Made by a program: the position numbers and the translations under genes
Assembly: GCA_963674785.1 (NCBI GenBank)
Contig: OY771555.1
Coordinates: 1,248,001 to 1,312,000 of the forward strand
Direction: 5' to 3'
Length of the DNA: 64,000 bases
Origin: Caldisericia bacterium
GTDB taxonomy: Bacteria > Caldisericota > Caldisericia > JAAYUI01
Notes under the pieces: model-generated
What the model saw: the letters and a program-made list of their open reading frames with translations, nothing else
What the model was told of the DNA's origin: nothing
Databases searched by the model: none
Shown here: positions 1 through 64,000 of the stretch, piece by piece
How positions within the stretch are numbered: the first letter of the stretch is position 1
How the letters are laid out: each line of letters opens with the position of its first letter

Positions 1-418
1 TAGCCATTCTTCCTGTAAGCACAAGCTCTGTTTCTGGATGCTTCGAGTGAATCATATTTAATACTTTTTCTAATTCTATTAAACCAAAACCAAGTGCAAC
101 ATTGATTTCATCGGCGATAATGATATCCCATTTTCCAGATGATGCTGAATTAGAAACATCTTCTAGGGCTTTTTCTGCCTCTTCTATATCGATCCTGAGT
201 GGATTTTTTATATCAACAAAGTCGGGTCTACCATATTGGGTGACATGCACGCCAAGTTTTTTTAGAGACTTGAGTTCACCGTAGGAAACAGAACCTTTCA
301 TGAACTGAATTATCTTGACCTTCATGTTATGCCCGGCTGCCCTTAAAGCCAGACCCAACGAAGCGGTTGTTTTACCTTTGCCGTTTCCTGTGTAAACCTG
401 AACTTTTCCTAAATTCAT
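1..418 (-). CDS. cobO: cob(I)alamin/cob(I)yrinic acid a,c-diamide adenosyltransferase (CobO/BtuR family), 3' end runs off the window
   Basis: Not in the ORF track. Manual translation from ATG 418 gives MNLGKVQVYTGNGKGKTTASLGLALRAAGHNMKVKIIQFMKG...DIIIADEINVALGFGLI...ELVLTGR, which carries the CobO signatures GNGKGKTTA, IQFMKG, DEI and LVLTGR. Confidence 0.93.
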   Translation of the reverse strand, partial: MNLGKVQVYTGNGKGKTTASLGLALRAAGHNMKVKIIQFMKGSVSYGELKSLKKLGVHVTQYGRPDFVDIKNPLRIDIEEAEKALEDVSNSASSGKWDIIIADEINVALGFGLIELEKVLNMIHSKHPETELVLTGRMA

Positions 419-423
419 TGCGG

Positions 424-454
424 ATTATATTAGGTGATGTAGTACGTATGTCAA
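424..454 (-). promoter_or_regulatory. sigma70-type promoter, probably giving a leaderless cobO mRNA
   Basis: TTGACA (454-449) then TAATAT/TATAAT (432-424), ending 5-8 nt before the ATG; no SD. Confidence 0.6.
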
Positions 455-485
455 CTGACTTGATTAACATTTATAATTTATTACA

Positions 486-911
486 TTGAATTTCGTGGAG
501 AAACGCAAAAGAAAAAACAGAAAGCGATTAGTCGCTCGTGTGTTGCTCTTTCTTTTGTTTATGGTCATTTTTTATTTTTTAGTTAGACCATTTGCAAAGA
601 TCGATTTTCAGCTTGCCAATTTGAAACTTGAATCGGTACAACTTGACAATCAGATCGCAAAACTCCAAGAAGATTTGAGTTATGAAAAATCAAAGCTCTC
701 TGAGTTTTACTCGGGACATGGGATTTCAAGTATTGCGAGGGAAAGATTCAGAATGGTTTATCCTGGGGAAACTCTGTATATGTGTGTTAATACTGAAGGT
801 AGAGGGACATACCAAATACACGAACCCGAATACAGGAAGCTTTCAAAAGATTTTAAGAAGAAAAGTCCTATTGCTACCGCGTGGGATATGTTCCTGTCTC
901 TTTTCAGATAA
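486..911 (+). CDS. ftsB: septum formation initiator family protein (FtsB/DivIC-like)
   Basis: Basic N-terminus, one TM helix, leucine-zipper coiled coil, then IARERFRMVYPGE, matching the FtsB/DivIC ARxxLgmvxPGE motif. TTG start is uncertain. Confidence 0.75.
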   Translation: MNFVEKRKRKNRKRLVARVLLFLLFMVIFYFLVRPFAKIDFQLANLKLESVQLDNQIAKLQEDLSYEKSKLSEFYSGHGISSIARERFRMVYPGETLYMCVNTEGRGTYQIHEPEYRKLSKDFKKKSPIATAWDMFLSLFR

Positions 912-917
912 TATCCC

Positions 918-946
918 TTGACCATCGTTATTTTTTTATGTAGAGT
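918..946 (+). promoter_or_regulatory. sigma70-type promoter of tRNA-Met
   Basis: TTGACC-17 nt-TAGAGT, ending 14 nt upstream of the tRNA. Confidence 0.55.
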
Positions 947-960
947 CATAGTTCTTTCAT

Positions 961-1036
961 GGCGGGGTAGCTCAGTGGTTAGAGCACACGGCTCATACCC
1001 GTGGCGTCGTGGGTTCGAATCCCACCCCCGCCACCA
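961..1036 (+). tRNA. tRNA-Met (CAT), elongator type
   Basis: 76-nt cloverleaf: GGCGGGG/CCCCGCC acceptor stem with G1-C72 paired, anticodon arm CACGG-CTCATAC-CCGTG, GTTCGAAT T-loop, encoded CCA. Lacks the three G-C pairs of initiator tRNA. Confidence 0.95.
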
Positions 1037-1192
1037 ATTATTTCCCATAGGTTAAATGAAAATTTTTTCTGTAGGTTTTTTCGGTATCTTTAGCGTTTTT
1101 TATTTGTAAAAATTGTTACCAGATGGTGGGTTGCGTTTCTGGACTTTTTTTATATAATATTACTAAAATTTAGCAAAGGAGATGATGTAAAA

Positions 1193-1570
1193 ATGGGCGA
1201 AACTTTAGGCGAATTTCTCAATTCCAAAAGACTTAGCAAAAAGATCACATTTGCTCAGCTTGCGCAGAAATGTAAGATGGCAACTCCTACGATCTGGAAG
1301 GTGATCAAAGATAAAGCTAGGCCAAAAGATTTGACACTTCAAGCACTATCTGAATCCCTTGATATTCCACTTTCTGAACTATTTTCAAAAAGAGACAACA
1401 CTCACTATCCTTCCAGCAAAAGAAGACCAGGCAGACCAAAAAAGATTAGTGATGAAGTTCCTGAGGTTGAAGAGATTACAAAAGAAAAATTAATCTCTTT
1501 TATTGAAGACACAAAACTATCTGATCAATCAATCGAAGCGTTATATTACATGGCTCAGGTGATCAGATAA
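1193..1570 (+). CDS. XRE-family helix-turn-helix regulator with an AT-hook motif
   Basis: N-terminal Cro/C1-type HTH (LGEFLNSKRLSKKITFAQLAQKC...LSESLDIPLSELF), then KRRPGRPKK. AAGGAG SD; TTGCGT-16-TATAAT upstream. Confidence 0.85.
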   Translation: MGETLGEFLNSKRLSKKITFAQLAQKCKMATPTIWKVIKDKARPKDLTLQALSESLDIPLSELFSKRDNTHYPSSKRRPGRPKKISDEVPEVEEITKEKLISFIEDTKLSDQSIEALYYMAQVIR

Positions 1571-1671
1571 TTCTAGACTAGTACTACCTTGATTATTTGA
1601 ATATTGTATAATCCGACCTTGGAAAAAGAGCGTGGTTTGAATTCCTCTGAAAACTGAGATATGTGGGAAAG

Positions 1672-1747
1672 TGGTGCCAAGAGACGGACTTGAACCGCCG
1701 ACACGAGGATTTTCAGTCCACTGCTCTACCAACTGAGCTATCTTGGC
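1672..1747 (-). tRNA. tRNA-Phe (GAA)
   Basis: Reverse complement GCCAAGATAGCTCAGTTGGTAGAGCAGTGGACTGAAAATCCTCGTGTCGGCGGTTCAAGTCCGTCTCTTGGCACCA, a 76-nt cloverleaf with CCA. Confidence 0.96.
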
Positions 1748-1834
1748 ACGTAAGGGATAGGTTATCTAATCGTATGTTATCTGTCAAGTAAAGAAAACTT
1801 CCCATGCTTTTTTTGTAAAAAGTTAACAGATTAC

Positions 1835-3739
1835 CTATTCTCCTATCCATCCTTCGGGTCGATATAGATTGGGATAAAATATATCGATGCTTCTTTTTTC
1901 TCCGTTCCATTTAACTTCTGAATCGAAGGCTTCAGATACAAATCTCAAAGGAACAAGAGTCCTTCCGTCTTTTATTGTTGCAGGTGGTTCGATTTCAACT
2001 TCGTTATCATCTATGGACGCAGTACTTTTTCCTATTGGTATTCTGATTGTCTTCCTACCTTTTTTAAAAATAGCTGTTTTTGTCTCGGCTTCATAGCTTA
2101 CATCAGCATTAAGTGCCTCCCCTAAAAATCTAAACGGCACAACAGTTCTTCCGGATATTATAGTCGGTTCGACATCCAGACTCGTTGATTCACCGTTTAC
2201 GGTGGCTGACTTTGAACCAATTGTCATGGAAATCCAGATCGGTGATGGAAGTGGATTTATACTGACTTTTCTAGGAACACCTTCTCCAGATTTGTATATT
2301 GGAACGACTGAATAGCTGAATTCTGATTCAGAAAAAATACCCTCATCTTTAAAGTCTGTTTCAGTTGATGATAACTCAATATATTCAAAATCATCGTAAA
2401 TTTTGCCACCGTATTGCTCAGTTTTCCTGATAACGTATTTCAACAGTTTCTCATGGTTATATGTTGGGGGATTCCATTTGAGATAGATTCCATTGATTTC
2501 AGGTGTAGCGATAAGGCTTCTAACGAATTTCGTCTGGGTGCTTGATTTAGGAACAATAACATTTACTGGGACTTTGCCGATAAAGATTCCACCAATGTCT
2601 GTCAGCATAACGTTTGTTTGATAGGTTCCTGCAATTAGGTTGTCAGCAATTTTAACCTCAATTTCGATCAACCCACCTACTCCAATTGAGATATCATTTT
2701 CAGACAAGTCGATCCAATCAGCATCACAACTTAACAATCCTTCAAAAACGATGTTTCCGTCATTTTTTATCTTCAGTTTTTTTGTCTCACCAAATGGGTA
2801 TAGTCTTGAACCAAAGTCTAAGGTCTTGGGGTCAAAGTGAATAATTGCCTTATCTAGTTTTTCTTTTGGTTTTCCGGTAACGATATTTGAAATTTCACCT
2901 TCAGAACCATTTTCGCAGATAACTGTTATATAATATTTGTAGGTATTATTATTCATCGCATCAGGGTCAATGAATTCTACTTCAGTTGGAATCAAAGGTT
3001 CAGGATTTATCTTTATAAATTCTTCATCATTTTCTGTTCTATAAACGTTTATCCCCAGTATCTTCTCTTCAATTGGTTTCCAGGAAAGCTTTACCATGTT
3101 GTCCAAGTCGTATGACACCAGGTGAGGTGGAGCGATATTGCATCTTTCAAGGATTTCTTCCCCCGTCAATGAATACACAAGACCAAACTCTGTTCTGTCT
3201 TCGGTTTCTGGAACCTCGGGGCACATTGTGTGTACAAAAAATCTTATTCCCTCAGGGTTGTTTAAGTCTTCGAGTTTCACAGAAAGCTCTAGAATGTCAC
3301 CATCAGAAAAAAGCTCAATATCTGCAATTTTTTCATCTTCTTCGTCTTCTTTTAATTCAATCAGCTCTCCGAATGATTCTGCCTTGGAAGTAAGAATACT
3401 TATAAGATGATCTTCTCCACCGTAGTTGTCTGCAGTTTTTTTTATCCCGGTTTTTGCATCAAGATCCGAATCAATTACAATGTGTATCAGTCCGAAATCT
3501 TCTGGGTTTAGTAAATTGTGAATAACAAGGGTTTTAAAATAGAGTTTTTCATCATCGTGAGCACAAAAAACCTTTATGATGTCTAGACAAGCTTCGTCCA
3601 TTCCATCATCCACAATCTCTACGTATTCTATGTTTTCTTTCGCTTGAGCAATGTTATTTGCAGAGATTCTGCTGCCAACTGATGCAAGAAGAATCATACC
3701 TGCCAAAAAAATCGAAAGTATTTTGTTTAGTCTGTTCAT
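1835..3739 (-). CDS. secreted surface protein with FN3 and BACON/Ig-like domains and a C-terminal copper-amine-oxidase-N (stalk) domain
   Basis: Signal peptide after ATG 3739 (GGAGG SD). FN3 motifs (LSWKP..GINVYR; LKWNPP). C-terminal PTIISGRTVVPFRFLGEAL and PATIKDGRTLVPLRFVSEAF repeats. Confidence 0.85.
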   Translation of the reverse strand: MNRLNKILSIFLAGMILLASVGSRISANNIAQAKENIEYVEIVDDGMDEACLDIIKVFCAHDDEKLYFKTLVIHNLLNPEDFGLIHIVIDSDLDAKTGIKKTADNYGGEDHLISILTSKAESFGELIELKEDEEDEKIADIELFSDGDILELSVKLEDLNNPEGIRFFVHTMCPEVPETEDRTEFGLVYSLTGEEILERCNIAPPHLVSYDLDNMVKLSWKPIEEKILGINVYRTENDEEFIKINPEPLIPTEVEFIDPDAMNNNTYKYYITVICENGSEGEISNIVTGKPKEKLDKAIIHFDPKTLDFGSRLYPFGETKKLKIKNDGNIVFEGLLSCDADWIDLSENDISIGVGGLIEIEVKIADNLIAGTYQTNVMLTDIGGIFIGKVPVNVIVPKSSTQTKFVRSLIATPEINGIYLKWNPPTYNHEKLLKYVIRKTEQYGGKIYDDFEYIELSSTETDFKDEGIFSESEFSYSVVPIYKSGEGVPRKVSINPLPSPIWISMTIGSKSATVNGESTSLDVEPTIISGRTVVPFRFLGEALNADVSYEAETKTAIFKKGRKTIRIPIGKSTASIDDNEVEIEPPATIKDGRTLVPLRFVSEAFDSEVKWNGEKRSIDIFYPNLYRPEGWIGE

Positions 3740-3869
3740 TTTTTCCTCCAGAACTAAGTATATTACAGACACAGTTTGTCAATCGTTCACAGGCTTATTT
3801 TTGAAACAAACCGCTGACTTTTTTTGATTTCTCATCGTAGTATTATCAAAAGAAAGGTTGGCAGATACA

Positions 3870-6567
3870 ATGAAAAAGATGGTTGCTTTGATAATAGTGG
3901 TGTGTCTTATGTTTCCGATTACTCAAATCTCAGCAGAGGTAAAAGCAGAGATTAAAAATCCAAGTTTTGAAAATGGGAAGAATTACTGGGATATTTTTGC
4001 CATCGGAAGAGAACCTTCAGAATTGGAAGTGAGTGAAATAGAATCTGTTGAGGGTGATAAATCAGCAAAGATCAACCCAGGAGAAAAGGGAGTAACTGGT
4101 ATCTCTCAAACACTGTCTGTTTCTGAAATGGGTAATGTCAATATCTCTGTGTGGACAAAAACATTGGGTGAGTCTTGGCTTGAGGTTGTTCAGTTAAAAA
4201 ACGACAAACCGGTTGGTGAGTATTTGTTTTTGCAATCACCACACGCGAGAAAAAATGGTGACTGGGAAAAAAATTAGTCTTGCTCTTGATGTTTTAGAGG
4301 TGACTGAGGAATTAGAAATTCATCTACTTTGCAAACAAGGTGTAACATATTTTGATAATGTAAGGTTATCACCTAATCTTGAAGAAAGCTCATCAATTTT
4401 TTCTGAAGTGATTGATCCCATCTCTTGCAAACTCGGGTACAAAACTTCATCTCTCGTTCGTGTGTCATGTTGAACCAAATAGGCAGTATAATCATGAGAA
4501 TTACACAAATGACAGACTCAAAGGGCTTGATGATTTTATATCGATGCTAGAGTCTTTTGGAGCGAAACTAACTCTTCAGGTTCAGCAACCATTTACAACA
4601 ACACTCAAGAAAATGGATCTGAATCCATTTACTGACCTTGAGTTTTCAGGTCATGAGGTTTGCACACATTACCATGAAGATACATATGCTCCGAATAACG
4701 CCCCGTATGATGTAAGAAAAAAAGCTCTGCAGGAATTGAAGGATGATGTCGATAGTTTTGGTATATCAAATCTTACTCTCTGCGGTGGATGGCAGCAGGC
4801 GGATATTGTCAAGATTGCTGGTGAAGTTGGATATAAGTATTTGGATAATTATAAATATGCTCCAACTCAGCAGGGTTCTGAGGCTGGATTATCAGTAAAT
4901 CCATATCGACCGGCAGAGAACAATATTGAAGAAGTTGATGAAAAATGGTAAATGCCTTTATCTGCCTGAAGGACCATGGGATATGGTCACAAAACCTGCC
5001 TCAATTAAGCATAACGCAACACCTGAAATGTTTGATGCTTTGACTGAGATGATAAATTCAGCACTACCAATGCTTGAGCTTGGAAGGGTCAACTGTGCAA
5101 ATGTCGTGATGCATTTGAATGATTTTGGACCGGGTAATGAAAAAAACCCTTGAGCTTTACAGAAAATATTTTGAAGAGATTTTATCTCCCTCTGCTGAAA
5201 CTGGGTTGATTGAGTTTGCAACAATTTCTGAGGTTGGCAGACTTTATGAAGAAACTGAAGAAAAGGGAATCTCGATGCTTCCTCAAATAATCACAGTTGT
5301 GAATGGGAATTATTTTGATGATGATACTGAGGCTGAGAAGGCTGTTTCAAATCTCAGGAAACAGATAGAAATTTGCGAAAAATGTTCAGTTGATACTGAA
5401 CATTATTTCACACCCTTTTCCTGGACTCAGACAAATGAGTTGGACGGAGGATACTATAGTTGGGTTTCATCGAAGGATGGAGTTGATATCCACTGTCATG
5501 GTGAGAACAGAAATCCCCCCGATCCTTCTCTAATTGGCAGAATGAACAATAATGATTGGGAACGAGACTATAACCTTGCTTTTGACTTTCAAACACATGT
5601 TGTTGAGATTGAAACAGGCAAAATAACTGATGACGAAGGTGGAGCAAAAACTGTTTTGGAAAGTTCGGGTATCGATGTAGTTTCATGTGGTAGAGCTGTA
5701 AAAGGTGCTATTTTGAAAGCAAACAAAGATATTGGTTTTAATGTCGGTGTTGGTTTTGGTGATAGCATGGGAGTACCTTCAAATAGATGTTTTATGATGG
5801 ATGTTCTTGGGAGACCTGATGATATTTTCATTCATCCTAATGATGAATTTCTGCCTTGGGTAAAGGGAAGATATGATCTGAAAAGTGAGGTTTTGGAAGA
5901 AATCAGAAAGCTTGATTATTTTGAGCCCAGGTATCTGATGTTCGTGATTCATGATTGGGACATGTTCAGATATGTTGATGAAACCAAAGCTTGGGAGCAT
6001 TACGAAGAGGTTCTCAGGTGGTTAACAGAAGATATTGGTTGTGAGGGTTCATCGATTGAAGAGATGTATGAACACGCCAATCATAGAGGAGTAGTCGAAC
6101 AAGAGTGGATTGATTACGCTGCAAATGAATTGATTGAAGACATAAAAAATGATGGAGAATTGAATAACTATTATGGCTCAGATGGTAAGGAAGTTACACT
6201 TTCTGAACTTTTTCAGGGATGTTTGCTGGATAGAGAATTTAAACCAAAAGATATTATTGGACCTACAGAGATTTTTGGTGATGAAAAAGAAATGGTTCTA
6301 TCAAAAAAGGAATTTGAGTCCTTGATTGAGAAGATGCAATCTGAAATAACTGACTGGCAGTCTATTCCCGAGTCATTTGCCATCAATAATAAAACAATTT
6401 CAGCAGGACAGATGCTTTATGTTTTATGCCAAAAAAAGACAGATGACGTTGATGGCATAATTGAGATTCCGCCAATATCCAATAATCCTGAGCAGGCATA
6501 TTCACTGAGATTTGATTTTGACAAACTCCAGCTTTGGACGCATAGACCTGCATATTATAGTTATTGA
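3870..6567 (+). pseudogene. frameshifted gene for a secreted protein: CBM4/9-like domain plus polysaccharide-deacetylase-like domains, about 897 aa if repaired
   Basis: Five overlapping ORFs (3858-4277, 4213-4473, 4412-4951, 4926-5153, 5119-6567), each shifted +1 from the last. Signal peptide, IKNPSFENG and YFDNVRL (CBM4/9-like), HVEP and GHEVCTHYHE (deacetylase-like). May be a sequencing artefact. Confidence 0.7.
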
Positions 6568-6613
6568 AAAATGAGTTATTCTTTGTAGACTCTCATTTGT
6601 TAGGGGGTAAGAC

Positions 6614-6871
6614 ATGGCAAAAATTAATCTATCAAGATTCATAAAAGGAGAAAAAGGTTTTTGGTTTGATCCAGATAAAGCATTTGCAGTTCGAACTATG
6701 AAGGGTTATAGAGCGATGTTTCTATATTCGACGATGTACATAAGCATAAATTTTAAAAAAAGTGATTTAAGAGTAGATGAATTTGTTGAGTATGTAACAT
6801 CTGGAAACGTAGATATTAGTAGTTTTGAGGATTCTATCCAGAGTGTGAAAGCTGGGCATACAATTTATTAG
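6614..6871 (+). CDS. hypothetical protein (85 aa)
   Basis: ATG with AGGGGG SD; fills the intergenic gap; no recognised motif. Confidence 0.65.
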   Translation: MAKINLSRFIKGEKGFWFDPDKAFAVRTMKGYRAMFLYSTMYISINFKKSDLRVDEFVEYVTSGNVDISSFEDSIQSVKAGHTIY

Positions 6872-6892
6872 GTGAGAAATCTCTCATCCAGA

Positions 6893-7735
6893 TTATGATT
6901 TGGATTTAGGCATCCTGTTTTCATTTCTTCCTGAATACCTCTCAAATTTGTTTTTCTCGATTGCTCCCAGTTTTATCCGCTTGAAAGCTGAGAGTGTGAT
7001 TAGAACAAATGAGAATATAAGAATGTAGCTCCCAAGGCTCTCAGCAAAAATGTTCATTCCCGATTTTCTGATAATTGCTGGTTTTATAAATATAAAACAA
7101 ACTTGGATTAGCACAATGTATGTTGCAGATGTTGCCATCCATAGTTCGATTCTTGATTTGAGATAGGATTTTATGAATTTGATGTGTAGCATGACTGTGT
7201 TTGTTAGAGGGAATAACAGGAATATCCCAAGGAAAACAAGTGCAAATATGGCGACTATAAAGTTATAGACCGGATTTGATGTAGTTTGATTTAAAGGTGG
7301 AGAGAATTTGAGGAAGTAAACCAGATACGCAATCGCAAAACTGATTACTGATAAAGCAATTATTGATCGAGTTTTTTTAGGAATTGATGTCTCGATATGA
7401 CTCTGAAAAAACAAAGCACAAAACCCTATTCCAACTGCGTAGATTATCATTGAGTAATCGTTGATATTGGGAGTTTTTGTGAGAATCATAATCATTGTGT
7501 TGATGAAAGAGAGAACGAAAATTGTCAGCAATGTGATCCAAAGACTCAGCCAGAAAATCTTGTCTTCATCAGAGCTTCCGCATCTCTTCCAAGCTACAAA
7601 AGTCATGATAATAGTCAAGAATAAAAGGCTCTCTCGAAGAATTAGTTTGGCATTGATGTTGCCTACAAAATGGAACAAAACCACAACAAACACAGATGCG
7701 ATAATTGAAACAAGTAGATATGTTGTTTTTGACAT
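6893..7735 (-). CDS. polytopic membrane protein of unknown function
   Basis: About 8 hydrophobic segments. Start placed at ATG 7735 behind a G-rich SD because the longer ORF start lies inside a terminator hairpin. Confidence 0.7.
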   Translation of the reverse strand: MSKTTYLLVSIIASVFVVVLFHFVGNINAKLILRESLLFLTIIMTFVAWKRCGSSDEDKIFWLSLWITLLTIFVLSFINTMIMILTKTPNINDYSMIIYAVGIGFCALFFQSHIETSIPKKTRSIIALSVISFAIAYLVYFLKFSPPLNQTTSNPVYNFIVAIFALVFLGIFLLFPLTNTVMLHIKFIKSYLKSRIELWMATSATYIVLIQVCFIFIKPAIIRKSGMNIFAESLGSYILIFSFVLITLSAFKRIKLGAIEKNKFERYSGRNENRMPKSKS

Positions 7736-7752
7736 ATTCCCCCCAATAAAAG

Positions 7753-7784
7753 AAAAAAGGGGTAGATTCAATATCTACCCCTTT
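7753..7784 (-). terminator. intrinsic terminator after the flotillin gene
   Basis: AAAGGGGTAGAT-loop-ATCTACCCCTTT hairpin followed by a U-tract on the minus strand. Confidence 0.8.
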
Positions 7785-7795
7785 AGAGACCAGGC

Positions 7796-9226
7796 TTACT
7801 TGGTTTCAGCCTTCTTTTCGTCAATCGTTTTTGGTTCTTCAAGATTCTTTTTTGCAACATAACCTTTCAAGAACTCTTCAAGGTCGATTCCTGTTGCTGC
7901 TTTCATCTGTTCCATAAACTTTACAAGTGCACCGGGTGCTGCATTCATGAGCCTGCTTACAGAACCACCATCTTTTCCACCTGCTCCATCGATTGCAACG
8001 ACCTTATCAAATTTGATCTGACCAAGAGCATCTGCTCCACGTGCTGCAACGTTTTTGTATGTATCAAGAATAAGGTTGAGTTTTGCAGCCTCACCATATT
8101 CGTTCCAAGCCTTGGCTTTAGCTTCAAGTCCAGCAGCCTCAGCAAGGGCAATCTTTTTGATACCTTCAGCCTCAGCTTCTTTAACACGGAGAATTCTTGC
8201 TGCTTCACCCTCAGCTCTCAAGATATGAGACTGTTTCTCAGCGTCTGCCGGGATGATGACTTCGGCTCTATATCTCTGTTCCTCAGCTTTTGCTTTTGCA
8301 GTTTCAACTGCTTCCCTTGCCTTTTGTTCTTGGGCAAGCACGTCCTGCTCAGCAACAACAACTTCTTTTCTTGCATTTGCCTCAGCAAGCGGACCTCTCT
8401 GGTCTGCAAATTTTTCGGCCGCAAGTGTTTCACCACGGAAGTTCTGTTTTGCAACATCACGCTCTTTCTGAGCTTCAGCAATGAGTTTCTCCTGATTCGC
8501 TTTGACAGATTCACCTTCCTGTCTCGCCGTTTCGGATTCGATCATCGCATCTCTTTGTGCGTGAGCCGTACCAATTGCTGCGTCTCTTTTTACCTGTGCA
8601 GTTCTTTTTTCACCAAGTGCTTCAAGATAACCCTTTTCATCACGAATGTCCTGAATGTTGATGATATCTATTATGACACCGATCTTTGAAAGCTCTTCAC
8701 CTGTTTGGTCAAGTGTTTTTTGGACAAACATATCACGTTCCTGGTAGAGCTGCTCAACTGTAAGAACACCAATGATATCTCTGAGCTGTCCTTCAAGGGT
8801 CTCCTTGATAACCTGCTTTATATGGTTTTTGTTCGACCCAAGGAATCTCTCAACCGCACGTGCAAGCATGTTTTCTTCAGAACTGATTTTTACATTTGCA
8901 ACTGCATCAATCGTGATTGGGACACCTTCTTTTGAGTAAGCATTAACAACTCTGACATCAGAGAGGTTCATAAGCTCAAGTGTAATTCTATCAATCTTTT
9001 CGATAATCGGAATCTTAAGGGTAGCTCCGCCAACTACAGCTCTCCATCCTCTCCTCACAACTCTTTGACCATGCTCATCCTTAACAATGGATTTATGTCT
9101 TCTACCGGTTAAAATAACCGCTTCGTTAGGTCCTGCTTTTATGTAGTTTGCTACAAACAGTGCGATTATTATGATAAACCCAATAATTGATGAGACTACA
9201 ACTATTCCAATCGTCATTCCTTCCAT
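7796..9226 (-). CDS. floT: flotillin (SPFH domain) protein
   Basis: N-terminal TM, AGPNEAVILTG, SPFH core (ETLEGQLRDIIG, NIQDIRDEKGYLEALG), and an AE/EA-rich flotillin coiled coil. Confidence 0.92.
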   Translation of the reverse strand: MEGMTIGIVVVSSIIGFIIIIALFVANYIKAGPNEAVILTGRRHKSIVKDEHGQRVVRRGWRAVVGGATLKIPIIEKIDRITLELMNLSDVRVVNAYSKEGVPITIDAVANVKISSEENMLARAVERFLGSNKNHIKQVIKETLEGQLRDIIGVLTVEQLYQERDMFVQKTLDQTGEELSKIGVIIDIINIQDIRDEKGYLEALGEKRTAQVKRDAAIGTAHAQRDAMIESETARQEGESVKANQEKLIAEAQKERDVAKQNFRGETLAAEKFADQRGPLAEANARKEVVVAEQDVLAQEQKAREAVETAKAKAEEQRYRAEVIIPADAEKQSHILRAEGEAARILRVKEAEAEGIKKIALAEAAGLEAKAKAWNEYGEAAKLNLILDTYKNVAARGADALGQIKFDKVVAIDGAGGKDGGSVSRLMNAAPGALVKFMEQMKAATGIDLEEFLKGYVAKKNLEEPKTIDEKKAETK

Positions 9227-9241
9227 CTTCTTTCCCCTTTC

Positions 9242-9826
9242 TTAATGCAAATCAATTTCTGCAGAAATTACCCTGGCAATATCTCCTGTAATTGATTTGA
9301 CAATAACCACTTCGTTCTTTTCGAACTCCTCACCTTCAAGGTATGATCTTGCGATCATATATGAGGTGAGTCCTGTTCCAATATCTGTTACCTTTATTTC
9401 TCCAACTTTTCCTGATTTAATGGCAATTGATACAGATGCTTTTCTGCCCTCAAGGGAGAGGTGATTGATCTGTGTGGATGCTTGCTGTTTGTATAGCAGT
9501 CTGAGAAGTAGATAGACAAGATAGTAAATTGCAAGACCACCGATGATTCCACAAATCCAGTGTGGGATAATCCAACCGTATGCGAGGGATAGAAATCCAC
9601 CAAGCCCAAAGCCGATGATAAATGCCATTATCAATCTCAGGCTTATTATTCCTGGGCCATCAGCGAAGTCGCCTATTTCCAAACCACCGTCAATATCGAC
9701 ATCGAAGTCCGCACCAATATCTGCATCAATGTCTGCCCCTGAATCAAGTCCGAGAAACAACATGAAAGCAAGCAAGACTGTTGGAACAACAACCATCAGC
9801 AAGTAAATAATCTGTAATGTTTCCAT
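9242..9826 (-). CDS. NfeD-like (YuaF/YqiJ-type) membrane protein
   Basis: TM helices, D/I/G-rich loop and C-terminal OB-fold (LEGRKASVSIAIK..VGEIKV). Sits immediately upstream of flotillin, the usual NfeD-flotillin pairing. Confidence 0.85.
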   Translation of the reverse strand: METLQIIYLLMVVVPTVLLAFMLFLGLDSGADIDADIGADFDVDIDGGLEIGDFADGPGIISLRLIMAFIIGFGLGGFLSLAYGWIIPHWICGIIGGLAIYYLVYLLLRLLYKQQASTQINHLSLEGRKASVSIAIKSGKVGEIKVTDIGTGLTSYMIARSYLEGEEFEKNEVVIVKSITGDIARVISAEIDLH

Positions 9827-9887
9827 CTTCCTCTCTCCTTTCTGGGGTAATTATAGTGTGCTGTGTGCTCTAGAGATACACATTAAC

Positions 9888-10745
9888 TTAGACACGTTTT
9901 GTTTGTTTTTGTTTCTTTTGTTTGCAGCCTAAAGAAAACTTTTGTGTAGTTATGTAAAAACCTCTTTTCTTTTTCTTAATTCGATCAGTAACCTCATTAT
10001 ATCCCGAGACAAGCATTGCAGCTGGCAAAGCTATTATACCGATTGATAGGATGGAAATCAAAGCGGTCAGAATTCTACCGAGAGTTGTTATTGGAACCAA
10101 ATCACCATAACCAATAGTTGTTAGAGTACATACTGCCCACCACATGGTCTCTGGAATGCTTTTGAAGACCTCAGGCTGAGCTGTATGTTCAACATAAAAG
10201 AGCATTGATGCAGAAAGGATTATCAACACGACAACAATTGAAATAGCAATTGCTAGATCCGATAGTTTCTCCTTGAAGACCATCCCAAGTACCTTAAGTG
10301 AACTGGAATACCTGCCAAGTTTGAGTATTCTTACCAGTCTGAATAATCTGAAAATCCGTATGAACCTGAGGTCAAGGAAACCGCCTACCACAATCTCGAT
10401 ATAAAATGGAGCAATTGCTAAAAGATCAACTAGTGCTCCAACTGTTCCTGCGTATCTGAAAACACCAAAGGAGAAATTTCTGTACTTTGGGTTACATGTT
10501 GCTGTCCATAGTCTCAAGATGTATTCTGTCGAGAAAACAACAATTGAGAATATCTCAAATATCTGAAAAACCATTTGAATCTGGGGATGGATGTTTTGCA
10601 TCGTTTCGACTATGACAGTTACAATGCTTAATGTGATAAGGATTATTATGAACCAATCAAAGGCGATACTTACTCTGTCGCCGGGTTTCCCCTGTTCAAT
10701 GATTTCAAAAACACGGTATCTGATTTTTTGGATCTTTGAATCCAT
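9888..10745 (-). CDS. voltage-gated potassium channel (ion transporter)
   Basis: S4 segment RFIRIFRLFRLVRILKLGR, pore helix WWAVCTLTTIGYGD, six TM segments. Confidence 0.93.
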   Translation of the reverse strand: MDSKIQKIRYRVFEIIEQGKPGDRVSIAFDWFIIILITLSIVTVIVETMQNIHPQIQMVFQIFEIFSIVVFSTEYILRLWTATCNPKYRNFSFGVFRYAGTVGALVDLLAIAPFYIEIVVGGFLDLRFIRIFRLFRLVRILKLGRYSSSLKVLGMVFKEKLSDLAIAISIVVVLIILSASMLFYVEHTAQPEVFKSIPETMWWAVCTLTTIGYGDLVPITTLGRILTALISILSIGIIALPAAMLVSGYNEVTDRIKKKKRGFYITTQKFSLGCKQKKQKQTKRV

Positions 10746-10897
10746 GATAAAAATCCTACAAGAAAAGTAATTTTTTTCAACCGATTCATACTTATTTTGT
10801 TTTTGAAAGTTAACATAAAATAATTAACTTTTTAATAACACAGCTTGAATATCTTTAGATGGTGTGTGATAATCTTATCAGGGATGGAGGATGGATT

Positions 10898-13696
10898 ATG
10901 CAAAACAAGAGAATGATTCAGAAGTTCAGCTTTTTTGTTGTTATTGCCATGGTTTTTGTTATTGCCAGCACAGGTATAACTGCGACAAACCAAGATAGCC
11001 CGGTGTTTGTCGGGTGGGAGAGCATCTCGGGAGAACCCTATCCTAAAAATGAAAATGATAACATAAGCAGGACAAATGAAGAATCCATCTCCCCTGACTT
11101 TGTGGTTGATTCAAAGGGTAATATTCATGTCGTTTGGTCAGAAGAGATTGATGGTGAGAATTATGATATTTTCTATGTTTGGAATGATGGGGAAAACTGG
11201 TTAACTGTTGATGGAGCACCATATGATTCAAAGAATGGAAATATCACAAATAATCCTGGATTATCAATAAATCCTCAAATCTTGCTGGATTCTAAAGATA
11301 TACCACACATTGCTTGGATGGATGATTCTTACTCTTACTATGGGGATATCTTTTGCGTGAAAGCTTCAGAAAAAAGGCTTTTGAATGTTGAGGATGTTGT
11401 TTGGGATGCAGAAAAAGGTAACGCAAAAATTGCTAGGATTAAAAATGATTTGAATTACTACAGGTTTTCGATTGATTTAACTGATAATCTTCACTTTTTT
11501 TGGACTGAAGTGGTTGATCAAGTTCGATCAGAGATATTTTATTCAAAATGGGATGGATTGAGTTGGAAAAGTATAGATGGACAAGAACTAGATAGATACA
11601 ACAAAAACAAAGCAATCTTTGGGGTAGACTTCCGTAACTTGTTTTTTGACTTTGACATGTTTGAAGGGAATCCTTATCTTGTTTGGCTTGGAACTGGAAA
11701 GGATGATGCAAGTATAATCTGTTTGATCAGATGGACTGGATTATTTTGGGGAAACATTGAAAGAGAAAAATCTGATTCAGATTTCAGTAATTGTGTTCTA
11801 ATCAAATTAAACTATTTTCCAGAGTGGATTCCTCAAATCAGGATTGATAGTTCAGGTTGTGCCCATATTGTATGGCATCAATTCGAATGGGGTAGCGTTA
11901 ATCCACCTATTGTTAGCTACATAAAATGGGATGGAGATGGGTGGATAACAGCAGATGGATCAAGATTTAATCCAGATGAGGCAAATTCTTGGATCGATAT
12001 CGATGGAATTAAGGGAAAGGTTTTGTATCAATTTTTGCTTCAAGATGATGAACCTGTTTTGATTTGGAGTAATGCTCTAAGGGAGCCCTTCGATTTATTT
12101 TTCACAAAGCTTGAAGAAGGTGATTGGGTCAATATGTTTGGTTCTGAATTTGACCCATTCGATAGTAGGATTCATTTTGGTGCAAGTGGTTCTCAAACCA
12201 CTTATCCGGAAGTAAAGATTTTTGAAAATGGCGAAATCTTCTTTATTAGATCAGATTACAGTTATGAGAACCCAGAGGTTATTCTTACAAAAGTTAGTGA
12301 TGGGCAAGAATACTTGTTGAGCGGTGAGGTTTATGATTCTGAGGCAGGGAACATAAATATTACTCGGTGTGATGATTTTTTTTATGAAGATTTTTCTTTT
12401 GAAATGTGTGCTGAAGCCGCTTATTTAGTTTGGAATGATTTTAATTGTCCAAATTTTGTTAAATGGGATGGTTTTAATTGGGTCAACTCGGATGGAGAAA
12501 AATGGGATAACAGAGCTTGGAATGCAAATCTTACCAGTTATGATGAAAGTTATTCTTGGAATCCTACAGTTGCTACTGGCAATGATGGTAACCCTCATAT
12601 CATGTGGTTTGAGAAAAGTATCGGTGATGATTACAGTGAAACATTTTTGCTTCACTATATCCGGTGGCATGATGATTTCTGGGTGAATGTTTATGGAGAA
12701 AAGTGGGGAAATAGGAATTCGGCACTCCCTGATTTTTGGGAGTATTCTTGGAATTTCAGTTTCGATATAGACGCGAATAATCTTCCACATATTTTGTGGC
12801 TTGATGATGGTTTCATTAATTATATTAGGTTTGATGGTGATAAATGGCTGATAACAAATGGAGATGAATATGGATTGAAGTATGGTGATGAAGCTATAAT
12901 GGATGATGTATCATCAAGAGCAAACAATCTAGATTTAACTATTGATAAAAATAATTGTATCCATGCTTCTTGGGACGATTTAAACAATAATACTCGGTCG
13001 AAAAAATATTATCTTCAAAGAAAAGCTGATGATCATTTTTGGAATACACTTACTGGAGAAGTATTTGATATTGATGCGGATAATTCATGTGTAATTGAAG
13101 GAATAAAGTCTGATCTATCAATAGAAGTGGATTATGATAATTTTGGAAACCCACACTTTTGTTGGACAGATTTCGATGAAGGTGTTGTTTATTTGAAGTA
13201 TTGTTATTGGGATGGAGAGGTATTTAAGGATGTATCAGGAGAAAAGGTTGATTTGAAGTCAAATGATTATGTTTTTATTTCTTCTCTGATTATCGAGGAT
13301 GAATATGATGAGTGGTACATCTCTCCATCACTCGTGCTTGATTCAAATGGAATCCCACATGTTGCTTGGAAACAGACAGTAGATGTAAAGAATTGGAGAG
13401 GAGTCAACACTTTTATTAATACCGACACATTTTATTCCAGATGGGATGGTACGGCTTGGGTAAATCTGTTTGGGGAACAACTAGAATATGAAGCAAAAAA
13501 TGCAAAGATAACAAATAGCCCAACTGGGGCTGACATAAAAAAATGGGAAATTGGGCTTTCTGGGTGGGATGATCAAGTCCAAATTGGTTTATCAAGCGAG
13601 GATATCCCTTATATTTTGTGGTCAGATTCTTGTTATTCTTTTGGAAGTTCAGATATTCTAGGTCTAAAAGGTGTATTGAAAAAAATAGACAAATAG
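10898..13696 (+). CDS. large secreted Trp/Asp-rich beta-propeller repeat protein
   Basis: Signal peptide; about 13-14 repeats of about 60 aa (P.I..DS.G.PHI.W...Y.KWDG..W....G); GGAGG SD before ATG 10898. Confidence 0.8.
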   Translation: MQNKRMIQKFSFFVVIAMVFVIASTGITATNQDSPVFVGWESISGEPYPKNENDNISRTNEESISPDFVVDSKGNIHVVWSEEIDGENYDIFYVWNDGENWLTVDGAPYDSKNGNITNNPGLSINPQILLDSKDIPHIAWMDDSYSYYGDIFCVKASEKRLLNVEDVVWDAEKGNAKIARIKNDLNYYRFSIDLTDNLHFFWTEVVDQVRSEIFYSKWDGLSWKSIDGQELDRYNKNKAIFGVDFRNLFFDFDMFEGNPYLVWLGTGKDDASIICLIRWTGLFWGNIEREKSDSDFSNCVLIKLNYFPEWIPQIRIDSSGCAHIVWHQFEWGSVNPPIVSYIKWDGDGWITADGSRFNPDEANSWIDIDGIKGKVLYQFLLQDDEPVLIWSNALREPFDLFFTKLEEGDWVNMFGSEFDPFDSRIHFGASGSQTTYPEVKIFENGEIFFIRSDYSYENPEVILTKVSDGQEYLLSGEVYDSEAGNINITRCDDFFYEDFSFEMCAEAAYLVWNDFNCPNFVKWDGFNWVNSDGEKWDNRAWNANLTSYDESYSWNPTVATGNDGNPHIMWFEKSIGDDYSETFLLHYIRWHDDFWVNVYGEKWGNRNSALPDFWEYSWNFSFDIDANNLPHILWLDDGFINYIRFDGDKWLITNGDEYGLKYGDEAIMDDVSSRANNLDLTIDKNNCIHASWDDLNNNTRSKKYYLQRKADDHFWNTLTGEVFDIDADNSCVIEGIKSDLSIEVDYDNFGNPHFCWTDFDEGVVYLKYCYWDGEVFKDVSGEKVDLKSNDYVFISSLIIEDEYDEWYISPSLVLDSNGIPHVAWKQTVDVKNWRGVNTFINTDTFYSRWDGTAWVNLFGEQLEYEAKNAKITNSPTGADIKKWEIGLSGWDDQVQIGLSSEDIPYILWSDSCYSFGSSDILGLKGVLKKIDK

Positions 13697-13756
13697 ACAA
13701 AATCAAATCATTTCTCGTAGTAGATATTAAAGAAATATCGAAGGAGAAAATGTTTG

Positions 13757-15079
13757 ATGAAATTGGTTCTGTCAATTCTTATATCTGTTGCTTTGCTTTC
13801 CTCTCCAGCTTCCGGAGCTTCTAGTAATACTGAATTCTATGAAGGATACACATTGTTTTCTCCAAATTCTTCAAGAATAACGTATTTAATCGATATGGAT
13901 GGGGATGTGGTTCACACATGGGAGAGCGAATCAACACCTGGGAACAGTGTTTATCTTCTGGAAGATGGAAATCTGCTTCGAACCGAAAGCTTTCAAACAA
14001 AGGAAAGCAGAGATTTTCCAAAAGGCGGTGCAGGTGGTAGGGTCAAGATTATAGATTGGGATAGCAACACCCTTTGGCAATATGAGCTTTCCGACAAAAA
14101 TGAGAGGCTTCATCATGATGTTGAGTACATGCCAAATGGAAATGTTTTGATGATTGTCTGGGAAAGATTTTCTGGTGATGATGTTGTTAAAATGGGAAGA
14201 GATCCGAAAAAAGCTCCTGAAAATATGTTTATCGATAAAATAATTGAAGTAAAACCAGACTTTGAAACCGGAGGAGCAGAGATTGTTTGGCAGTGGAGGT
14301 TTGCCGATCATCTTATTCAGGATTTTGATAAATCAAAAGATAACTTCGGCACTGTTTCCGAAAACCCGGGAAGAATTGATATCAACCTTATGAATAATAA
14401 TCCAAAAACTAATTCTCTCGATTGGACACACATAAACGCCGTTGATTACAATGAAAAACTTGACCAGATTATAATCAGTTCCCCGACAATGAGTGAAATC
14501 TATATCATAAACCACAATATAACAACAGAAGAAGCAGTAGGGGAAAAGGGTGATTTTATGTTTCGGTGGGGTAACCCTGTCAATTACGATAAGGGCACAA
14601 TAAAGGACAGAAAGCTATTTTTTCAACATGATGCACAGTGGATTACAGATGACTGCCCTGGAACTGGAAACATATTGGTGTTTAATAATGGAATCAGGAA
14701 CATCCGTGAGTATTCAACAGTTGACGAAATAAAATTAGAGATAACCGATGATGGTTCATATGAAACAACAAACGGTAGATTTCTTCCTGAGAATTCCGTT
14801 TGGTCATATTCTGCTGATGATAAATCTGAGTTTTATTCTGACCATATTTCTGGTGCTCAGAGGTTGCCAAATGGAAATACCCTTATTTGTTCAGGTGCTC
14901 AAGGGTGGTTTTTTGAGGTAACAGAAGAAGGAAAGATTGTTTGGGAGTATGTTAACACCTTTGGAAAATCCCCGCCATCTCAAAAACCTCGACCAAATGA
15001 TATTGATTTAAACGCCATCGATTCACCAAAGGAAGTATTTAGATGCACAAGGTATCCGGTCGACTATCCAGGATTATGA
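13757..15079 (+). CDS. aryl-sulfate sulfotransferase (ASST) family, secreted
   Basis: Signal peptide; YLIDMDGDVVHTW, LHHDVEYMPNGN, WTHINAVDY, FQHDAQW and ISGAQRLPNGNTLI motifs. Confidence 0.88.
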   Translation: MKLVLSILISVALLSSPASGASSNTEFYEGYTLFSPNSSRITYLIDMDGDVVHTWESESTPGNSVYLLEDGNLLRTESFQTKESRDFPKGGAGGRVKIIDWDSNTLWQYELSDKNERLHHDVEYMPNGNVLMIVWERFSGDDVVKMGRDPKKAPENMFIDKIIEVKPDFETGGAEIVWQWRFADHLIQDFDKSKDNFGTVSENPGRIDINLMNNNPKTNSLDWTHINAVDYNEKLDQIIISSPTMSEIYIINHNITTEEAVGEKGDFMFRWGNPVNYDKGTIKDRKLFFQHDAQWITDDCPGTGNILVFNNGIRNIREYSTVDEIKLEITDDGSYETTNGRFLPENSVWSYSADDKSEFYSDHISGAQRLPNGNTLICSGAQGWFFEVTEEGKIVWEYVNTFGKSPPSQKPRPNDIDLNAIDSPKEVFRCTRYPVDYPGL

Positions 15080-15080
15080 C

Positions 15081-16220
15081 TTAACTAGCTCTTTTCGAAA
15101 TTTCTGAAATCGCTTCAATGATTTTCTCGATCTCTTCAATCTTTGTGTGATTTCCTGGAGACAATCTCACAGTTCCTTCTGGATATGTTCCAAATGTTTT
15201 ATGTGCAAGTTGCGCTTGATGTAGTCCTGCACGGCAGCAGATTCCGTAATCTTTATCAAGTATTTCAGCAACTTTTATTGGGTTCATTCCCTCAATTGTA
15301 AATGATACAATTGCTGTTGATTTTTCAGGCTCTGAGTGACCATAAACCTTTACTTTATCAATTGTTGATAATCCGACTCTGAGCCTTGACTTTAGTTTGT
15401 TTTGGTGGTTTTGGATTGAAGATAATCCTTGCTCTTTGATTTCGTCTATCGCGGTACTAAGCCCGATAATCCCTGGTGAATTAAATGTTCCTGCGTGAAA
15501 TTTTTTTATATCATCTTCGACATCCATATCTTCGCCAATCGCACCAAGGATCAGAGGTTGAAGTCTTCTGATATCAAAACTCTCATTAACTATTAACCCT
15601 CCTATTCCAGGTGGTCCGTGAAGACTTTTGTGACCGGTGAACGCTAAAAGGTCGATACCCATTTTGAAGGCATCAATCTCGATTTGCCCTGCAGTTTGGG
15701 CTGCATCAATAAGTATATGAGATCCTGCATCATGGACAATTTTTGAAATCTCTTCTATGTTTTGAATTGTTCCATTCACATTGTTTGCATGGGTTACAAT
15801 AACAAGTTTTGTCTTCTTCTGAAGTTTTCTCACCAAATCATCAATATCCAGAATACCGTTTCCACCACATTTAGCATATTCAATTTGTATTGAATCCCCA
15901 ATTGATAAAACAGGTCTTAACACGGAATTGTGTTCAACCCCGCTTATGATGACCCTGTCTCCCTTGTTCAGGAAACCTCTGATAACTGTGTTTAAGGCTG
16001 TTGTTGCGTTTTGCATGAAGATCAACTGCTTTGGAGCCGAGAGACCAAAAAATGAGGCGATGTTTTCTCTTGCAGAAATTACTTTTTGGTAAGCCTGAAC
16101 AGATAACCTGTGTCCAATTTTTGAAGGATTTCCCCCATCGTACTTCAGAAAATCTGTCATTGCCTGAAGCACTTTTTCTGATTTTGGCCATGAGGTGGCA
16201 CCGTAATCAAGATATATCAT
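15081..16220 (-). CDS. class-V PLP-dependent enzyme (cysteine desulfurase family) with catalytic Cys replaced by Gln
   Basis: IYLDYGATS, NATTALN, EHNSV, IDAAQTAG, FTGHKSLHGP (PLP lysine), VRLSPG; RAGLHQA at the position of RxGLHCA. Start could be GTG 16229. Confidence 0.88.
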   Translation of the reverse strand: MIYLDYGATSWPKSEKVLQAMTDFLKYDGGNPSKIGHRLSVQAYQKVISARENIASFFGLSAPKQLIFMQNATTALNTVIRGFLNKGDRVIISGVEHNSVLRPVLSIGDSIQIEYAKCGGNGILDIDDLVRKLQKKTKLVIVTHANNVNGTIQNIEEISKIVHDAGSHILIDAAQTAGQIEIDAFKMGIDLLAFTGHKSLHGPPGIGGLIVNESFDIRRLQPLILGAIGEDMDVEDDIKKFHAGTFNSPGIIGLSTAIDEIKEQGLSSIQNHQNKLKSRLRVGLSTIDKVKVYGHSEPEKSTAIVSFTIEGMNPIKVAEILDKDYGICCRAGLHQAQLAHKTFGTYPEGTVRLSPGNHTKIEEIEKIIEAISEISKRAS

Positions 16221-16408
16221 CTGTTTCACAAACCTCTTTCTTTGATACACGTGATTATACGTCGTATTTCCATTTTCTCAATCACATCAAGAAAAATATG
16301 AAATAGGTTAAAATAGTATATCTTATTGGGAACAGTTCTTGATAATGTTCGGTCATTTTTTTGTTCAATTATCCAAAAAAAGTGTTATTTTAAAGCAATA
16401 ATTCTGAA

Positions 16409-16471
16409 TTGACAAATCATTTATGTCAAGGTCTTGACAAAAAAGATTTTTGTTCTATTATGGTATTGACA
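16409..16471 (+). promoter_or_regulatory. hsp20 promoter with repeated TTGACA/TGTCAA boxes
   Basis: TTGACA at 16409, 16434 and 16466; TGTCAA at 16424; TTGACA(16434)-16 nt-TATTAT(16456). Confidence 0.6.
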
Positions 16472-16492
16472 AAAAAGTAATAGGAGGTGTCT

Positions 16493-16918
16493 ATGGCAAT
16501 AGAAAGATATGATAGATTTGCGGATCCAAGAGAGTTTGCATCTGAAATTAGAAAAAGTATTTTCAATGGTTTATTCCACTCGGGAGACGATTACTGGAGA
16601 CCATTTTTTGATGTTACAGAAACTGAAGATGAATACCGAATGAAGATTTCAATTCCAGGTGTAAACAAGGACGATGTTGAGATTGAGATCAGAGATGATG
16701 TTGTTACGATCTCTGGGGAAAGAAAAGAGACAAAAAAGGAAGATAAAGAAGAGTATCACATCAGGGAGATTGTCTCAGGAAGATTCTCAAGGTCTTTGAA
16801 GCTTCCAGCACCAATCGATCCAGATGGTGTAGTTGCAAAATTCAAAGATGGTTTGCTCTGCGTAACTCTTCCAAAGAGTGAAAGAACAAAACCGAGAAAA
16901 ATTGAGATTGAGGAATAA
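16493..16918 (+). CDS. hsp20: Hsp20/alpha-crystallin small heat-shock protein
   Basis: PFFDVTETEDEY, IPGVNKDDVEI, TISGER, GRFSRSLKLP, AKFKDGLLCVTLPK, C-terminal IEI; AGGAGG SD. Confidence 0.95.
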   Translation: MAIERYDRFADPREFASEIRKSIFNGLFHSGDDYWRPFFDVTETEDEYRMKISIPGVNKDDVEIEIRDDVVTISGERKETKKEDKEEYHIREIVSGRFSRSLKLPAPIDPDGVVAKFKDGLLCVTLPKSERTKPRKIEIEE

Positions 16919-16928
16919 TCTGTTGTTT

Positions 16929-16958
16929 GAACTGACCCCATAATTATGGGGTCAGTTC
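16929..16958. terminator. perfect 30-bp palindrome after hsp20 (terminator or stabilising hairpin)
   Basis: GAACTGACCCCATAATTATGGGGTCAGTTC equals its own reverse complement; no clear U-tract. Confidence 0.6.
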
Positions 16959-16974
16959 TAGAAAAGAGGATATT

Positions 16975-17742
16975 TTGGCCAAATTTATAATTCTTAAACC
17001 ATTACATCTCTATCCGATTGAGATTCTTGACCTCTCACATCGAGTGAATACCAGACTTAAAGAAAAAGGTGTAGCGACACTTTCCGATCTTGCGAAGTAC
17101 GATGATGATGAACTTCTTGGTATTTATCATTTTGGTCAAAAATCACTTGCTCAAATAAAAAAACGTTTGCAGATGTTGAATGAATGTGCATCAGCTCATG
17201 GAAAACCATCCCAAGAAATAATTGAATGTATGAGGCTCAGGCTTGATAAAGATGACAAACTAATTGAGGAGATCGTTAATTCTGTTATTGGTTCAGCACG
17301 TGAGCAAACGATAAGCTACTATATTTCTCAGATTCCGCTTAGACCCGCTTATGTCTTGATTGAAAGATTTGGAATGAAGCATGAGAAAAGAAGGACTCTT
17401 CAAGAGATTGCAAACATCATGGATTTGACTCGAGAGAGAGTAAGACAGCTTCAAGTCAGAGGAATTAAGTGGATGTTGAAATATACTGACTCTGATAACA
17501 CTCTTGAAAACTGGGAGGAAACTCTTACAGCATGTGCAAATGAGCCACCTATCAATGAGGCGTTATTTTTACAGCGTGTCGAAGACTCAGGTATAAGCGG
17601 TGAATCGAGTCCTGTTGGATTTGTTATTCTTGCAACAAATATGATTTTGAGAACTCCAATTCCCACGTTGCTTAAAGCATCAAGAATGCTAAAATTACAT
17701 AGGTTTTGGAAAAAAAATAAAGTAAAAAAGCAGATTGCATAA
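16975..17742 (+). CDS. RNA polymerase alpha-CTD-like domain fused to a sigma70 region-4 HTH
   Basis: PIEILDLSHRVNTRLKEKGVATLSDL...LLGIYHFGQKSLAQI (alphaCTD) and RTLQEIANIMDLTRERVRQLQ (sigma r4). TTG start with GAGGA SD. Confidence 0.85.
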   Translation: MAKFIILKPLHLYPIEILDLSHRVNTRLKEKGVATLSDLAKYDDDELLGIYHFGQKSLAQIKKRLQMLNECASAHGKPSQEIIECMRLRLDKDDKLIEEIVNSVIGSAREQTISYYISQIPLRPAYVLIERFGMKHEKRRTLQEIANIMDLTRERVRQLQVRGIKWMLKYTDSDNTLENWEETLTACANEPPINEALFLQRVEDSGISGESSPVGFVILATNMILRTPIPTLLKASRMLKLHRFWKKNKVKKQIA

Positions 17743-17763
17743 AATCAAAATAGGAGATGCCAT

Positions 17764-18249
17764 ATGTCAAAAGACAACAAAGAGAACGTCGAAAAGTGTA
17801 ATAAGTATTTTGGTCCAAACCTTTTTAATGCAACATGGGATTTGATTGATAAAGGTGATAAGAGAACCGAAGAAGATGAGTTAATGATGATTCATACTGC
17901 CCATGCCTCAGCTTATCACTGGAGACAGGTTGGAAAACCCATCAATTTCGCAAGGAGTGAATGGCAGCTTTCAAGAGTATACTCTATTCTAAAAAGAGCC
18001 CAGCAAGCAATGTATCATGCCCAAAACTGTCTCAATATCTGTAAAGAGTGCAAGAAAAATAACGATGAGATTGCTGATTGGGATATTCCATTTGCATTTG
18101 AAGCCTTGGCAAGGGCAAGCCTTGTATCCGGAGCAAATGAAACTGCTGAAAAATTCCTCAAACTAGCAAAAACAGAGGGCGAAAAAATCTCTGGAGATGG
18201 CGATAAGAAATACTTTTTTTCAGAGATTGAGACAATAAAAATAGATTAG
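17764..18249 (+). CDS. conserved hypothetical helical protein
   Basis: AGGAG SD; FNATWDLID, AHASAYHW, WQLSRVY and AFEALARA helical-repeat pattern. Confidence 0.75.
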   Translation: MSKDNKENVEKCNKYFGPNLFNATWDLIDKGDKRTEEDELMMIHTAHASAYHWRQVGKPINFARSEWQLSRVYSILKRAQQAMYHAQNCLNICKECKKNNDEIADWDIPFAFEALARASLVSGANETAEKFLKLAKTEGEKISGDGDKKYFFSEIETIKID

Positions 18250-18833
18250 TTAATCACATAATCTTTCGCGATTTTGTAAGAGTCATCGAACACGTCTGAC
18301 ACATGCGGCTTGAGTTCGATGACTTTATTTTTTAGTTTTTCAAATTCGATTGAATTGGTTTCGGAAGTGTATTTAAAACCATCTATTTCATTTGCCAAAT
18401 AAACTATAGTTGAAATACATTCTAGTTCTTTTCCGGATGCTCTTGCTAATTCATTTGCATTTTTATCAAGTACAGTGTTTTCAAGACCAAAAAGTTCTTC
18501 TGAGCTAGGAAAATCCCTTTCAGTCTCTAAATCTATATTCACAGTGTATTTCCAAGGAGAGTATTCTCCTATTGGTTCCTCTTCAGATAAGTAGGAGGTC
18601 TCATCAGACAAATAGGTAACATTTTTTGCAAGGGTTTTTGAAAAAACCCCATAGTTATAAAAATCAAAATCAAAATTGAATCCAGGTTTTGATTCTGGAT
18701 TGTGTTTAATAGATAGTTGTTTTATTAAGTATACCATTTTTTGAAGGTGGATTCTTCCATATATTGTACCACTGTTTATTGTGTGAAGCATTTTAAGAAT
18801 CCTTACCAGATCATTTATTGGCATTATCGCCAT
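18246..18833 (-). CDS. YwgA-like / SocA-Panacea-like winged-helix protein
   Basis: GRIHLQKMVYL...FDFDFYNYGVFSKTL resembles the GRxKLQKxxY...FxxxxYGPYS motif. Overlaps the HD gene; GGAGG SD. Confidence 0.7.
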   Translation of the reverse strand: MAIMPINDLVRILKMLHTINSGTIYGRIHLQKMVYLIKQLSIKHNPESKPGFNFDFDFYNYGVFSKTLAKNVTYLSDETSYLSEEEPIGEYSPWKYTVNIDLETERDFPSSEELFGLENTVLDKNANELARASGKELECISTIVYLANEIDGFKYTSETNSIEFEKLKNKVIELKPHVSDVFDDSYKIAKDYVIN

Positions 18834-20295
18834 TACTGTCCTCCGTTGAAGTCATTTCTTCTATTTTATCTCTATCTTCTTTTGAGACATAGTACTTTGT
18901 CTCAGGTTTTACTCCAGTAAGTTTTCTTGCTATCTCCGAAAACTCTGAAATATCTTGAATTTCATCTGATTTATCAAAATTGGGGTCAAACACCAAGATC
19001 AGCTCTTTTACTTTTTTCATCAATTCAAATTTTTTTTCGTCTTCTTTTAGAGCGCACCCGTACTTAATCAATGTCTTTACTTCATTGTATGATTCCTTAT
19101 TGAATTTATAAAGATCTTTCTCTTCGGGGGTGTCTGTAAGAGGTTTGAAACGCGAGAATACTTTTTTAATTTGATTCTCATTGAGATTTTCAAAGGATAT
19201 CTGTTTTAGTAGATCTCGGCTCAAGAATTGATCTGCTTCATCAATCAAGTCTGCAGAACCTTCAATTTTAGAAATAACACTCGAATCGCTTTGATTTAGA
19301 AACCAATTTAGGTCAAAATCCTCATCCTCTTTTTTGATTAACTCAGAATATTTATTCGAATTGTTAGTAGGTTTAAATTCAGGAATTTTCTTTATTATTG
19401 ATTCATAAAGAACTTCTACGCTCCTTGTTGTTTTGTGGTATGCTATGTTTTTGTAGTGAAAAACTCTTGATAAAAGGAACTGTTCAATTGTCGGTATGCA
19501 CTTCTTTTCATATACTATTCTAAGCCGTTCTTCTGGTTTGAGCCCGAATATGCTTAACATAGGTACTGATTTAACCAGCATAGACCTAAACATAAAGTCA
19601 ATATCCACATATACAGGTGTTCCACAAAAGTATGTATCTCTGAGGAGATAATCTAGTCTATCGCAATCTAGTTGAGATTTTATTAATGATGATATTATGT
19701 ATAATTTTGATACTTTGCCATTTTTCTTTGGTTCCTTTGATAGAATCTTGCTATCAAATGGAGTTACTCCTGTGATTAACTCGGAAATGTCATCTTTGAT
19801 TGTGATGGGGTATTCTTTGGATTTAACTCCATCGTCTAAGATTTTTGAAATAGCAGTTTTTTCATTGATCACCTTTGTGGAAGTGTCTTCATGATCAAAT
19901 CCAGGGCAGATTTTGCTAAATGTATGGGAAAAGGGTCCATGACCAATATCATGAAGAAGGCCTGCACATGACATGATATCAATGATTTGTTCCTCATCTT
20001 TGTACTGTTTGTTTTTATCTTGCTCTTTGCTAATAAAGTCGCTTAATTTAATTTGACCTTTCTCGAACAGCTTTCTGACAGCTTTTGAGACTAACCATGC
20101 TACCCCTATGCTGTGAGAAAATCTAGTATGTGTTGCCCCTGGATATGTAAAATCCGAAAATCCTAATTGTTTAATTCTTCTTAATCTCTGGAATTCCTTT
20201 GTATCAATTAGCTTCTTTACAAGACTATCTTTGGGGAAAGTGATCATTCCATGAATTGGGTCTCTAATAGTTAAATCTGAATTATTCTTGCTCAC
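18811..20295 (-). CDS. HD-domain phosphohydrolase (YwfO/SAMHD1-like dNTP triphosphohydrolase family)
   Basis: IRDPIHG, FQRLRRIKQLG, YPGATHTRFSHSIGV, LLHDIGHGPFSH, LDCDRLDYLLRD, YHKT. Confidence 0.92.
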   Translation of the reverse strand: MSKNNSDLTIRDPIHGMITFPKDSLVKKLIDTKEFQRLRRIKQLGFSDFTYPGATHTRFSHSIGVAWLVSKAVRKLFEKGQIKLSDFISKEQDKNKQYKDEEQIIDIMSCAGLLHDIGHGPFSHTFSKICPGFDHEDTSTKVINEKTAISKILDDGVKSKEYPITIKDDISELITGVTPFDSKILSKEPKKNGKVSKLYIISSLIKSQLDCDRLDYLLRDTYFCGTPVYVDIDFMFRSMLVKSVPMLSIFGLKPEERLRIVYEKKCIPTIEQFLLSRVFHYKNIAYHKTTRSVEVLYESIIKKIPEFKPTNNSNKYSELIKKEDEDFDLNWFLNQSDSSVISKIEGSADLIDEADQFLSRDLLKQISFENLNENQIKKVFSRFKPLTDTPEEKDLYKFNKESYNEVKTLIKYGCALKEDEKKFELMKKVKELILVFDPNFDKSDEIQDISEFSEIARKLTGVKPETKYYVSKEDRDKIEEMTSTEDSNGDNANK

Positions 20296-20377
20296 GATAT
20301 TATTATAAATTCTACAAAAAATTAGTCAATCATTAGAAACTTGAAATCCTACACCAAGTGTAGTAGTCTCTTTTTCT

Positions 20378-22039
20378 GTGAAGACCGGAATTAATTTAAA
20401 AAAAGACGAAGTTTCGTATTTAGTAGACATCGTCCTCGCTATAATCTTTGGTCTTGCAGCAGCTATCGCTGTCCGTATATTTGATTGGGTTGTTGATTTT
20501 TCAGAACTATTTAACCCCGAAAAGTTGAACTGGTTTTTTGTGATACTGATTCCAACCGCTGGTGGATTTGTTGTTGGACTTGTTGCTTTTATTTCAAAAA
20601 TGAGGGCAAGCGGGGGAGTTGTCGATGTTATTGCTCATATATTCACAAGAAAACATATCATTTCAAAACCAAAAGCATTACTTAAACCTGTTTTGTCTGC
20701 AGTCTCAATAATATCTGGAAATCCTGTTGGCTCTGAGGCTCCGGTTGTTATGTTGGGTGCTCAGATAGCATCTTTTTCAAGTAACGTCTTTAAGCTTCCA
20801 AGAGCGAGGAAACGAATGCTTATCGCCTGTGGATCAGCAGCAGGTATCGCATCAGCATTCCTCTCCCCTCTTGCGGCAATTGCTTTTGCTCTTGAGATAA
20901 TCCTTATGGAATTTACGATGTATGAGTTTGGAATGTTGGCATTGTCAACTGGCTCTGCATACATCGGTGCAAACTTACTCAAATCTCACCCGATAATAGA
21001 TGTTCCACCTATGGAAGTTTTGCAGTGGACAAACCTGTGGCTCTTTATTCTTCTTGGAATAATATGCGCCATTGTTGCCGTTTTCTGGACAAAAATCCTT
21101 CACTTTTTAGAACATTTCGCAGACAAATATCCAAAGTCAATTTTCTGGGGACCAATAATTGCTGGTTTTTCAGCAGGATTGATCGCGATATTCGTTCCAC
21201 AAATCTGGGGACCTGGTTATCACCAGATGTCTGCTATGTTTGTAACAAAAATGCCATTTTATGCTGCTCTTGGAATTGTATTTGCAAAACTCATTGGAAC
21301 GTCGATGGTTCTTGGTCTTGGTGGTGCCGGAGGTGACCTTGCACCCGGAATGTTTATTGGTGCTGGTATCGGAGTTGCAGTTGGTGCTCTTTACCCACCA
21401 GCTTTACCGATGCTTGTGCTTGCTGGAATATGTGCTCAGCTTGCATCAACAATGCATGCACCACTTTCTGGAATTCTTTTATCCATCGAGTTATCAAGGC
21501 AGGTAACCGAGGTTCTACCAGTGATGGTTGCAGTATCTATTGCATCTCTTCTTGCGCTTCGAATAATGCCTAGGTCAATCTATGCACAGAAGGCTCACAA
21601 GAGCGGAATTATTCAGGATAAAACTCAGTTCCAGGATCCGATGAACACATCTGTTGGTGAGATTATGACGACACACTTGATCACAATTCCATCTATGGAG
21701 CGTGTTGCAAAAGCGATTAAAACCATGCACAAGCACAATCTTTCCGCTTTACCTGTTATGGAGGGAAATCTTCTTCGTGGAATCCTTACACTTCAAGACC
21801 TAAGAAGAAGGGTCGCCCCGGGAGAGCTTGATAAACGTGTTGACCTTGTAACAACTAAGAATCCTATTGTCTGCACCCCAGATATAACAATTAAGGCCGC
21901 GTGGTGTCTTCTTAAAGAAAACCAGATTGGAAGATTGCTTGTTGTCTCCCAAAACGACTCAAAAAAACTTCTTGGTATTGTCACAAAAAAAGACCTTCTT
22001 GAGGCTGCGACAAGAAGGTACTCAAAGCTGAATATTTGA
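20378..22039 (+). CDS. CLC-family anion channel/antiporter with two CBS domains
   Basis: About 11 TM segments; GSEAP (GREGP-like), ACGSAAGIASAF, FALE, IWGPGY, APLSGILLSIE; C-terminal CBS pair (VGEIMT, LPV, LLGIVTKKDLL). Confidence 0.9.
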   Translation: MKTGINLKKDEVSYLVDIVLAIIFGLAAAIAVRIFDWVVDFSELFNPEKLNWFFVILIPTAGGFVVGLVAFISKMRASGGVVDVIAHIFTRKHIISKPKALLKPVLSAVSIISGNPVGSEAPVVMLGAQIASFSSNVFKLPRARKRMLIACGSAAGIASAFLSPLAAIAFALEIILMEFTMYEFGMLALSTGSAYIGANLLKSHPIIDVPPMEVLQWTNLWLFILLGIICAIVAVFWTKILHFLEHFADKYPKSIFWGPIIAGFSAGLIAIFVPQIWGPGYHQMSAMFVTKMPFYAALGIVFAKLIGTSMVLGLGGAGGDLAPGMFIGAGIGVAVGALYPPALPMLVLAGICAQLASTMHAPLSGILLSIELSRQVTEVLPVMVAVSIASLLALRIMPRSIYAQKAHKSGIIQDKTQFQDPMNTSVGEIMTTHLITIPSMERVAKAIKTMHKHNLSALPVMEGNLLRGILTLQDLRRRVAPGELDKRVDLVTTKNPIVCTPDITIKAAWCLLKENQIGRLLVVSQNDSKKLLGIVTKKDLLEAATRRYSKLNI

Positions 22040-22042
22040 TCG

Positions 22043-22639
22043 CTATTCTTTCAAGTAGTTGGAAAGATCAAAAGACTCAAAAACCTCAATTGCTTCATTG
22101 TATCTCTCTGCATACCTATCAGGATCAATCATATATATGTCTGTGAAAACAGATGTAATATACTCAAAGAAGTTTGGTATTGGTCTTATAGTTTCATCGG
22201 AGAACATTCTTTTGATAATTTCTCCGGGAGGTGTTTCCATGGCTTTGACAATATCTTTATATAAAAATGTTATTAGTAAATATTCATTTTCATCAGAATT
22301 TGGAGAAATTCGTTTGGCATTTTCTTGTTTAATGGCAAGATTTTCTTCAATATCCATCAAATGTTCATAGATAATGTTAAAGAGAATGTCTCTTTGTCCC
22401 ACAGAAATAGATTCGATAGTGCTTTCAGCGATTCTACACTCCTTTTCATTCAAGTCGTAGAATTTCTTATAGCTATCAAAATAATCAGTTCTGAATTCTT
22501 TTTTCGATGAGGAAGAATGATTATATCTGATGCCAACATGATAATTGTGGATATTTACAATTCCATTACCAATAAAACTCAAAGCAACAAAAACAATCAC
22601 AAGAGTTATTAGTCCATTGAAGTTTTTATTCCACTTCAT
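22043..22639 (-). CDS. hypothetical membrane-anchored protein
   Basis: N-terminal TM after ATG 22639 with GGAGG SD; overlaps the upstream gene end. Confidence 0.65.
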   Translation of the reverse strand: MKWNKNFNGLITLVIVFVALSFIGNGIVNIHNYHVGIRYNHSSSSKKEFRTDYFDSYKKFYDLNEKECRIAESTIESISVGQRDILFNIIYEHLMDIEENLAIKQENAKRISPNSDENEYLLITFLYKDIVKAMETPPGEIIKRMFSDETIRPIPNFFEYITSVFTDIYMIDPDRYAERYNEAIEVFESFDLSNYLKE

Positions 22640-23240
22640 CAGAAATCCTCCACTGTTCTTCCATAAACTCATCACCAAAGAAGATTTCTGGTTTTTGGAG
22701 TCTTTCAAGAGTGTTTCTTGACATGTTGACTAATTCATCATCGAGTGTGGATTGTTCAATCTGTTCCCGGATAAGCTCTGATACAAGATCAAACCCTTGA
22801 AATATATCCTTTGTTTTTGAGTAATCTTCCATGAACTTATGATATTCAGCTGGAATTACTGGGAAGGGATATTTGACAATATTCCATATGAATCTTTGGT
22901 AATATAAGTAGCTTCTAGTCTTTGAATTGTAACTGATTTCACTATTAAGCAATGCTTCAATTGCAACAAGATTATTAGTTATTATCCTTTTCTTTTCGCT
23001 ATTGGTGAATTTCACAAATGGTTTTGATGGTTGTTCTTGAAGGTAAACCATTATTGAATCTGCACATTCTCTTTGTGATGCTTTAAAATCAATTTTTTTC
23101 AGGGTATTTGAGTATGATTCCACACTTGATTGATGAATGGATACGTATGCAAACGATAACCCATAAAAAACGATTGAAACCAGTAGTACTATGCTACTGG
23201 TTTTTATAAAATTGTTTTTGAAAAATTCTCGAAGTTTCAT
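22626..23240 (-). CDS. hypothetical membrane-anchored protein
   Basis: N-terminal TM; promoter TTGCAA-16-TACTAT ends 6 nt before the ATG. Confidence 0.65.
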   Translation of the reverse strand: MKLREFFKNNFIKTSSIVLLVSIVFYGLSFAYVSIHQSSVESYSNTLKKIDFKASQRECADSIMVYLQEQPSKPFVKFTNSEKKRIITNNLVAIEALLNSEISYNSKTRSYLYYQRFIWNIVKYPFPVIPAEYHKFMEDYSKTKDIFQGFDLVSELIREQIEQSTLDDELVNMSRNTLERLQKPEIFFGDEFMEEQWRISDEVE

Positions 23241-23289
23241 ATGGACATAGTATTCATTATATCGAGGTTTGCAATGTTTTGAGTCATAC

Positions 23290-24864
23290 CTATTTTGAAT
23301 ATCTCAATACAATCTCCTTAGTGTCTGGTACCCATTCAACCTCACAACCAAGACTTTCAGCTAGAAATCTCATTGGAACCATTGTTCTACCGTCGATTAT
23401 GGTTGGAATAACTTCTGGATTGTCAGGGTCAATTTGAGTTTCAACCCCATCAATTCTAGCAGTTGGTTTTCCAATCCAAAGCTCAATGGTTTTATCACCA
23501 AGCGTGCAGATAACCTTTCTTTCCGTTCCATCCCAGGAAACGCTTCCGCCTAGTGGCTCTGTTACATATCTTGCAGACAAAAGGGTGCGGTCGTTTACTA
23601 TTGCGGGGGCAATATCTGAGTCATGTTCGATATTATCAACAGAGTAGCTTTTTTTATCAATCTTGTACTTGACCACTATTGTCCCAGCTTTTCCAAAACA
23701 AGTCAGTATTCCATTAGCATTATCGTAATGAAAAAGTTTCCTGTTCGCTATTTCAATATCAATAAAAAAGGAGTATGGTTTTTTCTCATCGAAGGAATTC
23801 AAAACTGAACCTGTATTGGCATCAAGAATATAAAAAACCTTTCCATTCGAAAAAAAGAGGTTTTCATTATCTGATACAACGCCATTTAAGAAACCATCAT
23901 TTTTATGTTTCCATTTAAGTTTTCCGTTTTTTGGATTATAACAATATAGGGTTTGTGAGGCAGTGATATAAAGATTATTTTCGTCAACTGTTATTTCTGG
24001 ATAACCCAAACTATCATACCAAATTGAATCTTCCCAGACGACTTTCCCATCATTTATTGAGATACACACTAATTTTGCATCACCAGATGCAGGATGTTTG
24101 TAGTACGCTCCAAAACAAAATTGCTCATTTGAAGACAAGACACTATAGCCCCTGTCTTCAAAATCTATTTCCCACTGTTTGGAGAATTTGGTGATATCAG
24201 AGCAGACAAGTTTAGTGTTGAGCTGAAAAATCAATTTATTATTTGATATAATTGGAAAACCGACAAATTCTCCCTCTATATAAGTCGTTTTATCATCTGA
24301 TTTCAAATCTACTTTTTCCATCTTTTTCCAATCAATTGATTGATAAAAACTATTGTTTTTAAATGTACACAAAGAAATTCCATCTTTTGTTCGAGGATCT
24401 TTTCTTGACCATATCTTTTCTAGAGAATTAACATCAAAACTAGAAGTGATTCTGTAGTTTTCTGAAAGACCGTACACGATTAACTGATCGTTATGGATGC
24501 CATATAAACAGGTATTTTTGAGTTTTTTTCCTTCTTCAAAAACTTCAAAATCCATCAATATTTCACCATTATTAGAATCAATTAACAAAATTGAATCATT
24601 TGAGTTAGCTACATAAACTATATCGTCATGACAAAAAAAGGCTAAACCTTCATCTCCTTCACTCAGGTGACTCCCTGGAGCTTCCGTTTCCCAAATCCTT
24701 TTAAGATATCTTCCCGGAGAACATTCTCGAGGTACCGAATTAGAAAATGTTGAATCATAATCTTCATGGCACCAGTTGCAATTATTATTTTCGGCAATGA
24801 TGTTATGCGGAACAATGCAGAGTATTACAAGCGATACTGAAAGTATAAGTGATATATATTTCAT
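23290..24864 (-). CDS. secreted PQQ-like beta-propeller protein with C-terminal stalk domain
   Basis: Signal peptide, W/G..W propeller repeats (NDGKVVW, KNGKLKW), stalk repeats RTLLSARYVTEPLGG and RTMVPMRFLAESLG. Confidence 0.85.
   Translation of the reverse strand: MKYISLILSVSLVILCIVPHNIIAENNNCNWCHEDYDSTFSNSVPRECSPGRYLKRIWETEAPGSHLSEGDEGLAFFCHDDIVYVANSNDSILLIDSNNGEILMDFEVFEEGKKLKNTCLYGIHNDQLIVYGLSENYRITSSFDVNSLEKIWSRKDPRTKDGISLCTFKNNSFYQSIDWKKMEKVDLKSDDKTTYIEGEFVGFPIISNNKLIFQLNTKLVCSDITKFSKQWEIDFEDRGYSVLSSNEQFCFGAYYKHPASGDAKLVCISINDGKVVWEDSIWYDSLGYPEITVDENNLYITASQTLYCYNPKNGKLKWKHKNDGFLNGVVSDNENLFFSNGKVFYILDANTGSVLNSFDEKKPYSFFIDIEIANRKLFHYDNANGILTCFGKAGTIVVKYKIDKKSYSVDNIEHDSDIAPAIVNDRTLLSARYVTEPLGGSVSWDGTERKVICTLGDKTIELWIGKPTARIDGVETQIDPDNPEVIPTIIDGRTMVPMRFLAESLGCEVEWVPDTKEIVLRYSK
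23342..23576. repeat. 235-bp near-identical stalk-domain block, copy 1 (copy 2 at 25361-25595)
   Basis: By-eye alignment gives 10 mismatches and no indels. Confidence 0.9.
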
Positions 24865-24889
24865 AATCTATTTCCTTTGGGTTCCATGA

Positions 24890-25189
24890 TTATGGCGTCC
24901 CTCCATAATAAATGCACTCCCATCTCCAATAATTAGGCGAATCTTTTGGGTTGTCTGGATCTCCATAATAAAACCATATTTTATAACCATCCGTTCCTAG
25001 ACCTATAGCTTCCAAACAGTTATAAGATCCCTGATTTGCTCTCTCAAAAACTGTAACTGCGTAACCCGGTTTATAGTTTCCATCCATCTTCCAGGAGAAT
25101 GTGGTATCATCTGCGCCCAAGAATATCTTAGTAACTGGGGTTACTGAGCCGTTTGTTACCTTAATGACGTTACGAGTAGTAGGTACCAT
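24890..25189 (-). CDS. hypothetical protein or gene remnant (99 aa)
   Basis: Protein-like composition but no SD, and an in-frame TAG lies immediately before the ATG. Confidence 0.4.
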   Translation of the reverse strand: MVPTTRNVIKVTNGSVTPVTKIFLGADDTTFSWKMDGNYKPGYAVTVFERANQGSYNCLEAIGLGTDGYKIWFYYGDPDNPKDSPNYWRWECIYYGGTP

Positions 25190-25308
25190 CTAATGTTTCT
25201 TCTTCATCATAGTTCATACCTTACCCTTACCCATTCAAAGGGTAATTGTCCAGGAATGAGGGATAAAACAATGCCCTCCTTGAATACTTCTTTCACAAGT
25301 ATTTTATA

Positions 25309-28300
25309 TTATGGTGAATGTGTAAGAATGATCTCTTTCGTCTCCGCAATCCACTCAACTTCACAACCAAGACTTTCAGCTAGAAATCTCATTGGTACCA
25401 TTGTTCGACCGTCGATTATGGTTGGAACAACTTCTGGATTGTTAGGGTCAATTTGAGTTTCAACCCCATCAATTCTAGCAGTTGGTTTTCCAATCCAAAG
25501 CTCAATGGTTTTATCACCTAGTGTACAGATAACCTTTCTTTCTGTTCCATCCCAGGAAACGTTTCCGCCTAGTGGCTCCGTTACATATCTTGCAGGAAGC
25601 AGAGTTCTTCCACCAATTACCTGCGGGACAACGTCCATTTTTTGTGCACTTTCATCAATATAGTATGTATCTGATCCAAGCTGATATTTGACGCTTATTG
25701 TGGTTGGTTCTTCCGTTATAATATCATCTTCGTTCTTGCCACCATTTGAAGGTGGTGGGGCTGGTTTGTCTCTGTAGGTTTTGTAACAGAAAAGATCTTT
25801 TCCAACTGTTGTGTATATTGCTCCATCTGCAATGGCAATTTTATTTGCAGCGAGATTTGTTTCGATTATCTCTGGTTTTTCTCCGTGTATATCAATTATC
25901 TGAAGCATGCTTCCTTTGGAGAGGAATACATAACCTCCATGAACTGCAAACCCATTTCCGAGGTCGTATTCATCTCTGACTCTCCATTTCAGTTCACTAG
26001 TGTTTGCATCTACTGCAAATATCTGATTGCTTGAAAGGATTATGAGGTCACCTTTATAATAGTGCAGGAAATCGTCTGGGACAGTTGTGTTTTTTTCCAT
26101 CCTGTAGTGCCATTTGAGTTCACCGGAAACAGCTTTATAGCAGTACATCCTTCGCCCCTTGGCTCTTGCAAAAACCTTTTCATCATAAACTATGGGTTGG
26201 CCGAACGAGATATTCTCCGGAGTGATCCACATTAACTCTCCAGTATAGAGCGACAAGCAAAGTATTCTGTTGTCTTTATCAAGTGTGTAAATCATTCCAT
26301 TTTGAGAAACCGGTTGGATTTCGGGATTAACATCATCTCTTCTCCAAAGTACGTCACCAGTAATTGGGTCTATGCAATGGAGTCTGTTGATTGCAAGCAT
26401 TGTAGATACATATTTTGAAACAAATAGAACCCTATTTTTTGCAACAAATGGTGATGTTATGAATTTTGGATGATAGTGGTAACCAAATTTCCAGGTTTCT
26501 GAGCCGTCTTTTCTTGAAATTGAGTGGAACATCCCGTCATTGCCGCCTGTATAGACAGCATTATTTGAAAGAGCAAGTTCGCTCAGTTCTGTACCTTCTA
26601 TTTCGCTGCTATATTTGACTTCTCCATTTTCACTGTCGATTGCAAGCAACATACTTTTGTCTAATCGTGTTATTTTTGATGTGATATATGCAGTGCCATT
26701 TGCAACAACTGGTTGGGTGGGGACAAATGAGTTTTCAAGTTTCCAGTAGAGTTCTAGATTTGAAATATCAATTTCGCAATCTGATTCCTCTCGAAGATAA
26801 TCTTCTTTTATGAATCCCCTGGCCATATACCAACCACAAGGATCATTGTCCTCAAATATCTCTTCCTCCGGTAGTTCTGATGGCGGGTTTGGATCGGTTG
26901 GTGGAAGTGGCTCTGGGTCAGGGTCAGGAACAGGATCAAATATCCAATCATCTTCTGATCTTGGTGAAAGAGCATAGCAGTAAAGACAGTTTTCTCCCTG
27001 GATATAAAAAACCTTACCGTCAATTACACTGTAATACTTGTCGTCATCAATTAACATCCTCGTTGCTGGTTCATGAACAAGGAACATCCAAAGCGTTTTT
27101 CCAGTTTCCGGTTCAACTGCGATGACATAACTTTTCTCACCTTTTGTGCCTGTAAAATAGTAAGTGTCACCAGATAGTTGTTTGAATCTATAACCTTTAC
27201 GGATGTTAAATTTACCCTTCTCGATCCTCCATCTTTCTTCCTTTGTTTCCAAATCAATCCCAACAATATCAACAAATTCTGAGTTCTCTTGAAACTCCTC
27301 AAAGATAAGTGTGTTGTTGTATCTTGCCAGAGAATCCACGTACCCCTTTGAATCAAAACTCCATAATAGATCTCCAGTGTATCTATTTACACAATTGATA
27401 ATATCAATTTTATGTCCCTTGGATGCTACAAGAAGTTTGTTGTCCCAAATTGTTGGATTTCCTGAAACATTATGTGAAAGAGAATCAAATCTCCATATTG
27501 GTTTTCCGGTAAGCTTATCAGTGCAATTGAGCTCAGTACTTACCCAGTACAGGTAGTCTCCTCCATATGCTCCTAGAAAGTTGGGGTAATCAAATGGATA
27601 ATCAAGTTTTGTACTCCATCTGACGTTGCCATCAGTCGAGTTTAGGCAAAAAAGTTCACCATTACAGTTACCGAGGTAGACTCCACCATCATATTCTTGA
27701 ATGTGAACAGGACAGTTGGGTGTTCTGTATCCATGGACCTGGTCTTTGCTCATCCAATCTCTTGTTTGAGTTCTTACATCATACTTCCAAATTGTTTGAT
27801 AGGAATTGTGATCACCAAGAGCAGCACAGTAAAGCTTTCCTCTATTTGAATAGTATTGATATCCATATGTGTCTTCAAGATCAAGCCCTATGTAGACTAC
27901 TTTTTCCCAGAGTTCTTTCCCAGTTTTTTTATCTAAGTAGTTAAGAAAAACGTTTGCATGCCTATTCTGTGGGTCTGGAACTTGTTTATATTCAACAAAG
28001 ACATTGCCGTAATATGTTGCTACTGCCTTATAGTTGCATCTCCTCCAGACAAGGTTGATATTGCTTCCGTGCATTGTTATTTCATCACCCTCCATTGGGG
28101 GATCAGGTTCTGGCACAGGCTCTTTCCCTGGTTTTGCCTTGGCTGAAAGACAATAAATTTCTCCATCGAAACTATTAACAAAGATTTTTCCGTATCCGAT
28201 AGATGGTGTGGATCGGAATGTTTTCTCGAGATTCTTCTCGAGCAAAATATTTCCTTTGTTTGCTAGATCTAGTACGAATAGCTTGCCCTTATCATTAATA

Positions 28301-29274
28301 ACTATTATTTTTGTTCCGACTATCACAGGAGAATTGCTTACTCCATCTACTTCCAGATTTTTCTCCCAAATCCTTATGCCATCTTTTTTTCTTATGCAAT
28401 GGATACTCCCGTCAGTTGCTGCTGCGATAACAAGAGCATCTGTAACTGCAGCTGAGGTATCAAAGCTGTCATCAAATCGTTTAAACCAGTTGACATATTC
28501 CCCATTGCTGCTACTGATGCAGGCTATAGACCCATCATCAAAAGTGAAATATAGATATTTATCTGAATAGCTTGGTGCTGTTGCAATCTGGTTGCTGAAA
28601 CGCCTGCTCCAAATAACAGTACCATTGTCCTTATCAAGACAGTATACTTGTTTATTGCTATCAGAAAAAACTATCCCTGTATCTGTTTCACAAGGAGATG
28701 TAACAATCATTTCTTCAGCAACTCTTGACCATATCATGGAACCATCAGAAAGATCAAGACAAGCAATGACAGCCAACTCAGTGGCTATATAGATTTTCTC
28801 ATCGATTATAATTGGTGAGGAGGAGACTGGTCCTTTCATTTTCTTAGTCCAGATGATTCCTCCAGTTTCGTTATCGAGACAAAAAACTTTTCCATCCTCA
28901 GAATACGTTGGAACAATAATCTTGCTTTCATTTGTGCATGGTGTTGCGACGATTTCTGCTTCAAGATTTTTTCTCCATACCATTGTGCTGGATGAAATAT
29001 CAAATCTGTTGACCATGCCTGAATTACTCGTCGTATAGATTGAGTCAAATGTTACAAGTGGTGAAGTTGAAAAGCCTGACTCAATTTTCCTATTCCAGAA
29101 GATGCCAAAATCTGTGAAATCAATATCACATGAGTCTTTGATAAATTGAGTTCTTGCGTTGTTCCCGCCCCAGCAAAACCAGTTACAATCACTGGATGCA
29201 TCAGCATTTTCAGTGTGTATCCCTGGTAAGATCATTGTAGATATCAATAAGATTGCCAAAAGGATTCTTTTCAT
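25309..29274 (-). CDS. giant secreted protein with three PQQ-like beta-propellers and a C-terminal stalk domain
   Basis: Signal peptide after ATG 29274 (GGAGG SD); three propeller blocks separated by Pro-rich linkers; stalk repeats at the C-terminus. Confidence 0.88.
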   Translation of the reverse strand: MKRILLAILLISTMILPGIHTENADASSDCNWFCWGGNNARTQFIKDSCDIDFTDFGIFWNRKIESGFSTSPLVTFDSIYTTSNSGMVNRFDISSSTMVWRKNLEAEIVATPCTNESKIIVPTYSEDGKVFCLDNETGGIIWTKKMKGPVSSSPIIIDEKIYIATELAVIACLDLSDGSMIWSRVAEEMIVTSPCETDTGIVFSDSNKQVYCLDKDNGTVIWSRRFSNQIATAPSYSDKYLYFTFDDGSIACISSSNGEYVNWFKRFDDSFDTSAAVTDALVIAAATDGSIHCIRKKDGIRIWEKNLEVDGVSNSPVIVGTKIIVINDKGKLFVLDLANKGNILLEKNLEKTFRSTPSIGYGKIFVNSFDGEIYCLSAKAKPGKEPVPEPDPPMEGDEITMHGSNINLVWRRCNYKAVATYYGNVFVEYKQVPDPQNRHANVFLNYLDKKTGKELWEKVVYIGLDLEDTYGYQYYSNRGKLYCAALGDHNSYQTIWKYDVRTQTRDWMSKDQVHGYRTPNCPVHIQEYDGGVYLGNCNGELFCLNSTDGNVRWSTKLDYPFDYPNFLGAYGGDYLYWVSTELNCTDKLTGKPIWRFDSLSHNVSGNPTIWDNKLLVASKGHKIDIINCVNRYTGDLLWSFDSKGYVDSLARYNNTLIFEEFQENSEFVDIVGIDLETKEERWRIEKGKFNIRKGYRFKQLSGDTYYFTGTKGEKSYVIAVEPETGKTLWMFLVHEPATRMLIDDDKYYSVIDGKVFYIQGENCLYCYALSPRSEDDWIFDPVPDPDPEPLPPTDPNPPSELPEEEIFEDNDPCGWYMARGFIKEDYLREESDCEIDISNLELYWKLENSFVPTQPVVANGTAYITSKITRLDKSMLLAIDSENGEVKYSSEIEGTELSELALSNNAVYTGGNDGMFHSISRKDGSETWKFGYHYHPKFITSPFVAKNRVLFVSKYVSTMLAINRLHCIDPITGDVLWRRDDVNPEIQPVSQNGMIYTLDKDNRILCLSLYTGELMWITPENISFGQPIVYDEKVFARAKGRRMYCYKAVSGELKWHYRMEKNTTVPDDFLHYYKGDLIILSSNQIFAVDANTSELKWRVRDEYDLGNGFAVHGGYVFLSKGSMLQIIDIHGEKPEIIETNLAANKIAIADGAIYTTVGKDLFCYKTYRDKPAPPPSNGGKNEDDIITEEPTTISVKYQLGSDTYYIDESAQKMDVVPQVIGGRTLLPARYVTEPLGGNVSWDGTERKVICTLGDKTIELWIGKPTARIDGVETQIDPNNPEVVPTIIDGRTMVPMRFLAESLGCEVEWIAETKEIILTHSP
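25361..25595. repeat. 235-bp near-identical stalk-domain block, copy 2
   Basis: Matches 23342-23576. Confidence 0.9.
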
Positions 29275-29362
29275 TTTTGCCTCCATAGAGCCATTCTATC
29301 CACAAGAAACCGCTCATTCTACTAACAATCAAGAGAAGAAGAGTTAAAAATCAAGTTTTATT

Positions 29363-31879
29363 CTAATATGACACTGACGGATAAACAATCTCAATTGCCT
29401 GTTCATCAGCAATCCAGTTAACTTCTGCACCAACTGATTCACATGCGAATCTGAGTGGAAGCATTGTTCTTCCCTTAACAATCGTTGGATAGAGAACTGT
29501 AGTACCATCGGCACCAATAATCTTTTTCTCGACACCATTTATTTTTGCAACAGGGTTATCAATCCAAAGCTGAACTTTGATGTCACCAAGTGTTGCATCA
29601 ACTCTTCTTTCGTCTCCATCCCAACCAATTGTTGCCCCAAGTGCTTCATAAACAGCTCTTACTGGCATATAGGTATTGTTATGAAGATCGTGAGGGAGTG
29701 GGGGAGAAGTGTTGACTGGTTTTGGGTCAAGTTCAGGCATCTCTTCACCATTTTTTTTAAATCTTGGGGTATTTACCCAGAGTTTGAGTCTTGTCCGGGT
29801 ATCAGACTCTTGCAACATATATTCTTTTATTTCTGAATTCCCAGCCCTATCAACAACCTTAATATCGATAACCATCTCAATCCCTGTCATCTCAATATCC
29901 CTATAAAACCAAGCTAATTCTGTGGATGTGTCGACAAGCTCATCAGCTTCTTCTCCATTGATAAAAACTCTTGCATCAGGCTCGGTTTCAATTTTCACCC
30001 TAAAAGCTTCAAATTCCCTAATAATAGTGTTTTCATTTGGTTCAAGAACCACAAACTCTGGCGGAGTAATATCATAGGTAATTTTAAATACTGGAGTAAA
30101 ACTTAAGTTACAAGCTTGATCCGTATATTTAAGATCAAAAACACTTGTTCCGTCTATCAATTCAACTTTGTATTCCCATTCTTTTGCCATCTTATCTTCA
30201 TAAAAAGATGTCATTTCTCCCTTTGAAATAACACTTATTCTTGATGAGCCATTCTGAGCGATTGTCACGGAATCAAAGTATTGATTCTTGATTTCTCCGT
30301 TTTCTTCTATGTTTTCTGCAAAGATTTCACCTCTGAATGTAAATACTTTTTTGTTTGTATACACTCGATTCTCTGTTGGATAGGTAATAGATGCTTCGGG
30401 TTTTGAGGTATCAATCATAATTCTTTTATGGTTTGGGCTTTCTTTTGTTCCATCGGTTTCTGAGTAGTAGTAAAAATCAATGATGCTACACTCATCATCA
30501 ATAAAAATTGGTTTTAAATATTCGTGGGGGTCATTTTCACCGCCCTCAAAGTAGTAATAGACTTTCACATCTGGATTATTACAAGCTAGCTCTATCTCTA
30601 TTGGCTCGTTGTACCACCCATCGCAACCAAGTTTTTCTTCTTCATCAATAATTTTGAGAGTTGTTTCAATCTCCCTTTCTTTTACCTCAAGGGCTTCTGA
30701 TTCGATGAATTCTGGTTCAGAAGTTGTTGATACAAAAACAGAAAATGGCTCTTCACACTTGTTTTCAAAAAGCTTCCCATCGATTTCTATCTCTACATGA
30801 CCATTGTTATTGACATCAACGGGGCTAACAAATGAAATGATATTGTTCTTTTTGTCCAATTCAAAGTTCGAATCCTCACGAATCCCCTGGACTCCGTTTA
30901 CTGTGAAGTATTTTGATAACGTATATTTTTTTGCAACCTCAAAACAATTTGGGAAATCGATGATTATTTTTGATGAATCTTTATCAAGAGCACCACCCTC
31001 ACCGACATTGAATTCAACATTATATTTTGTAATCTCGCCTTCATCATTCAAATAATAAAAGAAATTGGGTTTAGATATCTCTGAACATGGGAGCACAAAA
31101 GAATCAGATTCAACTGGAGTTGGTTCGGCTTTTGTTGCAACTCTTAATCTATATCTTCCAGGTGTTGCGGGAGAGATGATTCCTGTTTTAGCGGAAACAC
31201 CTAAGGCAATTGGATTGTATCCTTGCCTCCAAGTTTCAATCCCATAGCTTGTCAAAAATTTTATTGATCTCTCGGTGCAGGTTTGAGTGATTTCTGGATA
31301 ATACCACCACCTGCATGGGTCATATCCAACCATTAATAAATCATCGAATTTTGACAAGAATTGTTCTCTATCTTCATCATCTTCTGGAATAGATGGAAAA
31401 ACTGTTCCGAGAAGATACTCTTTGTCATCAAAATTAATAACACTTTTTAGCTCTCGATTCGAAGAAGTTTCACAATCACCTATGTCAATATACTTTACTT
31501 CCGGTATTTCATCCATACCTGAAGTTTTATAAATCTTATTTTTTGTAATAAGTCTACAATTTTTTGATTCCAGATATGCAAGATTGTATTCCTGGTCAAT
31601 TTCACCACAAATTTCTTTAGGATCTGAATCTGCTTCTGTTACTGGAAACCATATTTTAAACCAGTCATGTGGATCCAAATCGATATTCAACAACACATGT
31701 ATAGTAAAGTTATTCAACGAGTTTGCTCTTGCTCGTCCTGGCTCTTTATCACCCCAACTGGTATTTAACTCCACACGAACTGGCCCTAAAACAGCACCTG
31801 TGGTATCAATCCATAAGAATGAAAAAACTAATAACACTACAACTATTGTTATAAAAAGCTTTTTTGAGTTTCTGTTCAT
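29363..31879 (-). CDS. secreted Ig-like multidomain surface protein with stalk domain
   Basis: Signal peptide, Ig/FN3-like modules (IDTSKP, YDITPP, VVDRAGN), C-terminal NTYMPVRAVYEALG and RTMLPLRFACESVG. Confidence 0.82.
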   Translation of the reverse strand: MNRNSKKLFITIVVVLLVFSFLWIDTTGAVLGPVRVELNTSWGDKEPGRARANSLNNFTIHVLLNIDLDPHDWFKIWFPVTEADSDPKEICGEIDQEYNLAYLESKNCRLITKNKIYKTSGMDEIPEVKYIDIGDCETSSNRELKSVINFDDKEYLLGTVFPSIPEDDEDREQFLSKFDDLLMVGYDPCRWWYYPEITQTCTERSIKFLTSYGIETWRQGYNPIALGVSAKTGIISPATPGRYRLRVATKAEPTPVESDSFVLPCSEISKPNFFYYLNDEGEITKYNVEFNVGEGGALDKDSSKIIIDFPNCFEVAKKYTLSKYFTVNGVQGIREDSNFELDKKNNIISFVSPVDVNNNGHVEIEIDGKLFENKCEEPFSVFVSTTSEPEFIESEALEVKEREIETTLKIIDEEEKLGCDGWYNEPIEIELACNNPDVKVYYYFEGGENDPHEYLKPIFIDDECSIIDFYYYSETDGTKESPNHKRIMIDTSKPEASITYPTENRVYTNKKVFTFRGEIFAENIEENGEIKNQYFDSVTIAQNGSSRISVISKGEMTSFYEDKMAKEWEYKVELIDGTSVFDLKYTDQACNLSFTPVFKITYDITPPEFVVLEPNENTIIREFEAFRVKIETEPDARVFINGEEADELVDTSTELAWFYRDIEMTGIEMVIDIKVVDRAGNSEIKEYMLQESDTRTRLKLWVNTPRFKKNGEEMPELDPKPVNTSPPLPHDLHNNTYMPVRAVYEALGATIGWDGDERRVDATLGDIKVQLWIDNPVAKINGVEKKIIGADGTTVLYPTIVKGRTMLPLRFACESVGAEVNWIADEQAIEIVYPSVSY

Positions 31880-31973
31880 AAAACTACCCCCTCTCACATA
31901 AAACCATTATCTTCAGAACAAGACCCCTAAGCAATAGATAGAAGGGGATATAAAAGTAAAATCACACAAAAAG

Positions 31974-32001
31974 AAAAACCCCCTGGAATTTCCAGGGGGT
32001 T
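31974..32001 (-). terminator. intrinsic terminator after the 1877-aa gene
   Basis: AACCCCCTGGAA-x-TTCCAGGGGGTT hairpin with a U-tract on the minus strand. Confidence 0.85.
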
Positions 32002-32029
32002 CGCTATATCAAAAATTCTTACTTAAAAA

Positions 32030-35000
32030 CTACTTTTCTGACGGATAAACAATCTCGATTGCTTGTTCGTCGGCAATCCAGTTGACATCTGCTTTGAGTG
32101 CTTCGCAGGCAAACCTGAGTGGGAGCATTGTTCTTCCACCAACGATTGTTGGATAAAGAACTGTTGTCCCGTCAGCACCAAGAATCTTTACCTCGCTACC
32201 ACTGATCTTTGCGGTTGAGTTGTCAATCCAGAGCTGAAGGACAGTGCTTCCAAGAGTTGCATCAACTCTTCTTTCGTCCCCATCCCAACCAACTGTTGCT
32301 CCAAGTGCTTCAAAGATTGCACGAACTGGCATATATGTGTTTCCTGCAAGTGCTGCTGGAAGTGGTGGTGACTGTGTTGTTGGCATTGGGTCAAGGTCGT
32401 CAACCTGTTTGTCGTTGATAACAAATTTTGCTGTATTTACCCAAAGCTTGAGTCTTGTTCTTGTGACGGCACCCTGAGTGTATGTGATTTTGTAGTTGCT
32501 TGTTCTGCAATTATTGTAGCTGTCGCAGGTCTTGACTTCGATTTCGTTCAAGCCGCTATTAAGGGCAATAGTTTTTGTGAAGAACCATGTTTCATCAACA
32601 TTTTCTGCAAACGGGTCTTCTTGAATTTTTACTGTTTCACCATTGATTGTGAGTTTTGCATTCTCTTCAGTGAAGCCCATAAATTCGATTGCACTTTCAC
32701 CTGTTATCATGGAATTATCCAATGAAAGAAGGTTTTCGCTTGGTTTTGTAACAGTCAAAAATGGTGGTTCATTATCAAGATAAACAACTAGAGTAATTGC
32801 GTCACTTTCGCCTGTGAAGTTTCTTGCGATAATAACGATGTTGTTGAATCCAGCTTTAAGGTCATATGGGTATTTGAATGAGCCATCGTTGTTGATTTTG
32901 ATAACATTTCCATCGATGAAGAGAGTAACTTGTGAAAGACCTTCATCTGATTTTATTTTTCCTGAGAGCTCGATGTTTGATTCATTTGTTTTGATGTCTG
33001 AATAATTGTAGTCTTGCTCTTCTCTTCTTCTCTGTGCTTCTTCAATTGTTGGCCAAGGAGATGTGTGTTTGATTGGTGCTGAGAGTTCAACTACAGGTGG
33101 TTCTGCATTCTGTCTGATTGCAAGAGTGGTATCGTGTGCAATTGCAATGATATTATTTCCGCTTGCATCCATGAGACTTACATTCTCGATACCGATTCTG
33201 ATTCCATCCTTTTGAATCTTGTCACCTTTTGCTTTAAGGGTAAATGTCACAACGATGTTTTCATCGCGGTCTGCATAAACACCAGACTGCTCTCTGCTAA
33301 TGCTTACTGAGATTCTTCCTGGAGTGTGATCGTAATCCCATGATGGCTGCTCTCCGCCTCTTGTGAGGAATCCTCCAAGTGAGATATGTGTTACATCGAG
33401 GTACTGGTCATCATAAACAAAATCAAGCATTGCACCCATAACCTCGAGACCGCCCTTAAGATTAACCTTTACTTCAGTCTGTTTACATATGTCGTTGATT
33501 GCACAAGATGTAATGATGTGTCTTTCGGGGATAAGTTCGACATCAAGCTTTTTTGCTTTTGCCTTTATTTCAAGAACCTTATCAAATGGTTCGCCACGTG
33601 AATTTGAGCCTGTTCCTTTGATGGATACTTTGTATCCATCTTCAATATAAGCCATGTCCTGATTTGCTTTGAGTGAAACAATGCTTTCAAATGGTGGAAC
33701 TCCAAATGCTGGGTTGAATGTTGCTGTGAAAAACTCTGATGACTCTTCACCAAGTACGAGGTTTACTGGGTTATCGTATTCGTTGATTGAATCAACCGAA
33801 AGCTTGAAGTCAGTTACCTGCCCAGGGGCAACATCAATGATCGCTTTGCCTATTGGCTCCATTTCAAATGATGGTGGCTTGGCTGGTTCGATAAGCATAC
33901 TAAGGTCAAACTTCTCAACAGTTCCTGAAGCAGTTTCTGAGACCTTAAGTAGATAGTTACTTTCCGTTCCTTCTGGGCTTTCAACAGGGACATCCATTGA
34001 CACACCAATAACGACTGATTCCATTGGGTGGAGGCTTAATTCTGCACCACTTGCCGTTGGCACGGAGTCGATCATTATCATTGTTTCCCATGCTTCGCCT
34101 GAGACGTGATTCATGTCTACAGTGAAATCTAATGGGATGTTGCCAAGATTTGTAAGCACGTATGACTGTTCAGGTCTTGAGCCAGCCTGGACGCTGAAAT
34201 CTGATTCTGACTGTGTGAGGCTGTATTTTCTAAAGAGTGGCTGCTTGAGATCGCACATTGTTGACTGAAGGATTTCTTTTGTGGTGTTATCCTGAATCCA
34301 AGCAACGATGAAACAGTTTTTGTAGAGAGTTGTCCAATCGTATTCGGTACCAGTTGTTGGAAGTTTGAATTTCATGTCGTAGTATGTTGTTCCGACAGGA
34401 AGTGAGATTGGATCACCAAGGTGACCCTTGTCTTCAGCTGGTTCTTCTCCGTAGTGATGGAGCATCTTCATGACTGTGAGTGAGTGTTCTTCCTCACCAT
34501 TATCGGCTGAGAATTCAACATTGTTTTCAACGAGAGTGAAGTACACATTGAGATCTCTATAGCTGCTTACATCCTGATATGTTTTGATTTCAAGGTTTGC
34601 AAAACCAACTGATTTTCCAATTGTTCCCTGGAGGAACAGTTTGATTGGAGAGCGCTGCTCTTTGTAATCAACAACTCTCTGGTAGAATCTCCAGTAACTA
34701 TAGGAGCTACCAGACATTTTTCTGTCGGGGAGAATATCAGGAGCTTTGTCCTGTCTTTCGTGAGGTCCGTCACCTTCTGAGAAGTTCTGAAGCCCATTAT
34801 ACATCGTGGTTGGAAGACCTTCTTTTGTGTACCATCTGTATCTGTAATGGTGTTCTTCCTGCGTCATACCTGAGTTATCTTTTGGGGCGTCAGCATAGTA
34901 AGCAATAGGGATAATTTCTGCATACCCGTATTCTTCCGCCATTCTGTATTGTGATTCTCTGTGATATGGACAATACTGACACCAAACGGCTGTGAAAGTC

Positions 35001-37663
35001 TCAGTTAGAAGTGTTCTTGGAACATATCCAGTGCTTTCCGTTGGTGGATTGACAAGGAGGGCAACTGTGAATGCGACCTCTTTGTTCTGGGCAGTCGATG
35101 ACTTCATTACAATTTCGATTTCGTAGATACCCGGAATGAGTTCGCCTCTGGATTTGAAAGTTACGGTTGTTTTTGTTGCGCCATCTTTAACTCTGATTGT
35201 GCTTGGATCAAAGCTTATATTTAGTGCGGTAAGAGCAAATCCTGAGCAGTCGACATTTTTAACATCAAGGTGAGGATGTTTGTTTTCCGATCCATTTGGA
35301 ACAACACAGAGTTTTGCAGGTTTTTTGTATGTCAAGCTAACATTTCCATCAAAACCATTCTGAGGAAGAACCTCAAGTTCAAGTGTTCCGGGTGTGTCGC
35401 TATCAAGTTCTACAAAAAGAACTGTGTCTGGGCTTAAAGTAAATCCATAGCTATCTGAAACAAGAACTTTTACGGGAACCTTTATGGTGCCTTTGTTTGT
35501 TTTGATATTGAGAACTGCTTCAATTGTTTCACCTGCAGCCATACCTGTTGTGTCAACTTTGACATTGACCATGATGGTGTCACCGACGAAATTCTTTGGT
35601 TCAACTGAAACAAAATTAAGATCCTGCTCGATATCGATACTTCCTGAAAGCATTCCACCAGACCAGTTTCTGATCTCTATTCTTTTCTGAAGTGTCTGAC
35701 CAACACCCATTACACCGAAGTCAAGAATATTTGGTGCAACAGTAAAATATACATTGTAATCTGGTTGTGAAACAAATGTTGCAGTATCGATTCTTGGAAG
35801 ATTAAAGACGGTGCTGTATGGGATAACCTGAAGTCTGTGGTTTCTTGTATCAGCAACAACTATTCCTTGGTCATTGCATGCGATTGCCTCAGGATACATG
35901 AAAAAGCCTTTTGCCTCTTTATATTCATCGCCTTCCTGCATTGCGTTTTCCCAGCCAGCTTTTGAGAAGAATATTGCTCTTCCTGGACCACCAGTTTTAC
36001 CATAATCCCAGGATCTTGTTGAGTTGTTGTCAAAAACAACAAGTCTGTCGTTGAATGTATCTGCGGCAAAAATCATACCTGATTCATCATATGAACAATC
36101 GGATGGGAAGAAGAGCATTCCTTCACCTCTACCTTTGTGCCCATACTGTCTGATTGGGTTGCCGTCCATGTCAAACTCTTGAAGTCTGCAGTTTGCTGCG
36201 TCGGCTACAAGGAGTTTTCTGCCATCTGTTGTAATGCTTTTTGGAAGATTAAACTGTCCAGGTGATGAGCCAAATCCGCCAAACTGACCAAGGAATTCGC
36301 CACCAATTGAGAAAGTCTGAACAAGGTTGTTTCCGGTGTCTGCAACAAATATCTTTCCAAGTGATGAGGAAACTGCAATATCTGATGGTGAGTTAAGTTT
36401 GCCATTTCCGTAACCAAATGAGCCTATTGTGTTCTGGTATTTGCCGTTTCCTGAGAAAACTTTAACACAATGGTTTCCGCTGTCTGCGACATATATGTTT
36501 CCATCTTTGTCAAAATCAAGCCCTTCAGGTGTGAGAAGTTCGTTTGTGCCTGTACCTTTTTTCCCGAATTCAGATGAAAATCCATTTTCGTTGAAAAGAA
36601 GGATTTTTGAACGAGCTGAGTCTGCAACGGCATATGTGCCGTTTGAGATTGAAAGACCAACAGGGAGTCCAAATGAACCAGAACATGCATTATCATCCTC
36701 AGGAAGAGAAGAAACATATTTGCCATCTGGGTTGAAAATGTCTACTCTGTTGTTTTTGTAAGAGGAGACGTAGATTTTTCCGTCTAGAACTGTGATTCCC
36801 ATTGGACCATTGATCTGTCCTCTGCCATTTCCAGGGGATCCGAACGAATTTATTGTTGTACCATCAAGAGAATAAACGAGGATTGAGTTTTCTGAATAGT
36901 CTGTGACATAAACTCTGTTGTCAAAAATAGTTATTCCGTATGGAGCTTTTGCTTCGCCAAAAGCATTAATGAAGCTTCCGTCGATTCCAAATATAAATAT
37001 TTTTCCAGCTGATGGGTCAGTGACAAAGATTTTTCCTTCAGTGACAGCAATTCCTGTTGGTTTTTCGAGTGTATAGTTTTCGCCGTCTGTTGTTGGAATT
37101 GTGAGTGCAAGATTGTCTTTAAGGTCAACTGCGATGATGTTTTTTGCACCAGTATTTGCGATATATAAGAGACCGTTGAATGCAAAAATATCACTTGGAT
37201 GAACCATGTATGATTCACCTGTTTGTGGATTTATAGCGTGAAGCTCTTTTTCTATTTCGTCGTCTGATCTGTTTCCGCGAACGAGGATTTTTCCATAAAA
37301 TCTATCCAACCAGTAAATCTTGTTTTGGAAACATGTGATTCCACCTGGATCTGAGTTAAGGAATTCATGGCTACCTAGAAGTCCGTATGCGTACTGAGGT
37401 GTCCCATCTTTCAAGATGGCTTGAACTCTGGTGTTGATACTGTCAACAATGTAGACTCTGTTACCTTCATTAGCGAGCCATGTGGGGCCAACAAAAGAGC
37501 CAATAGCACATTCATTTCCGACGAGTTTTACCCCGAAATCAGATAAACGATTTTTATGCTCTTCGTTTGCTAAAACACTTCCAATGACTGGTAGATAAGA
37601 TAGTACCAATAACAATCCTAGTGCCAATGAGATGGCTTTCTTTTGTAAACTTGCGAAACTCAT
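32030..37663 (-). CDS. giant secreted protein: NHL propellers, Omp28/thioredoxin-like CxxC domain, cohesin-like and Ig domains, stalk domain
   Basis: Signal peptide; NHL repeats (P.GI....IYVADSGNH.V..F); ETFTAVWCQYCP and GLPT (Omp28-like); cohesin-like VMGAMLDFVYD...ENVSLMDASG; stalk repeats. Confidence 0.87.
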   Translation of the reverse strand: MSFASLQKKAISLALGLLLVLSYLPVIGSVLANEEHKNRLSDFGVKLVGNECAIGSFVGPTWLANEGNRVYIVDSINTRVQAILKDGTPQYAYGLLGSHEFLNSDPGGITCFQNKIYWLDRFYGKILVRGNRSDDEIEKELHAINPQTGESYMVHPSDIFAFNGLLYIANTGAKNIIAVDLKDNLALTIPTTDGENYTLEKPTGIAVTEGKIFVTDPSAGKIFIFGIDGSFINAFGEAKAPYGITIFDNRVYVTDYSENSILVYSLDGTTINSFGSPGNGRGQINGPMGITVLDGKIYVSSYKNNRVDIFNPDGKYVSSLPEDDNACSGSFGLPVGLSISNGTYAVADSARSKILLFNENGFSSEFGKKGTGTNELLTPEGLDFDKDGNIYVADSGNHCVKVFSGNGKYQNTIGSFGYGNGKLNSPSDIAVSSSLGKIFVADTGNNLVQTFSIGGEFLGQFGGFGSSPGQFNLPKSITTDGRKLLVADAANCRLQEFDMDGNPIRQYGHKGRGEGMLFFPSDCSYDESGMIFAADTFNDRLVVFDNNSTRSWDYGKTGGPGRAIFFSKAGWENAMQEGDEYKEAKGFFMYPEAIACNDQGIVVADTRNHRLQVIPYSTVFNLPRIDTATFVSQPDYNVYFTVAPNILDFGVMGVGQTLQKRIEIRNWSGGMLSGSIDIEQDLNFVSVEPKNFVGDTIMVNVKVDTTGMAAGETIEAVLNIKTNKGTIKVPVKVLVSDSYGFTLSPDTVLFVELDSDTPGTLELEVLPQNGFDGNVSLTYKKPAKLCVVPNGSENKHPHLDVKNVDCSGFALTALNISFDPSTIRVKDGATKTTVTFKSRGELIPGIYEIEIVMKSSTAQNKEVAFTVALLVNPPTESTGYVPRTLLTETFTAVWCQYCPYHRESQYRMAEEYGYAEIIPIAYYADAPKDNSGMTQEEHHYRYRWYTKEGLPTTMYNGLQNFSEGDGPHERQDKAPDILPDRKMSGSSYSYWRFYQRVVDYKEQRSPIKLFLQGTIGKSVGFANLEIKTYQDVSSYRDLNVYFTLVENNVEFSADNGEEEHSLTVMKMLHHYGEEPAEDKGHLGDPISLPVGTTYYDMKFKLPTTGTEYDWTTLYKNCFIVAWIQDNTTKEILQSTMCDLKQPLFRKYSLTQSESDFSVQAGSRPEQSYVLTNLGNIPLDFTVDMNHVSGEAWETMIMIDSVPTASGAELSLHPMESVVIGVSMDVPVESPEGTESNYLLKVSETASGTVEKFDLSMLIEPAKPPSFEMEPIGKAIIDVAPGQVTDFKLSVDSINEYDNPVNLVLGEESSEFFTATFNPAFGVPPFESIVSLKANQDMAYIEDGYKVSIKGTGSNSRGEPFDKVLEIKAKAKKLDVELIPERHIITSCAINDICKQTEVKVNLKGGLEVMGAMLDFVYDDQYLDVTHISLGGFLTRGGEQPSWDYDHTPGRISVSISREQSGVYADRDENIVVTFTLKAKGDKIQKDGIRIGIENVSLMDASGNNIIAIAHDTTLAIRQNAEPPVVELSAPIKHTSPWPTIEEAQRRREEQDYNYSDIKTNESNIELSGKIKSDEGLSQVTLFIDGNVIKINNDGSFKYPYDLKAGFNNIVIIARNFTGESDAITLVVYLDNEPPFLTVTKPSENLLSLDNSMITGESAIEFMGFTEENAKLTINGETVKIQEDPFAENVDETWFFTKTIALNSGLNEIEVKTCDSYNNCRTSNYKITYTQGAVTRTRLKLWVNTAKFVINDKQVDDLDPMPTTQSPPLPAALAGNTYMPVRAIFEALGATVGWDGDERRVDATLGSTVLQLWIDNSTAKISGSEVKILGADGTTVLYPTIVGGRTMLPLRFACEALKADVNWIADEQAIEIVYPSEK

Positions 37664-37850
37664 GCAAGCCCCCTTCCTAAGCTTTAAGTCGATAGCATTA
37701 TAGGGAGGCTTGGATTAAACTCAACACAAAACAGACAATATTTGATTTAAATATTGGTGTAGTCAAAATTTTGCAATAAGAATACTTATACTGAATTCCT
37801 TTTGTAAGTTTAGAATTAATTGGTATATTTTGGTCAAATGTTAAAAACAT

Positions 37851-38150
37851 TTATTTATGGTAAATACAAGGAAATTCGCTGCATGAAGCGCAGTTTTTTA
37901 TCTGTTTTTTTGCAACACACATTCTGATTCTACATTCTTGACAATATGTAAACAGAACCTCTGAATCTGATTGACACCCATCACAACTAATGCCATCAAT
38001 GTCAGACGAGCACTTTATTTCCAATCCCCATTTCTTGGAAACCCTTATTTTGTCAGAATATGTTTTCGCGTTAAAGACATCACATTTAGAACAGTCAAAT
38101 CCGCAACAAGCGGTATGAGGATTACGGCTTTGATTTTCTGAATTTTTCAA
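37851..38150 (-). CDS. DUF3795-like Cys-rich protein, second copy (start uncertain)
   Basis: CCGFDCSKC, CDGC and CQECRIRMC...NCASCSEFPC pattern. No ATG near the domain start; nearest candidate is TTG 38150 inside the upstream gene. Confidence 0.6.
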   Translation of the reverse strand: MKNSENQSRNPHTACCGFDCSKCDVFNAKTYSDKIRVSKKWGLEIKCSSDIDGISCDGCQSDSEVLFTYCQECRIRMCVAKKQIKNCASCSEFPCIYHK

Positions 38151-38472
38151 GGTTTTCTTTTGCTTCAGGGGGAAGGTATTTGAAGAAGTTGTTGATTCTC
38201 TCACAGAGATATTCATCACAATTCGCACAAGAAACTGTTTTCTTCTCAATTCCGCATGCTCTTACTTCACACTGAGAACAATGACCAATTTTCGGTTCGC
38301 CTTCTTCCATGCATCCAATGCAGTTGATGCTTTCTGGTTTAATATCTGCTGAGTACCATTCTGACCATAGTTTGGCAGTTTTTATTCTCAACTCTCCATC
38401 ATCAGTCTTGTGGGCGATAAACGCTGGACACTCTGAACATTTCAGGCCACACACTCCAAAAATCTCTTCCAT
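38122..38472 (-). CDS. DUF3795-family Cys-rich (putative Fe-S/Zn) protein
   Basis: CGLKCSECPA, CIGC and CSQCEVRAC...SCANCDEYLC; GGAAGG SD. Confidence 0.85.
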   Translation of the reverse strand: MEEIFGVCGLKCSECPAFIAHKTDDGELRIKTAKLWSEWYSADIKPESINCIGCMEEGEPKIGHCSQCEVRACGIEKKTVSCANCDEYLCERINNFFKYLPPEAKENLEKFRKSKP

Positions 38473-38555
38473 GGGTTCACCTTCCTTTTGTTTAACTACA
38501 TTGTATGATTTTTTGCATCTTTGACAAATTCGATTTCAGATATATAACTAGGATT

Positions 38556-39302
38556 ATGGATTTAAAAGAAATAGCTGGTATTAGCGCTGTTTTGGATATT
38601 GATGGTTCGCTGTCGTTTCCTGATGTTCCCGAAGGTGTAAAAGCTACTGAAAGACTTTTTTCAGCAGCCAAGGATTATTACTATGATGAAACGAGCAATA
38701 ATAACAAGGTTCTATATAGGGTTTATAGAGATGTATGTTTACCTGAACATAAAGAACTGATTTCATCAAACAATCTTCGGTATGACATGGTTTCAATCTC
38801 ACCTGGAAAAATTGGTAGGGAGTTTATAAAAACAATTGGTCACTACCATCCAAAGGCTGATGGGAATGAAGCTTATCCTGAGATATATGAGGTACTTCAT
38901 GGTTCTGCTATTCTTTTACTTCAAGATGAGAATATTGCAGATGCGATTGTGGTACATGCAGAGGTAGGAGCAAAAGTACTTATCCCTCCTGGATATGGTC
39001 ACATAACAATCAACCCTGGAAATGAATACCTGGTTTTTTCAAACATCATTTCGAATACATTCACATCTGTTTATGGTCTTGTTGAGAAAAATCATGGCGG
39101 AGTTTATTACTATATTGAAGAAAATGGCGTGAAGAGATGGATGAAAAATCCATTCTATATCAAACATCCGGAACTCAAAACACTTGAACCTGGGCAGATG
39201 CCAATGATTGTTGGGCTTTCTGGTCCGCTTTATCAAAATCTGATTGAGGATCCCTTCAGATTTGTGTGTATGAACAATCCTCAGCTTTGTCCAAGCTTTT
39301 AG
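38556..39302 (+). CDS. pgi: glucose-6-phosphate isomerase, cupin (archaeal) type
   Basis: LRYDMVSISPGKIGREFIKTIGHYH, YPEIYEVLHG and IPPGYGHITIN cupin PGI metal-binding motifs. ATG lies 7 nt after TTGACA-16-TATAAC. Confidence 0.85.
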   Translation: MDLKEIAGISAVLDIDGSLSFPDVPEGVKATERLFSAAKDYYYDETSNNNKVLYRVYRDVCLPEHKELISSNNLRYDMVSISPGKIGREFIKTIGHYHPKADGNEAYPEIYEVLHGSAILLLQDENIADAIVVHAEVGAKVLIPPGYGHITINPGNEYLVFSNIISNTFTSVYGLVEKNHGGVYYYIEENGVKRWMKNPFYIKHPELKTLEPGQMPMIVGLSGPLYQNLIEDPFRFVCMNNPQLCPSF

Positions 39303-40321
39303 AAATCTGATGTTTTTGGTATCTGGAATGAGAAACTACATCTTTCAGCTCCACTGATGATCGTTTCGTCTACGTTCACGTGAATGCTTTTCTGAAAGAT
39401 TCCTTCCCATAATTGCCTGACCCATCCCGCACTACAATTGCAGAATGAGTGAGGAATCTCCTCTGGGTTGTGTTTGACAATTGGACAGAAACAATATGCC
39501 ATGATCTTTTCTTCTTTGGTTTTTGCAGCAGTATACAATTTCGGGTTGGCTGGGTTTTTCCAGGTTATAATTTTATCCCCTTCTCTTTTGATATTTCCGT
39601 ACCAGCCAGATTGCTTTTTCATGAAAGAGATAAGATCATCAATATCAGGATTCGATTCAAACTGTTTTCGTGCCTTTTTTGTAAGGTCAACAGGAAATAC
39701 GTGGGCGCATTTTGAGACAACTTCATAACGGCATTTTTCATCAGTTATTTTTTCAAGTTTTGATGTAGCCTCTTTTATCCATTTAAATCGATCTATTATA
39801 GACGAAAACACATCGACTGATTTCAAGTTTGAGATAATTTTTTCTGTTTTGGATTTGTCAACATTGCTTTCGAGGTTTGTCAAAAACAAATGATGCCAGT
39901 TGTGAAGAGGAATCTGGATTTCGATATCACCATTCTCGTGCCATACTTCAATATAATATTCATCAACAATGAATTTATTCTCCGATGTATATTTATATGT
40001 TTCTCGAATAGAGGTGATTAATGATTCAAGTCCATTTATGTGGATGTGCGAGATGACATTGATTTCTGGAATTATCCTTGTTTGCAACGTTTCTGATTCA
40101 AACCCTTTTGGTGCTGGAAACCCTATTTCAACATCAAGCCCCTCATTCATTGTTCCATATCTGTAGATACAAATAACATCTTCAGTTGTTTCAGAACCAA
40201 ACAAATCTTTTACTTCATTGATTTTCTTTTTGATCTCTGATTTTTCTGAAAGATGAAATCTCTTGCTTACAAATTGTACGGGTTTAATAGTTTTATGACC
40301 ATATCTAGTGCCTTTTTCCAT
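39299..40321 (-). CDS. GyrI-like effector-binding domain fused to a Cys-containing (DUF6144/V4R-like) domain
   Basis: DVEIGFP and EIQIP (GyrI-like); CAH, YCFCP, FCNCSAGW and ETIISGAERCSF. Confidence 0.7.
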   Translation of the reverse strand: MEKGTRYGHKTIKPVQFVSKRFHLSEKSEIKKKINEVKDLFGSETTEDVICIYRYGTMNEGLDVEIGFPAPKGFESETLQTRIIPEINVISHIHINGLESLITSIRETYKYTSENKFIVDEYYIEVWHENGDIEIQIPLHNWHHLFLTNLESNVDKSKTEKIISNLKSVDVFSSIIDRFKWIKEATSKLEKITDEKCRYEVVSKCAHVFPVDLTKKARKQFESNPDIDDLISFMKKQSGWYGNIKREGDKIITWKNPANPKLYTAAKTKEEKIMAYCFCPIVKHNPEEIPHSFCNCSAGWVRQLWEGIFQKSIHVNVDETIISGAERCSFSFQIPKTSDF

Positions 40322-40369
40322 GCGGGTATAATAGTTGAAAAGCTTTGGGTGGTCAATTCTGTGGGGGAT

Positions 40370-41329
40370 CTATCTCAGAAGCCACTTTTTGTTTTTTGCT
40401 TTTACGAGTATCCCTGTTATTACTATCATAACTGCAACAGTTATCCCGTAAGTGAAAGGAGAAATAAAAGTTTTTTCGTTTGAGAGTGCTGCAACAGGGT
40501 ATAGACCAATGTGTGCAAAAATGAAATTCATGAATGCATGGGTAATTGTTGTGACGATTACTGAGCCTGTCGTCTCAAAAAGCAATCCCATGAAAATTCC
40601 AAAGAGGAAAGTAAAGAAGATGTATCCTGCAAAATCAAAAAGTGATCCATTGTATCCGATGATATAATTGATGTGGTACAGACCAAATAGAGTTGCTTGA
40701 ATCATCAAAGCTCTGAAAAAACCAAATCTTTTAAGTTTTGTTTGAATGTATCCTCTGAAAATAATCTCTTCTGCAAAGTTGCCAAGTAAAAAGAAAACCA
40801 AAGCGATTATCGATGAGGATCCAAAAGGAGTTATGTTTAATGTGTATGATTCAACAGAAAGACTTAAAAAGACCGGGATGAGGATTGCCAAAAGTGCATA
40901 GATACCCCAAACACTTAATACTGAGATGAGTGACCACAATAACTGACTACCAAGATATTTTATTGAAAGACCGTAGTCTACTAGTTTGTTTCTGTCGATG
41001 TATGATACCAACATAAAGAAAAGTATTATCATGCCAGCTTTTTCCCACACACCTCTTGTGATTGCATAGATTGGTAGCCTTAAGGCTATTATGAGTCCAA
41101 AAACAATTAATGATTTTATAAGTTCTGATTTAAAAGTGCTCTCCACAAAAGAGACCAAACTCACTTTCAAAGAAGTATGAAAGGAGAAAACAATAGAGAT
41201 TATTAGTGTGAGGAGGATGAAGGTAACACCGATTATATCACTTCTTGAAAATGAAATAATTGTTGCGGTTACACATACAAGTAAGTATATTCCGATTGTG
41301 AATAGGTATCGAATGTGTTCGGATTTCAT
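40370..41329 (-). CDS. CPBP (CAAX/Abi) family intramembrane metalloprotease
   Basis: AEEIIFRG, FGLYH and THAFMN motifs in a polytopic protein. Confidence 0.9.
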   Translation of the reverse strand: MKSEHIRYLFTIGIYLLVCVTATIISFSRSDIIGVTFILLTLIISIVFSFHTSLKVSLVSFVESTFKSELIKSLIVFGLIIALRLPIYAITRGVWEKAGMIILFFMLVSYIDRNKLVDYGLSIKYLGSQLLWSLISVLSVWGIYALLAILIPVFLSLSVESYTLNITPFGSSSIIALVFFLLGNFAEEIIFRGYIQTKLKRFGFFRALMIQATLFGLYHINYIIGYNGSLFDFAGYIFFTFLFGIFMGLLFETTGSVIVTTITHAFMNFIFAHIGLYPVAALSNEKTFISPFTYGITVAVMIVITGILVKAKNKKWLLR

Positions 41330-42399
41330 TTTTTCTTCCCTACAGGAATCTGCTTAAACCGTATCCCATAAACAATACTAAAAAACAATAAGACAATTAA
41401 TGAGAAAACAGATGCAAGCAAAATCAGCCAAGTTTTTCTATTGTTTGAGTTTTTCCAGGAATAATAATCATCGATCACAGCCAGGGTTGACTCAATCTGA
41501 TTTTTGTCATGTTCTTTTGCAATTTGGAAAATTGCCTGATAAAGAGTCATGTTTGGTCTCATTCTTATTTGGAAATCATAATCTGAGGAGAATTGTGGGA
41601 GGTCTTTCCAAAGCCCCAATCTTTGCTCTTCAATTTTTTGAAGAAGTATTTTTGTTTGTTCAGTTGGCTCTGTTTTTACCATAACTTCATCTTTTTCAAC
41701 CTCGTATCTGAGGCTTCTGATGAATGTCGAAAACTCTATCCCAAAATATCTTTTGATAGAATTGTCAATCCCAAACCTGCAAGAATATAGAAAGTTTTTG
41801 AAAAGCTCTGGTTCGGTTTCGTTTTCAAACTGGTAGATTCTTGATGCAGCAAGTAGTATCGTGTTTGTGTTTGATGAGCTGAGCGTATGGTTTTTATCTG
41901 GGTCTTTTGTTAGAGGTATTTCTGAATATGCATATCTGATTTCTGTCGCAAGCTGAATTGGGTCAATTTCCAAGTATTTTGTGGCAAGGTAGAATGAGAG
42001 AATATCGATTGTCGACAGAGGACAATTTGGCCAGATATGTAAAAGAATAGAACTGAAAATTGGGTTTATATGTCCGATTGAACCTTCAAAGTTTTTTGAA
42101 ATAATTAAATTTAGTGTCCCATTGCCTTTTCTTTTGTTAGCAAGGTATGATTGGTTTTCACAAGGGAAAATTCTGAATTTGGTATTATTTTCTAGTTCGA
42201 TGTCAAATGTTTTTTCAAAAATCTCAATCTGAGACAAGATATCGACTTCTACTTTGCTTCTAAAAACTAAATCTTCTGAGAAATTATCCAAAAAAACAAA
42301 CTCAAATCCTAAGTGATCAGGATTTGAGTTTGCAAAAACACCCATCATTGGGTGTAATAAAATCAAAGTTGTTATTACATAAACTACAAGTTTTTTCAC
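41326..42399 (-). CDS. hypothetical exported protein with C-terminal membrane anchor
   Basis: Signal peptide and C-terminal TM; overlaps both neighbours by 4 nt. Confidence 0.75.
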   Translation of the reverse strand: MKKLVVYVITTLILLHPMMGVFANSNPDHLGFEFVFLDNFSEDLVFRSKVEVDILSQIEIFEKTFDIELENNTKFRIFPCENQSYLANKRKGNGTLNLIISKNFEGSIGHINPIFSSILLHIWPNCPLSTIDILSFYLATKYLEIDPIQLATEIRYAYSEIPLTKDPDKNHTLSSSNTNTILLAASRIYQFENETEPELFKNFLYSCRFGIDNSIKRYFGIEFSTFIRSLRYEVEKDEVMVKTEPTEQTKILLQKIEEQRLGLWKDLPQFSSDYDFQIRMRPNMTLYQAIFQIAKEHDKNQIESTLAVIDDYYSWKNSNNRKTWLILLASVFSLIVLLFFSIVYGIRFKQIPVGKKK

Positions 42400-43502
42400 T
42401 GACTACCAATTTTTGTAACTAGATTTATCATCCAGTTAGCAGTTTGTTCTAGATGTTCAATTTTAATATACTCGTCAAGTCCGTGAGGATTGGTCATTCC
42501 GGTGCTCACAACAACAGCGGTTTTTCCTCCAGCATTGAAGACATTTCCAACTGATCCACCACCGCTTATATCGAATCTAGTCTCGATTCCCGCATCCTTT
42601 GCTGCAGATGCGACAAGTGATGGGAGTCTGTCTTCAGGCTTGAATCTAAAGCCCTTCAGATAATTCACGGTTTCAAGTTCAAATGATGCACCGACTTCAT
42701 TGCAGGCTCTTTCTATTTCTGAGATAATGTGTTCTCGGTGTGAGATAAAGGTTTCCTCAGAAATTGATCTTACCTCAAATTGGAATGAGCAGAAATCTGG
42801 AACGATGTTGAATGACTTTCCGCCCTCAATTGTACCAACGTTTGATGTAGTTTCTTTGTCGATCCTTCCAAGCCTCATGTTTGAAATTGCTTTTGATGCT
42901 GCAATAATTGCAGATACACCTTTTTCAGGAGCAATCCCTGCATGAGATGCTTTTCCCATGATATTTACTCTTGTAACCTTCATGTGTGGTGCTGCAAGAA
43001 TAACGATTCCGGGTGCACCATTTGTATCAAGTACTATTGTGTAGTCACTCTCGAGTTTGCTTGTATCAAACTGGGATGCACCTCTTAGTCCGACTTCTTC
43101 TTGAACATCAAATACGACTTCAATCTGTGGTCTTGGTTTGTCTTTAAAGTATTCAAGGGTTTCAAGGATTGCAGCCACACCGGATTTATCATCTGCACCA
43201 AGGATGGTTGTCCCATCGCTGGTTATGATACCATCTTTTATCTGAGGTTTTACACCTTTTCCTGGAACAACAGTATCCATGTGGGCAGAAAGTGCTATCG
43301 ATCCGGGAAGAGTACCCTTCATTTTAGCGGATAGATTTCCAACATCTGAACCAATCTTTGCTCCGGTATCGTCAATTTCATACTCCATGCCCAGATTTGA
43401 AAGACGGGTCACGAGGTAATCAGCTACCGCCTTTTCGTGACCCGATTCAGAATCTATCTGGACTAGCTGGAGAAAAGTCTCAAGCAGTCTCTCTTTGTTC
43501 AT
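42396..43502 (-). CDS. M20 family metallopeptidase (peptidase T-like)
   Basis: SAHMDTV, LGADDKSG, QEEVGLRG, GKASHAG..PEKG and NPH..DE motifs. Confidence 0.92.
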   Translation of the reverse strand: MNKERLLETFLQLVQIDSESGHEKAVADYLVTRLSNLGMEYEIDDTGAKIGSDVGNLSAKMKGTLPGSIALSAHMDTVVPGKGVKPQIKDGIITSDGTTILGADDKSGVAAILETLEYFKDKPRPQIEVVFDVQEEVGLRGASQFDTSKLESDYTIVLDTNGAPGIVILAAPHMKVTRVNIMGKASHAGIAPEKGVSAIIAASKAISNMRLGRIDKETTSNVGTIEGGKSFNIVPDFCSFQFEVRSISEETFISHREHIISEIERACNEVGASFELETVNYLKGFRFKPEDRLPSLVASAAKDAGIETRFDISGGGSVGNVFNAGGKTAVVVSTGMTNPHGLDEYIKIEHLEQTANWMINLVTKIGSQ

Positions 43503-44042
43503 TTATCCCTCGAAGTTATATCCGGCCTCTAATGCTTTTATGTTGACATCAAAGAATTTGGCTTTTTTCTCGCCAAGATAATCTTTAATCGCCTGTTTTG
43601 TCGATTCAAGTGTTGCAGCTTTTGATTTTGCCATGAGTGCACCGAGAAGAACAACATTTGTTGCTTTTGACATAGCTACTTCTTCTGCTATCTCACTTGC
43701 ATTGATATAGACAACGTTGATGTCTGTTCGGTTACTCTTCTCTTTGATGAGTGATGAGTTGATAATGAGTGTTCCACCTGGCTTTACGAGTGGCTCGAAC
43801 ATTGAGTATGATGGGGCATTGAAAACAACAACATTTTCTGGATTAGGTAAAACTGGGGATCCGATTTCTTCATCAGAGGTAATGACTGTACAGTTTGCGG
43901 TACCACCACGCATAGCAGGACCGTATGATGGAAGGAATGTCGCGTATTTTCCTTCGATTACACCACTGTCTGCGAAGAGTTTACCAAGCATCATGACACC
44001 CTGTCCGCCGAAACCAGCAGCAATAAGTTCACTTTTTGCCAT
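43503..44042 (-). CDS. 2-oxoacid:ferredoxin oxidoreductase gamma subunit
   Basis: AGFGGQGV, PSYGPAMRGGTA, NVVLLGA, NIKALEAG. Confidence 0.92.
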   Translation of the reverse strand: MAKSELIAAGFGGQGVMMLGKLFADSGVIEGKYATFLPSYGPAMRGGTANCTVITSDEEIGSPVLPNPENVVVFNAPSYSMFEPLVKPGGTLIINSSLIKEKSNRTDINVVYINASEIAEEVAMSKATNVVLLGALMAKSKAATLESTKQAIKDYLGEKKAKFFDVNIKALEAGYNFEG

Positions 44043-44794
44043 TATTCCAATCCCTCCACGACCTTAAACTCACCTGTTGGGTAATACTTGATTGTTTCTT
44101 CTTTTACTCTCTTGATTGAGTCGACCGGAGTCATACCCCAGTTTGTTGGACAAGTAGAAAGAACTTCAACGAGTGAGTATCCAAGCCCATTCATCTGAGC
44201 AGTGAAAGCCTTCTTGATAGCTTTCTTTGTCTTTTTGATTCCTGGGATTGTGGTTGCATCTGTTCTTGCGATGTATGCAGGACCATTGAGTTGTGAAAGC
44301 ATCTCACAAACTTTAAGAGGGAAACCGTGGGTATCTGCGTTTCTTCCAAATGGTGATGTTGTTGCTTTGTGACCCATGAGAGTACATGGAGACATCTGAC
44401 CACCGGTCATTCCGTAGATTCCATTGTTGACCATAATTGAGGTGATTTTCTCGCCTCTGGCAGCAGCATGAACCATCTCGGCAGCACCGATTGATGCAAA
44501 GTCACCATCACCCTGATATGTGAAGACAACTCTATCTGGGAGAGCTCTTTTTGCACCAGTTGCAACTGCACATGCTCTTCCATGGGCAGCCTGCATTGTG
44601 TCAAAGTTGAAAGTATTGTTCGTTGCGAGAGTTGAGCATCCTACTGGAAGAACGATGATCGATTTTTCCATGATGTCCATCTCTTCAATAACCTCAGAAA
44701 CGAGTCTATGGATAATTCCGTGTGGACAACCAGGGCAGTATGGGATTGGATTTTCGCTAAGTGGTTTTGGGTAATGTGTTATCTGTTCCATCAT
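44042..44794 (-). CDS. 2-oxoacid:ferredoxin oxidoreductase beta subunit (TPP-binding)
   Basis: YCPGCPHG, VGC, HGRA, QGDGD, NNGIYGMTGGQ, STCPTNW. Confidence 0.93.
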   Translation of the reverse strand: MMEQITHYPKPLSENPIPYCPGCPHGIIHRLVSEVIEEMDIMEKSIIVLPVGCSTLATNNTFNFDTMQAAHGRACAVATGAKRALPDRVVFTYQGDGDFASIGAAEMVHAAARGEKITSIMVNNGIYGMTGGQMSPCTLMGHKATTSPFGRNADTHGFPLKVCEMLSQLNGPAYIARTDATTIPGIKKTKKAIKKAFTAQMNGLGYSLVEVLSTCPTNWGMTPVDSIKRVKEETIKYYPTGEFKVVEGLE

Positions 44795-45879
44795 ACACCT
44801 CCTGTTGGAACATCTTCACCGTTAATGTGTCTGGTCATGATGTCTTCAAGCTCATCTGATGATGGGACAACTCCACCCTGTCTTCCGTAGAATTTGACTG
44901 GTTTTTTGCAACTTGTTGAAAGCTTGACATCTTCAAGCATCTGACCAAATGAGAGCTCAACATCTAGGAAGAACTTCACTGAGTCCTTGTTTGCAAGATC
45001 TGAAAGAACCTTTGTTGGGAATGGCCAAAGTGTGATTGGTCTTACGAGTCCGACTTTGTGTCCTTTTTCTCTCATGGATTTCATTACGGTCTTGATGATT
45101 CTGGCAACTGTTCCGTATGCAACAAAAATGTATTCTGCATCTTCAGTACCAATTTCTTCAACCATGACTTCTTTATCAATGTCCACAAATTTGTCCATCA
45201 TCCTGTGGTTCATCTTCTCAAGTTCTTCTGGAAGAATCTCAAATGAATTGATGACGTTCTTTTTCCTCTTGCCCATCATTCCGTTTGCAGCCCATGGTTT
45301 CTCTGGGAGACTTGCTGGATCGATCATTTCTGGAAGTTCGATTGCTTCCATCATTTGACCAAGAAGCCCGTCTGAAAGAACGATTACAGGGTTTCTGTAT
45401 TTGTCAGCAAGATCAAATGCATTCTTCATGACATCAACATTTTCCTGGATTGTGGATGGTGCAAGAACTATGGTCTTGTAATCACCATGACCACCACCTT
45501 TTACTGCCTGGAAATAGTCACCCTGTGCTGGTGCAATGTCGCCAAGTCCTGGTCCTCCACGGACAACGTTGACGATGACGCATGGGAGTTCTGCTCCTGC
45601 GATGTAGGAAATTGCTTCGGTCATAAGTGAAATACCCGGTGATGAAGAGGTAGTGATAACTCTTTTACCAGCACCTGCGCATCCATAAAGCATGTTACTT
45701 GCGGCTACTTCTGACTCAGCTTGTGTAAATGAACCACCAACTTCTGGCAACCTTCTTGCCATGTATTCTGGTGCTTCGTTCTGGGGTGTGATTGGGTAAC
45801 CGAAGAAATGACGACACCCTGCTCTGATAGCAGCTTCAGCAATCGCCTCGGCTCCCTTCATAAGTACCTTTTCGCCCAT
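44791..45879 (-). CDS. vorB: 2-oxoacid:ferredoxin oxidoreductase alpha subunit (2-ketoisovalerate/VOR-type)
   Basis: GYPITPQ, QAESE, TTSSSPGISL, RGGPGLG and KGGGHGDY typical of the VOR-type alpha subunit. Confidence 0.9.
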   Translation of the reverse strand: MGEKVLMKGAEAIAEAAIRAGCRHFFGYPITPQNEAPEYMARRLPEVGGSFTQAESEVAASNMLYGCAGAGKRVITTSSSPGISLMTEAISYIAGAELPCVIVNVVRGGPGLGDIAPAQGDYFQAVKGGGHGDYKTIVLAPSTIQENVDVMKNAFDLADKYRNPVIVLSDGLLGQMMEAIELPEMIDPASLPEKPWAANGMMGKRKKNVINSFEILPEELEKMNHRMMDKFVDIDKEVMVEEIGTEDAEYIFVAYGTVARIIKTVMKSMREKGHKVGLVRPITLWPFPTKVLSDLANKDSVKFFLDVELSFGQMLEDVKLSTSCKKPVKFYGRQGGVVPSSDELEDIMTRHINGEDVPTGGV

Positions 45880-45891
45880 TATTACTCCTCT

Positions 45892-46941
45892 CTATTTTCC
45901 AGCAAATTCAAGTGTTGCTGGTTTCTCAGTGTATATATGCCCCTCACCCATCTGGTTATCAAATACTGACAGATGGAAGAGATAGTATGCATCTTCTTTT
46001 GGGTCATGAGCGAACTGTACCTGTCTTGCATCATTTGTGACAAGAGCTCTGCTCATTTCAACTGTCCACATCTTTGTGTCTTCATCGTAGGTTGCCATAC
46101 ATTTGATGTCTGGTGTTCCTTCAAGCTGAATGTAATATGGTGCAGTTGTTTCCACTGGCAATGAATTTAAGTTCTCTGGAACTGGCTTCATTGTTTCAAA
46201 TGTTCCAACCTGCTGAGGAACTGCCAATGGGATGTAAAGTGGGGATGCTACGTCTTTTTTGTTTGGAAGAAGTGAACCTGGAAGATAGATTATTGCAGAC
46301 TTAGTATCAAAAGTGTCTGCCTGATCATCAATTCCTGATCCAAGTGGACCAACGATGTGGTTTGTTGCAGCACCTGTGATAAATGTCTCGTGAGCATACC
46401 ATGTCCAGACATCAAGAAGCTCGCCCATATTTACGGAAGCCATGTAGTTTGGGCCACTGTGGCAAAGATTGTTGCAGCCTTCAGCATCGAATCCTTCGAT
46501 TGGAGTAACTTCAAATCCGATGGAGAGCATGTCCTGTCTTGGAAGTTTTGAACCGAATTTCCAGCTCTTGTTACCGTCTCGCTCTCTCATTTCCCACATT
46601 GTTCCAGCGAGATCCATTTTCTCGTCAGTCCATGTGAAAAGGAAGTATGCGTTGAAATCATCATATCCTGCTTTTGCAGTTATGACCATCTCTTCGTCCT
46701 CACTTGCAGCAGTTAATTCAATTGGGACTGCATCTAACCAGATGTCCTCAAGCTCTGAGGCGATTCCATCAATCTGGGGGGCAAGTGGTGCATAGTCTGC
46801 TGTTAATAACTCGGATGTTGGGGGTGCATCAAGTCTAGATGGAACATAGGAGCGAGAAGCTGGGAGTTTTACTCCACCACATCCAGCAATCAAACCCACA
46901 ACCACAACAATAGAGACAAAAGTAAGCAACGTTTTTTTCAT
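45892..46941 (-). CDS. lipoprotein with an ethylbenzene-dehydrogenase-gamma/DOMON-like heme-binding domain
   Basis: Lipobox LIAGC after ATG 46941; APQIDG, YFLFTWTD, QDML, GCNNLCH, LDVWTW, WTVEMSRAL, SVFD...H. Confidence 0.78.
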   Translation of the reverse strand: MKKTLLTFVSIVVVVGLIAGCGGVKLPASRSYVPSRLDAPPTSELLTADYAPLAPQIDGIASELEDIWLDAVPIELTAASEDEEMVITAKAGYDDFNAYFLFTWTDEKMDLAGTMWEMRERDGNKSWKFGSKLPRQDMLSIGFEVTPIEGFDAEGCNNLCHSGPNYMASVNMGELLDVWTWYAHETFITGAATNHIVGPLGSGIDDQADTFDTKSAIIYLPGSLLPNKKDVASPLYIPLAVPQQVGTFETMKPVPENLNSLPVETTAPYYIQLEGTPDIKCMATYDEDTKMWTVEMSRALVTNDARQVQFAHDPKEDAYYLFHLSVFDNQMGEGHIYTEKPATLEFAGK

Positions 46942-47154
46942 TTTCTCTCCTTCTCTAGTCATATGAATTTTTATTATTTTCTGCCAAATTAAATCTCAGA
47001 TTGACGTTATTTATGCTTGAAAGGCTCACAGAGAGAATGTAACACTTGCTGTTTTTCTAGTCAAGGAATTTCGTTGCTTGATATTGTTAATAAAAAATTG
47101 TAGAAATCTAATTTTTATCCTGTTAAACTTACAGCTATTATGGAGGTTAAACAT

Positions 47155-48375
47155 ATGAGAAAAACAGTTCTTGTTCTTTTAGTTTTGTTTTTAGGTGTAT
47201 CCTTTTTTGGATGCGGAGAAGAAAAACAAATCACAACAACAGAAAGCAGTATTTGGAGTTTTGCTGGAAAAGACTCACTCAGATCAGGAAGAGCTGTTGG
47301 TGAGATTTTACCTCCTTTTGGAGCATTGTGGACAAAAAGGTTGGATGGATTGGGAATATCTTCATCATCAATATTAAAAGTAAAGATTGATGAGAGTGAA
47401 AGTGCAAGAAGAGAAGTTGTTTTTGTTTCAGGAGGAGAAAAAACAACTGCTGCGATGGTTGTTGAAACGGGCGAAACCCTTTGGCAGATAAATCTCCCTT
47501 CAAGGCCGCTTGCCCCTGTTGCCTCCGAAAACTCTGTTGTTTTTGTGACGATGGATGGTGTCATTCAGTGTGTCGATGCTGAAACGGGAAATCAGAATTG
47601 GGCGTTAAGGTATACAACCGAAGGAGAAAAGATTTCCTATGAGGTTGCTCAACCTGTTATATCTGGTGACAACGTTTTTTTTGGGTTTGGAAATGGATTG
47701 GTGCTTGGTCTAAACATCTCTGATGGAAAAGAGGTATGGAGAAAAAATCTAGGCGACAGGATTAACTCCTCACCAATTGTTGTTTCTGGAAAACTTATCG
47801 TCGCTGACTACTCAAAGGAAGTTGCAGCTTTCAGGTCATACAACGGTGAAGAAGTTTGGAAAACTGAGCTTTCAGAACCAGTCATTGCTCAGCTAGCATC
47901 TGATGGAAAAACTGTTTTTGTATCGGGAGTTTTTGGGACAATCTATGCAGTTGACGTTGAAATTGGAACAATTGTTTGGCAATCAAATATAGAAGATTCC
48001 GTTGTTAATGGATCGTGTCTTGTGGGAGATAGTCTTTTTGTTCCAACAACTTCTGGAAAAATTGTAAACGTAAATAAGCTGACAGGTGAAGTTATAAACA
48101 GTGTTCAATCTGATGTCCCATCAACAGGGGTTGTGAGTGCTGGAGACAATCTCCTTTTTGCTACAGAGACTGGAAAGCTGATGGTTGTAGACATCAAAGG
48201 TAACCAAATTTCAGAAGCATACAAGTTTGAAACATGGAAAGAAAATGTTTCTGGTCAGAGTTTTGGAGATATTTCTATATCTTCAGGAAAGGTGTTTGTC
48301 TCAGATGGGCAGAGCAAATTCTTCTGTTTGGTTCCAAAGGACATTGCAATAAACGCTCATTCTGTTGATAAATAG
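47155..48375 (+). CDS. BamB-like PQQ beta-propeller lipoprotein
   Basis: Lipobox FFGC; eight-blade pattern (ETGETLW, ETGNQNW, SDGKEVW, NGEEVW); GGAGG SD. Confidence 0.85.
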   Translation: MRKTVLVLLVLFLGVSFFGCGEEKQITTTESSIWSFAGKDSLRSGRAVGEILPPFGALWTKRLDGLGISSSSILKVKIDESESARREVVFVSGGEKTTAAMVVETGETLWQINLPSRPLAPVASENSVVFVTMDGVIQCVDAETGNQNWALRYTTEGEKISYEVAQPVISGDNVFFGFGNGLVLGLNISDGKEVWRKNLGDRINSSPIVVSGKLIVADYSKEVAAFRSYNGEEVWKTELSEPVIAQLASDGKTVFVSGVFGTIYAVDVEIGTIVWQSNIEDSVVNGSCLVGDSLFVPTTSGKIVNVNKLTGEVINSVQSDVPSTGVVSAGDNLLFATETGKLMVVDIKGNQISEAYKFETWKENVSGQSFGDISISSGKVFVSDGQSKFFCLVPKDIAINAHSVDK

Positions 48376-48388
48376 ACAGCTTTAAGAT

Positions 48389-49045
48389 TTACTCTCTAAG
48401 TTTAGTCAACTGTTCGATTTTCTGTCTATCTCCCATTGCGATAAGCAGGTCTTCATCCCGAAGGGGTTCGTATGGGTCAGGAGGGACGATTACCTCTCCA
48501 TCTCTTCTGATTGCCAGAATCTGGATTTGATGAATCTTTCTAAGGTCTAGTTCAGAGATACTTTTCCCTTTGAATTCACCTGGTATGATGAATTCAGAAA
48601 TGGCATATTCATCTGATATTTCAATATATTCAAGGAATCCTGAGCCAGTAATTCGCCCAGCAATTCTTGTTGCCATATCTTCCTCTGGAGAAAAAATATC
48701 ATTTGCTCCAAGTTTTTCTAAAACTCTTGCATGAACAGCGTTTTCAGCCCTTGAGATTATGTGAGAAATCCCCATTTCTCCAAGCATCTGGGTGATGAGA
48801 ATGTTTGCCTCAAGGTTTCTTGCAAAACCCACAACAGCGACCTCACATTGTCCAACAAGGGTATCCCTAAGTCCTGTTTCATCAAGTGATCTCTGAAGTG
48901 AAACCTGTGTGGCAACTCCCTCCATCGCTTTTACTTTTGCAGGATCAGTGTCTATTGCAAGAACAGAATAACCTTCCGCTTCGAGCTCTTCGCACAAAGC
49001 TCTCCCAAATCTTCCCAATCCAAACACTGCAACATCAAGACTCAT
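48389..49045 (-). CDS. trkA: TrkA/KtrA potassium uptake regulatory subunit
   Basis: VFGLGRFG Rossmann motif, IISRAENAVHARVLEKLGA..PE, C-terminal RCK_C (GKSISELDLR, ILAIRR). Confidence 0.92.
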   Translation of the reverse strand: MSLDVAVFGLGRFGRALCEELEAEGYSVLAIDTDPAKVKAMEGVATQVSLQRSLDETGLRDTLVGQCEVAVVGFARNLEANILITQMLGEMGISHIISRAENAVHARVLEKLGANDIFSPEEDMATRIAGRITGSGFLEYIEISDEYAISEFIIPGEFKGKSISELDLRKIHQIQILAIRRDGEVIVPPDPYEPLRDEDLLIAMGDRQKIEQLTKLRE

Positions 49046-49121
49046 CTTATTCTCCTCCTTGACTGTTTACATCATCCATCTAAGATAATGACTCAATGAA
49101 TCTAATTTTCAAGGAGAAACC

Positions 49122-49280
49122 ATGATTAGAGTAGTTATTAAAAAACCTAGAAAATGCGAAATCGATGATGAAAAGTGTCGTGAATGTCAGACACCATGCA
49201 AGTCTGCTGCAAAAACTGCAAACACAATTGGCAACCAATCCTGTGAAGAAAAACAGGAAGAAACACGCTGGATATTATAA
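49122..49280 (+). CDS. scfA: divergent SCIFF-like ranthipeptide precursor (52 aa)
   Basis: Not in the ORF track. AAGGAG SD; MIRVVIKKPRKCEIDDEKCRECQTPCKSAAKTANTIGNQSCEEKQEETRWIL aligns with the SCIFF core CGECQTSCQSACKTSCTVxNQxCE. Directly upstream of a SPASM radical SAM gene. Confidence 0.9.
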   Translation: MIRVVIKKPRKCEIDDEKCRECQTPCKSAAKTANTIGNQSCEEKQEETRWIL

Positions 49281-50590
49281 ACTTTAAAAGACCTGGTATC
49301 ATTCATGTTTTTACCGTGAATGATACCAGTTTACTCTATGATACCTCAACTGGCTCACTTTTAGAGCTGGATGAGCATACAGCGATATCTGCAGAAAATA
49401 TTAGAAGTAGCACGGATTTAGCAAAAATTAATAACCCAAACATTCAAGCAGATTTTAAGTTGTTGTTTGATGATGGGGTTATTCTGTCGGATATTATTTT
49501 TCCAAAACCTCAAAAACTGAGACCAAAATCCCTTTGCTTAATTGTTTCACATGCCTGTGATATGAACTGTACATACTGCAGTTTGGCGGGAATTACAGGT
49601 GAAGACAAACTGATGAAACCTGAGGTCGCAAAAAAGGCTTTATCCTGGCTTGTTGATGCTTCACCTGGAAGAAAAATCGATATTGATTTCTTTGGGGGAG
49701 AACCCTTGCTTGCATGGGAAACCGTTGAACAAACAGTTTTGTTTGGTGAAAAACTCATGCAAGATAATGACAAACTCATCAGATGGTCACTTTCTACAAA
49801 CTGTCTTGGTCTTGATGATGAAAAGATAAAGTTTTGCAAAGACCATTATGTTTCATTGATCATGAGTCTTGATGGCACAAAAGAAAATCATGATAAGTAT
49901 CGAAAGCTGAAAAATGGGGATGGCTCGTTTGACAAGATTTTTCCTACAATAAAAAAGATCACAGAAAACTGGAATCAGGGATTTTATGTGCGCGGCACTT
50001 ATACAAAGGAAACCATTAATTTCTCAGATACGATCGTCGCTCTTCATAAGTTGGGGATAAAAAACCTCGCTTTTGAGCCGGTTGTCACTGGTGATAAAGA
50101 AATCGGATTTACATTAGATGATTTGCCAAGAATCCGTAATGAATATGAAAAACTCGCAAAATACTATGTCTCATGCAAGAGGAACAGCATTCCAATAAGG
50201 TTTTATCATTTTGAACTTAATCTCGATGGAGGGGTTTGTTCAAGAAAAAGTGCCGGTGGGTGTGGTGCTGGATGTGAATACATCTCAATTTCTCCAGAGG
50301 GTTCAATGTGGGTTTGTCATCAACTTGATGGAATTGATGAATATAAAATAGGCAGCCTTGATAATCCTCCGACAGAAAAGGTTTTTGATAGACTAAGTGA
50401 GATTAATCACATCACGAATAAGAATGAGTGTCCCGATTGTTGGGCAAGTTATTTGTGTGCGGGTGGGTGTATTGCAAGCAATGTTTTGTATGAAGGTGAT
50501 TTCGCAAGCCCATACAGAATTGGTTGCGAGATTCAAAAAATAAGACTCGAAACCGCTTTGTGGATTCAGTCGGAGTTATCAAAGGAATAG
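49268..50590 (+). CDS. scfB: radical SAM/SPASM peptide maturase (ScfB/CteB-like) with N-terminal RRE
   Basis: CDMNCTYC, DFFGGEPL, SLDG, VRGTY, FYHF; SPASM Cys array C..GCGAG..WVCHQ..CPDCWASYLCAGGC..C. Homology extends upstream of GTG 49316, so start placed at CTG 49268 (uncertain). Confidence 0.9.
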   Translation: MDIINFKRPGIIHVFTVNDTSLLYDTSTGSLLELDEHTAISAENIRSSTDLAKINNPNIQADFKLLFDDGVILSDIIFPKPQKLRPKSLCLIVSHACDMNCTYCSLAGITGEDKLMKPEVAKKALSWLVDASPGRKIDIDFFGGEPLLAWETVEQTVLFGEKLMQDNDKLIRWSLSTNCLGLDDEKIKFCKDHYVSLIMSLDGTKENHDKYRKLKNGDGSFDKIFPTIKKITENWNQGFYVRGTYTKETINFSDTIVALHKLGIKNLAFEPVVTGDKEIGFTLDDLPRIRNEYEKLAKYYVSCKRNSIPIRFYHFELNLDGGVCSRKSAGGCGAGCEYISISPEGSMWVCHQLDGIDEYKIGSLDNPPTEKVFDRLSEINHITNKNECPDCWASYLCAGGCIASNVLYEGDFASPYRIGCEIQKIRLETALWIQSELSKE

Positions 50591-50606
50591 TTTTTGGAGG
50601 TAATCG

Positions 50607-50957
50607 ATGGCGGTTTATCCGACTGATGATGAGATTATTCAAAAGTATTCTAAGGATTTATGTTTTGAGGACAGGAAATTGTTTATCGCTGAGTTTGAGT
50701 TACTAAAAAAATCAAATATTGTATACCTTGTTCTGATACTTTTTTTGGGAGGTCTTGGGATACATAAGTTTTACCTTGAACAAACTGGACTTGGAGTCCT
50801 TTATTTGCTGACAGGAGGAGTCTTAGGTTTTGGAACATTGTTTGACCTGTTTACATTTCTTTCTGCGACATATCACCATAATGATGCTCTTGCTTACAAG
50901 ATTTCACAGAAGTATACAGCAACTCTTCCATCTTCTGAGTATTCTCCCTGGGTTTAA
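50607..50957 (+). CDS. TM2 domain-containing membrane protein
   Basis: KKSNIVYLVLILFLGGLGIHKFYL...GVLYLLTGG..FG..FDL; GGAGG SD. Confidence 0.9.
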   Translation: MAVYPTDDEIIQKYSKDLCFEDRKLFIAEFELLKKSNIVYLVLILFLGGLGIHKFYLEQTGLGVLYLLTGGVLGFGTLFDLFTFLSATYHHNDALAYKISQKYTATLPSSEYSPWV

Positions 50958-50967
50958 AACTATTTGT

Positions 50968-51501
50968 CTATTGCCACTTAAAATAGAATTCTGAGTATGG
51001 GCTCTCCGGTCTTTTTTTTGTTCTTTCTGATTTTGTTGGCCAGTGTCCGTATCCTGCGATTATAGATTCGATGACACCCATCACATAAAAATCATTCATA
51101 AGATTTGTTGATCGGATAATAATCTCGTTGTTTTCAGATTTGATAAGCTCAACTTTACCATGGGATTCTTCGTTTGGGTTTCCAGAGTTTCCAAACATAT
51201 GTTCGACTACTCCTATACCCTTTTCAAGACTCTTATCATACCCCTTCACAAGATCAATTGCGTTTCCTTCGCCTTGCCAGCTTCGTTGCCATACTTTTCT
51301 GCCAAGTACCTTAATTCCAATCTCTCCAACGAAGCTTTCTAGTTTGTCGATATACGGAGTCATGCTTGTTTTGACAAATACTTCTTCGTCGTCTCTAAGT
51401 GTTTCGAAATCAAGACCCGATGCCTCTCTGCAAGCTTTCCTGTACCTATTTGCAACCATTGCATCTATCTCTTTCAAAAACTTTCCTCTTGTCTTTTCCA
51501 T
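50968..51501 (-). CDS. hypothetical protein (possibly V4R/H-NOX-like ligand-binding fold)
   Basis: 177-aa ORF with its own promoter TTGACT-17-TAATAT. Fold guess rests only on the C-terminal G.VE....IIR...F..GVIESI pattern. Confidence 0.7.
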   Translation of the reverse strand: MEKTRGKFLKEIDAMVANRYRKACREASGLDFETLRDDEEVFVKTSMTPYIDKLESFVGEIGIKVLGRKVWQRSWQGEGNAIDLVKGYDKSLEKGIGVVEHMFGNSGNPNEESHGKVELIKSENNEIIIRSTNLMNDFYVMGVIESIIAGYGHWPTKSERTKKRPESPYSEFYFKWQ

Positions 51502-51951
51502 GTTAAGATATTACTAAATTGGGTCTCTTTAGTCAAATCGATAAGATATAAAAATTTCAATTTTAGGGGAAGGTTGATTATTAATCTATAGAAATCATAC
51601 AATTATCATGTTCAAATCATTTTTTGTTATACTTTTGTTGAGTGGTAACTATCTTGCTCATGAATAAAAAGGTTGTCTAGCACTTGATTGGTTTTTGTGC
51701 AATTTAACTGTTCTGAATCTTACTCACAGTTGTTCTTTTTTTGGAAAACATCTCATTACGTTTTGACTTAAAAACGACATATTTTATTTTTTGTTAAATG
51801 TACAAAAAACGTAAATAAATCTTGTGTTTGTGGTATTTTTCTTGGCATTTGACAGTTTTATTAATATCCAATTATAGTTCTTATTTGTGAAGTAACAGAG
51901 TTTTTTAGTTTTCTTCATAAAAATAAAATGCGTTGAAAAAGGAGAGATTAT

Positions 51952-52266
51952 ATGGCAGTTTATTTAAGTGATTCAGAGTTAATTGCTCAAAACTCGAGAG
52001 GTATGTATGAACAGAAGAAGCTTGTCTTTATTACTGAGTACAATGGTTCTAAGAAATCTGATACAATCAATTTCTTGCTCGTTTTTTTTCTAGGTTTTTT
52101 GGGTATTCATAAATTCTATTTGGGAAATGCTGGAATGGGTGTGCTTTACTTTTTAACATTTGGAATATTTGGATTTGGATCATTGTATGATTTGTTCACA
52201 TATAAGGCCGCAGTTTTTCATCACAATAAGGACTTAGCATCCAAGATTGCTTCAAAGTATCAGTAA
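51952..52266 (+). CDS. TM2 domain-containing membrane protein (paralogue of 50607-50957)
   Basis: KKSDTINFLLVFFLGFLGIHKFYLG..GMGVLYFLTFG; same MAVY start as the paralogue; AGGAG SD. Confidence 0.9.
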   Translation: MAVYLSDSELIAQNSRGMYEQKKLVFITEYNGSKKSDTINFLLVFFLGFLGIHKFYLGNAGMGVLYFLTFGIFGFGSLYDLFTYKAAVFHHNKDLASKIASKYQ

Positions 52267-52276
52267 GTGGGAAATT

Positions 52277-52606
52277 ATGAACAAAGAAGGATATTCTAAT
52301 CTAAGTAAAAATCTCGGTTTTATATCGATTATTTTGTATGTGCTTCCGGTTCTGTTTATGGTTATAAACCGCTTTGTTAGTATTTTCTACTGGATTCCAT
52401 ATGTTGTATGGACAATTATAATGTGGTTACAGTTGGTAGCAGCTATAGCAGCACTAATTATCGGGCTTATTGTGATTCTCGGTGGTCAAAGAGATAACCA
52501 AGTCGCTATTCTTGGAATCATTTTTGGAGGAATTGGAGTTGTTCTCTGGGCACTCAGTTTCTTCTGGCATGTTGGTCTCGGTCGACTGATGTACTTTCTA
52601 CTTTAG
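52277..52606 (+). CDS. small membrane protein with three TM segments (DUF4190-like)
   Basis: Three hydrophobic helices, AILGIIFG motif. Confidence 0.7.
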   Translation: MNKEGYSNLSKNLGFISIILYVLPVLFMVINRFVSIFYWIPYVVWTIIMWLQLVAAIAALIIGLIVILGGQRDNQVAILGIIFGGIGVVLWALSFFWHVGLGRLMYFLL

Positions 52607-52615
52607 TATGATACT

Positions 52616-52648
52616 GCTAGGGGCACACTCCCTGTGTGTCCCCCTAGC
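52616..52648. terminator. hairpin between convergent genes
   Basis: GCTAGGGGCACAC...GTGTGTCCCCCTAGC imperfect inverted repeat. Confidence 0.65.
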
Positions 52649-52651
52649 TCT

Positions 52652-54427
52652 CTATTCCTGATTCTTAAACTGAAGCTCGTAAAGTCTTTTGTAAACTCCG
52701 TCTTTTTCAAGAAGCTCATCATGTTTGCCTGACTCAATTATTTTTCCCTTACTAATTACCAGAACCTGGTCAGCATCTTTGATTGTTGAAAGTCTGTGGG
52801 CGATGACAATTGATGTCCTTCCAACCATCATCTTTTGCATTGCTTTTTGAATGAGCTCCTCTGATGCGGTATCGATTGAGCTTGTTGCCTCATCAAGAAT
52901 CAAGATGCTTGGGTCATGAGCAATTGCCCTTGCAAATGATAAAAGCTGTCTCTGACCAACTGAAAGGGTGGCACCACGCTCTGTGAGGATTGTATCATAT
53001 CCATCATCAAGTTTCATGATAAAGTCATCAGCACCAACAATCCTCGCTGCTTCTTTAGCTTTTTCACGAGTTATCCCTGAGAGTAATGTGATGTTTTCAA
53101 TGAGGGGGCCAGAGAAAATGAATGGATGCTGAAGCACAACTGAAATCTGTCTTCTCAAAGAATTAAAAGTGAGGTCATAGATTGATCTTCCGTCAATCTT
53201 GATGTCGCCATCCTGAATATCATATAGTCTTGACAAGAGACTTATGATGCTTGATTTTCCAGCTCCCGTTGGGCCAACAAGTGCAATCTTTTCTCCTGGT
53301 TTTACAGAAAATGAGACATCTTTCAGGACTGGTGTTCCGGGATTATAGGCAAACTGGACGTGTTCAAAATCAACTCTTCCTTCAGCTTTTCCTTCAAATA
53401 CTTCTGCATCTTCCTTTTCGGTGATTGTCACAGGTTCATCAAGCAGTCTGAAAATTCTTTCCGATGACGCCATCGCTGATTGAAGAATGTTGAATTTGTT
53501 TGAAAGCTCGTGGACAGAATTGTAGAGGTCTCTGACGTATTGCACAAACACCAATACAGTACCAACCATGATAAACTCCCCGAGAATCATGATGCTTCCA
53601 TACCACACAACCAAACCCATTGCAACAGTTGTCAGAAGGTCTGTTGCCTGGAAAAAGAATGAAAAATTCAGAACCGCTTTAACTTGTGATGCAAGAAGCT
53701 CCCCGCTGATACTTTTAAACATTCTTCTGTTTACTTTTTGTCTGTTGGCAATTTGAATTGCCATAACACCAGAAATACTCTCCTGAAGGAAGGCATTAAC
53801 TTTTGCCATCTTCACTCTCACTTCCCTGTAGAATTTTTGGGCAAAGTGAGCAAAGATTGTTGTGACAACAGCTACAAATGGTACAACTGAAACTGCAACA
53901 AGTGCAAGTCTGGAATCGATCAGAAACAACATCACGATTGTACCAATGGAGATAAATGTCCCTGCTAAAAGCTCCGGTACACAATCCACCAAGAAGTCAA
54001 GAATCGCATCAACATCTGATGTAACTCTTGTCATGAGCCTTCCAACTGGGTTCTTATCATAATATGACATCTGCAGGTCTTGGAGCTTTTTGAAAATGTT
54101 GTTCCTCATATCACGGAGGATAAACTGACCGGTATCCAAGATGATGATTGATTCAAAGTAATTTACAACTGACCTTACGATAACCATCCCCAGTATTGCT
54201 AGAGATATCCATGTCAGTCCGTAGAAGTCATACTTTGCAATATAATTATCAACTGCTATTTTTATGAGGTATGGAGTAACAACATACATTGCATTCCAGA
54301 AAAGGAGTGCTGCGATTCCAAATGTAAGTCTCCATTTATAAGGCTTAAGATAAAAGAGCATCCTTTTGATAAGTCTTGAATCTAACGCTTTTCCTATTAT
54401 TTCTTCTTCATGTCTATATTCAGGCAT
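52652..54427 (-). CDS. ABC exporter half-transporter (TMD+NBD), MdlB/YheH/TM288-like
   Basis: Six-TM domain, GPTGAGKS, degenerate signature LSVGQ, canonical Walker B ILDE, IAHRLS. Confidence 0.93.
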   Translation of the reverse strand: MPEYRHEEEIIGKALDSRLIKRMLFYLKPYKWRLTFGIAALLFWNAMYVVTPYLIKIAVDNYIAKYDFYGLTWISLAILGMVIVRSVVNYFESIIILDTGQFILRDMRNNIFKKLQDLQMSYYDKNPVGRLMTRVTSDVDAILDFLVDCVPELLAGTFISIGTIVMLFLIDSRLALVAVSVVPFVAVVTTIFAHFAQKFYREVRVKMAKVNAFLQESISGVMAIQIANRQKVNRRMFKSISGELLASQVKAVLNFSFFFQATDLLTTVAMGLVVWYGSIMILGEFIMVGTVLVFVQYVRDLYNSVHELSNKFNILQSAMASSERIFRLLDEPVTITEKEDAEVFEGKAEGRVDFEHVQFAYNPGTPVLKDVSFSVKPGEKIALVGPTGAGKSSIISLLSRLYDIQDGDIKIDGRSIYDLTFNSLRRQISVVLQHPFIFSGPLIENITLLSGITREKAKEAARIVGADDFIMKLDDGYDTILTERGATLSVGQRQLLSFARAIAHDPSILILDEATSSIDTASEELIQKAMQKMMVGRTSIVIAHRLSTIKDADQVLVISKGKIIESGKHDELLEKDGVYKRLYELQFKNQE

Positions 54428-56222
54428 TGTTTATACCTTTCCTGTTTGATTGGTTATTTATCTCGCTGTGAAGCCTCTGCTTCTCTACAAGCTCAGCATA
54501 ATAACCATTCTTTGCAATCAATTCTTCATGTGTTCCATCTTCAGTAATACATCCACCCCTAATAACAATTATTCTATCACAAAGAGTCATAATACTTACT
54601 CTATGGGCAATAATAACCGCTGTCTTACCCTCTAAGGTTGGAGCAATAGACTCAATAATTGCAGACTCAGTATGTGTATCAACTGCTGATAGTGGATCAT
54701 CAAATATCATAATTGGTGGATCAGCAAGAACAGCCCTTGAAATAGCAACCCTCTGTCTTTGTCCACCAGAAAGAGTAACTCCTCTTTCCCCAATTACAGT
54801 TTCATATCCTTCATCAAACCCCATTATCTCATCATGAAGTTGAATCTTTTTTGCAACTTCTTCAATCTCTCCTCTTGTTGCCTCTGGTTTAATAAATGAT
54901 ATATTCTCAGCAATAGTTGAACTAAATAAGAACGCATCCTGTGGAACATATCCAATCGATGATCTTAGTTTTCCAAGATCCCAATCTCTCACATCAACAC
55001 CATCAATCTTTACAGAACCAGAAGCTACATCCCATGTCCTAAGTAACATCTTAGTAAATGAACTCTTACCAGCACCAACGGGACCAACAATACCAATCAC
55101 CTGACCTTTTGGTACCTTCAAACTCAAACCCTCAACTGAAATCGAAGAATCATCATACCTCAATGTAGCATCTGTTATCTCAATATCTCCTCTAACTGTT
55201 TCTGGGGTGTAGGGGTTTTCTCCTGTTTTGATTGTTGGTTTTGACTGGAGTATCTCTTCAATCCTGCCAGTTGAGACTTTGGCTCTCTGGAATGCCTCGA
55301 TTATGTGACCAAAACTCATTATTGGCCATATGAGCATCACGATGTAAACAATTGAGCTTGAAAGTTGTCCAATTGTTAATGCATCTTGCATAAACAGATA
55401 ACCACCAAACCAAATGATTCCGATTATTGGTATCCATACCACAACAGACAGTAGTGGTCTGATGAATGATCTTGTTTTATTAAGTTTTTTGTTAACTTCC
55501 ACATACCCATCCATAAGCCCTGAAAATCTTTTGGTCTCATTATCACTTTGAGCGTACGACTTGATTGTTCTTGCTCCGGAGAAATTCTCCTGTATTCTGT
55601 TTGAGATTTTATCAAATGATTTTTGTACAGATTTGAATTGTCTGTGAATCACTTTGGCTATTGGTATCGGAACAAGCGTTATCAATGGTATAATAACCAT
55701 CATGCTTAGTGCCAATTGCCAAGATGCTCCAAAGATTACCGAGAATGCAACCGCGAGTCTGAACAGTGAGTTTGGAACCATTATTGTCCCAAAAGTCAAA
55801 AAACGCATAATCATTCTGGTGTCAGATGCTGCTCTGTTCATGATTTCTCCGGTTTTCATGCTGTTGAAGAAATCATTTGAGAGAACCATCAGTTGACCAT
55901 ATATCTCATTTCTGATTTTGAAGGATATTCTTCTTGCTATCACGTGAATTGTGTATCTGCTGAAGAAAAATACTACAACTTTCACCATTATGATTCCGAT
56001 TATCCAGAAGAATATCTGCAGAATCGACGTCCTGGCGTCGCTCATTTGAATTAAGCCTTTGTTGGTGTCAACTGCAATATCAATACTTTTTCCAATTAAC
56101 ATTGGAATTAGCATATCTATTGCAGACGCTAGTAATCCAACTGTGGCAGCAATATATTTTACAAGGTATGGTTTTAAAGCCCTGTAATAAAATTTGAAGA
56201 CATATATTTTTCTATTATCCAT
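54420..56222 (-). CDS. ABC exporter half-transporter (TMD+NBD), MdlA/YheI/TM287-like
   Basis: GPVGAGKS, LSGGQ, degenerate Walker B IFDD, IAHR. Confidence 0.93.
   Translation of the reverse strand: MDNRKIYVFKFYYRALKPYLVKYIAATVGLLASAIDMLIPMLIGKSIDIAVDTNKGLIQMSDARTSILQIFFWIIGIIMVKVVVFFFSRYTIHVIARRISFKIRNEIYGQLMVLSNDFFNSMKTGEIMNRAASDTRMIMRFLTFGTIMVPNSLFRLAVAFSVIFGASWQLALSMMVIIPLITLVPIPIAKVIHRQFKSVQKSFDKISNRIQENFSGARTIKSYAQSDNETKRFSGLMDGYVEVNKKLNKTRSFIRPLLSVVVWIPIIGIIWFGGYLFMQDALTIGQLSSSIVYIVMLIWPIMSFGHIIEAFQRAKVSTGRIEEILQSKPTIKTGENPYTPETVRGDIEITDATLRYDDSSISVEGLSLKVPKGQVIGIVGPVGAGKSSFTKMLLRTWDVASGSVKIDGVDVRDWDLGKLRSSIGYVPQDAFLFSSTIAENISFIKPEATRGEIEEVAKKIQLHDEIMGFDEGYETVIGERGVTLSGGQRQRVAISRAVLADPPIMIFDDPLSAVDTHTESAIIESIAPTLEGKTAVIIAHRVSIMTLCDRIIVIRGGCITEDGTHEELIAKNGYYAELVEKQRLHSEINNQSNRKGINNA
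54472..55214. repeat. 743-bp NBD-coding block duplicated at 56295-57037
   Basis: By eye 54472-55088 is identical to 56295-56911, with 9 mismatches in the remaining about 125 bp; offset 1823 bp. Confidence 0.92.
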
Positions 56223-56254
56223 AACAAAACCATTGGCAAAAAACCAATGCTTTA

Positions 56255-58030
56255 CTATTCTCCTCTTCTTGTTCTTTCCTCTATCTCTGATCTGAGCCTC
56301 TGCTTCTCTACAAGCTCAGCATAATAACCATTCTTTGCAATCAATTCTTCATGTGTTCCATCTTCAGTAATACATCCACCCCTAATAACAATTATTCTAT
56401 CACAAAGAGTCATAATACTTACTCTATGGGCAATAATAACCGCTGTCTTACCCTCTAAGGTTGGAGCAATAGACTCAATAATTGCAGACTCAGTATGTGT
56501 ATCAACTGCTGATAGTGGATCATCAAATATCATAATTGGTGGATCAGCAAGAACAGCCCTTGAAATAGCAACCCTCTGTCTTTGTCCACCAGAAAGAGTA
56601 ACTCCTCTTTCCCCAATTACAGTTTCATATCCTTCATCAAACCCCATTATCTCATCATGAAGTTGAATCTTTTTTGCAACTTCTTCAATCTCTCCTCTTG
56701 TTGCCTCTGGTTTAATAAATGATATATTCTCAGCAATAGTTGAACTAAATAAGAACGCATCCTGTGGAACATATCCAATCGATGATCTTAGTTTTCCAAG
56801 ATCCCAATCTCTCACATCAACACCATCAATCTTTACAGAACCAGAAGCTACATCCCATGTCCTAAGTAACATCTTAGTAAATGAACTCTTACCAGCACCA
56901 ACGGGACCAACTATACCAATTACCTGACCCTTAGGTACTTTCAAACTTAAATCCTCAACTGAAATCGAAGAATCATCATACCTCAATGTAGCATCTGTTA
57001 TCTCAATATCTCCCCTCACTGTTTCTGGGGTGTAGGGATCAGAAGGTGATGAAACATCGGGTTTGATTTTGAGGATATCCCATATTCTACCAATCGAGAC
57101 TTTCGACCTTTGGTAGAGATTTATGATCCATCCAAGTCCGATCATTGGCCATATCAACATAACAACATAAACGAGGAACCCAGAGAGCTGACCGATTGTT
57201 ATGAATTTTGACATAAAGAGGTATCCACCGAACCAGATCACGCCGATGATTGGGATCCAGATAGAAAGTGAAAGTAATGGCCACCAAATAGCCCATATCT
57301 TGTTTATTGGTTTTACGGTATCAACGTATCCATCCATGAGTTCAGAAAATCTTTTGGATTCTTTGTCTCCCTGAGCATATGACTTGATTGTTCTTGCTCC
57401 AGAGAGGTTTTCTTGAATCCTATTGGAAACTCCATCGAAGTAGTGCTGAATTCTTAGGAAATGTTTGTGAATTTTTTTCCCAAGTACGTTTTCTATCAGC
57501 AAAACAAATGGCAGGAACACTAAAATGCTAAGTGAAAGCTGCCATGATATTGTAAACATGAAAACGAACGCCACCATTGTTCTGAGAAACGAACTTGGCG
57601 CAATTACTGAACCAAATGAAATAAACCTCATAATTGTCATCACGTCGGATGACGCTCTGTTCATGATTTCTCCGGTTTTCATTTTCCCGAAGAAGCTATC
57701 TGGAAGAATCATTAGTTTTTCGTATATCTTATTTCTAAGGTCATCTGAAACTTTTCTTCCCACAATGTGAATTGTATATCTGCATACGAAAAATATACTT
57801 ACTTTTGCAACCAAGATAATGACAGTCCAGATTAGAACCCAAAGGATAATTTGATTTGCTTCACTCTGAGGAATTTCTCCCTTTAATCCCATGTTTGCAG
57901 CATCAATGCTTTTTGCAATAAGCATCGGTATAATCATGTCAATTGCAGAGACGAATAATCCAAAGATTGATAAAACAAAACGTCCAAGATAGGGTCTAAG
58001 TAATTCGTAATATTGTTTGTATAATGACAT
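56255..58030 (-). CDS. ABC exporter half-transporter (TMD+NBD), second MdlA/YheI/TM287-like paralogue
   Basis: Same NBD as 54420-56222 except one residue, with a diverged TMD. Confidence 0.93.
   Translation of the reverse strand: MSLYKQYYELLRPYLGRFVLSIFGLFVSAIDMIIPMLIAKSIDAANMGLKGEIPQSEANQIILWVLIWTVIILVAKVSIFFVCRYTIHIVGRKVSDDLRNKIYEKLMILPDSFFGKMKTGEIMNRASSDVMTIMRFISFGSVIAPSSFLRTMVAFVFMFTISWQLSLSILVFLPFVLLIENVLGKKIHKHFLRIQHYFDGVSNRIQENLSGARTIKSYAQGDKESKRFSELMDGYVDTVKPINKIWAIWWPLLSLSIWIPIIGVIWFGGYLFMSKFITIGQLSGFLVYVVMLIWPMIGLGWIINLYQRSKVSIGRIWDILKIKPDVSSPSDPYTPETVRGDIEITDATLRYDDSSISVEDLSLKVPKGQVIGIVGPVGAGKSSFTKMLLRTWDVASGSVKIDGVDVRDWDLGKLRSSIGYVPQDAFLFSSTIAENISFIKPEATRGEIEEVAKKIQLHDEIMGFDEGYETVIGERGVTLSGGQRQRVAISRAVLADPPIMIFDDPLSAVDTHTESAIIESIAPTLEGKTAVIIAHRVSIMTLCDRIIVIRGGCITEDGTHEELIAKNGYYAELVEKQRLRSEIEERTRRGE
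56295..57037. repeat. 743-bp NBD-coding block, copy 2
   Basis: Matches 54472-55214. Confidence 0.92.
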
Positions 58031-58037
58031 GAACGGC

Positions 58038-58066
58038 AGTATACAGAAATGTTACCAATAAGTCAA
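58038..58066 (-). promoter_or_regulatory. sigma70-type promoter of the ABC operon (leaderless geometry)
   Basis: TTGACT-17 nt-TATACT ending 7 nt before ATG 58030; no SD. Confidence 0.75.
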
Positions 58067-58131
58067 CCGATGACTATTGATAAAGATGTAAAAATGTGCT
58101 AACATGCACGGAGAAACTAGGAGGTTTAAAG

Positions 58132-58794
58132 ATGGCAAATATGTTCAAAAGAATCAAAGACATTTTAGCAAGCAATGTATCAGATTGGCTCTCAAACATG
58201 GAAGACCCAGAAAAAATGCTTCCATACAAGATTGACGAAATGAAAACTGAGCTTGTAAAGGCAACCGATGCAACAGCAGAGGCTATGGCAATCCAGAGAC
58301 AGACTGAGATGAGGCTTGCAGATATTCAGGCAGACATCAAGAAGTACAACTTTGCCGCAGAAAAAGCTGCACAGAAGGGTAATGATGATCTTGCCAGAAA
58401 ATGCCTTGGCAGAGTGATTACACTTGAAAAACAGGAAAGTGCAAATATCAACTCTCTTGAAACCCAGGAAACAACTACAGAGAAACTCAAAGAGATCATC
58501 GAAGCACTCAAGGCAAAAATTGAGGAAGCCGAGATTAGAATGGATGAGCTTGTAGCAAGAAACAAAGCTGCCAAGGCTCAGGAAAAAGTTACAAAAGTAA
58601 TGGGCAACATTAATGTTGGCGATCTCGGAACAACATTCGATGATCTTGAAAAGAAAGTTATCAAACGTGAGCAGAAGGCTGCCGCACTCGCCGAACTTGG
58701 TGGATCAAAAGCGGATTCTCTTGACGATGAGATTGCTGAATACTCAGAAGAAGACGAAATTACAAAAAGACTTAATTCACTCAAAGGTGCATAA
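58132..58794 (+). CDS. pspA: PspA/IM30 family protein
   Basis: MFKRIKDIL...EDPEKML, GNDDLAR, long coiled coil, FDDLEKKV; AGGAGG SD. Confidence 0.93.
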   Translation: MANMFKRIKDILASNVSDWLSNMEDPEKMLPYKIDEMKTELVKATDATAEAMAIQRQTEMRLADIQADIKKYNFAAEKAAQKGNDDLARKCLGRVITLEKQESANINSLETQETTTEKLKEIIEALKAKIEEAEIRMDELVARNKAAKAQEKVTKVMGNINVGDLGTTFDDLEKKVIKREQKAAALAELGGSKADSLDDEIAEYSEEDEITKRLNSLKGA

Positions 58795-59189
58795 TGGGCG
58801 GTCTCTGGTATCTCCTGATTGCTGTTTTGGCTGGAATCGTCAGTGGTGTTATTATTGTCTTATTTAAGCGTGCAACAGCTGGAGTCTCAAAAAGTCAAAA
58901 CATTTCAAGATTGAAAATGGTTGAGAAACGCTGGTATAACTTCTCTGAAGACCTCAAACTTGTAAAAGACCTGGGAACAGATCTTGGAGATAAGTTTCCA
59001 AATGCAACCCCTGAAAGGGTTGAAAAAATAAAGGAACTTGCAAGAAAATTTGAGGGAGCTTGGTTCAGAGGAAAAGACGAATCAACCGGCGTTAAAACAA
59101 GTACCAACATGATGGAGACAATGACTACCTATGAGTATGAACGAATTCTAGAGAAACTTGAGGAAAATCTGGACAAGATATTCAAATAG
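58794..59189 (+). CDS. hypothetical membrane-anchored protein coupled to pspA
   Basis: TAATG stop/start overlap with pspA; N-terminal TM. Confidence 0.75.
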   Translation: MGGLWYLLIAVLAGIVSGVIIVLFKRATAGVSKSQNISRLKMVEKRWYNFSEDLKLVKDLGTDLGDKFPNATPERVEKIKELARKFEGAWFRGKDESTGVKTSTNMMETMTTYEYERILEKLEENLDKIFK

Positions 59190-59216
59190 ATTCCAATCAT
59201 ATTAATTGTGAAGCTG

Positions 59217-59251
59217 AAAAATGGCGTGTCGTAATGGCACGCCATTTTTTT
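59217..59251 (+). terminator. intrinsic terminator of the pspA operon
   Basis: ATGGCGTGTC-GTAAT-GGCACGCCAT followed by a T-run. Confidence 0.85.
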
Positions 59252-59416
59252 ATTGGATAAGGTTTAGCTAGTGGTGTTTCCGAATTATTATTGGATTGAG
59301 ATTTTGGATAGAGAGAGGGAGAAAAAAAGGAACCAAAACAAGAAGATGGGACTTTCATTCTTACGTTATTGTGTGTGTTTGAAATGTGAAAGGAGTTACA
59401 CAGTATAAAACAAAAG

Positions 59417-59448
59417 AAAAACCCCGCCCAAGAAACAGACGGGGTTTT
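59417..59448 (-). terminator. intrinsic terminator of the PQQ-propeller gene
   Basis: Minus strand CCCCGTCT-loop-GGGCGGGG followed by a T-run. Confidence 0.8.
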
Positions 59449-59477
59449 GGATATTAATTTAATAATGCAAACTACTA

Positions 59478-60686
59478 TTATCTATTGGTTTCCCAGACAA
59501 TACTTCCATCAGTGTCAATACAGATTGTTTTAAGCTCATCGTTTACTTTTCTTGCTGTGAAATAAAGCTTATCGCCATCAACAGCTGGTTTACATGAAAT
59601 ATAGTTAGGAGTTATGTTCTTCTTCCAAAGCTCACTAAGGTCTTCGTCAACGCAGATGATGTTTCCGGTATCTGTTCCGAAAATGATTTTTCCATCAACC
59701 TCAACTGGGCTGGAATTTACATATGCGTCTCTGCTTGAGAGAACATAGTGACCAAGTTGTTTGAATGTTCCATCTTCAAACTTATAAAGCCCATTTGTCT
59801 CAGTTTTGTCGCTCTGGCAACCAGCATAGATTGCACCATTAAAGGCTAGTGGTGTTGAGCGTGCCCATCTGACTTTATGAGACCATTCGGCATTATGTAT
59901 TTCAAAACCGTCTCCAGCCTTTGTTCCGTCGGCTGCATTTACTTTGTAAAGGTGGCTGTCATAGCTTCCGAAATAGATGTGTCCGTTATAGAGATTGAGG
60001 TTGCACTCGATTGCTGCACCATTTCTGTTTGCTGCTGAATCGGATTCATTCCATGGGTATGTGCCTGATCCCTCTGTCTGGAATGGCTTTTTCCATTTGC
60101 TGGATTTTTTTCCATTTTTGAGCTGGATGATTTCAACCTGACCAAAGAATGATGCTGCAAGGACACAATCATCAACGATAACTGGTCTGCTTACTGACCA
60201 TCCACCAAACCAATAGTTCCAAAGGAAAGTGCCATCGGTTTTGTAGGCTTCAATTGTCCCTTTACCAGCATTGATTCCGGTTGTTGGAACGATAACATAT
60301 CCGTCCTGGACGAGTGGCTGACCAAAAACACCCTTTGTGATTGGCATTCTCCATTCGATTGCACCTGTTTTTGCATCGATTTTGTGGAGGTGTCTGTATG
60401 GGAAGATTTCTGTTCCCAATACTGCATAAACTTTACCAGTTGATGCCTCAAGCTCTGGCGAAGCATAAACTCTATCTGTTGTTTCGATCTTCCAGACCTG
60501 TTTGCCATCGGATGCGTTGAGACCATAAAGTCCATCTGTGCCAATAGCGGTAATGACGATTCCGTCATAAATGGCTGGTGAAATTGACTGATAATATCCG
60601 CCTGCGAATGTTGGTGCACCTGTTGGTACAACTACAGAGATAGCGACGAGTGCAAGCAAAGTTACTGCAACTAGAAATTTCTTCAT
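59478..60686 (-). CDS. secreted PQQ-like beta-propeller protein
   Basis: Signal peptide after ATG 60686 (AGGAGG SD); SPAIYDG, DGKQVW, TGAIEW, YFGSYD, SSPV..GKIIFGT. Confidence 0.87.
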   Translation of the reverse strand: MKKFLVAVTLLALVAISVVVPTGAPTFAGGYYQSISPAIYDGIVITAIGTDGLYGLNASDGKQVWKIETTDRVYASPELEASTGKVYAVLGTEIFPYRHLHKIDAKTGAIEWRMPITKGVFGQPLVQDGYVIVPTTGINAGKGTIEAYKTDGTFLWNYWFGGWSVSRPVIVDDCVLAASFFGQVEIIQLKNGKKSSKWKKPFQTEGSGTYPWNESDSAANRNGAAIECNLNLYNGHIYFGSYDSHLYKVNAADGTKAGDGFEIHNAEWSHKVRWARSTPLAFNGAIYAGCQSDKTETNGLYKFEDGTFKQLGHYVLSSRDAYVNSSPVEVDGKIIFGTDTGNIICVDEDLSELWKKNITPNYISCKPAVDGDKLYFTARKVNDELKTICIDTDGSIVWETNR

Positions 60687-60845
60687 AGTAGTCCTCCTTA
60701 ACATGAAAGAGATTTTAGATTGTTACTGACTCCAGTCAAGGTAACTGGATGGTAAGAAATGAATAAAAATTGGTAAAATCGAAGCGTAACGATACTTGTG
60801 AATTTTTCCTTGTTTTTTCTTCCAAATTTGATGATAGTTTCCGAT

Positions 60846-62228
60846 ATGAGTGAACTACCAGGATACAAAGGAAAAGCGTTAGAGGTTTTATCAAGATTTT
60901 CAGCAAGAGTATGGGCGAAAGTCGAGATCGAAACTGATAGAGGAATATTTGTTGGAATTATTCTTCCAAGGGCTGAGCAGGCGGATGACCTTCATGTGGT
61001 CTTAAAGCTTATCACCGGATACAACATCGGAATTGCTGTCTCTAGCATCACGAATATCAAAGAGCTTGGTTATCGTGAAGCAAAATACAAAATCCCTGAA
61101 CAGGATTTCCCATTTGATGCTAAGAAACGAAATGTCACACTTCTTGGAACCGGTGGAACGATTGCGTCAAGACTTGATTATCGAACTGGTGCTGTTATTC
61201 CAGCTTTCAGTCCGGGTGAACTATATGGTGCTGTCCCAGAACTCGCAGATATTTGCAACCTGAAAACTGAAAAACTTTTTGGAGTTTTCTCAGAGAACAT
61301 GAGCTGGGAACAATACCGAATTCTGGCTGAAGCCATTGGTCGTGAAATTAACCAGGGTGCAGATGGAATCGTTATTGGTCATGGAACAGACACAATGCAC
61401 CACACAGCAGCTGCTCTTTCATATATGGTTCAGGATTCTCCAGTACCAATCGTCATGGTTGGTTCACAAAGATCATCTGATAGGCCATCATCTGATGCTG
61501 CATTCAACCTTCAGTGTGCTTGCAACACTGCAGCAAACGGTCAGATTGCAGAAACGCTTGTTTGCATGTTTGGGCCAACATCCGATTCATATAACCTTCT
61601 TCATCGTGGAACAAGAGTTCGCAAAATGCACAGTTCATATCGTTCAACCTTCAGAACCCTCAGTGATGTTCCAGTTGGAATGTGTACCCCTGACAAAGTC
61701 ACACCAATCAAAAAAGTTTTCAAACACAGAAGAAAAGACAGAAACGTAAAGATTGACACAGCATATGACGATCGTGTGACGATTGTTTATTATTACCCAG
61801 GAATGAAACCAGACATAATCGATTCACTTGTTAAGCGTGGTTATAAGGGTATCGTTATCGCTGGCACAGGTCTTGGTCATGTCAACAAGCCACTCTATGA
61901 GCCACTCACAAGAGCGGTCAATGCTGGTGTACATGTCTATATGACAGTCCAGACCCTTTGGGGATTTGCACAGATGTATGTCTATGATACCGGTCGCGAC
62001 CTTCTTGAGATGGGTGTTCAGTCAGCTGGCAACATGACCCCAGAGGCAGCATACATCAAGCTTGGTTGGGCATTGGGTCACTCACACGACAAAGACGAAG
62101 TACATAAGCTCATGGTAGAGGATATCATAAATGATGAGATCACGGAGCGTGAGCCACCTGATGGGTATCTCGTATTCCAAGGTGGACTTCCTGAAATTGA
62201 AGACTACTTGAGTAAGCATATCAGATAA
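60846..62228 (+). CDS. gatD: Glu-tRNA(Gln) amidotransferase subunit D (GatD)
   Basis: GatD N-terminal domain (GIILPR...HVVLKLITGYNIGI), TGGTIASRLDYRTGAV, SENM, HGTDT, GSQRSSDRPSSDA, RGTRVRKMHSSYRSTF, GTGLGH, VYDTGRDL, PEAAYIKLGWALG. Confidence 0.92.
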   Translation: MSELPGYKGKALEVLSRFSARVWAKVEIETDRGIFVGIILPRAEQADDLHVVLKLITGYNIGIAVSSITNIKELGYREAKYKIPEQDFPFDAKKRNVTLLGTGGTIASRLDYRTGAVIPAFSPGELYGAVPELADICNLKTEKLFGVFSENMSWEQYRILAEAIGREINQGADGIVIGHGTDTMHHTAAALSYMVQDSPVPIVMVGSQRSSDRPSSDAAFNLQCACNTAANGQIAETLVCMFGPTSDSYNLLHRGTRVRKMHSSYRSTFRTLSDVPVGMCTPDKVTPIKKVFKHRRKDRNVKIDTAYDDRVTIVYYYPGMKPDIIDSLVKRGYKGIVIAGTGLGHVNKPLYEPLTRAVNAGVHVYMTVQTLWGFAQMYVYDTGRDLLEMGVQSAGNMTPEAAYIKLGWALGHSHDKDEVHKLMVEDIINDEITEREPPDGYLVFQGGLPEIEDYLSKHIR

Positions 62229-62265
62229 CACCAAGACTCACTAAAACTAAATATTAGAAACTATA

Positions 62266-62301
62266 TAATGCCATAAGATTAGAAATAGTCTTGTGGCATT
62301 A
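62266..62301. terminator. hairpin between convergent gatD and KAP NTPase
   Basis: TAATGCCATAAGATTA-GAAA-TAGTCTTGTGGCATTA stem with G-U pairs and a GNRA loop. Confidence 0.65.
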
Positions 62302-62500
62302 GTTGTATATTGGGATAATTATTTTCCTATGTATAGCAATATATTACATTAATTAAGACTATTAATACAAATAAAAATATTTAAGTAATATGTATACTTT
62401 TGATAATTAGTATTATCAAGATATTTGTATAAAAATAGACATTAAAAACGTTATTACACATCTAAAATATTTATTATGCGTAAATAGATTATATTACAGT

Positions 62501-63895
62501 CTATTGTTCTATTAGCATGCTGAAATATTTATTATGGTTTTCAAATAGCTCTATACTATTTGAGTTGTTTTCTCTAAGTTCTGCTAAGCGGGTATTGATA
62601 TTCTGTTCTTGGTAATTTCTTTCTCCGGTTACTGAGATTTTTGCTGCTCTACTAAAAAATTTAAGGTACTCAGTTACCATTATCGAATCTATTTTGTCAA
62701 GTTCGAGTCGTTTGAATGCTTCTTCTCCCCAATCTGAAATTATCAAGCCATTCCTGTTTGAAAAAAGTAAGCGTACATCCCTAAGTTCGGCAAAAACCTT
62801 CGGATAGTAATAATAAAGCCAGCATAAACCCCAGAATTCGTTCCAGTTTACTTTCTCTTCGAAGAGAGATGCTCCAAATCTAAAAATGTTTATCAAGTTT
62901 TTGGCTTCTCTAATAGTTTTTACAGTTTCGACTGATAATTCGAACTCCTTAGATTTCGAAAACTTTTTTGCTTCTTGCAGTTTTTCTGAAGTAGATATTG
63001 TGTTAAAAGAAGGCTTATGTTTAAACTGTAAGTTGACTATATGTCTAGTTAGGAGCTTAGATAGGTTGCTTGTCGTTACTTTTGGCATATATGTTGGAAA
63101 TGTGATCATTTTTCTAATATAGTCTAATCCATTTCCACCAACTTCTTTTTTTATATTATTTGCCGTTGTGATTTGGTCATATGCTACAACAGTGTTTATG
63201 TTAGGTAAATCAGTCACCAATCTTATAACCTTTAACATTGTGAGGATCTCTTTTGATTGTAGTCTGTCCATGTCATCAATCAGGATTACTACCTTTCGAC
63301 TGAAGCTTCTAAGATTTCTTTCAAGCCTGTTTTTAATATCAAAAAAATCTTCTGGCATCTTTCCATATAAAAATGATTGAACACAATCAATAACTAGTTC
63401 AGGTATCTTAAATACAGGGTTGATTGTTGAGATTGCACCCATTACTTTCCCAAGTTTAATCAAATCATCACTTATATTAGGATTGCTTGTACCAATGGAT
63501 TTTGCGATTCTGTTTAGAAATGCTTCAATAATTTCCTTTTCACTACCAAAAAACCAGGGATCAAATTCAATCACAATTGGCATTTGTTTTCTCAGATTCC
63601 TAATGTATTTCTTCTTTCCTTGGCAACCTAGCTTTTTGAATTTTTCTCTGTTGCGAAAAGAATAAAGGAAGAACTTTTCGCTTTTAAGATAGCTTTTTAC
63701 AAAACCTAACATGCTAGATTTTCCAGAACCCCAAGGACCTGCAATTCCAATTGAATAATTACCACTATCAGTTGGGTTACAAGCGATTTTTGTAATCCTC
63801 TTTGCGTGGTTTTTAAATTTAAACAAATCATTTTTTGGATCACTGATTGGTTTGTCATCCTCATAGCCTAACTTCATTTTTGCTTTTTCAGTCAT
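62501..63895 (-). CDS. KAP-family P-loop NTPase
   Basis: DKPI...DLF, Walker A GPWGSGKSS, FDPWFF, Walker B ILIDDMDRL, DYIRKMI, TIREAK; GGAGG SD before ATG 63895. Confidence 0.9.
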   Translation of the reverse strand: MTEKAKMKLGYEDDKPISDPKNDLFKFKNHAKRITKIACNPTDSGNYSIGIAGPWGSGKSSMLGFVKSYLKSEKFFLYSFRNREKFKKLGCQGKKKYIRNLRKQMPIVIEFDPWFFGSEKEIIEAFLNRIAKSIGTSNPNISDDLIKLGKVMGAISTINPVFKIPELVIDCVQSFLYGKMPEDFFDIKNRLERNLRSFSRKVVILIDDMDRLQSKEILTMLKVIRLVTDLPNINTVVAYDQITTANNIKKEVGGNGLDYIRKMITFPTYMPKVTTSNLSKLLTRHIVNLQFKHKPSFNTISTSEKLQEAKKFSKSKEFELSVETVKTIREAKNLINIFRFGASLFEEKVNWNEFWGLCWLYYYYPKVFAELRDVRLLFSNRNGLIISDWGEEAFKRLELDKIDSIMVTEYLKFFSRAAKISVTGERNYQEQNINTRLAELRENNSNSIELFENHNKYFSMLIEQ

Positions 63896-64000
63896 TTCAC
63901 CCTCCAGCAAATAAATGTACAATAACATGATTGCTCACGCAATATTGGTAACATTTTCACAATTTCTGTCGTACTATAAGAAAAAACATGGAGAAGTTTA

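Follow-up and report, generated by a model that had tools for sequence, protein, structure and literature searches.

A SCIFF-type precursor peptide in which the published cross-linking cysteine is replaced by alanine was found directly upstream of a radical SAM/SPASM maturase in all 11 genomes of one family of Caldisericota, and the pair is, judging from the sequence comparisons presented here, rather probably a working ranthipeptide system of the SCIFF type whose thioether would come from a cysteine other than the fourth. The locus lies in a stretch of 64,000 nucleotides from a Caldisericia bacterium (GCA_963674785.1 OY771555.1:1248001-1312000), referred to below as the window; the features of the locus are given in Table 1. 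SCIFF belongs to the most widespread of the radical-SAM RiPP families.

According to PMC8326336, the native structure and function of SCIFF peptides are unsettled: one link has been mapped, namely, the single thioether formed by Tte1186 and CteB from Cys32, "the fourth cysteine", and its acceptor is disputed, being Thr37 in vitro and Thr34, at C-gamma, in E. coli (PMC8326336, PMC8172795). According to the same two reviews, the fourth cysteine is the only one ever seen cross-linked, in vitro or in E. coli, and other donors are without precedent; the remaining SCIFF cysteines have no known role, the five conserved ones being unexplained (PMC8326336). An earlier, sequence-only reading of the window held that CteB links Cys32 to Thr37. 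The donor named there agrees with the literature, whereas the acceptor is one of the two disputed residues, the equivalents of both of which (T35 and T32) are kept in the host's peptide. The accompanying claim, that the known crosslinking cysteine is absent, stands, the position of the published donor being occupied by Ala30 (PMC8326336, PMC8172795); thus, the published Cys32-Thr link cannot form in this peptide.

Table 1. Features of the SCIFF-like locus and its neighbours in the window (positions counted from the first nucleotide of the window).
Feature	Position	Strand	Basis or remark
TrkA-N/TrkA-C gene, divergent, upstream	48389-49045	-	Pfam domains
Shine-Dalgarno sequence AGGAG of the precursor gene	49112-49116	+	read in sequence; 5 nt before ATG at 49122
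Precursor peptide gene, SCIFF lineage, 52 aa	49122..49280	+	PF13165 43.4 bits, TIGR03973 43.7 bits
Precursor leader, to about residue 18, including family-specific Cys12	in 49122..49280	+	
Core C19..E42: C19-x2-C22-x3-C26-x3-A30-x3-N34-T35-x5-C41	49176..49247	+	family alignment
A30, at fourth Cys position	49209-49211	+	core alignment
N34, at fifth Cys position	49221-49223	+	core alignment
T32 and T35, equivalents of CteA Thr34 and Thr37	in 49176..49247	+	core alignment
Precursor tail, residues 42-52, W-I-L at end	in 49122..49280	+	
Candidate true maturase start, CTG	49268..49270	+	first table-11 start in frame; overlaps peptide Trp50 codon
ScfB/CteB-like radical SAM/SPASM maturase	49268..50590	+	440 aa from CTG; 424 aa from listed GTG 49316
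Perfect 15-bp hairpin, 7-nt loop	49293..49329	+	between peptide stop and maturase body; covers GTG 49316
CX3CX2C radical SAM motif C81/C85/C88 (GTG numbering), then family-specific Ser89	49556..49579	+	
SPASM region	50237..50527	+	alignment to 5WGG; C308 upstream of putative ligands
TM2 gene	50607-50957		Pfam domain

Precursor Peptide

The ORF at 49122-49280 (+) is translated as MIRVVIKKPRKCEIDDEKCRECQTPCKSAAKTANTIGNQSCEEKQEETRWIL, exactly the peptide quoted in the sequence-only reading, and the good Shine-Dalgarno sequence described there is in place. The gene had been called unannotated, which is correct for the ORF track used in that reading but not for the NCBI/ENA protein sets, which already contain the sequence of this peptide; within its 90% cluster, one member bears the NCBI name "six-cysteine ranthipeptide SCIFF [Caldisericia bacterium]". 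The precursor passed the gathering threshold of the Pfam SCIFF family PF13165 (43.4 bits over residues 2-42, threshold 27; 42 bits in a six-frame genome search) and scored under the curated cut-off of the equivalog TIGR03973 (43.7 bits, cut-off 50). With the latter model, the precursors of two other genera of the host's family scored 39.8 and 44.8 bits, and those of sister and other families 49.1-57.2 bits. The six-cysteine pattern C-x2-C-x3-C-x3-C-x3-C-x6-C is not matched by the precursor, which has A30 and N34 at positions 4 and 5. The host's genome, a single 2.23-Mb contig, contains only one SCIFF match and one ScfB-like gene.

The core alignment bears out the assignment of the Cys32 and Cys36 equivalents to Ala30 and Asn34 with retention of the acceptor Thr, and all 11 family genomes agree in this. 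Of the other traits by which the peptide had been set apart, the GG before the core is indeed missing but is no special trait, since none of the 68 readable loci in the phylum has it; similarly, the tail does end in WIL, but it is not variant-specific, a W/F/Y-I/V/M-L/W/F tail being present in all host-class families read. The new Cys12 of the leader, on the other hand, proved family-specific (11/11), its spacing to the first core cysteine varying between 6 and 7 residues.

Conservation in the Host's Family and Phylum

A maturase homologue was present in 85 of the 93 genomes of the phylum searched; the surroundings of the maturase were read as DNA in 70 genomes, which gave 68 readable loci. 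A SCIFF-like ORF stood directly 5' of the maturase in 68/70 loci, the remaining two being cut by contig ends. Maturase identity was 54-73% within the host's family (ten further genomes) and at most 48% for every other genome; the family comprises 11 genomes from three genera, including the window's own. By the names of the homologues, the host belongs to Caldisericota, in agreement with the earlier supposition that it is not clostridial.

The string ...CKSAAKTANT... was found in 11/11 genomes of the host's family. Six other clusters in the protein database (63-87% identity), three of which bear SCIFF names from Caldisericia/Caldiserica, all had CKSAAKT[A/S]NT and a WIL end. SAAKTANT is therefore kept in relatives (as SAAKT[A/S]NT in those six clusters) and is not a one-off decay, the outcome that had been named as adverse to the sequence-only reading. 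At the fourth and fifth cysteine positions, respectively, Cys and Cys were found in 21 loci (from the phylum's other class, the two sister families, and, in one case, a further family), Cys and Val in 19 loci (one family), Cys and Ser in 10 loci (one family), Cys and Met in 7 loci (one family), and Ala and Asn in all 11 loci of the host's family. Consequently, the fifth cysteine is replaced in 47 of the 68 loci, and the fourth, the published donor, only in the host's family among these 68. Residues C19, R20, C22, C26, S28, A29, K31, T32, T35, N38, Q39, and C41 were invariant in 68/68 loci; in one variant from the database (P0007), Phe replaces the first core cysteine. Outside the host's family, a leader cysteine was seen by eye in one of 57 other peptides (L046). 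Since this residue occurs in 11/11 family loci and is nearly absent elsewhere, it was gained on the same branch on which the fourth cysteine was lost. The five-cysteine SCIFF subfamily postulated earlier is thus confirmed as a conserved, Cys-deficient SCIFF subfamily in 11/11 family genomes.

For the 24 core codons, 21 pairwise comparisons among seven family loci gave pS values of 0.32-1.02 and pN values of 0-0.09. The precursor core is under strong purifying selection, as a translated peptide, with synonymous sites near saturation. Because it recurs in 11/11 family genomes and is under strong purifying selection, the Ala/Asn arrangement is far beyond chance. A quick maturase tree (IQ-TREE, LG+G4, 74 rows, with six named Firmicutes ScfB sequences as the outgroup; loci L055 and L063, in which no whole enzyme frame was found, were excluded) matched the taxonomy: the host's family formed one clade (SH-aLRT 100), with the six-Cys families as its sister (SH-aLRT 94). 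The stem branch of the host's family was 0.61, and other family stems were 0.59-0.79. On this tree, the fourth cysteine was lost once and the fifth at least three times; the 11 family maturase frames contained no stops. Vertical inheritance of the SCIFF pair within Caldisericota is the best explanation. Of the ten sequencing runs listed as matches, none is registered as RNA.

Both neighbouring genes noted earlier, trkA and TM2, are present. In the host's family, TrkA stands beside the pair at 11/11 loci and a BamB-like gene at 10/11, and TrkA, BamB-like, and TM2 genes were found in none of the loci of other families; thus, they are treated as inherited neighbours rather than parts of the system. 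TM2 genes were considered as partners of the system and rejected, being present only in the window and in one locus of the same genus.

Occurrence of SCIFFs without the Fourth Cysteine

A search of 1.84 billion proteins gave 463 hits at E ≤ 0.001. Among the best 150 of the 463 cluster representatives, 149 contained the core, of which 144 had all six cysteines and one was without the fourth; the latter, P0278, carries a name from Parvimonas and is a fused double SCIFF of 92 aa. In 80 Firmicutes loci, a sample biased to relatives of P0278, Ser occupied the fourth cysteine position in 9/130 cores, from five loci, and an intact maturase stood beside the peptide in all eight of the 80 loci that were checked, namely, the five with the variant plus three more. 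Given that some Firmicutes loci are also without the fourth cysteine, loss of this donor is, on the sequences compared, rare but recurrent. Co-loss of the donor and Thr37 in the Firmicutes variants was considered and rejected: Gly occupies the Thr37 position in 129/130 cores, whatever the fourth residue is, and is a trait of the whole subfamily, so that there is no co-loss with the donor. The Ala/Asn form together with a leader cysteine was seen only in the host's family. No published mention of SCIFF in Caldisericota was found, and no title on Cys-deficient variants was among the SCIFF ranthipeptide publications listed.

Maturase

The best-matching maturase family was TIGR03974, with 349.7 bits from the GTG start and 350 bits from CTG, under the cut-off of 425; enzymes from two other genera of the family scored 387.5 and 367.4 bits, and those of other Caldisericota families 382-512 bits. 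In the HMM check suggested in the sequence-only reading, both scores are therefore under the cut-offs (43.7 vs 50 for TIGR03973 and 349.7 vs 425 for TIGR03974). Both NCBIfam equivalog cut-offs being missed, the system need not be functionally equivalent to the characterised SCIFF systems.

The closest solved relative is CteB (5WGG; 287 bits, residues 58-420). The AF2 model of the maturase from CTG (pLDDT 93.5) had high-confidence strands at residues 12-17, 20-25, and 31-34, and its residues 9..438 were aligned with 1..450 of CteB (5wgg_A) by VIA-align with Z = 46.4, an rmsd of 1.8 over 418 residues, and 32% identity. An N-terminal RRE-like leader-binding domain and the CteB fold are accordingly predicted by the model, the former only where translation starts 5' of the listed GTG.

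By alignment to CteB 5WGG, and with the ligand list of PMC10177961, the putative AC1 ligands are C316, C334, and C385 (CteB C344, C362, and C413) and the putative AC2 ligands are C372, C375, C381, and C404 (CteB C400, C403, C409, and C432). Only three protein ligands map to AC1, as in CteB. The three radical-SAM cysteines and the eight of the SPASM region are kept in every group, and the description of an intact radical SAM/SPASM enzyme directly downstream of the peptide holds, with all Fe-S cysteines in place. An extra cysteine, Cys320 (CGAGC), was considered as a defining fourth AC1 ligand and rejected, only 6/11 family enzymes having it.

The family enzymes were also compared with 63 other maturases (57 from Caldisericota and six named ScfB). 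Four substitutions were found in 11/11 family enzymes: Ser89, directly after the cluster motif (Phe in 63/63 others); Asp122, in the strand before FFGGEP (Glu in 62/63); Ser160, in the ..TN strand (Thr in 63/63); and Ala252, in the ..EPVV strand (Ser in 63/63). In addition, the family has Cys174, at a position that is Leu in 56/63 others, and, behind the cluster loop, a small deletion. The AF2 model places the family-specific sites within core strands or next to the cluster loop, which suggests retuning of the active site rather than decay, and the family enzyme appears to have co-evolved with its peptide.

Start of the Maturase and the Hairpin behind the Peptide Gene

The listed start of the maturase, GTG 49316, is probably wrong, as is suggested by the sequence 5' of it. 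The motif I-H-x-F stands there; named ScfB proteins begin with this motif (M[IV]HKF...), and in an alignment of 88 sequences its His and Phe reach a conservation of at least 90%. A GTG start would remove the counterpart of the first eight residues of CteB, and a confident first strand (residues 12-17) is present in the model from CTG. With table-11 starts, the ORF runs from CTG 49268, which precedes the end of the peptide stop codon by 13 nt, to 50590 (440 aa). In the sister clade, the maturase ATG lies inside the peptide Trp codon, likewise at 13 nt, in 12/13 loci (..A TGG ATx TGG TAA -> ATG GAT ..), and the same codon is CTG in 11/11 loci of the host's family. There is no in-frame ATG, GTG, or TTG before I-H-x-F in 8/11 family loci; in the three loci of one family genus, the only such starts are about 100 nt upstream, within the peptide gene. 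The C of the CTG derives from CGC, which makes up 2.8% of the Arg codons in the long ORFs of the window and is the rarest but one (AGA, 63%), and in other family genera from CCC (12-29% of Pro codons); the commonest synonymous codons at that place would have yielded ATG. Between the peptide stop and the His codon lie 23, 17, or 8 nt, in every case 2 mod 3. Public gene calls for the host clade use many different starts, with proteins of 339-469 aa.

CTG 49268 is slightly favoured as the true maturase start; an ATT or ATC codon before the His is a rather unlikely choice, and other starts account for the rest. Initiation at CUG and at AUU/AUC in E. coli is given as 1-2% of that at AUG (bioRxiv 10.1101/063800), and the start of the maturase is probably deliberately weak and termination-coupled. 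A -1 frameshift producing a peptide-enzyme fusion was regarded as unlikely and set aside: inspection of the final 31 nt of the peptide gene by eye showed no slippery heptamer, and the ATG of the sister clade is plain. It should be noted that an overlapping, apparently non-AUG maturase start is relevant to annotation, and that a clone made from the listed GTG would encode a leader-binding domain without its first strand.

In the window, the 90 nt that follow the peptide stop fold with -29.7 kcal/mol (z = -6.10; 0/200 shuffles as stable). Folding of the same 90 nt was unusually stable in all eight family loci tested (z = -1.97 to -6.10), and in the 12 loci tested from other families z ranged from +0.84 to -4.17. 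The hairpin at 49293-49329 is a candidate attenuator or translation brake; the presence of one conserved family hairpin was rejected, the registers differing between genera. Together, the weak start and the hairpin would hold the enzyme far below the precursor. An enzyme level far below that of the precursor is usual for RiPP operons.

Proposed Mechanism and Alternative Explanations

According to the proposed mechanism, the precursor would be made in excess from its own Shine-Dalgarno sequence and ATG, and the maturase would probably be translated weakly, from the CTG in the peptide Trp codon and behind the strong hairpin. The leader would be bound by the N-terminal RRE-like domain of the maturase, SAM would be cleaved at the CX3CX2C cluster, and a peptide Cys thiolate would bind the open iron of AC1 and then be joined to a side-chain carbon radical, as in relatives; selenium EXAFS placed the donor residue of Tte1186a on auxiliary cluster 1 (PMC10177961). 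Because the fourth cysteine is replaced by Ala, the thioether would have to come from another cysteine, that is, from one of the invariant C19, C22, C26, and C41 or from the new leader Cys12, with one of the invariant T24, T32, and T35 as the likely acceptor. Candidate links are C19-x4-T24 and C22-x-T24, the spacings of which mirror Cys32-x4-Thr37 and Cys32-x-Thr34; C26 to T32 or T35, C41, and Cys12 are further candidates. It is equally possible, from the same alignments, that every SCIFF carries modifications on the other cysteines and that only the mapped link has been lost here. The mapped donor is dispensable and cysteines 1-3 and 6 are not, which raises the possibility of an unseen link in all SCIFFs.

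Relocation of the donor, with Cys12 replacing the fourth cysteine as the AC1 thiolate and closing a far larger ring with T32 or T35, is unlikely. It would fit the presence of the leader cysteine in 11/11 family loci and its gain on the branch of the fourth-cysteine loss, and Cys21 of a truncated substrate, although N-terminal to the donor, reaches and ligates the open iron of AC1 in the crystal structure of CteB (PMC8326336); however, the distance from Cys12 to the first core cysteine varies (6 or 7), which is unusual for a ring former, and Cys12 sits in the normally removed leader. It is improbable that no thioether is formed at all, the four invariant cysteines being metal or Fe-S ligands or forming disulfides and the maturase performing another chemistry (epimerisation, a C-C link) or serving mainly as a chaperone. 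In favour of this reading are the retention of cysteines 1-3 and 6 in 68/68 loci and in all 148 representative cores, the dispensing with the sole experimentally mapped donor, and the unexplained conserved Trp tail. Against it, the closest relatives of the enzyme are thioether formers, namely, CteB (Z = 46.4), followed by the PapB and QhpD families, and AC1 keeps the three-Cys arrangement of CteB, which receives the substrate thiolate.

Lineage-specific decay, in which the peptide would be a relic and the enzyme idle or being lost, is very improbable. Scores under the curated cut-offs and the absence of a canonical start codon before the conserved N-terminus could be read in this way, but the core is invariant in 11/11 genomes of three genera despite near-saturated synonymous change, all cofactor cysteines are kept, no stops occur in the 11 maturase frames, and the C that makes CTG is kept against codon bias. 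It is conceivable, though doubtful, that the mapped link plays only a peripheral part, or arises as an artefact in heterologous assays, and that SCIFF function rests on the other four cysteines through unseen modifications or the ligation of metal. If this is true, the four-plus-one-cysteine peptide would be a natural minimal substrate for finding those modifications. The host clade represents a family-wide natural "donor knock-out" with an intact enzyme and with six-Cys sisters for direct comparison, and it gives a clean experimental handle on the residues that are truly required in SCIFFs.

Comparison with Known Systems

The system resembles CteA/CteB (thermocellin) of Clostridium thermocellum (5WGG/5WHY) in the order of precursor and maturase, in the enzyme fold, in CX3CX2C and the AC1/AC2 cysteines, and in the core C-x2-C-QT-x-C-x-SA-x-KT...NQ-x-C. 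Unlike CteA, the host's peptide has Ala at the fourth cysteine (donor Cys32) and Asn at the fifth, is without GG, and carries an extra leader cysteine and a 10-residue tail ending in WIL; unlike CteB, the family enzyme has S, D, S, and A where 62-63/63 other maturases have F, E, T, and S, and the start of the host's maturase overlaps the peptide gene. Tte1186a/Tte1186 of Caldanaerobacter subterraneus likewise combines a SCIFF peptide with its maturase and has a single Cys-Thr link, which starts from the fourth cysteine, and the thiolate on AC1 (PMC10177961); the AC1 ligands are conserved in the host's enzyme, whereas the donor residue is absent from the host's peptide.

The nearest systems by the enzyme tree (SH-aLRT 94) are the six-Cys sister loci of Caldisericota (L024, L033, L035, L036, L057-L062, L064, L065, and L069), which share with the host's family the TPCKSA..KT...GNQ core, the W-tail, and a maturase start overlapping the peptide Trp codon, but keep six cysteines, are without the leader cysteine, and have ATG (12/13) for the family's CTG. 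The fused double SCIFFs of Parvimonas, Tissierellia, and Christensenellales (P0278; L078-L080, L106, and L139) are also without the fourth cysteine beside an intact ScfB-type maturase and are named SCIFF by NCBI. They differ in having Ser rather than Ala, two cores per ORF, Gly at the Thr37 position, and GG, and in being without the leader cysteine or W-tail; their TIGR03973 score of 142.7 bits is far over the cut-off. PapA/PapB (freyrasin) and QhpD are homologous radical SAM/SPASM thioether formers, against whose families the maturase scored 225.5 (PapB) and 156.6 bits (QhpD), far under both cut-offs; they differ from the host's system in the CX3D repeats of PapA and in the large protein substrate of QhpD.

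Maturase Start and the Hairpin After the Peptide Stop

With the listed GTG start of the ScfB/CteB-like maturase, its conserved I-H-x-F strand is lost (window 49268-49316). A CTG within a Trp codon of the SCIFF-lineage peptide occupies the position of the ATG of the maturases in the six-Cys sister clade, and a rare CGC codon preserves this CTG, the candidate maturase start. Among public gene calls, the N-termini of the clade's maturases disagree, with lengths from 339 to 469 aa. Unusually stable folds were found after the peptide stop in all eight family loci tested, in registers that differed between genera; the hairpin of the window is listed with the neighboring genes in the table.

Features in the window around the precursor and maturase genes
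Feature	Position	Strand	Remarks
EB_dh-like protein	45892-46962	minus	upstream
BamB-like beta-propeller	47140-48375		upstream
Perfect 15-bp hairpin	49293-49329		shortly 3' of peptide stop; z -6.1
TM2-domain gene	50607-50957		paralogue of TM2 gene at 51952-52266
177-aa ORF	50968-51501	minus	between the two TM2 genes; without family match
TM2-domain gene	51952-52266		paralogue of TM2 gene at 50607-50957

Extra Cysteines, a Peptide Variant, and Interrupted Maturase Frames

Additional cysteines occur among the family maturases at C163, C174, C287, and C320 (window 49316-50590, counted from the GTG). C174 was present in all 11 family maturases, whereas it was found in one of the 63 maturases elsewhere; C320, located in CGAGC and adjoining a ligand of auxiliary cluster 1, was found in 6 of the 11 and in none of the 63, respectively. 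In P0007, a 60-aa metagenomic variant of the family's peptide, the first core Cys is replaced by Phe. The maturase frame is broken by a stop after 72 aa in locus L065 (genome G074) and by a single internal TAG in L055 (G092); pseudogenization or an assembly error could account for either break.

Double-Core SCIFF Loci of Firmicutes

Two SCIFF cores per locus are a trait of a large Firmicutes subfamily (L078-L157, a sample biased toward Parvimonas relatives); a single ORF of roughly 90 aa joins both cores in 7 of the 8 loci checked, and one core was seen in L139. Of the 130 cores of these loci, 129 have Gly in place of Thr37, and the counterpart of Thr34 does not vary. In 11 of the 12 loci tested, the gene immediately upstream encodes an Orn/Lys/Arg decarboxylase. 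The fourth Cys, the published thioether donor, is replaced by Ser in the precursors of L078, L079, L080, L106, and L139, as is the fifth in L078-L080; NCBI names all five of these Ser-variant precursors SCIFF, and the maturase next to each is intact.

Follow-up and report, generated by a model that had tools for sequence, protein, structure and literature searches.

A true GatD and a separate gatE in a Caldisericota bacterium, part of a GatDE lineage found under many bacterial phylum labels

We analyzed a 64,000-nucleotide stretch of a bacterial chromosome (the window) around a gene at 60846-62228 that, judged by its sequence, is a true GatD, and find that it falls in a GatD clade whose members carry the labels of many bacterial phyla. 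In our estimate it is probable (roughly 60%) that this gene provides the amide-hydrolyzing subunit of a working GatDE in a Caldisericota bacterium, whose family ancestor probably took both subunit genes from another bacterium and handed them down vertically since. This reading draws on the presence and integrity of the two genes, their co-occurrence, the pathway gene content and the tRNA features of the host, and from these we infer the activity, the substrate and the division of labor of the enzyme. An earlier note on this DNA had taken the gene for an isolated oddity, a premise that does not survive the breadth of the clade.

The gatD gene and its locus

The locus comprises the following features, given in positions of the window.

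59478 to 60704, minus strand: PQQ/BamB-like beta-propeller gene (PQQ_2, 85 bits), divergent from gatD and not part of the enzyme
60846 to 62228, plus strand: gatD, 460 aa, glutaminase/asparaginase-type subunit of the heterodimeric tRNA-dependent amidotransferase GatDE
62266 to 62301, plus strand: terminator-like hairpin 38 nt 3' of the gatD stop, with a 16-pair stem, a 4-nt loop and a T-rich tail
62501 to 63928, minus strand: gene of a KAP-family P-loop NTPase (KAP_NTPase, 137.2 bits), not part of the enzyme
66411 to 68363 by extrapolation, plus strand: gatE, outside the window (G000:C1:1314411-1316363, equal to L007:8411-10363)

The gatD reading frame spans 60798-62228 on the plus strand and gives 460 aa from the ATG at 60846, while an alternative ATG at 60831 gives 465 aa and agrees with the protein P0001. 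The protein clears the cut-offs of the two GatD equivalog models (NF003217, 485.5 bits, cut-off 310; TIGR02153, 482.1 bits, cut-off 324) and carries three Pfam domains, GatD_N (PF18195, residues 23-72, 46.9 bits), Asparaginase (PF00710, residues 96-286, 177.7 bits) and Asparaginase_C (PF17763, residues 310-423, 119.6 bits), which bears out the earlier description of a full GatD architecture including the N-terminal domain. The solved GatDs 1zq1_A and 2d6f_A align to it over the full length (E ~1e-108), compared with 2e-39 for the best plain asparaginase. The catalytic Thr/Asp/Lys motifs, previously noted as intact, are indeed present: alignment to 1zq1_A places T105 in TGGTIASR, T181-D182 in HGTDT and K260 in RVRKMH, and none of the four residues varies among 90 bacterial-type GatDs. 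The putative triad residues are assigned by their motif positions. [quoted passage not shown]

The statement that gatD has no adjacent gatE holds inside the window but not beyond it, where an intact gatE begins 4183 nt past the gatD stop; the gene seemed to be absent because the window ends 2.4 kb before its start. Three genes, the KAP NTPase and two BD-FAE esterases, lie in between. The 650-aa GatE is over both model cut-offs (437.7 bits; NF003107, 518.5 bits, cut-off 456), and its Mg2+ ligands H25, E167 and E194, mapped by alignment from M. thermautotrophicus His15/Glu157/Glu184 (as named in the available text of PMC2330236), are invariant in 68 of 68 bacterial-type GatEs. Its first-base-pair site holds a short basic loop, GKVRRG, where bacterial GatB has a 3-10 turn; among 69 bacterial-type GatEs this loop reads KVRT in 20, KVRR in 10, LVRT in 8 and other variants in the rest. 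None of these 69 has G..A.G or G.A..G, the patterns searched for the GXXAXGX motif that PMC2811023, in the part available, assigns to the GatE tail domain, and the motif is present in the three canonical sequences compared (2d6f_C, 1zq1_C and the second GatE of archaeon G045).

The neighbors of gatD, a PQQ propeller and a KAP NTPase, were named correctly in the earlier note, as Pfam matches show. The propeller gene adjoins gatD in 9 of 13 relatives' loci (L013-L017, L019, L022, L028, L029), and a KAP homologue with 30-37% identity neighbors gatD in L018, L019, L021, L022 and L028. The KAP gene has a G+C content of 33.1% versus 39.1% for the genome, and the QatA model gives its product only 40 bits (cut-off 600). 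Terminator-like sites, which are consensus matches only, number 2 in 2 kb versus 1.0 +/- 1.2 in shuffles, and the hairpin suggests that gatD may be a single-gene transcription unit at the host locus. In two relatives gatD and gatE are 38-290 kb apart. Matches in a wastewater metatranscriptome (run X1; four contigs, 91-230 nt long and with 2-12 differences each, all within 61385-62232) were rejected as a sign of transcription because the run was found via gatD and such libraries may contain DNA.

Host genome, pathway genes and inheritance

The host is a bacterium, in agreement with the bacterial context described before, because its 16S rRNA scores 1492.6 bits with the bacterial and 1002.8 with the archaeal model, ribosomal protein S3Ae was not found in its genome, and its tRNA traits are bacterial; its nearest named kin are Caldisericota. 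The 16S and S3Ae results, the bacterial syntenic neighbors and the host-like composition also led us to reject an archaeal host or contamination. The genome forms one contig of 2.23 Mb, its contamination amounts to 0.02%, and where the earlier note had considered a chimeric contig we see no break at the gatD locus: one contig of run X2, which may be the source assembly, covers 58000-64000 with zero differences.

The genome search proposed in the earlier note returned, besides gatE, a complete GatCAB, whose GatB, unlike the host GatE, carries an insert at the 3-10-turn site. It did not return GlnRS, for which the best match in the host reaches 61.7 bits (cut-off 425.8), nor did the other 10 genomes of the family yield one. 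The host encodes one GluRS, of bacterial type (562.9 bits), as well as AsnRS and a non-discriminating AspRS. On gene content the GluRS is probably non-discriminating; the discrimination determinant at the T. thermophilus Arg358 position is lineage-specific according to the available text of PMC3927822. The acceptor pair of tRNA-Gln, suggested before as a means of telling the pathways apart, is U1-A72 in both host genes, which is the bacterial type and not the A1-U72 of GatDE-type tRNAs; A1-U72 occurs in the host only on tRNA-Trp and one tRNA-Ser.

Of 41 genomes, 11 have both a GatD and a GatE that exceed their cut-offs, namely the host (G000) and 10 of 10 family relatives, together spanning three genera; in the 30 genomes of four sister families neither protein does so. 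Both genes resemble host gatA, gatB and gltX in G+C and GC3, and the PQQ-gatD-KAP/esterase order recurs among the family loci, so that gatD and gatE are long-resident.

Because no GlnRS was found, Glu-tRNA(Gln) must form, and the single bacterial-type GluRS would charge tRNA-Gln with Glu. By homology to archaeal GatDE, GatE would then bind Glu-tRNA(Gln) and phosphorylate the glutamyl side chain, with Mg2+ held by H25/E167/E194, while GatD would free ammonia from Gln or Asn (nucleophile T105; T181-D182-K260) and pass it to GatE to yield Gln-tRNA(Gln). GatDE and GatCAB might either share Gln-tRNA synthesis or split the work as in archaea, with GatDE serving Gln and GatCAB, together with the non-discriminating AspRS, serving Asn. 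Of the two alternatives raised in the earlier note, a GatDE route with gatE elsewhere in the genome is the better supported, given the intact nearby gatE, the missing GlnRS and the strict co-occurrence. Since archaeal GatDE reads A1-U72, the U1-A72 pair of the host means that recognition must differ from that of the studied enzyme. GatCAB could also suffice by itself, which is apparently the case in the sister families, and on gene content GatDE would then be dispensable. The points that speak against a working GatDE are thus the U1-A72 tRNA-Gln, the complete GatCAB, the GlnRS of most clade hosts and the unlinked subunit genes.

The bacterial-type clade

In other phyla the usual arrangement is a tight gatE-gatD operon: 70 of 80 loci contain gatE, and of the 34 loci with ORFs listed, 27 have a GatE ORF of 632-720 aa that ends at most 40 nt from gatD or overlaps it. 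Database protein P0122 is a fusion of the N-terminal part of GatE with GatD. Across phyla, GatD identity is 64-69% and that of GatE 37-52%, an unusual conservation of GatD. The 52 proteins that flank gatE-gatD in 26 operon loci have no family in common apart from three pairs (PhoH/PIN, NUDIX, HDOD). Among other GatDE-bearing genomes sampled, 17 of 20 have GlnRS and 6 of 20 GatB, and 5 of 5 tested have AsnRS, counts that are rough because genome bins may be incomplete or mixed; the GlnRS and AsnRS figures indicate that the selective value of the clade is not simply that of a sole Gln-tRNA route. Archaeon G045 has GlnRS, two GatE ORFs and one GatD of each type, bacterial and canonical, which suggests that the two GatD types are not simple duplicates; its 16S is a 123-nt fragment only (103.2 bits archaeal versus 83.5 bacterial), and its domain was settled by S3Ae. 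Cultured GatDE hosts include Marinifilum flexuosum DSM 21950 and Labilibaculum sp. K2S.

In unrooted trees, where unlabeled representatives are named indirectly and most "other" rows carry no label, the bacterial-type clade adjoins the Asgard GatDs. The split between Asgard plus bacterial-type GatDs and all others has a support of 96-99, and the stem of the bacterial-type clade measures 0.35-0.47 changes per site (support 100). Two quick trees rooted with type I asparaginases nest the clade beside the Asgard GatDs, but an AU test does not reject the alternative (p 0.764), and the constrained tree is 22.6 log units better. We therefore set aside what these rooted trees say of donor or direction and make no claim on either.

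Alternative explanations

It is tempting to speculate that the function of bacterial-type GatDE as an amidotransferase has shifted: its tRNA specificity may be different or broader (for instance also Asp-tRNA(Asn)), or it may act as a conditional back-up that clears mischarged Glu-tRNA(Gln) or supplies Gln-tRNA from Asn/Gln when the usual route is limited. Such a shift, which we regard as possible though on balance unlikely, would explain retention beside GlnRS, AsnRS or GatCAB, and it is consistent with the synthetase and GatB counts above, the tail motif missing from 69 of 69 GatEs that nevertheless keep the basic first-base-pair loop, the U1-A72 tRNA-Gln of the host, the gene set of G045 and the higher conservation of GatD than of GatE. 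However, no result points to a substrate other than Glu-tRNA(Gln), which certainly exists in the host; both subunits are still over strict equivalog models; no conserved tRNA, synthetase or other gene appears among the flanking proteins; and the co-occurrence counts are subject to the incomplete or mixed bins.

The other alternative of the earlier note, a GatD repurposed as a lone asparaginase or glutaminase that supplies ammonia with no need of GatE, found no support and strikes us as very improbable. It could appeal to the seemingly monocistronic gatD with its downstream hairpin, to the unlinked gatE of relatives and to the type I asparaginase subfamily model TIGR00519, which the protein also passes (363.1 bits, cut-off 260.5). 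Against this stand the retained GatD_N domain and the strict co-occurrence, with 11 genomes holding both genes and 30 neither, while the clustering with AnsA that the earlier note had allowed for is not seen, as four AnsA sequences from GatDE-bearing genomes separate from GatD with a support of 98-100. Archaeal GatD, moreover, has no glutaminase activity unless GatE and Glu-tRNA(Gln) are present, as stated in the available text of PMC2330236. It is harder still to credit that gatD and gatE persist as decaying remnants of a transfer, or that the stretch stems from archaeal contamination or from a chimeric join: gene content redundant with GatCAB and scattered subunit genes would fit, but both frames are intact with invariant catalytic residues, all 11 family genomes, from three genera, retain the genes, composition is host-like with syntenic bacterial neighbors, and the contig is single, nearly free of contamination and matched by run X2, though that run may be the source assembly.

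Implications

Reviews of 2008, 2009 and 2022 place GatDE in archaea only, and this premise underlies their arguments on LUCA and on the co-evolution of tRNA-Gln and GatDE, as far as the available parts of these texts go (PMC2330236, PMC2811023, PMC9499178). A conserved GatDE lineage in many bacterial phyla undercuts it. The bacterial branch of the family is large and little discussed: public databases already name bacterial gatD and gatE, so the gap lies in literature and function and not in detection, and where the earlier note allowed that bacterial GatDE might already be characterized, we found no such study in the literature searched.

Tentatively, then, GatDE may not be an archaeal signature but comprise a bacterial-type lineage, nearest to the Asgard GatDs, that spread across bacterial phyla and a few archaea, had its tRNA recognition re-tuned (U1-A72, lost tail motif) and was kept beside GlnRS/AsnRS or GatCAB for something that those routes do not do. 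If so, an added role might lie in policing mischarged Glu-tRNA(Gln) or, under nitrogen stress, in drawing on another amide donor for Gln-tRNA synthesis, and the Caldisericota family would be a natural bacterial case of the archaeal two-amidotransferase layout, with GatDE for Gln and GatCAB for Asn. Why some organisms retain two amidotransferases is called an open question in the available text of the 2008 review (PMC2330236). A GatDE lineage in hosts with U1-A72 tRNA-Gln that usually coexists with GlnRS reopens it, the present host adds a less common configuration (GatCAB and GatDE, no GlnRS, unlinked subunit genes), and the two cultured hosts make it testable.

Comparison with known systems

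The closest characterized system is archaeal GatDE (Methanothermobacter thermautotrophicus, PDB 2D6F; Pyrococcus abyssi, PDB 1ZQ1), which has the same two subunits and domain order, aligns over the full length (E ~1e-108 for GatD, ~1e-98 for GatE) and shares the GatD Thr/Thr-Asp/Lys residues and the GatE Mg2+ ligands. The host GatE, like archaeal GatE, keeps the short basic first-base-pair loop and a region missing from GatB. Unlike the archaeal enzyme, that of the host resides in a bacterium, has a GatE tail without GXXAXGX, has a GluRS partner of bacterial type, coexists with GatCAB (and with GlnRS in most other sampled hosts) and faces a U1-A72 tRNA-Gln, whereas M. thermautotrophicus GatDE reads A1-U72 (available texts of PMC2330236 and PMC9499178). 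Host GatD is ~40% identical to non-Asgard archaeal-type representatives and 43-47% to the Asgard GatDs (labeled Loki-, Thor-, Hod-, Hel-, Odin-, Sigyn-, Njord-, Baldr-, Frey- and Jordarchaeia), which are nearest outside the bacterial-type clade but set apart from it by its long stem.

Bacterial GatCAB, which serves U1-A72 tRNAs in bacteria according to the available text of PMC2811023, has the same overall chemistry, and GatE is paralogous to GatB (GatB models score 99-161 bits on GatE). [quoted passage not shown] Type I L-asparaginase (AnsA) is homologous to the GatD core, as the TIGR00519 score and PDB asparaginases (E 2e-39 and weaker) indicate, but is a two-domain protein of ~330 aa with neither GatD_N nor a GatE partner, a description that the host GatD does not fit. 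Finally, GatCAB beside AsnRS/GlnRS in Deinococcus, Thermus and Bdellovibrio supplies tRNA-dependent asparagine synthesis (available text of PMC4206432), a precedent for a seemingly redundant indirect route, although there it concerns GatCAB and Asn and here, in a bacterium, GatDE.

Composition and genomic context of the gatD gene

The product of gatD carries the GatD_N, Asparaginase and Asparaginase_C domains (Pfam profile search), exceeds the cut-offs of both GatD equivalog models (NF003217, 485.5 bits, cut-off 310; TIGR02153, 482.1 bits, cut-off 324) and aligns end to end with the solved GatDs 1zq1_A and 2d6f_A (E ~1e-108), while its best match to a plain asparaginase reached only 2e-39. The TGGTIASR, HGTDT and RVRKMH motifs are unbroken in the alignment with the solved proteins. 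The equivalog scores, the three domains and these motifs bear out the earlier note, which had described a complete GatD architecture with complete catalytic motifs, and the domain search recovered the same flanking genes that it had named, a PQQ/BamB-like propeller and a KAP NTPase. Its statement that no gatE is adjacent is true only inside the window and reflects a window-edge effect: gatE starts 4183 nt past the gatD stop, 2.4 kb outside the window end, and the interval holds the KAP NTPase and two BD-FAE esterases.

Genes of the gatD–gatE region
Window 60798-62228, + strand: gatD ORF; 460 aa from the ATG at 60846 (ORF translation)
Window 62501-63928, − strand: KAP NTPase between gatD and gatE; G+C 33.1% vs 39.1% for the genome
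G000:C1:1314411-1316363 (contig of the window in its own genome): gatE, 650 aa; TIGR00134, 437.7 bits (cut-off 319.55); NF003107, 518.5 bits (cut-off 456)

With the anti-phage QatA model the KAP NTPase reaches just 40 bits (cut-off 600). It may have entered the locus later and so have contributed to parting gatD from gatE. Elsewhere in the window, two tandem ABC-transporter genes (54420-56222 and 56255-58030, both − strand; 600 and 591 aa) encode C-terminal stretches of ~260 residues that read identically and membrane halves that differ when the translations are compared, a pattern suggestive of gene conversion or a recent partial duplication.

Alignments of host GatE with the solved GatEs (2d6f_C, 2.4e-98; 1zq1_C, 2.9e-97) extend along the whole protein, whereas structures of the paralogue GatB cover only residues 97-292. 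The Mg2+ ligands of Methanothermobacter thermautotrophicus GatE named in a passage of PMC2330236, His15, Glu157 and Glu184, align with H25, E167 and E194 of the host protein. The genome search proposed in the earlier note for gatE, gatCAB and glnS found the first two: GatC (66 bits), GatA (536.1) and GatB (560.4) each lie above cut-off, and no GlnRS was found in the host genome, where the top score of 61.7 bits (cut-off 425.8) belongs to the single, bacterial-type GluRS (562.9 bits). AsnRS (478.6 bits) and an archaeal-type non-discriminating AspRS (554.5 bits on NF003483) are also encoded. [quoted passage not shown] The tRNA-Glu genes (G000:C1, 1170192-1170266 and 2125330-2125404) both have a G1-U72 wobble pair, and tRNA-Gln(CTG) and tRNA-Glu(CTC) are neighbours 23 nt apart.

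The host is bacterial. The window belongs to a single contig of 2,233,174 bp from a genome that is 92% complete with 0.02% contamination, and the sole 16S gene scores 1492.6 bits with the bacterial model vs 1002.8 with the archaeal one. Ribosomal protein S3Ae, which is confined to archaea and eukaryotes, was not found in the host genome by a search that was positive in a true archaeon and, of the control genomes, only in the four archaeal ones. A CCA end is encoded in 45 of 47 tRNA genes (own script), tRNA-Tyr has a long arm, and the two closest named GatD loci bear Caldisericales (89% identity) and Caldisericota (80%) labels, their GatDs matching without a difference those of two genomes, one from the host genus and one from the host family. 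The 16S score, the S3Ae result, the tRNA traits and the nearest named kin thus uphold the bacterial context assumed at the outset. Nor did we see any sign of the chimeric contig raised as a possibility: G+C is host-like (gatD 43.7%, gatE 40.0%; gatA, gatB, gltX and asnS 40-42%; genome 39.1%), the order PQQ - gatD - KAP and/or esterase recurs in loci of relatives, and one contig of sequencing run X2, possibly the source assembly itself, covers window positions 58000-64000 with zero differences. The only 16S gene (G000:C1:183597-185132) lies ~1.6 Mb from the tRNA-Ile/tRNA-Ala pair (1824047-1824210), normally found in the rRNA spacer, and the rRNA genes may therefore be unlinked in this host.

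Distribution and phylogeny of bacterial-type GatDE

GatD scored above cut-off in the window's genome and all 10 other genomes of its family (three genera), and in none of the 30 genomes that represented four further families of the class. Of these 41 genomes, the same 11 and no others had GatE above cut-off, with GatB-level matches only elsewhere, and GlnRS was above cut-off in two, both from another family; from this distribution it follows that the class relies on GatCAB and that this family added GatDE. Within the family the gatD-gatE distance ranges from ~3 kb (G001) through 38 kb (G007) to 290 kb (G002), and in most draft genomes the two genes are on separate contigs. The gatE matches G001:C35:14216-16132 (TAG) and G005:C16:19592-21499 (TAA) each contain one in-frame stop; at the same-genus locus L028, gatE is one unbroken tblastn match.

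The GatD phylogeny that had been proposed places the window protein in one bacterial-type clade (94 of 213 rows, FastTree support 100), with the Caldisericota rows nested inside it (support 98), and quick IQ-TREE searches under LG+C20 gave the same picture. The family-limited presence and this nesting argue that the family acquired gatD and gatE from another bacterium. The nearest outside GatDs are Asgard (Sigyn, Loki, Hod, Thor, Hel, Odin, Njord, Baldr, Frey and Jord, labels assigned via close relatives of the sequences). A split separates Asgard and bacterial-type GatDs from all others, including those of Pyrococcus and Thermoprotei, with support 96, 99 and 99 in three trees, and in two asparaginase-rooted quick trees the bacterial type is nested next to Asgard rows. 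A tree with all other GatDs as one clade was not rejected by the AU test (p 0.764), and its score exceeded that of the free quick search by 22.6 log units. On this evidence the adjacency to Asgard GatDs is solid, but not the donor or the direction. Two Asgard-related GatD relatives (P0301, P0315; 604-606 aa) have an extra Archease domain (PF01951) in precomputed Pfam annotation.

The window gatD belongs to a large bacterial-type GatDE lineage. Among 8000 scored database candidates, the best 120 are 68-100% identical to it and, where named, bear the labels WOR-3, Zixibacteria, Krumholzibacteriota, Acidobacteria, Spirochaetes and others, with one Thermoplasmatota. Contigs from one genome per species yielded at least 598 GatD-relative stretches (598 of 600 candidates), ordinary archaeal GatDs included. 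The best 80 of these (64-89% identity) carry 78 bacterial labels, one Thermoplasmata label and one none, the labels of genome bins being the submitters' own and possibly wrong; they include Bacteroidota, Ignavibacteriota, Calditrichota, Cloacimonadota, Zixibacteria, Fermentibacteria, Fibrobacterota, Gemmatimonadota, Planctomycetota, Myxococcota and Lentisphaerota, and the cultured Marinifilum flexuosum DSM 21950 and Labilibaculum sp. K2S. A gatE lies within 70 of the 80 loci, several of the remaining ten having no upstream flank. Where ORFs were listed, a GatE ORF of 632-720 aa ends at most 40 nt from, or overlaps, the gatD ORF in 27 of 34 loci; L054 and L067 have another arrangement, L055 and L084 a split or short GatE ORF, and L071 and L107 no usable ORF call. 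In a Bacteroidales locus (L048:4373-7917), a 412-aa ORF sits inside the usual operon, between a 769-aa GatE-match ORF and gatD. The 52 flanking proteins of 26 loci are ordinary bacterial genes with no conserved partner. P0122 (943 aa) joins the N-terminal catalytic part of GatE (GatB_N, 24-304) to a complete bacterial-type GatD (490-935; 55% identical to the window GatD) in a natural fusion, although a gene-calling or frameshift artefact could also account for it.

Our sample was 20 of the 80 genomes: 15 spread over the phylum labels, and five chosen for long contigs or as cultured strains. GlnRS was above cut-off in 17 and GatB in six of these possibly incomplete or mixed bins: four had both, two (G050, G052) GatB only, as in the window genome, and one neither. 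AsnRS was present in all five hosts tested. The layout of the window genome, GatCAB plus GatDE without GlnRS and with unlinked genes, is the less common one. The host with a Thermoplasmata label (G045, 5.2 Mb; loci L067, L108, L120) is a true archaeon (S3Ae, 239 bits), so the bacterial-type clade is not purely bacterial. Besides a bacterial-type GatD, this archaeon has another GatD that falls among the other archaeal-type rows. It further encodes two GatE ORFs, a GlnRS (755 bits) and a second match to the GlnRS model (215 bits); reviews describe GlnRS as absent from all archaea.

Function of GatDE and comparison with the archaeal enzyme

The original observation is real, and we give a probability of about 60% to the reading that gatD is part of a working GatDE. 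The single GluRS would make Glu-tRNA(Gln), which GatDE would convert into Gln-tRNA(Gln), GatCAB working in parallel or the task being divided between both. The earlier note had left a choice between a route with a distant gatE and a repurposed GatD; the discovery of gatE favours the former, and a lone asparaginase role fits poorly and appears highly improbable. Decay or artefact, likewise a poor fit, is less credible still; every one of 90 GatD sequences has the same catalytic residues, and all 68 GatEs compared share the Mg2+ ligands.

The main rival, a shifted or conditional role of GatDE, is a good deal less probable than the working transamidation route, and draws on three points: the U1-A72 substrate, the frequent presence of GlnRS in the same hosts, and the loss of the GatE tail motif. 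This motif (GXXAXGX, in the tail domain; PMC2811023) is present in none of 69 bacterial-type GatEs; it is kept in the three canonical sequences compared, namely the second GatE of G045 (GMASIG) and both solved GatEs (GMGAMG). According to PMC2811023, the 3-10 turn with which bacterial GatB reads U1-A72 is replaced in GatE by a basic loop that is short and conserved. The loop of the host GatE (GKVRRG) is GatE-like, similar loops occur in the other 68 bacterial-type GatEs, and host GatB has an insert at the 3-10-turn site.

Databases already name proteins from bacterial bins GatD; a literature search, with subscription journals mostly outside its reach, found no paper on bacterial GatDE. In the literature, GatDE is called an ‘archaeal signature protein’ (PMC2330236, 2008) and is said to be one that ‘occurs exclusively in archaea’ (PMC2811023, 2009); PMC9499178 (2022) likewise restricts it to archaea. 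Compared with the studied archaeal GatDE, the bacterial-type lineage differs in its host, its tRNA determinant and its tail motif.
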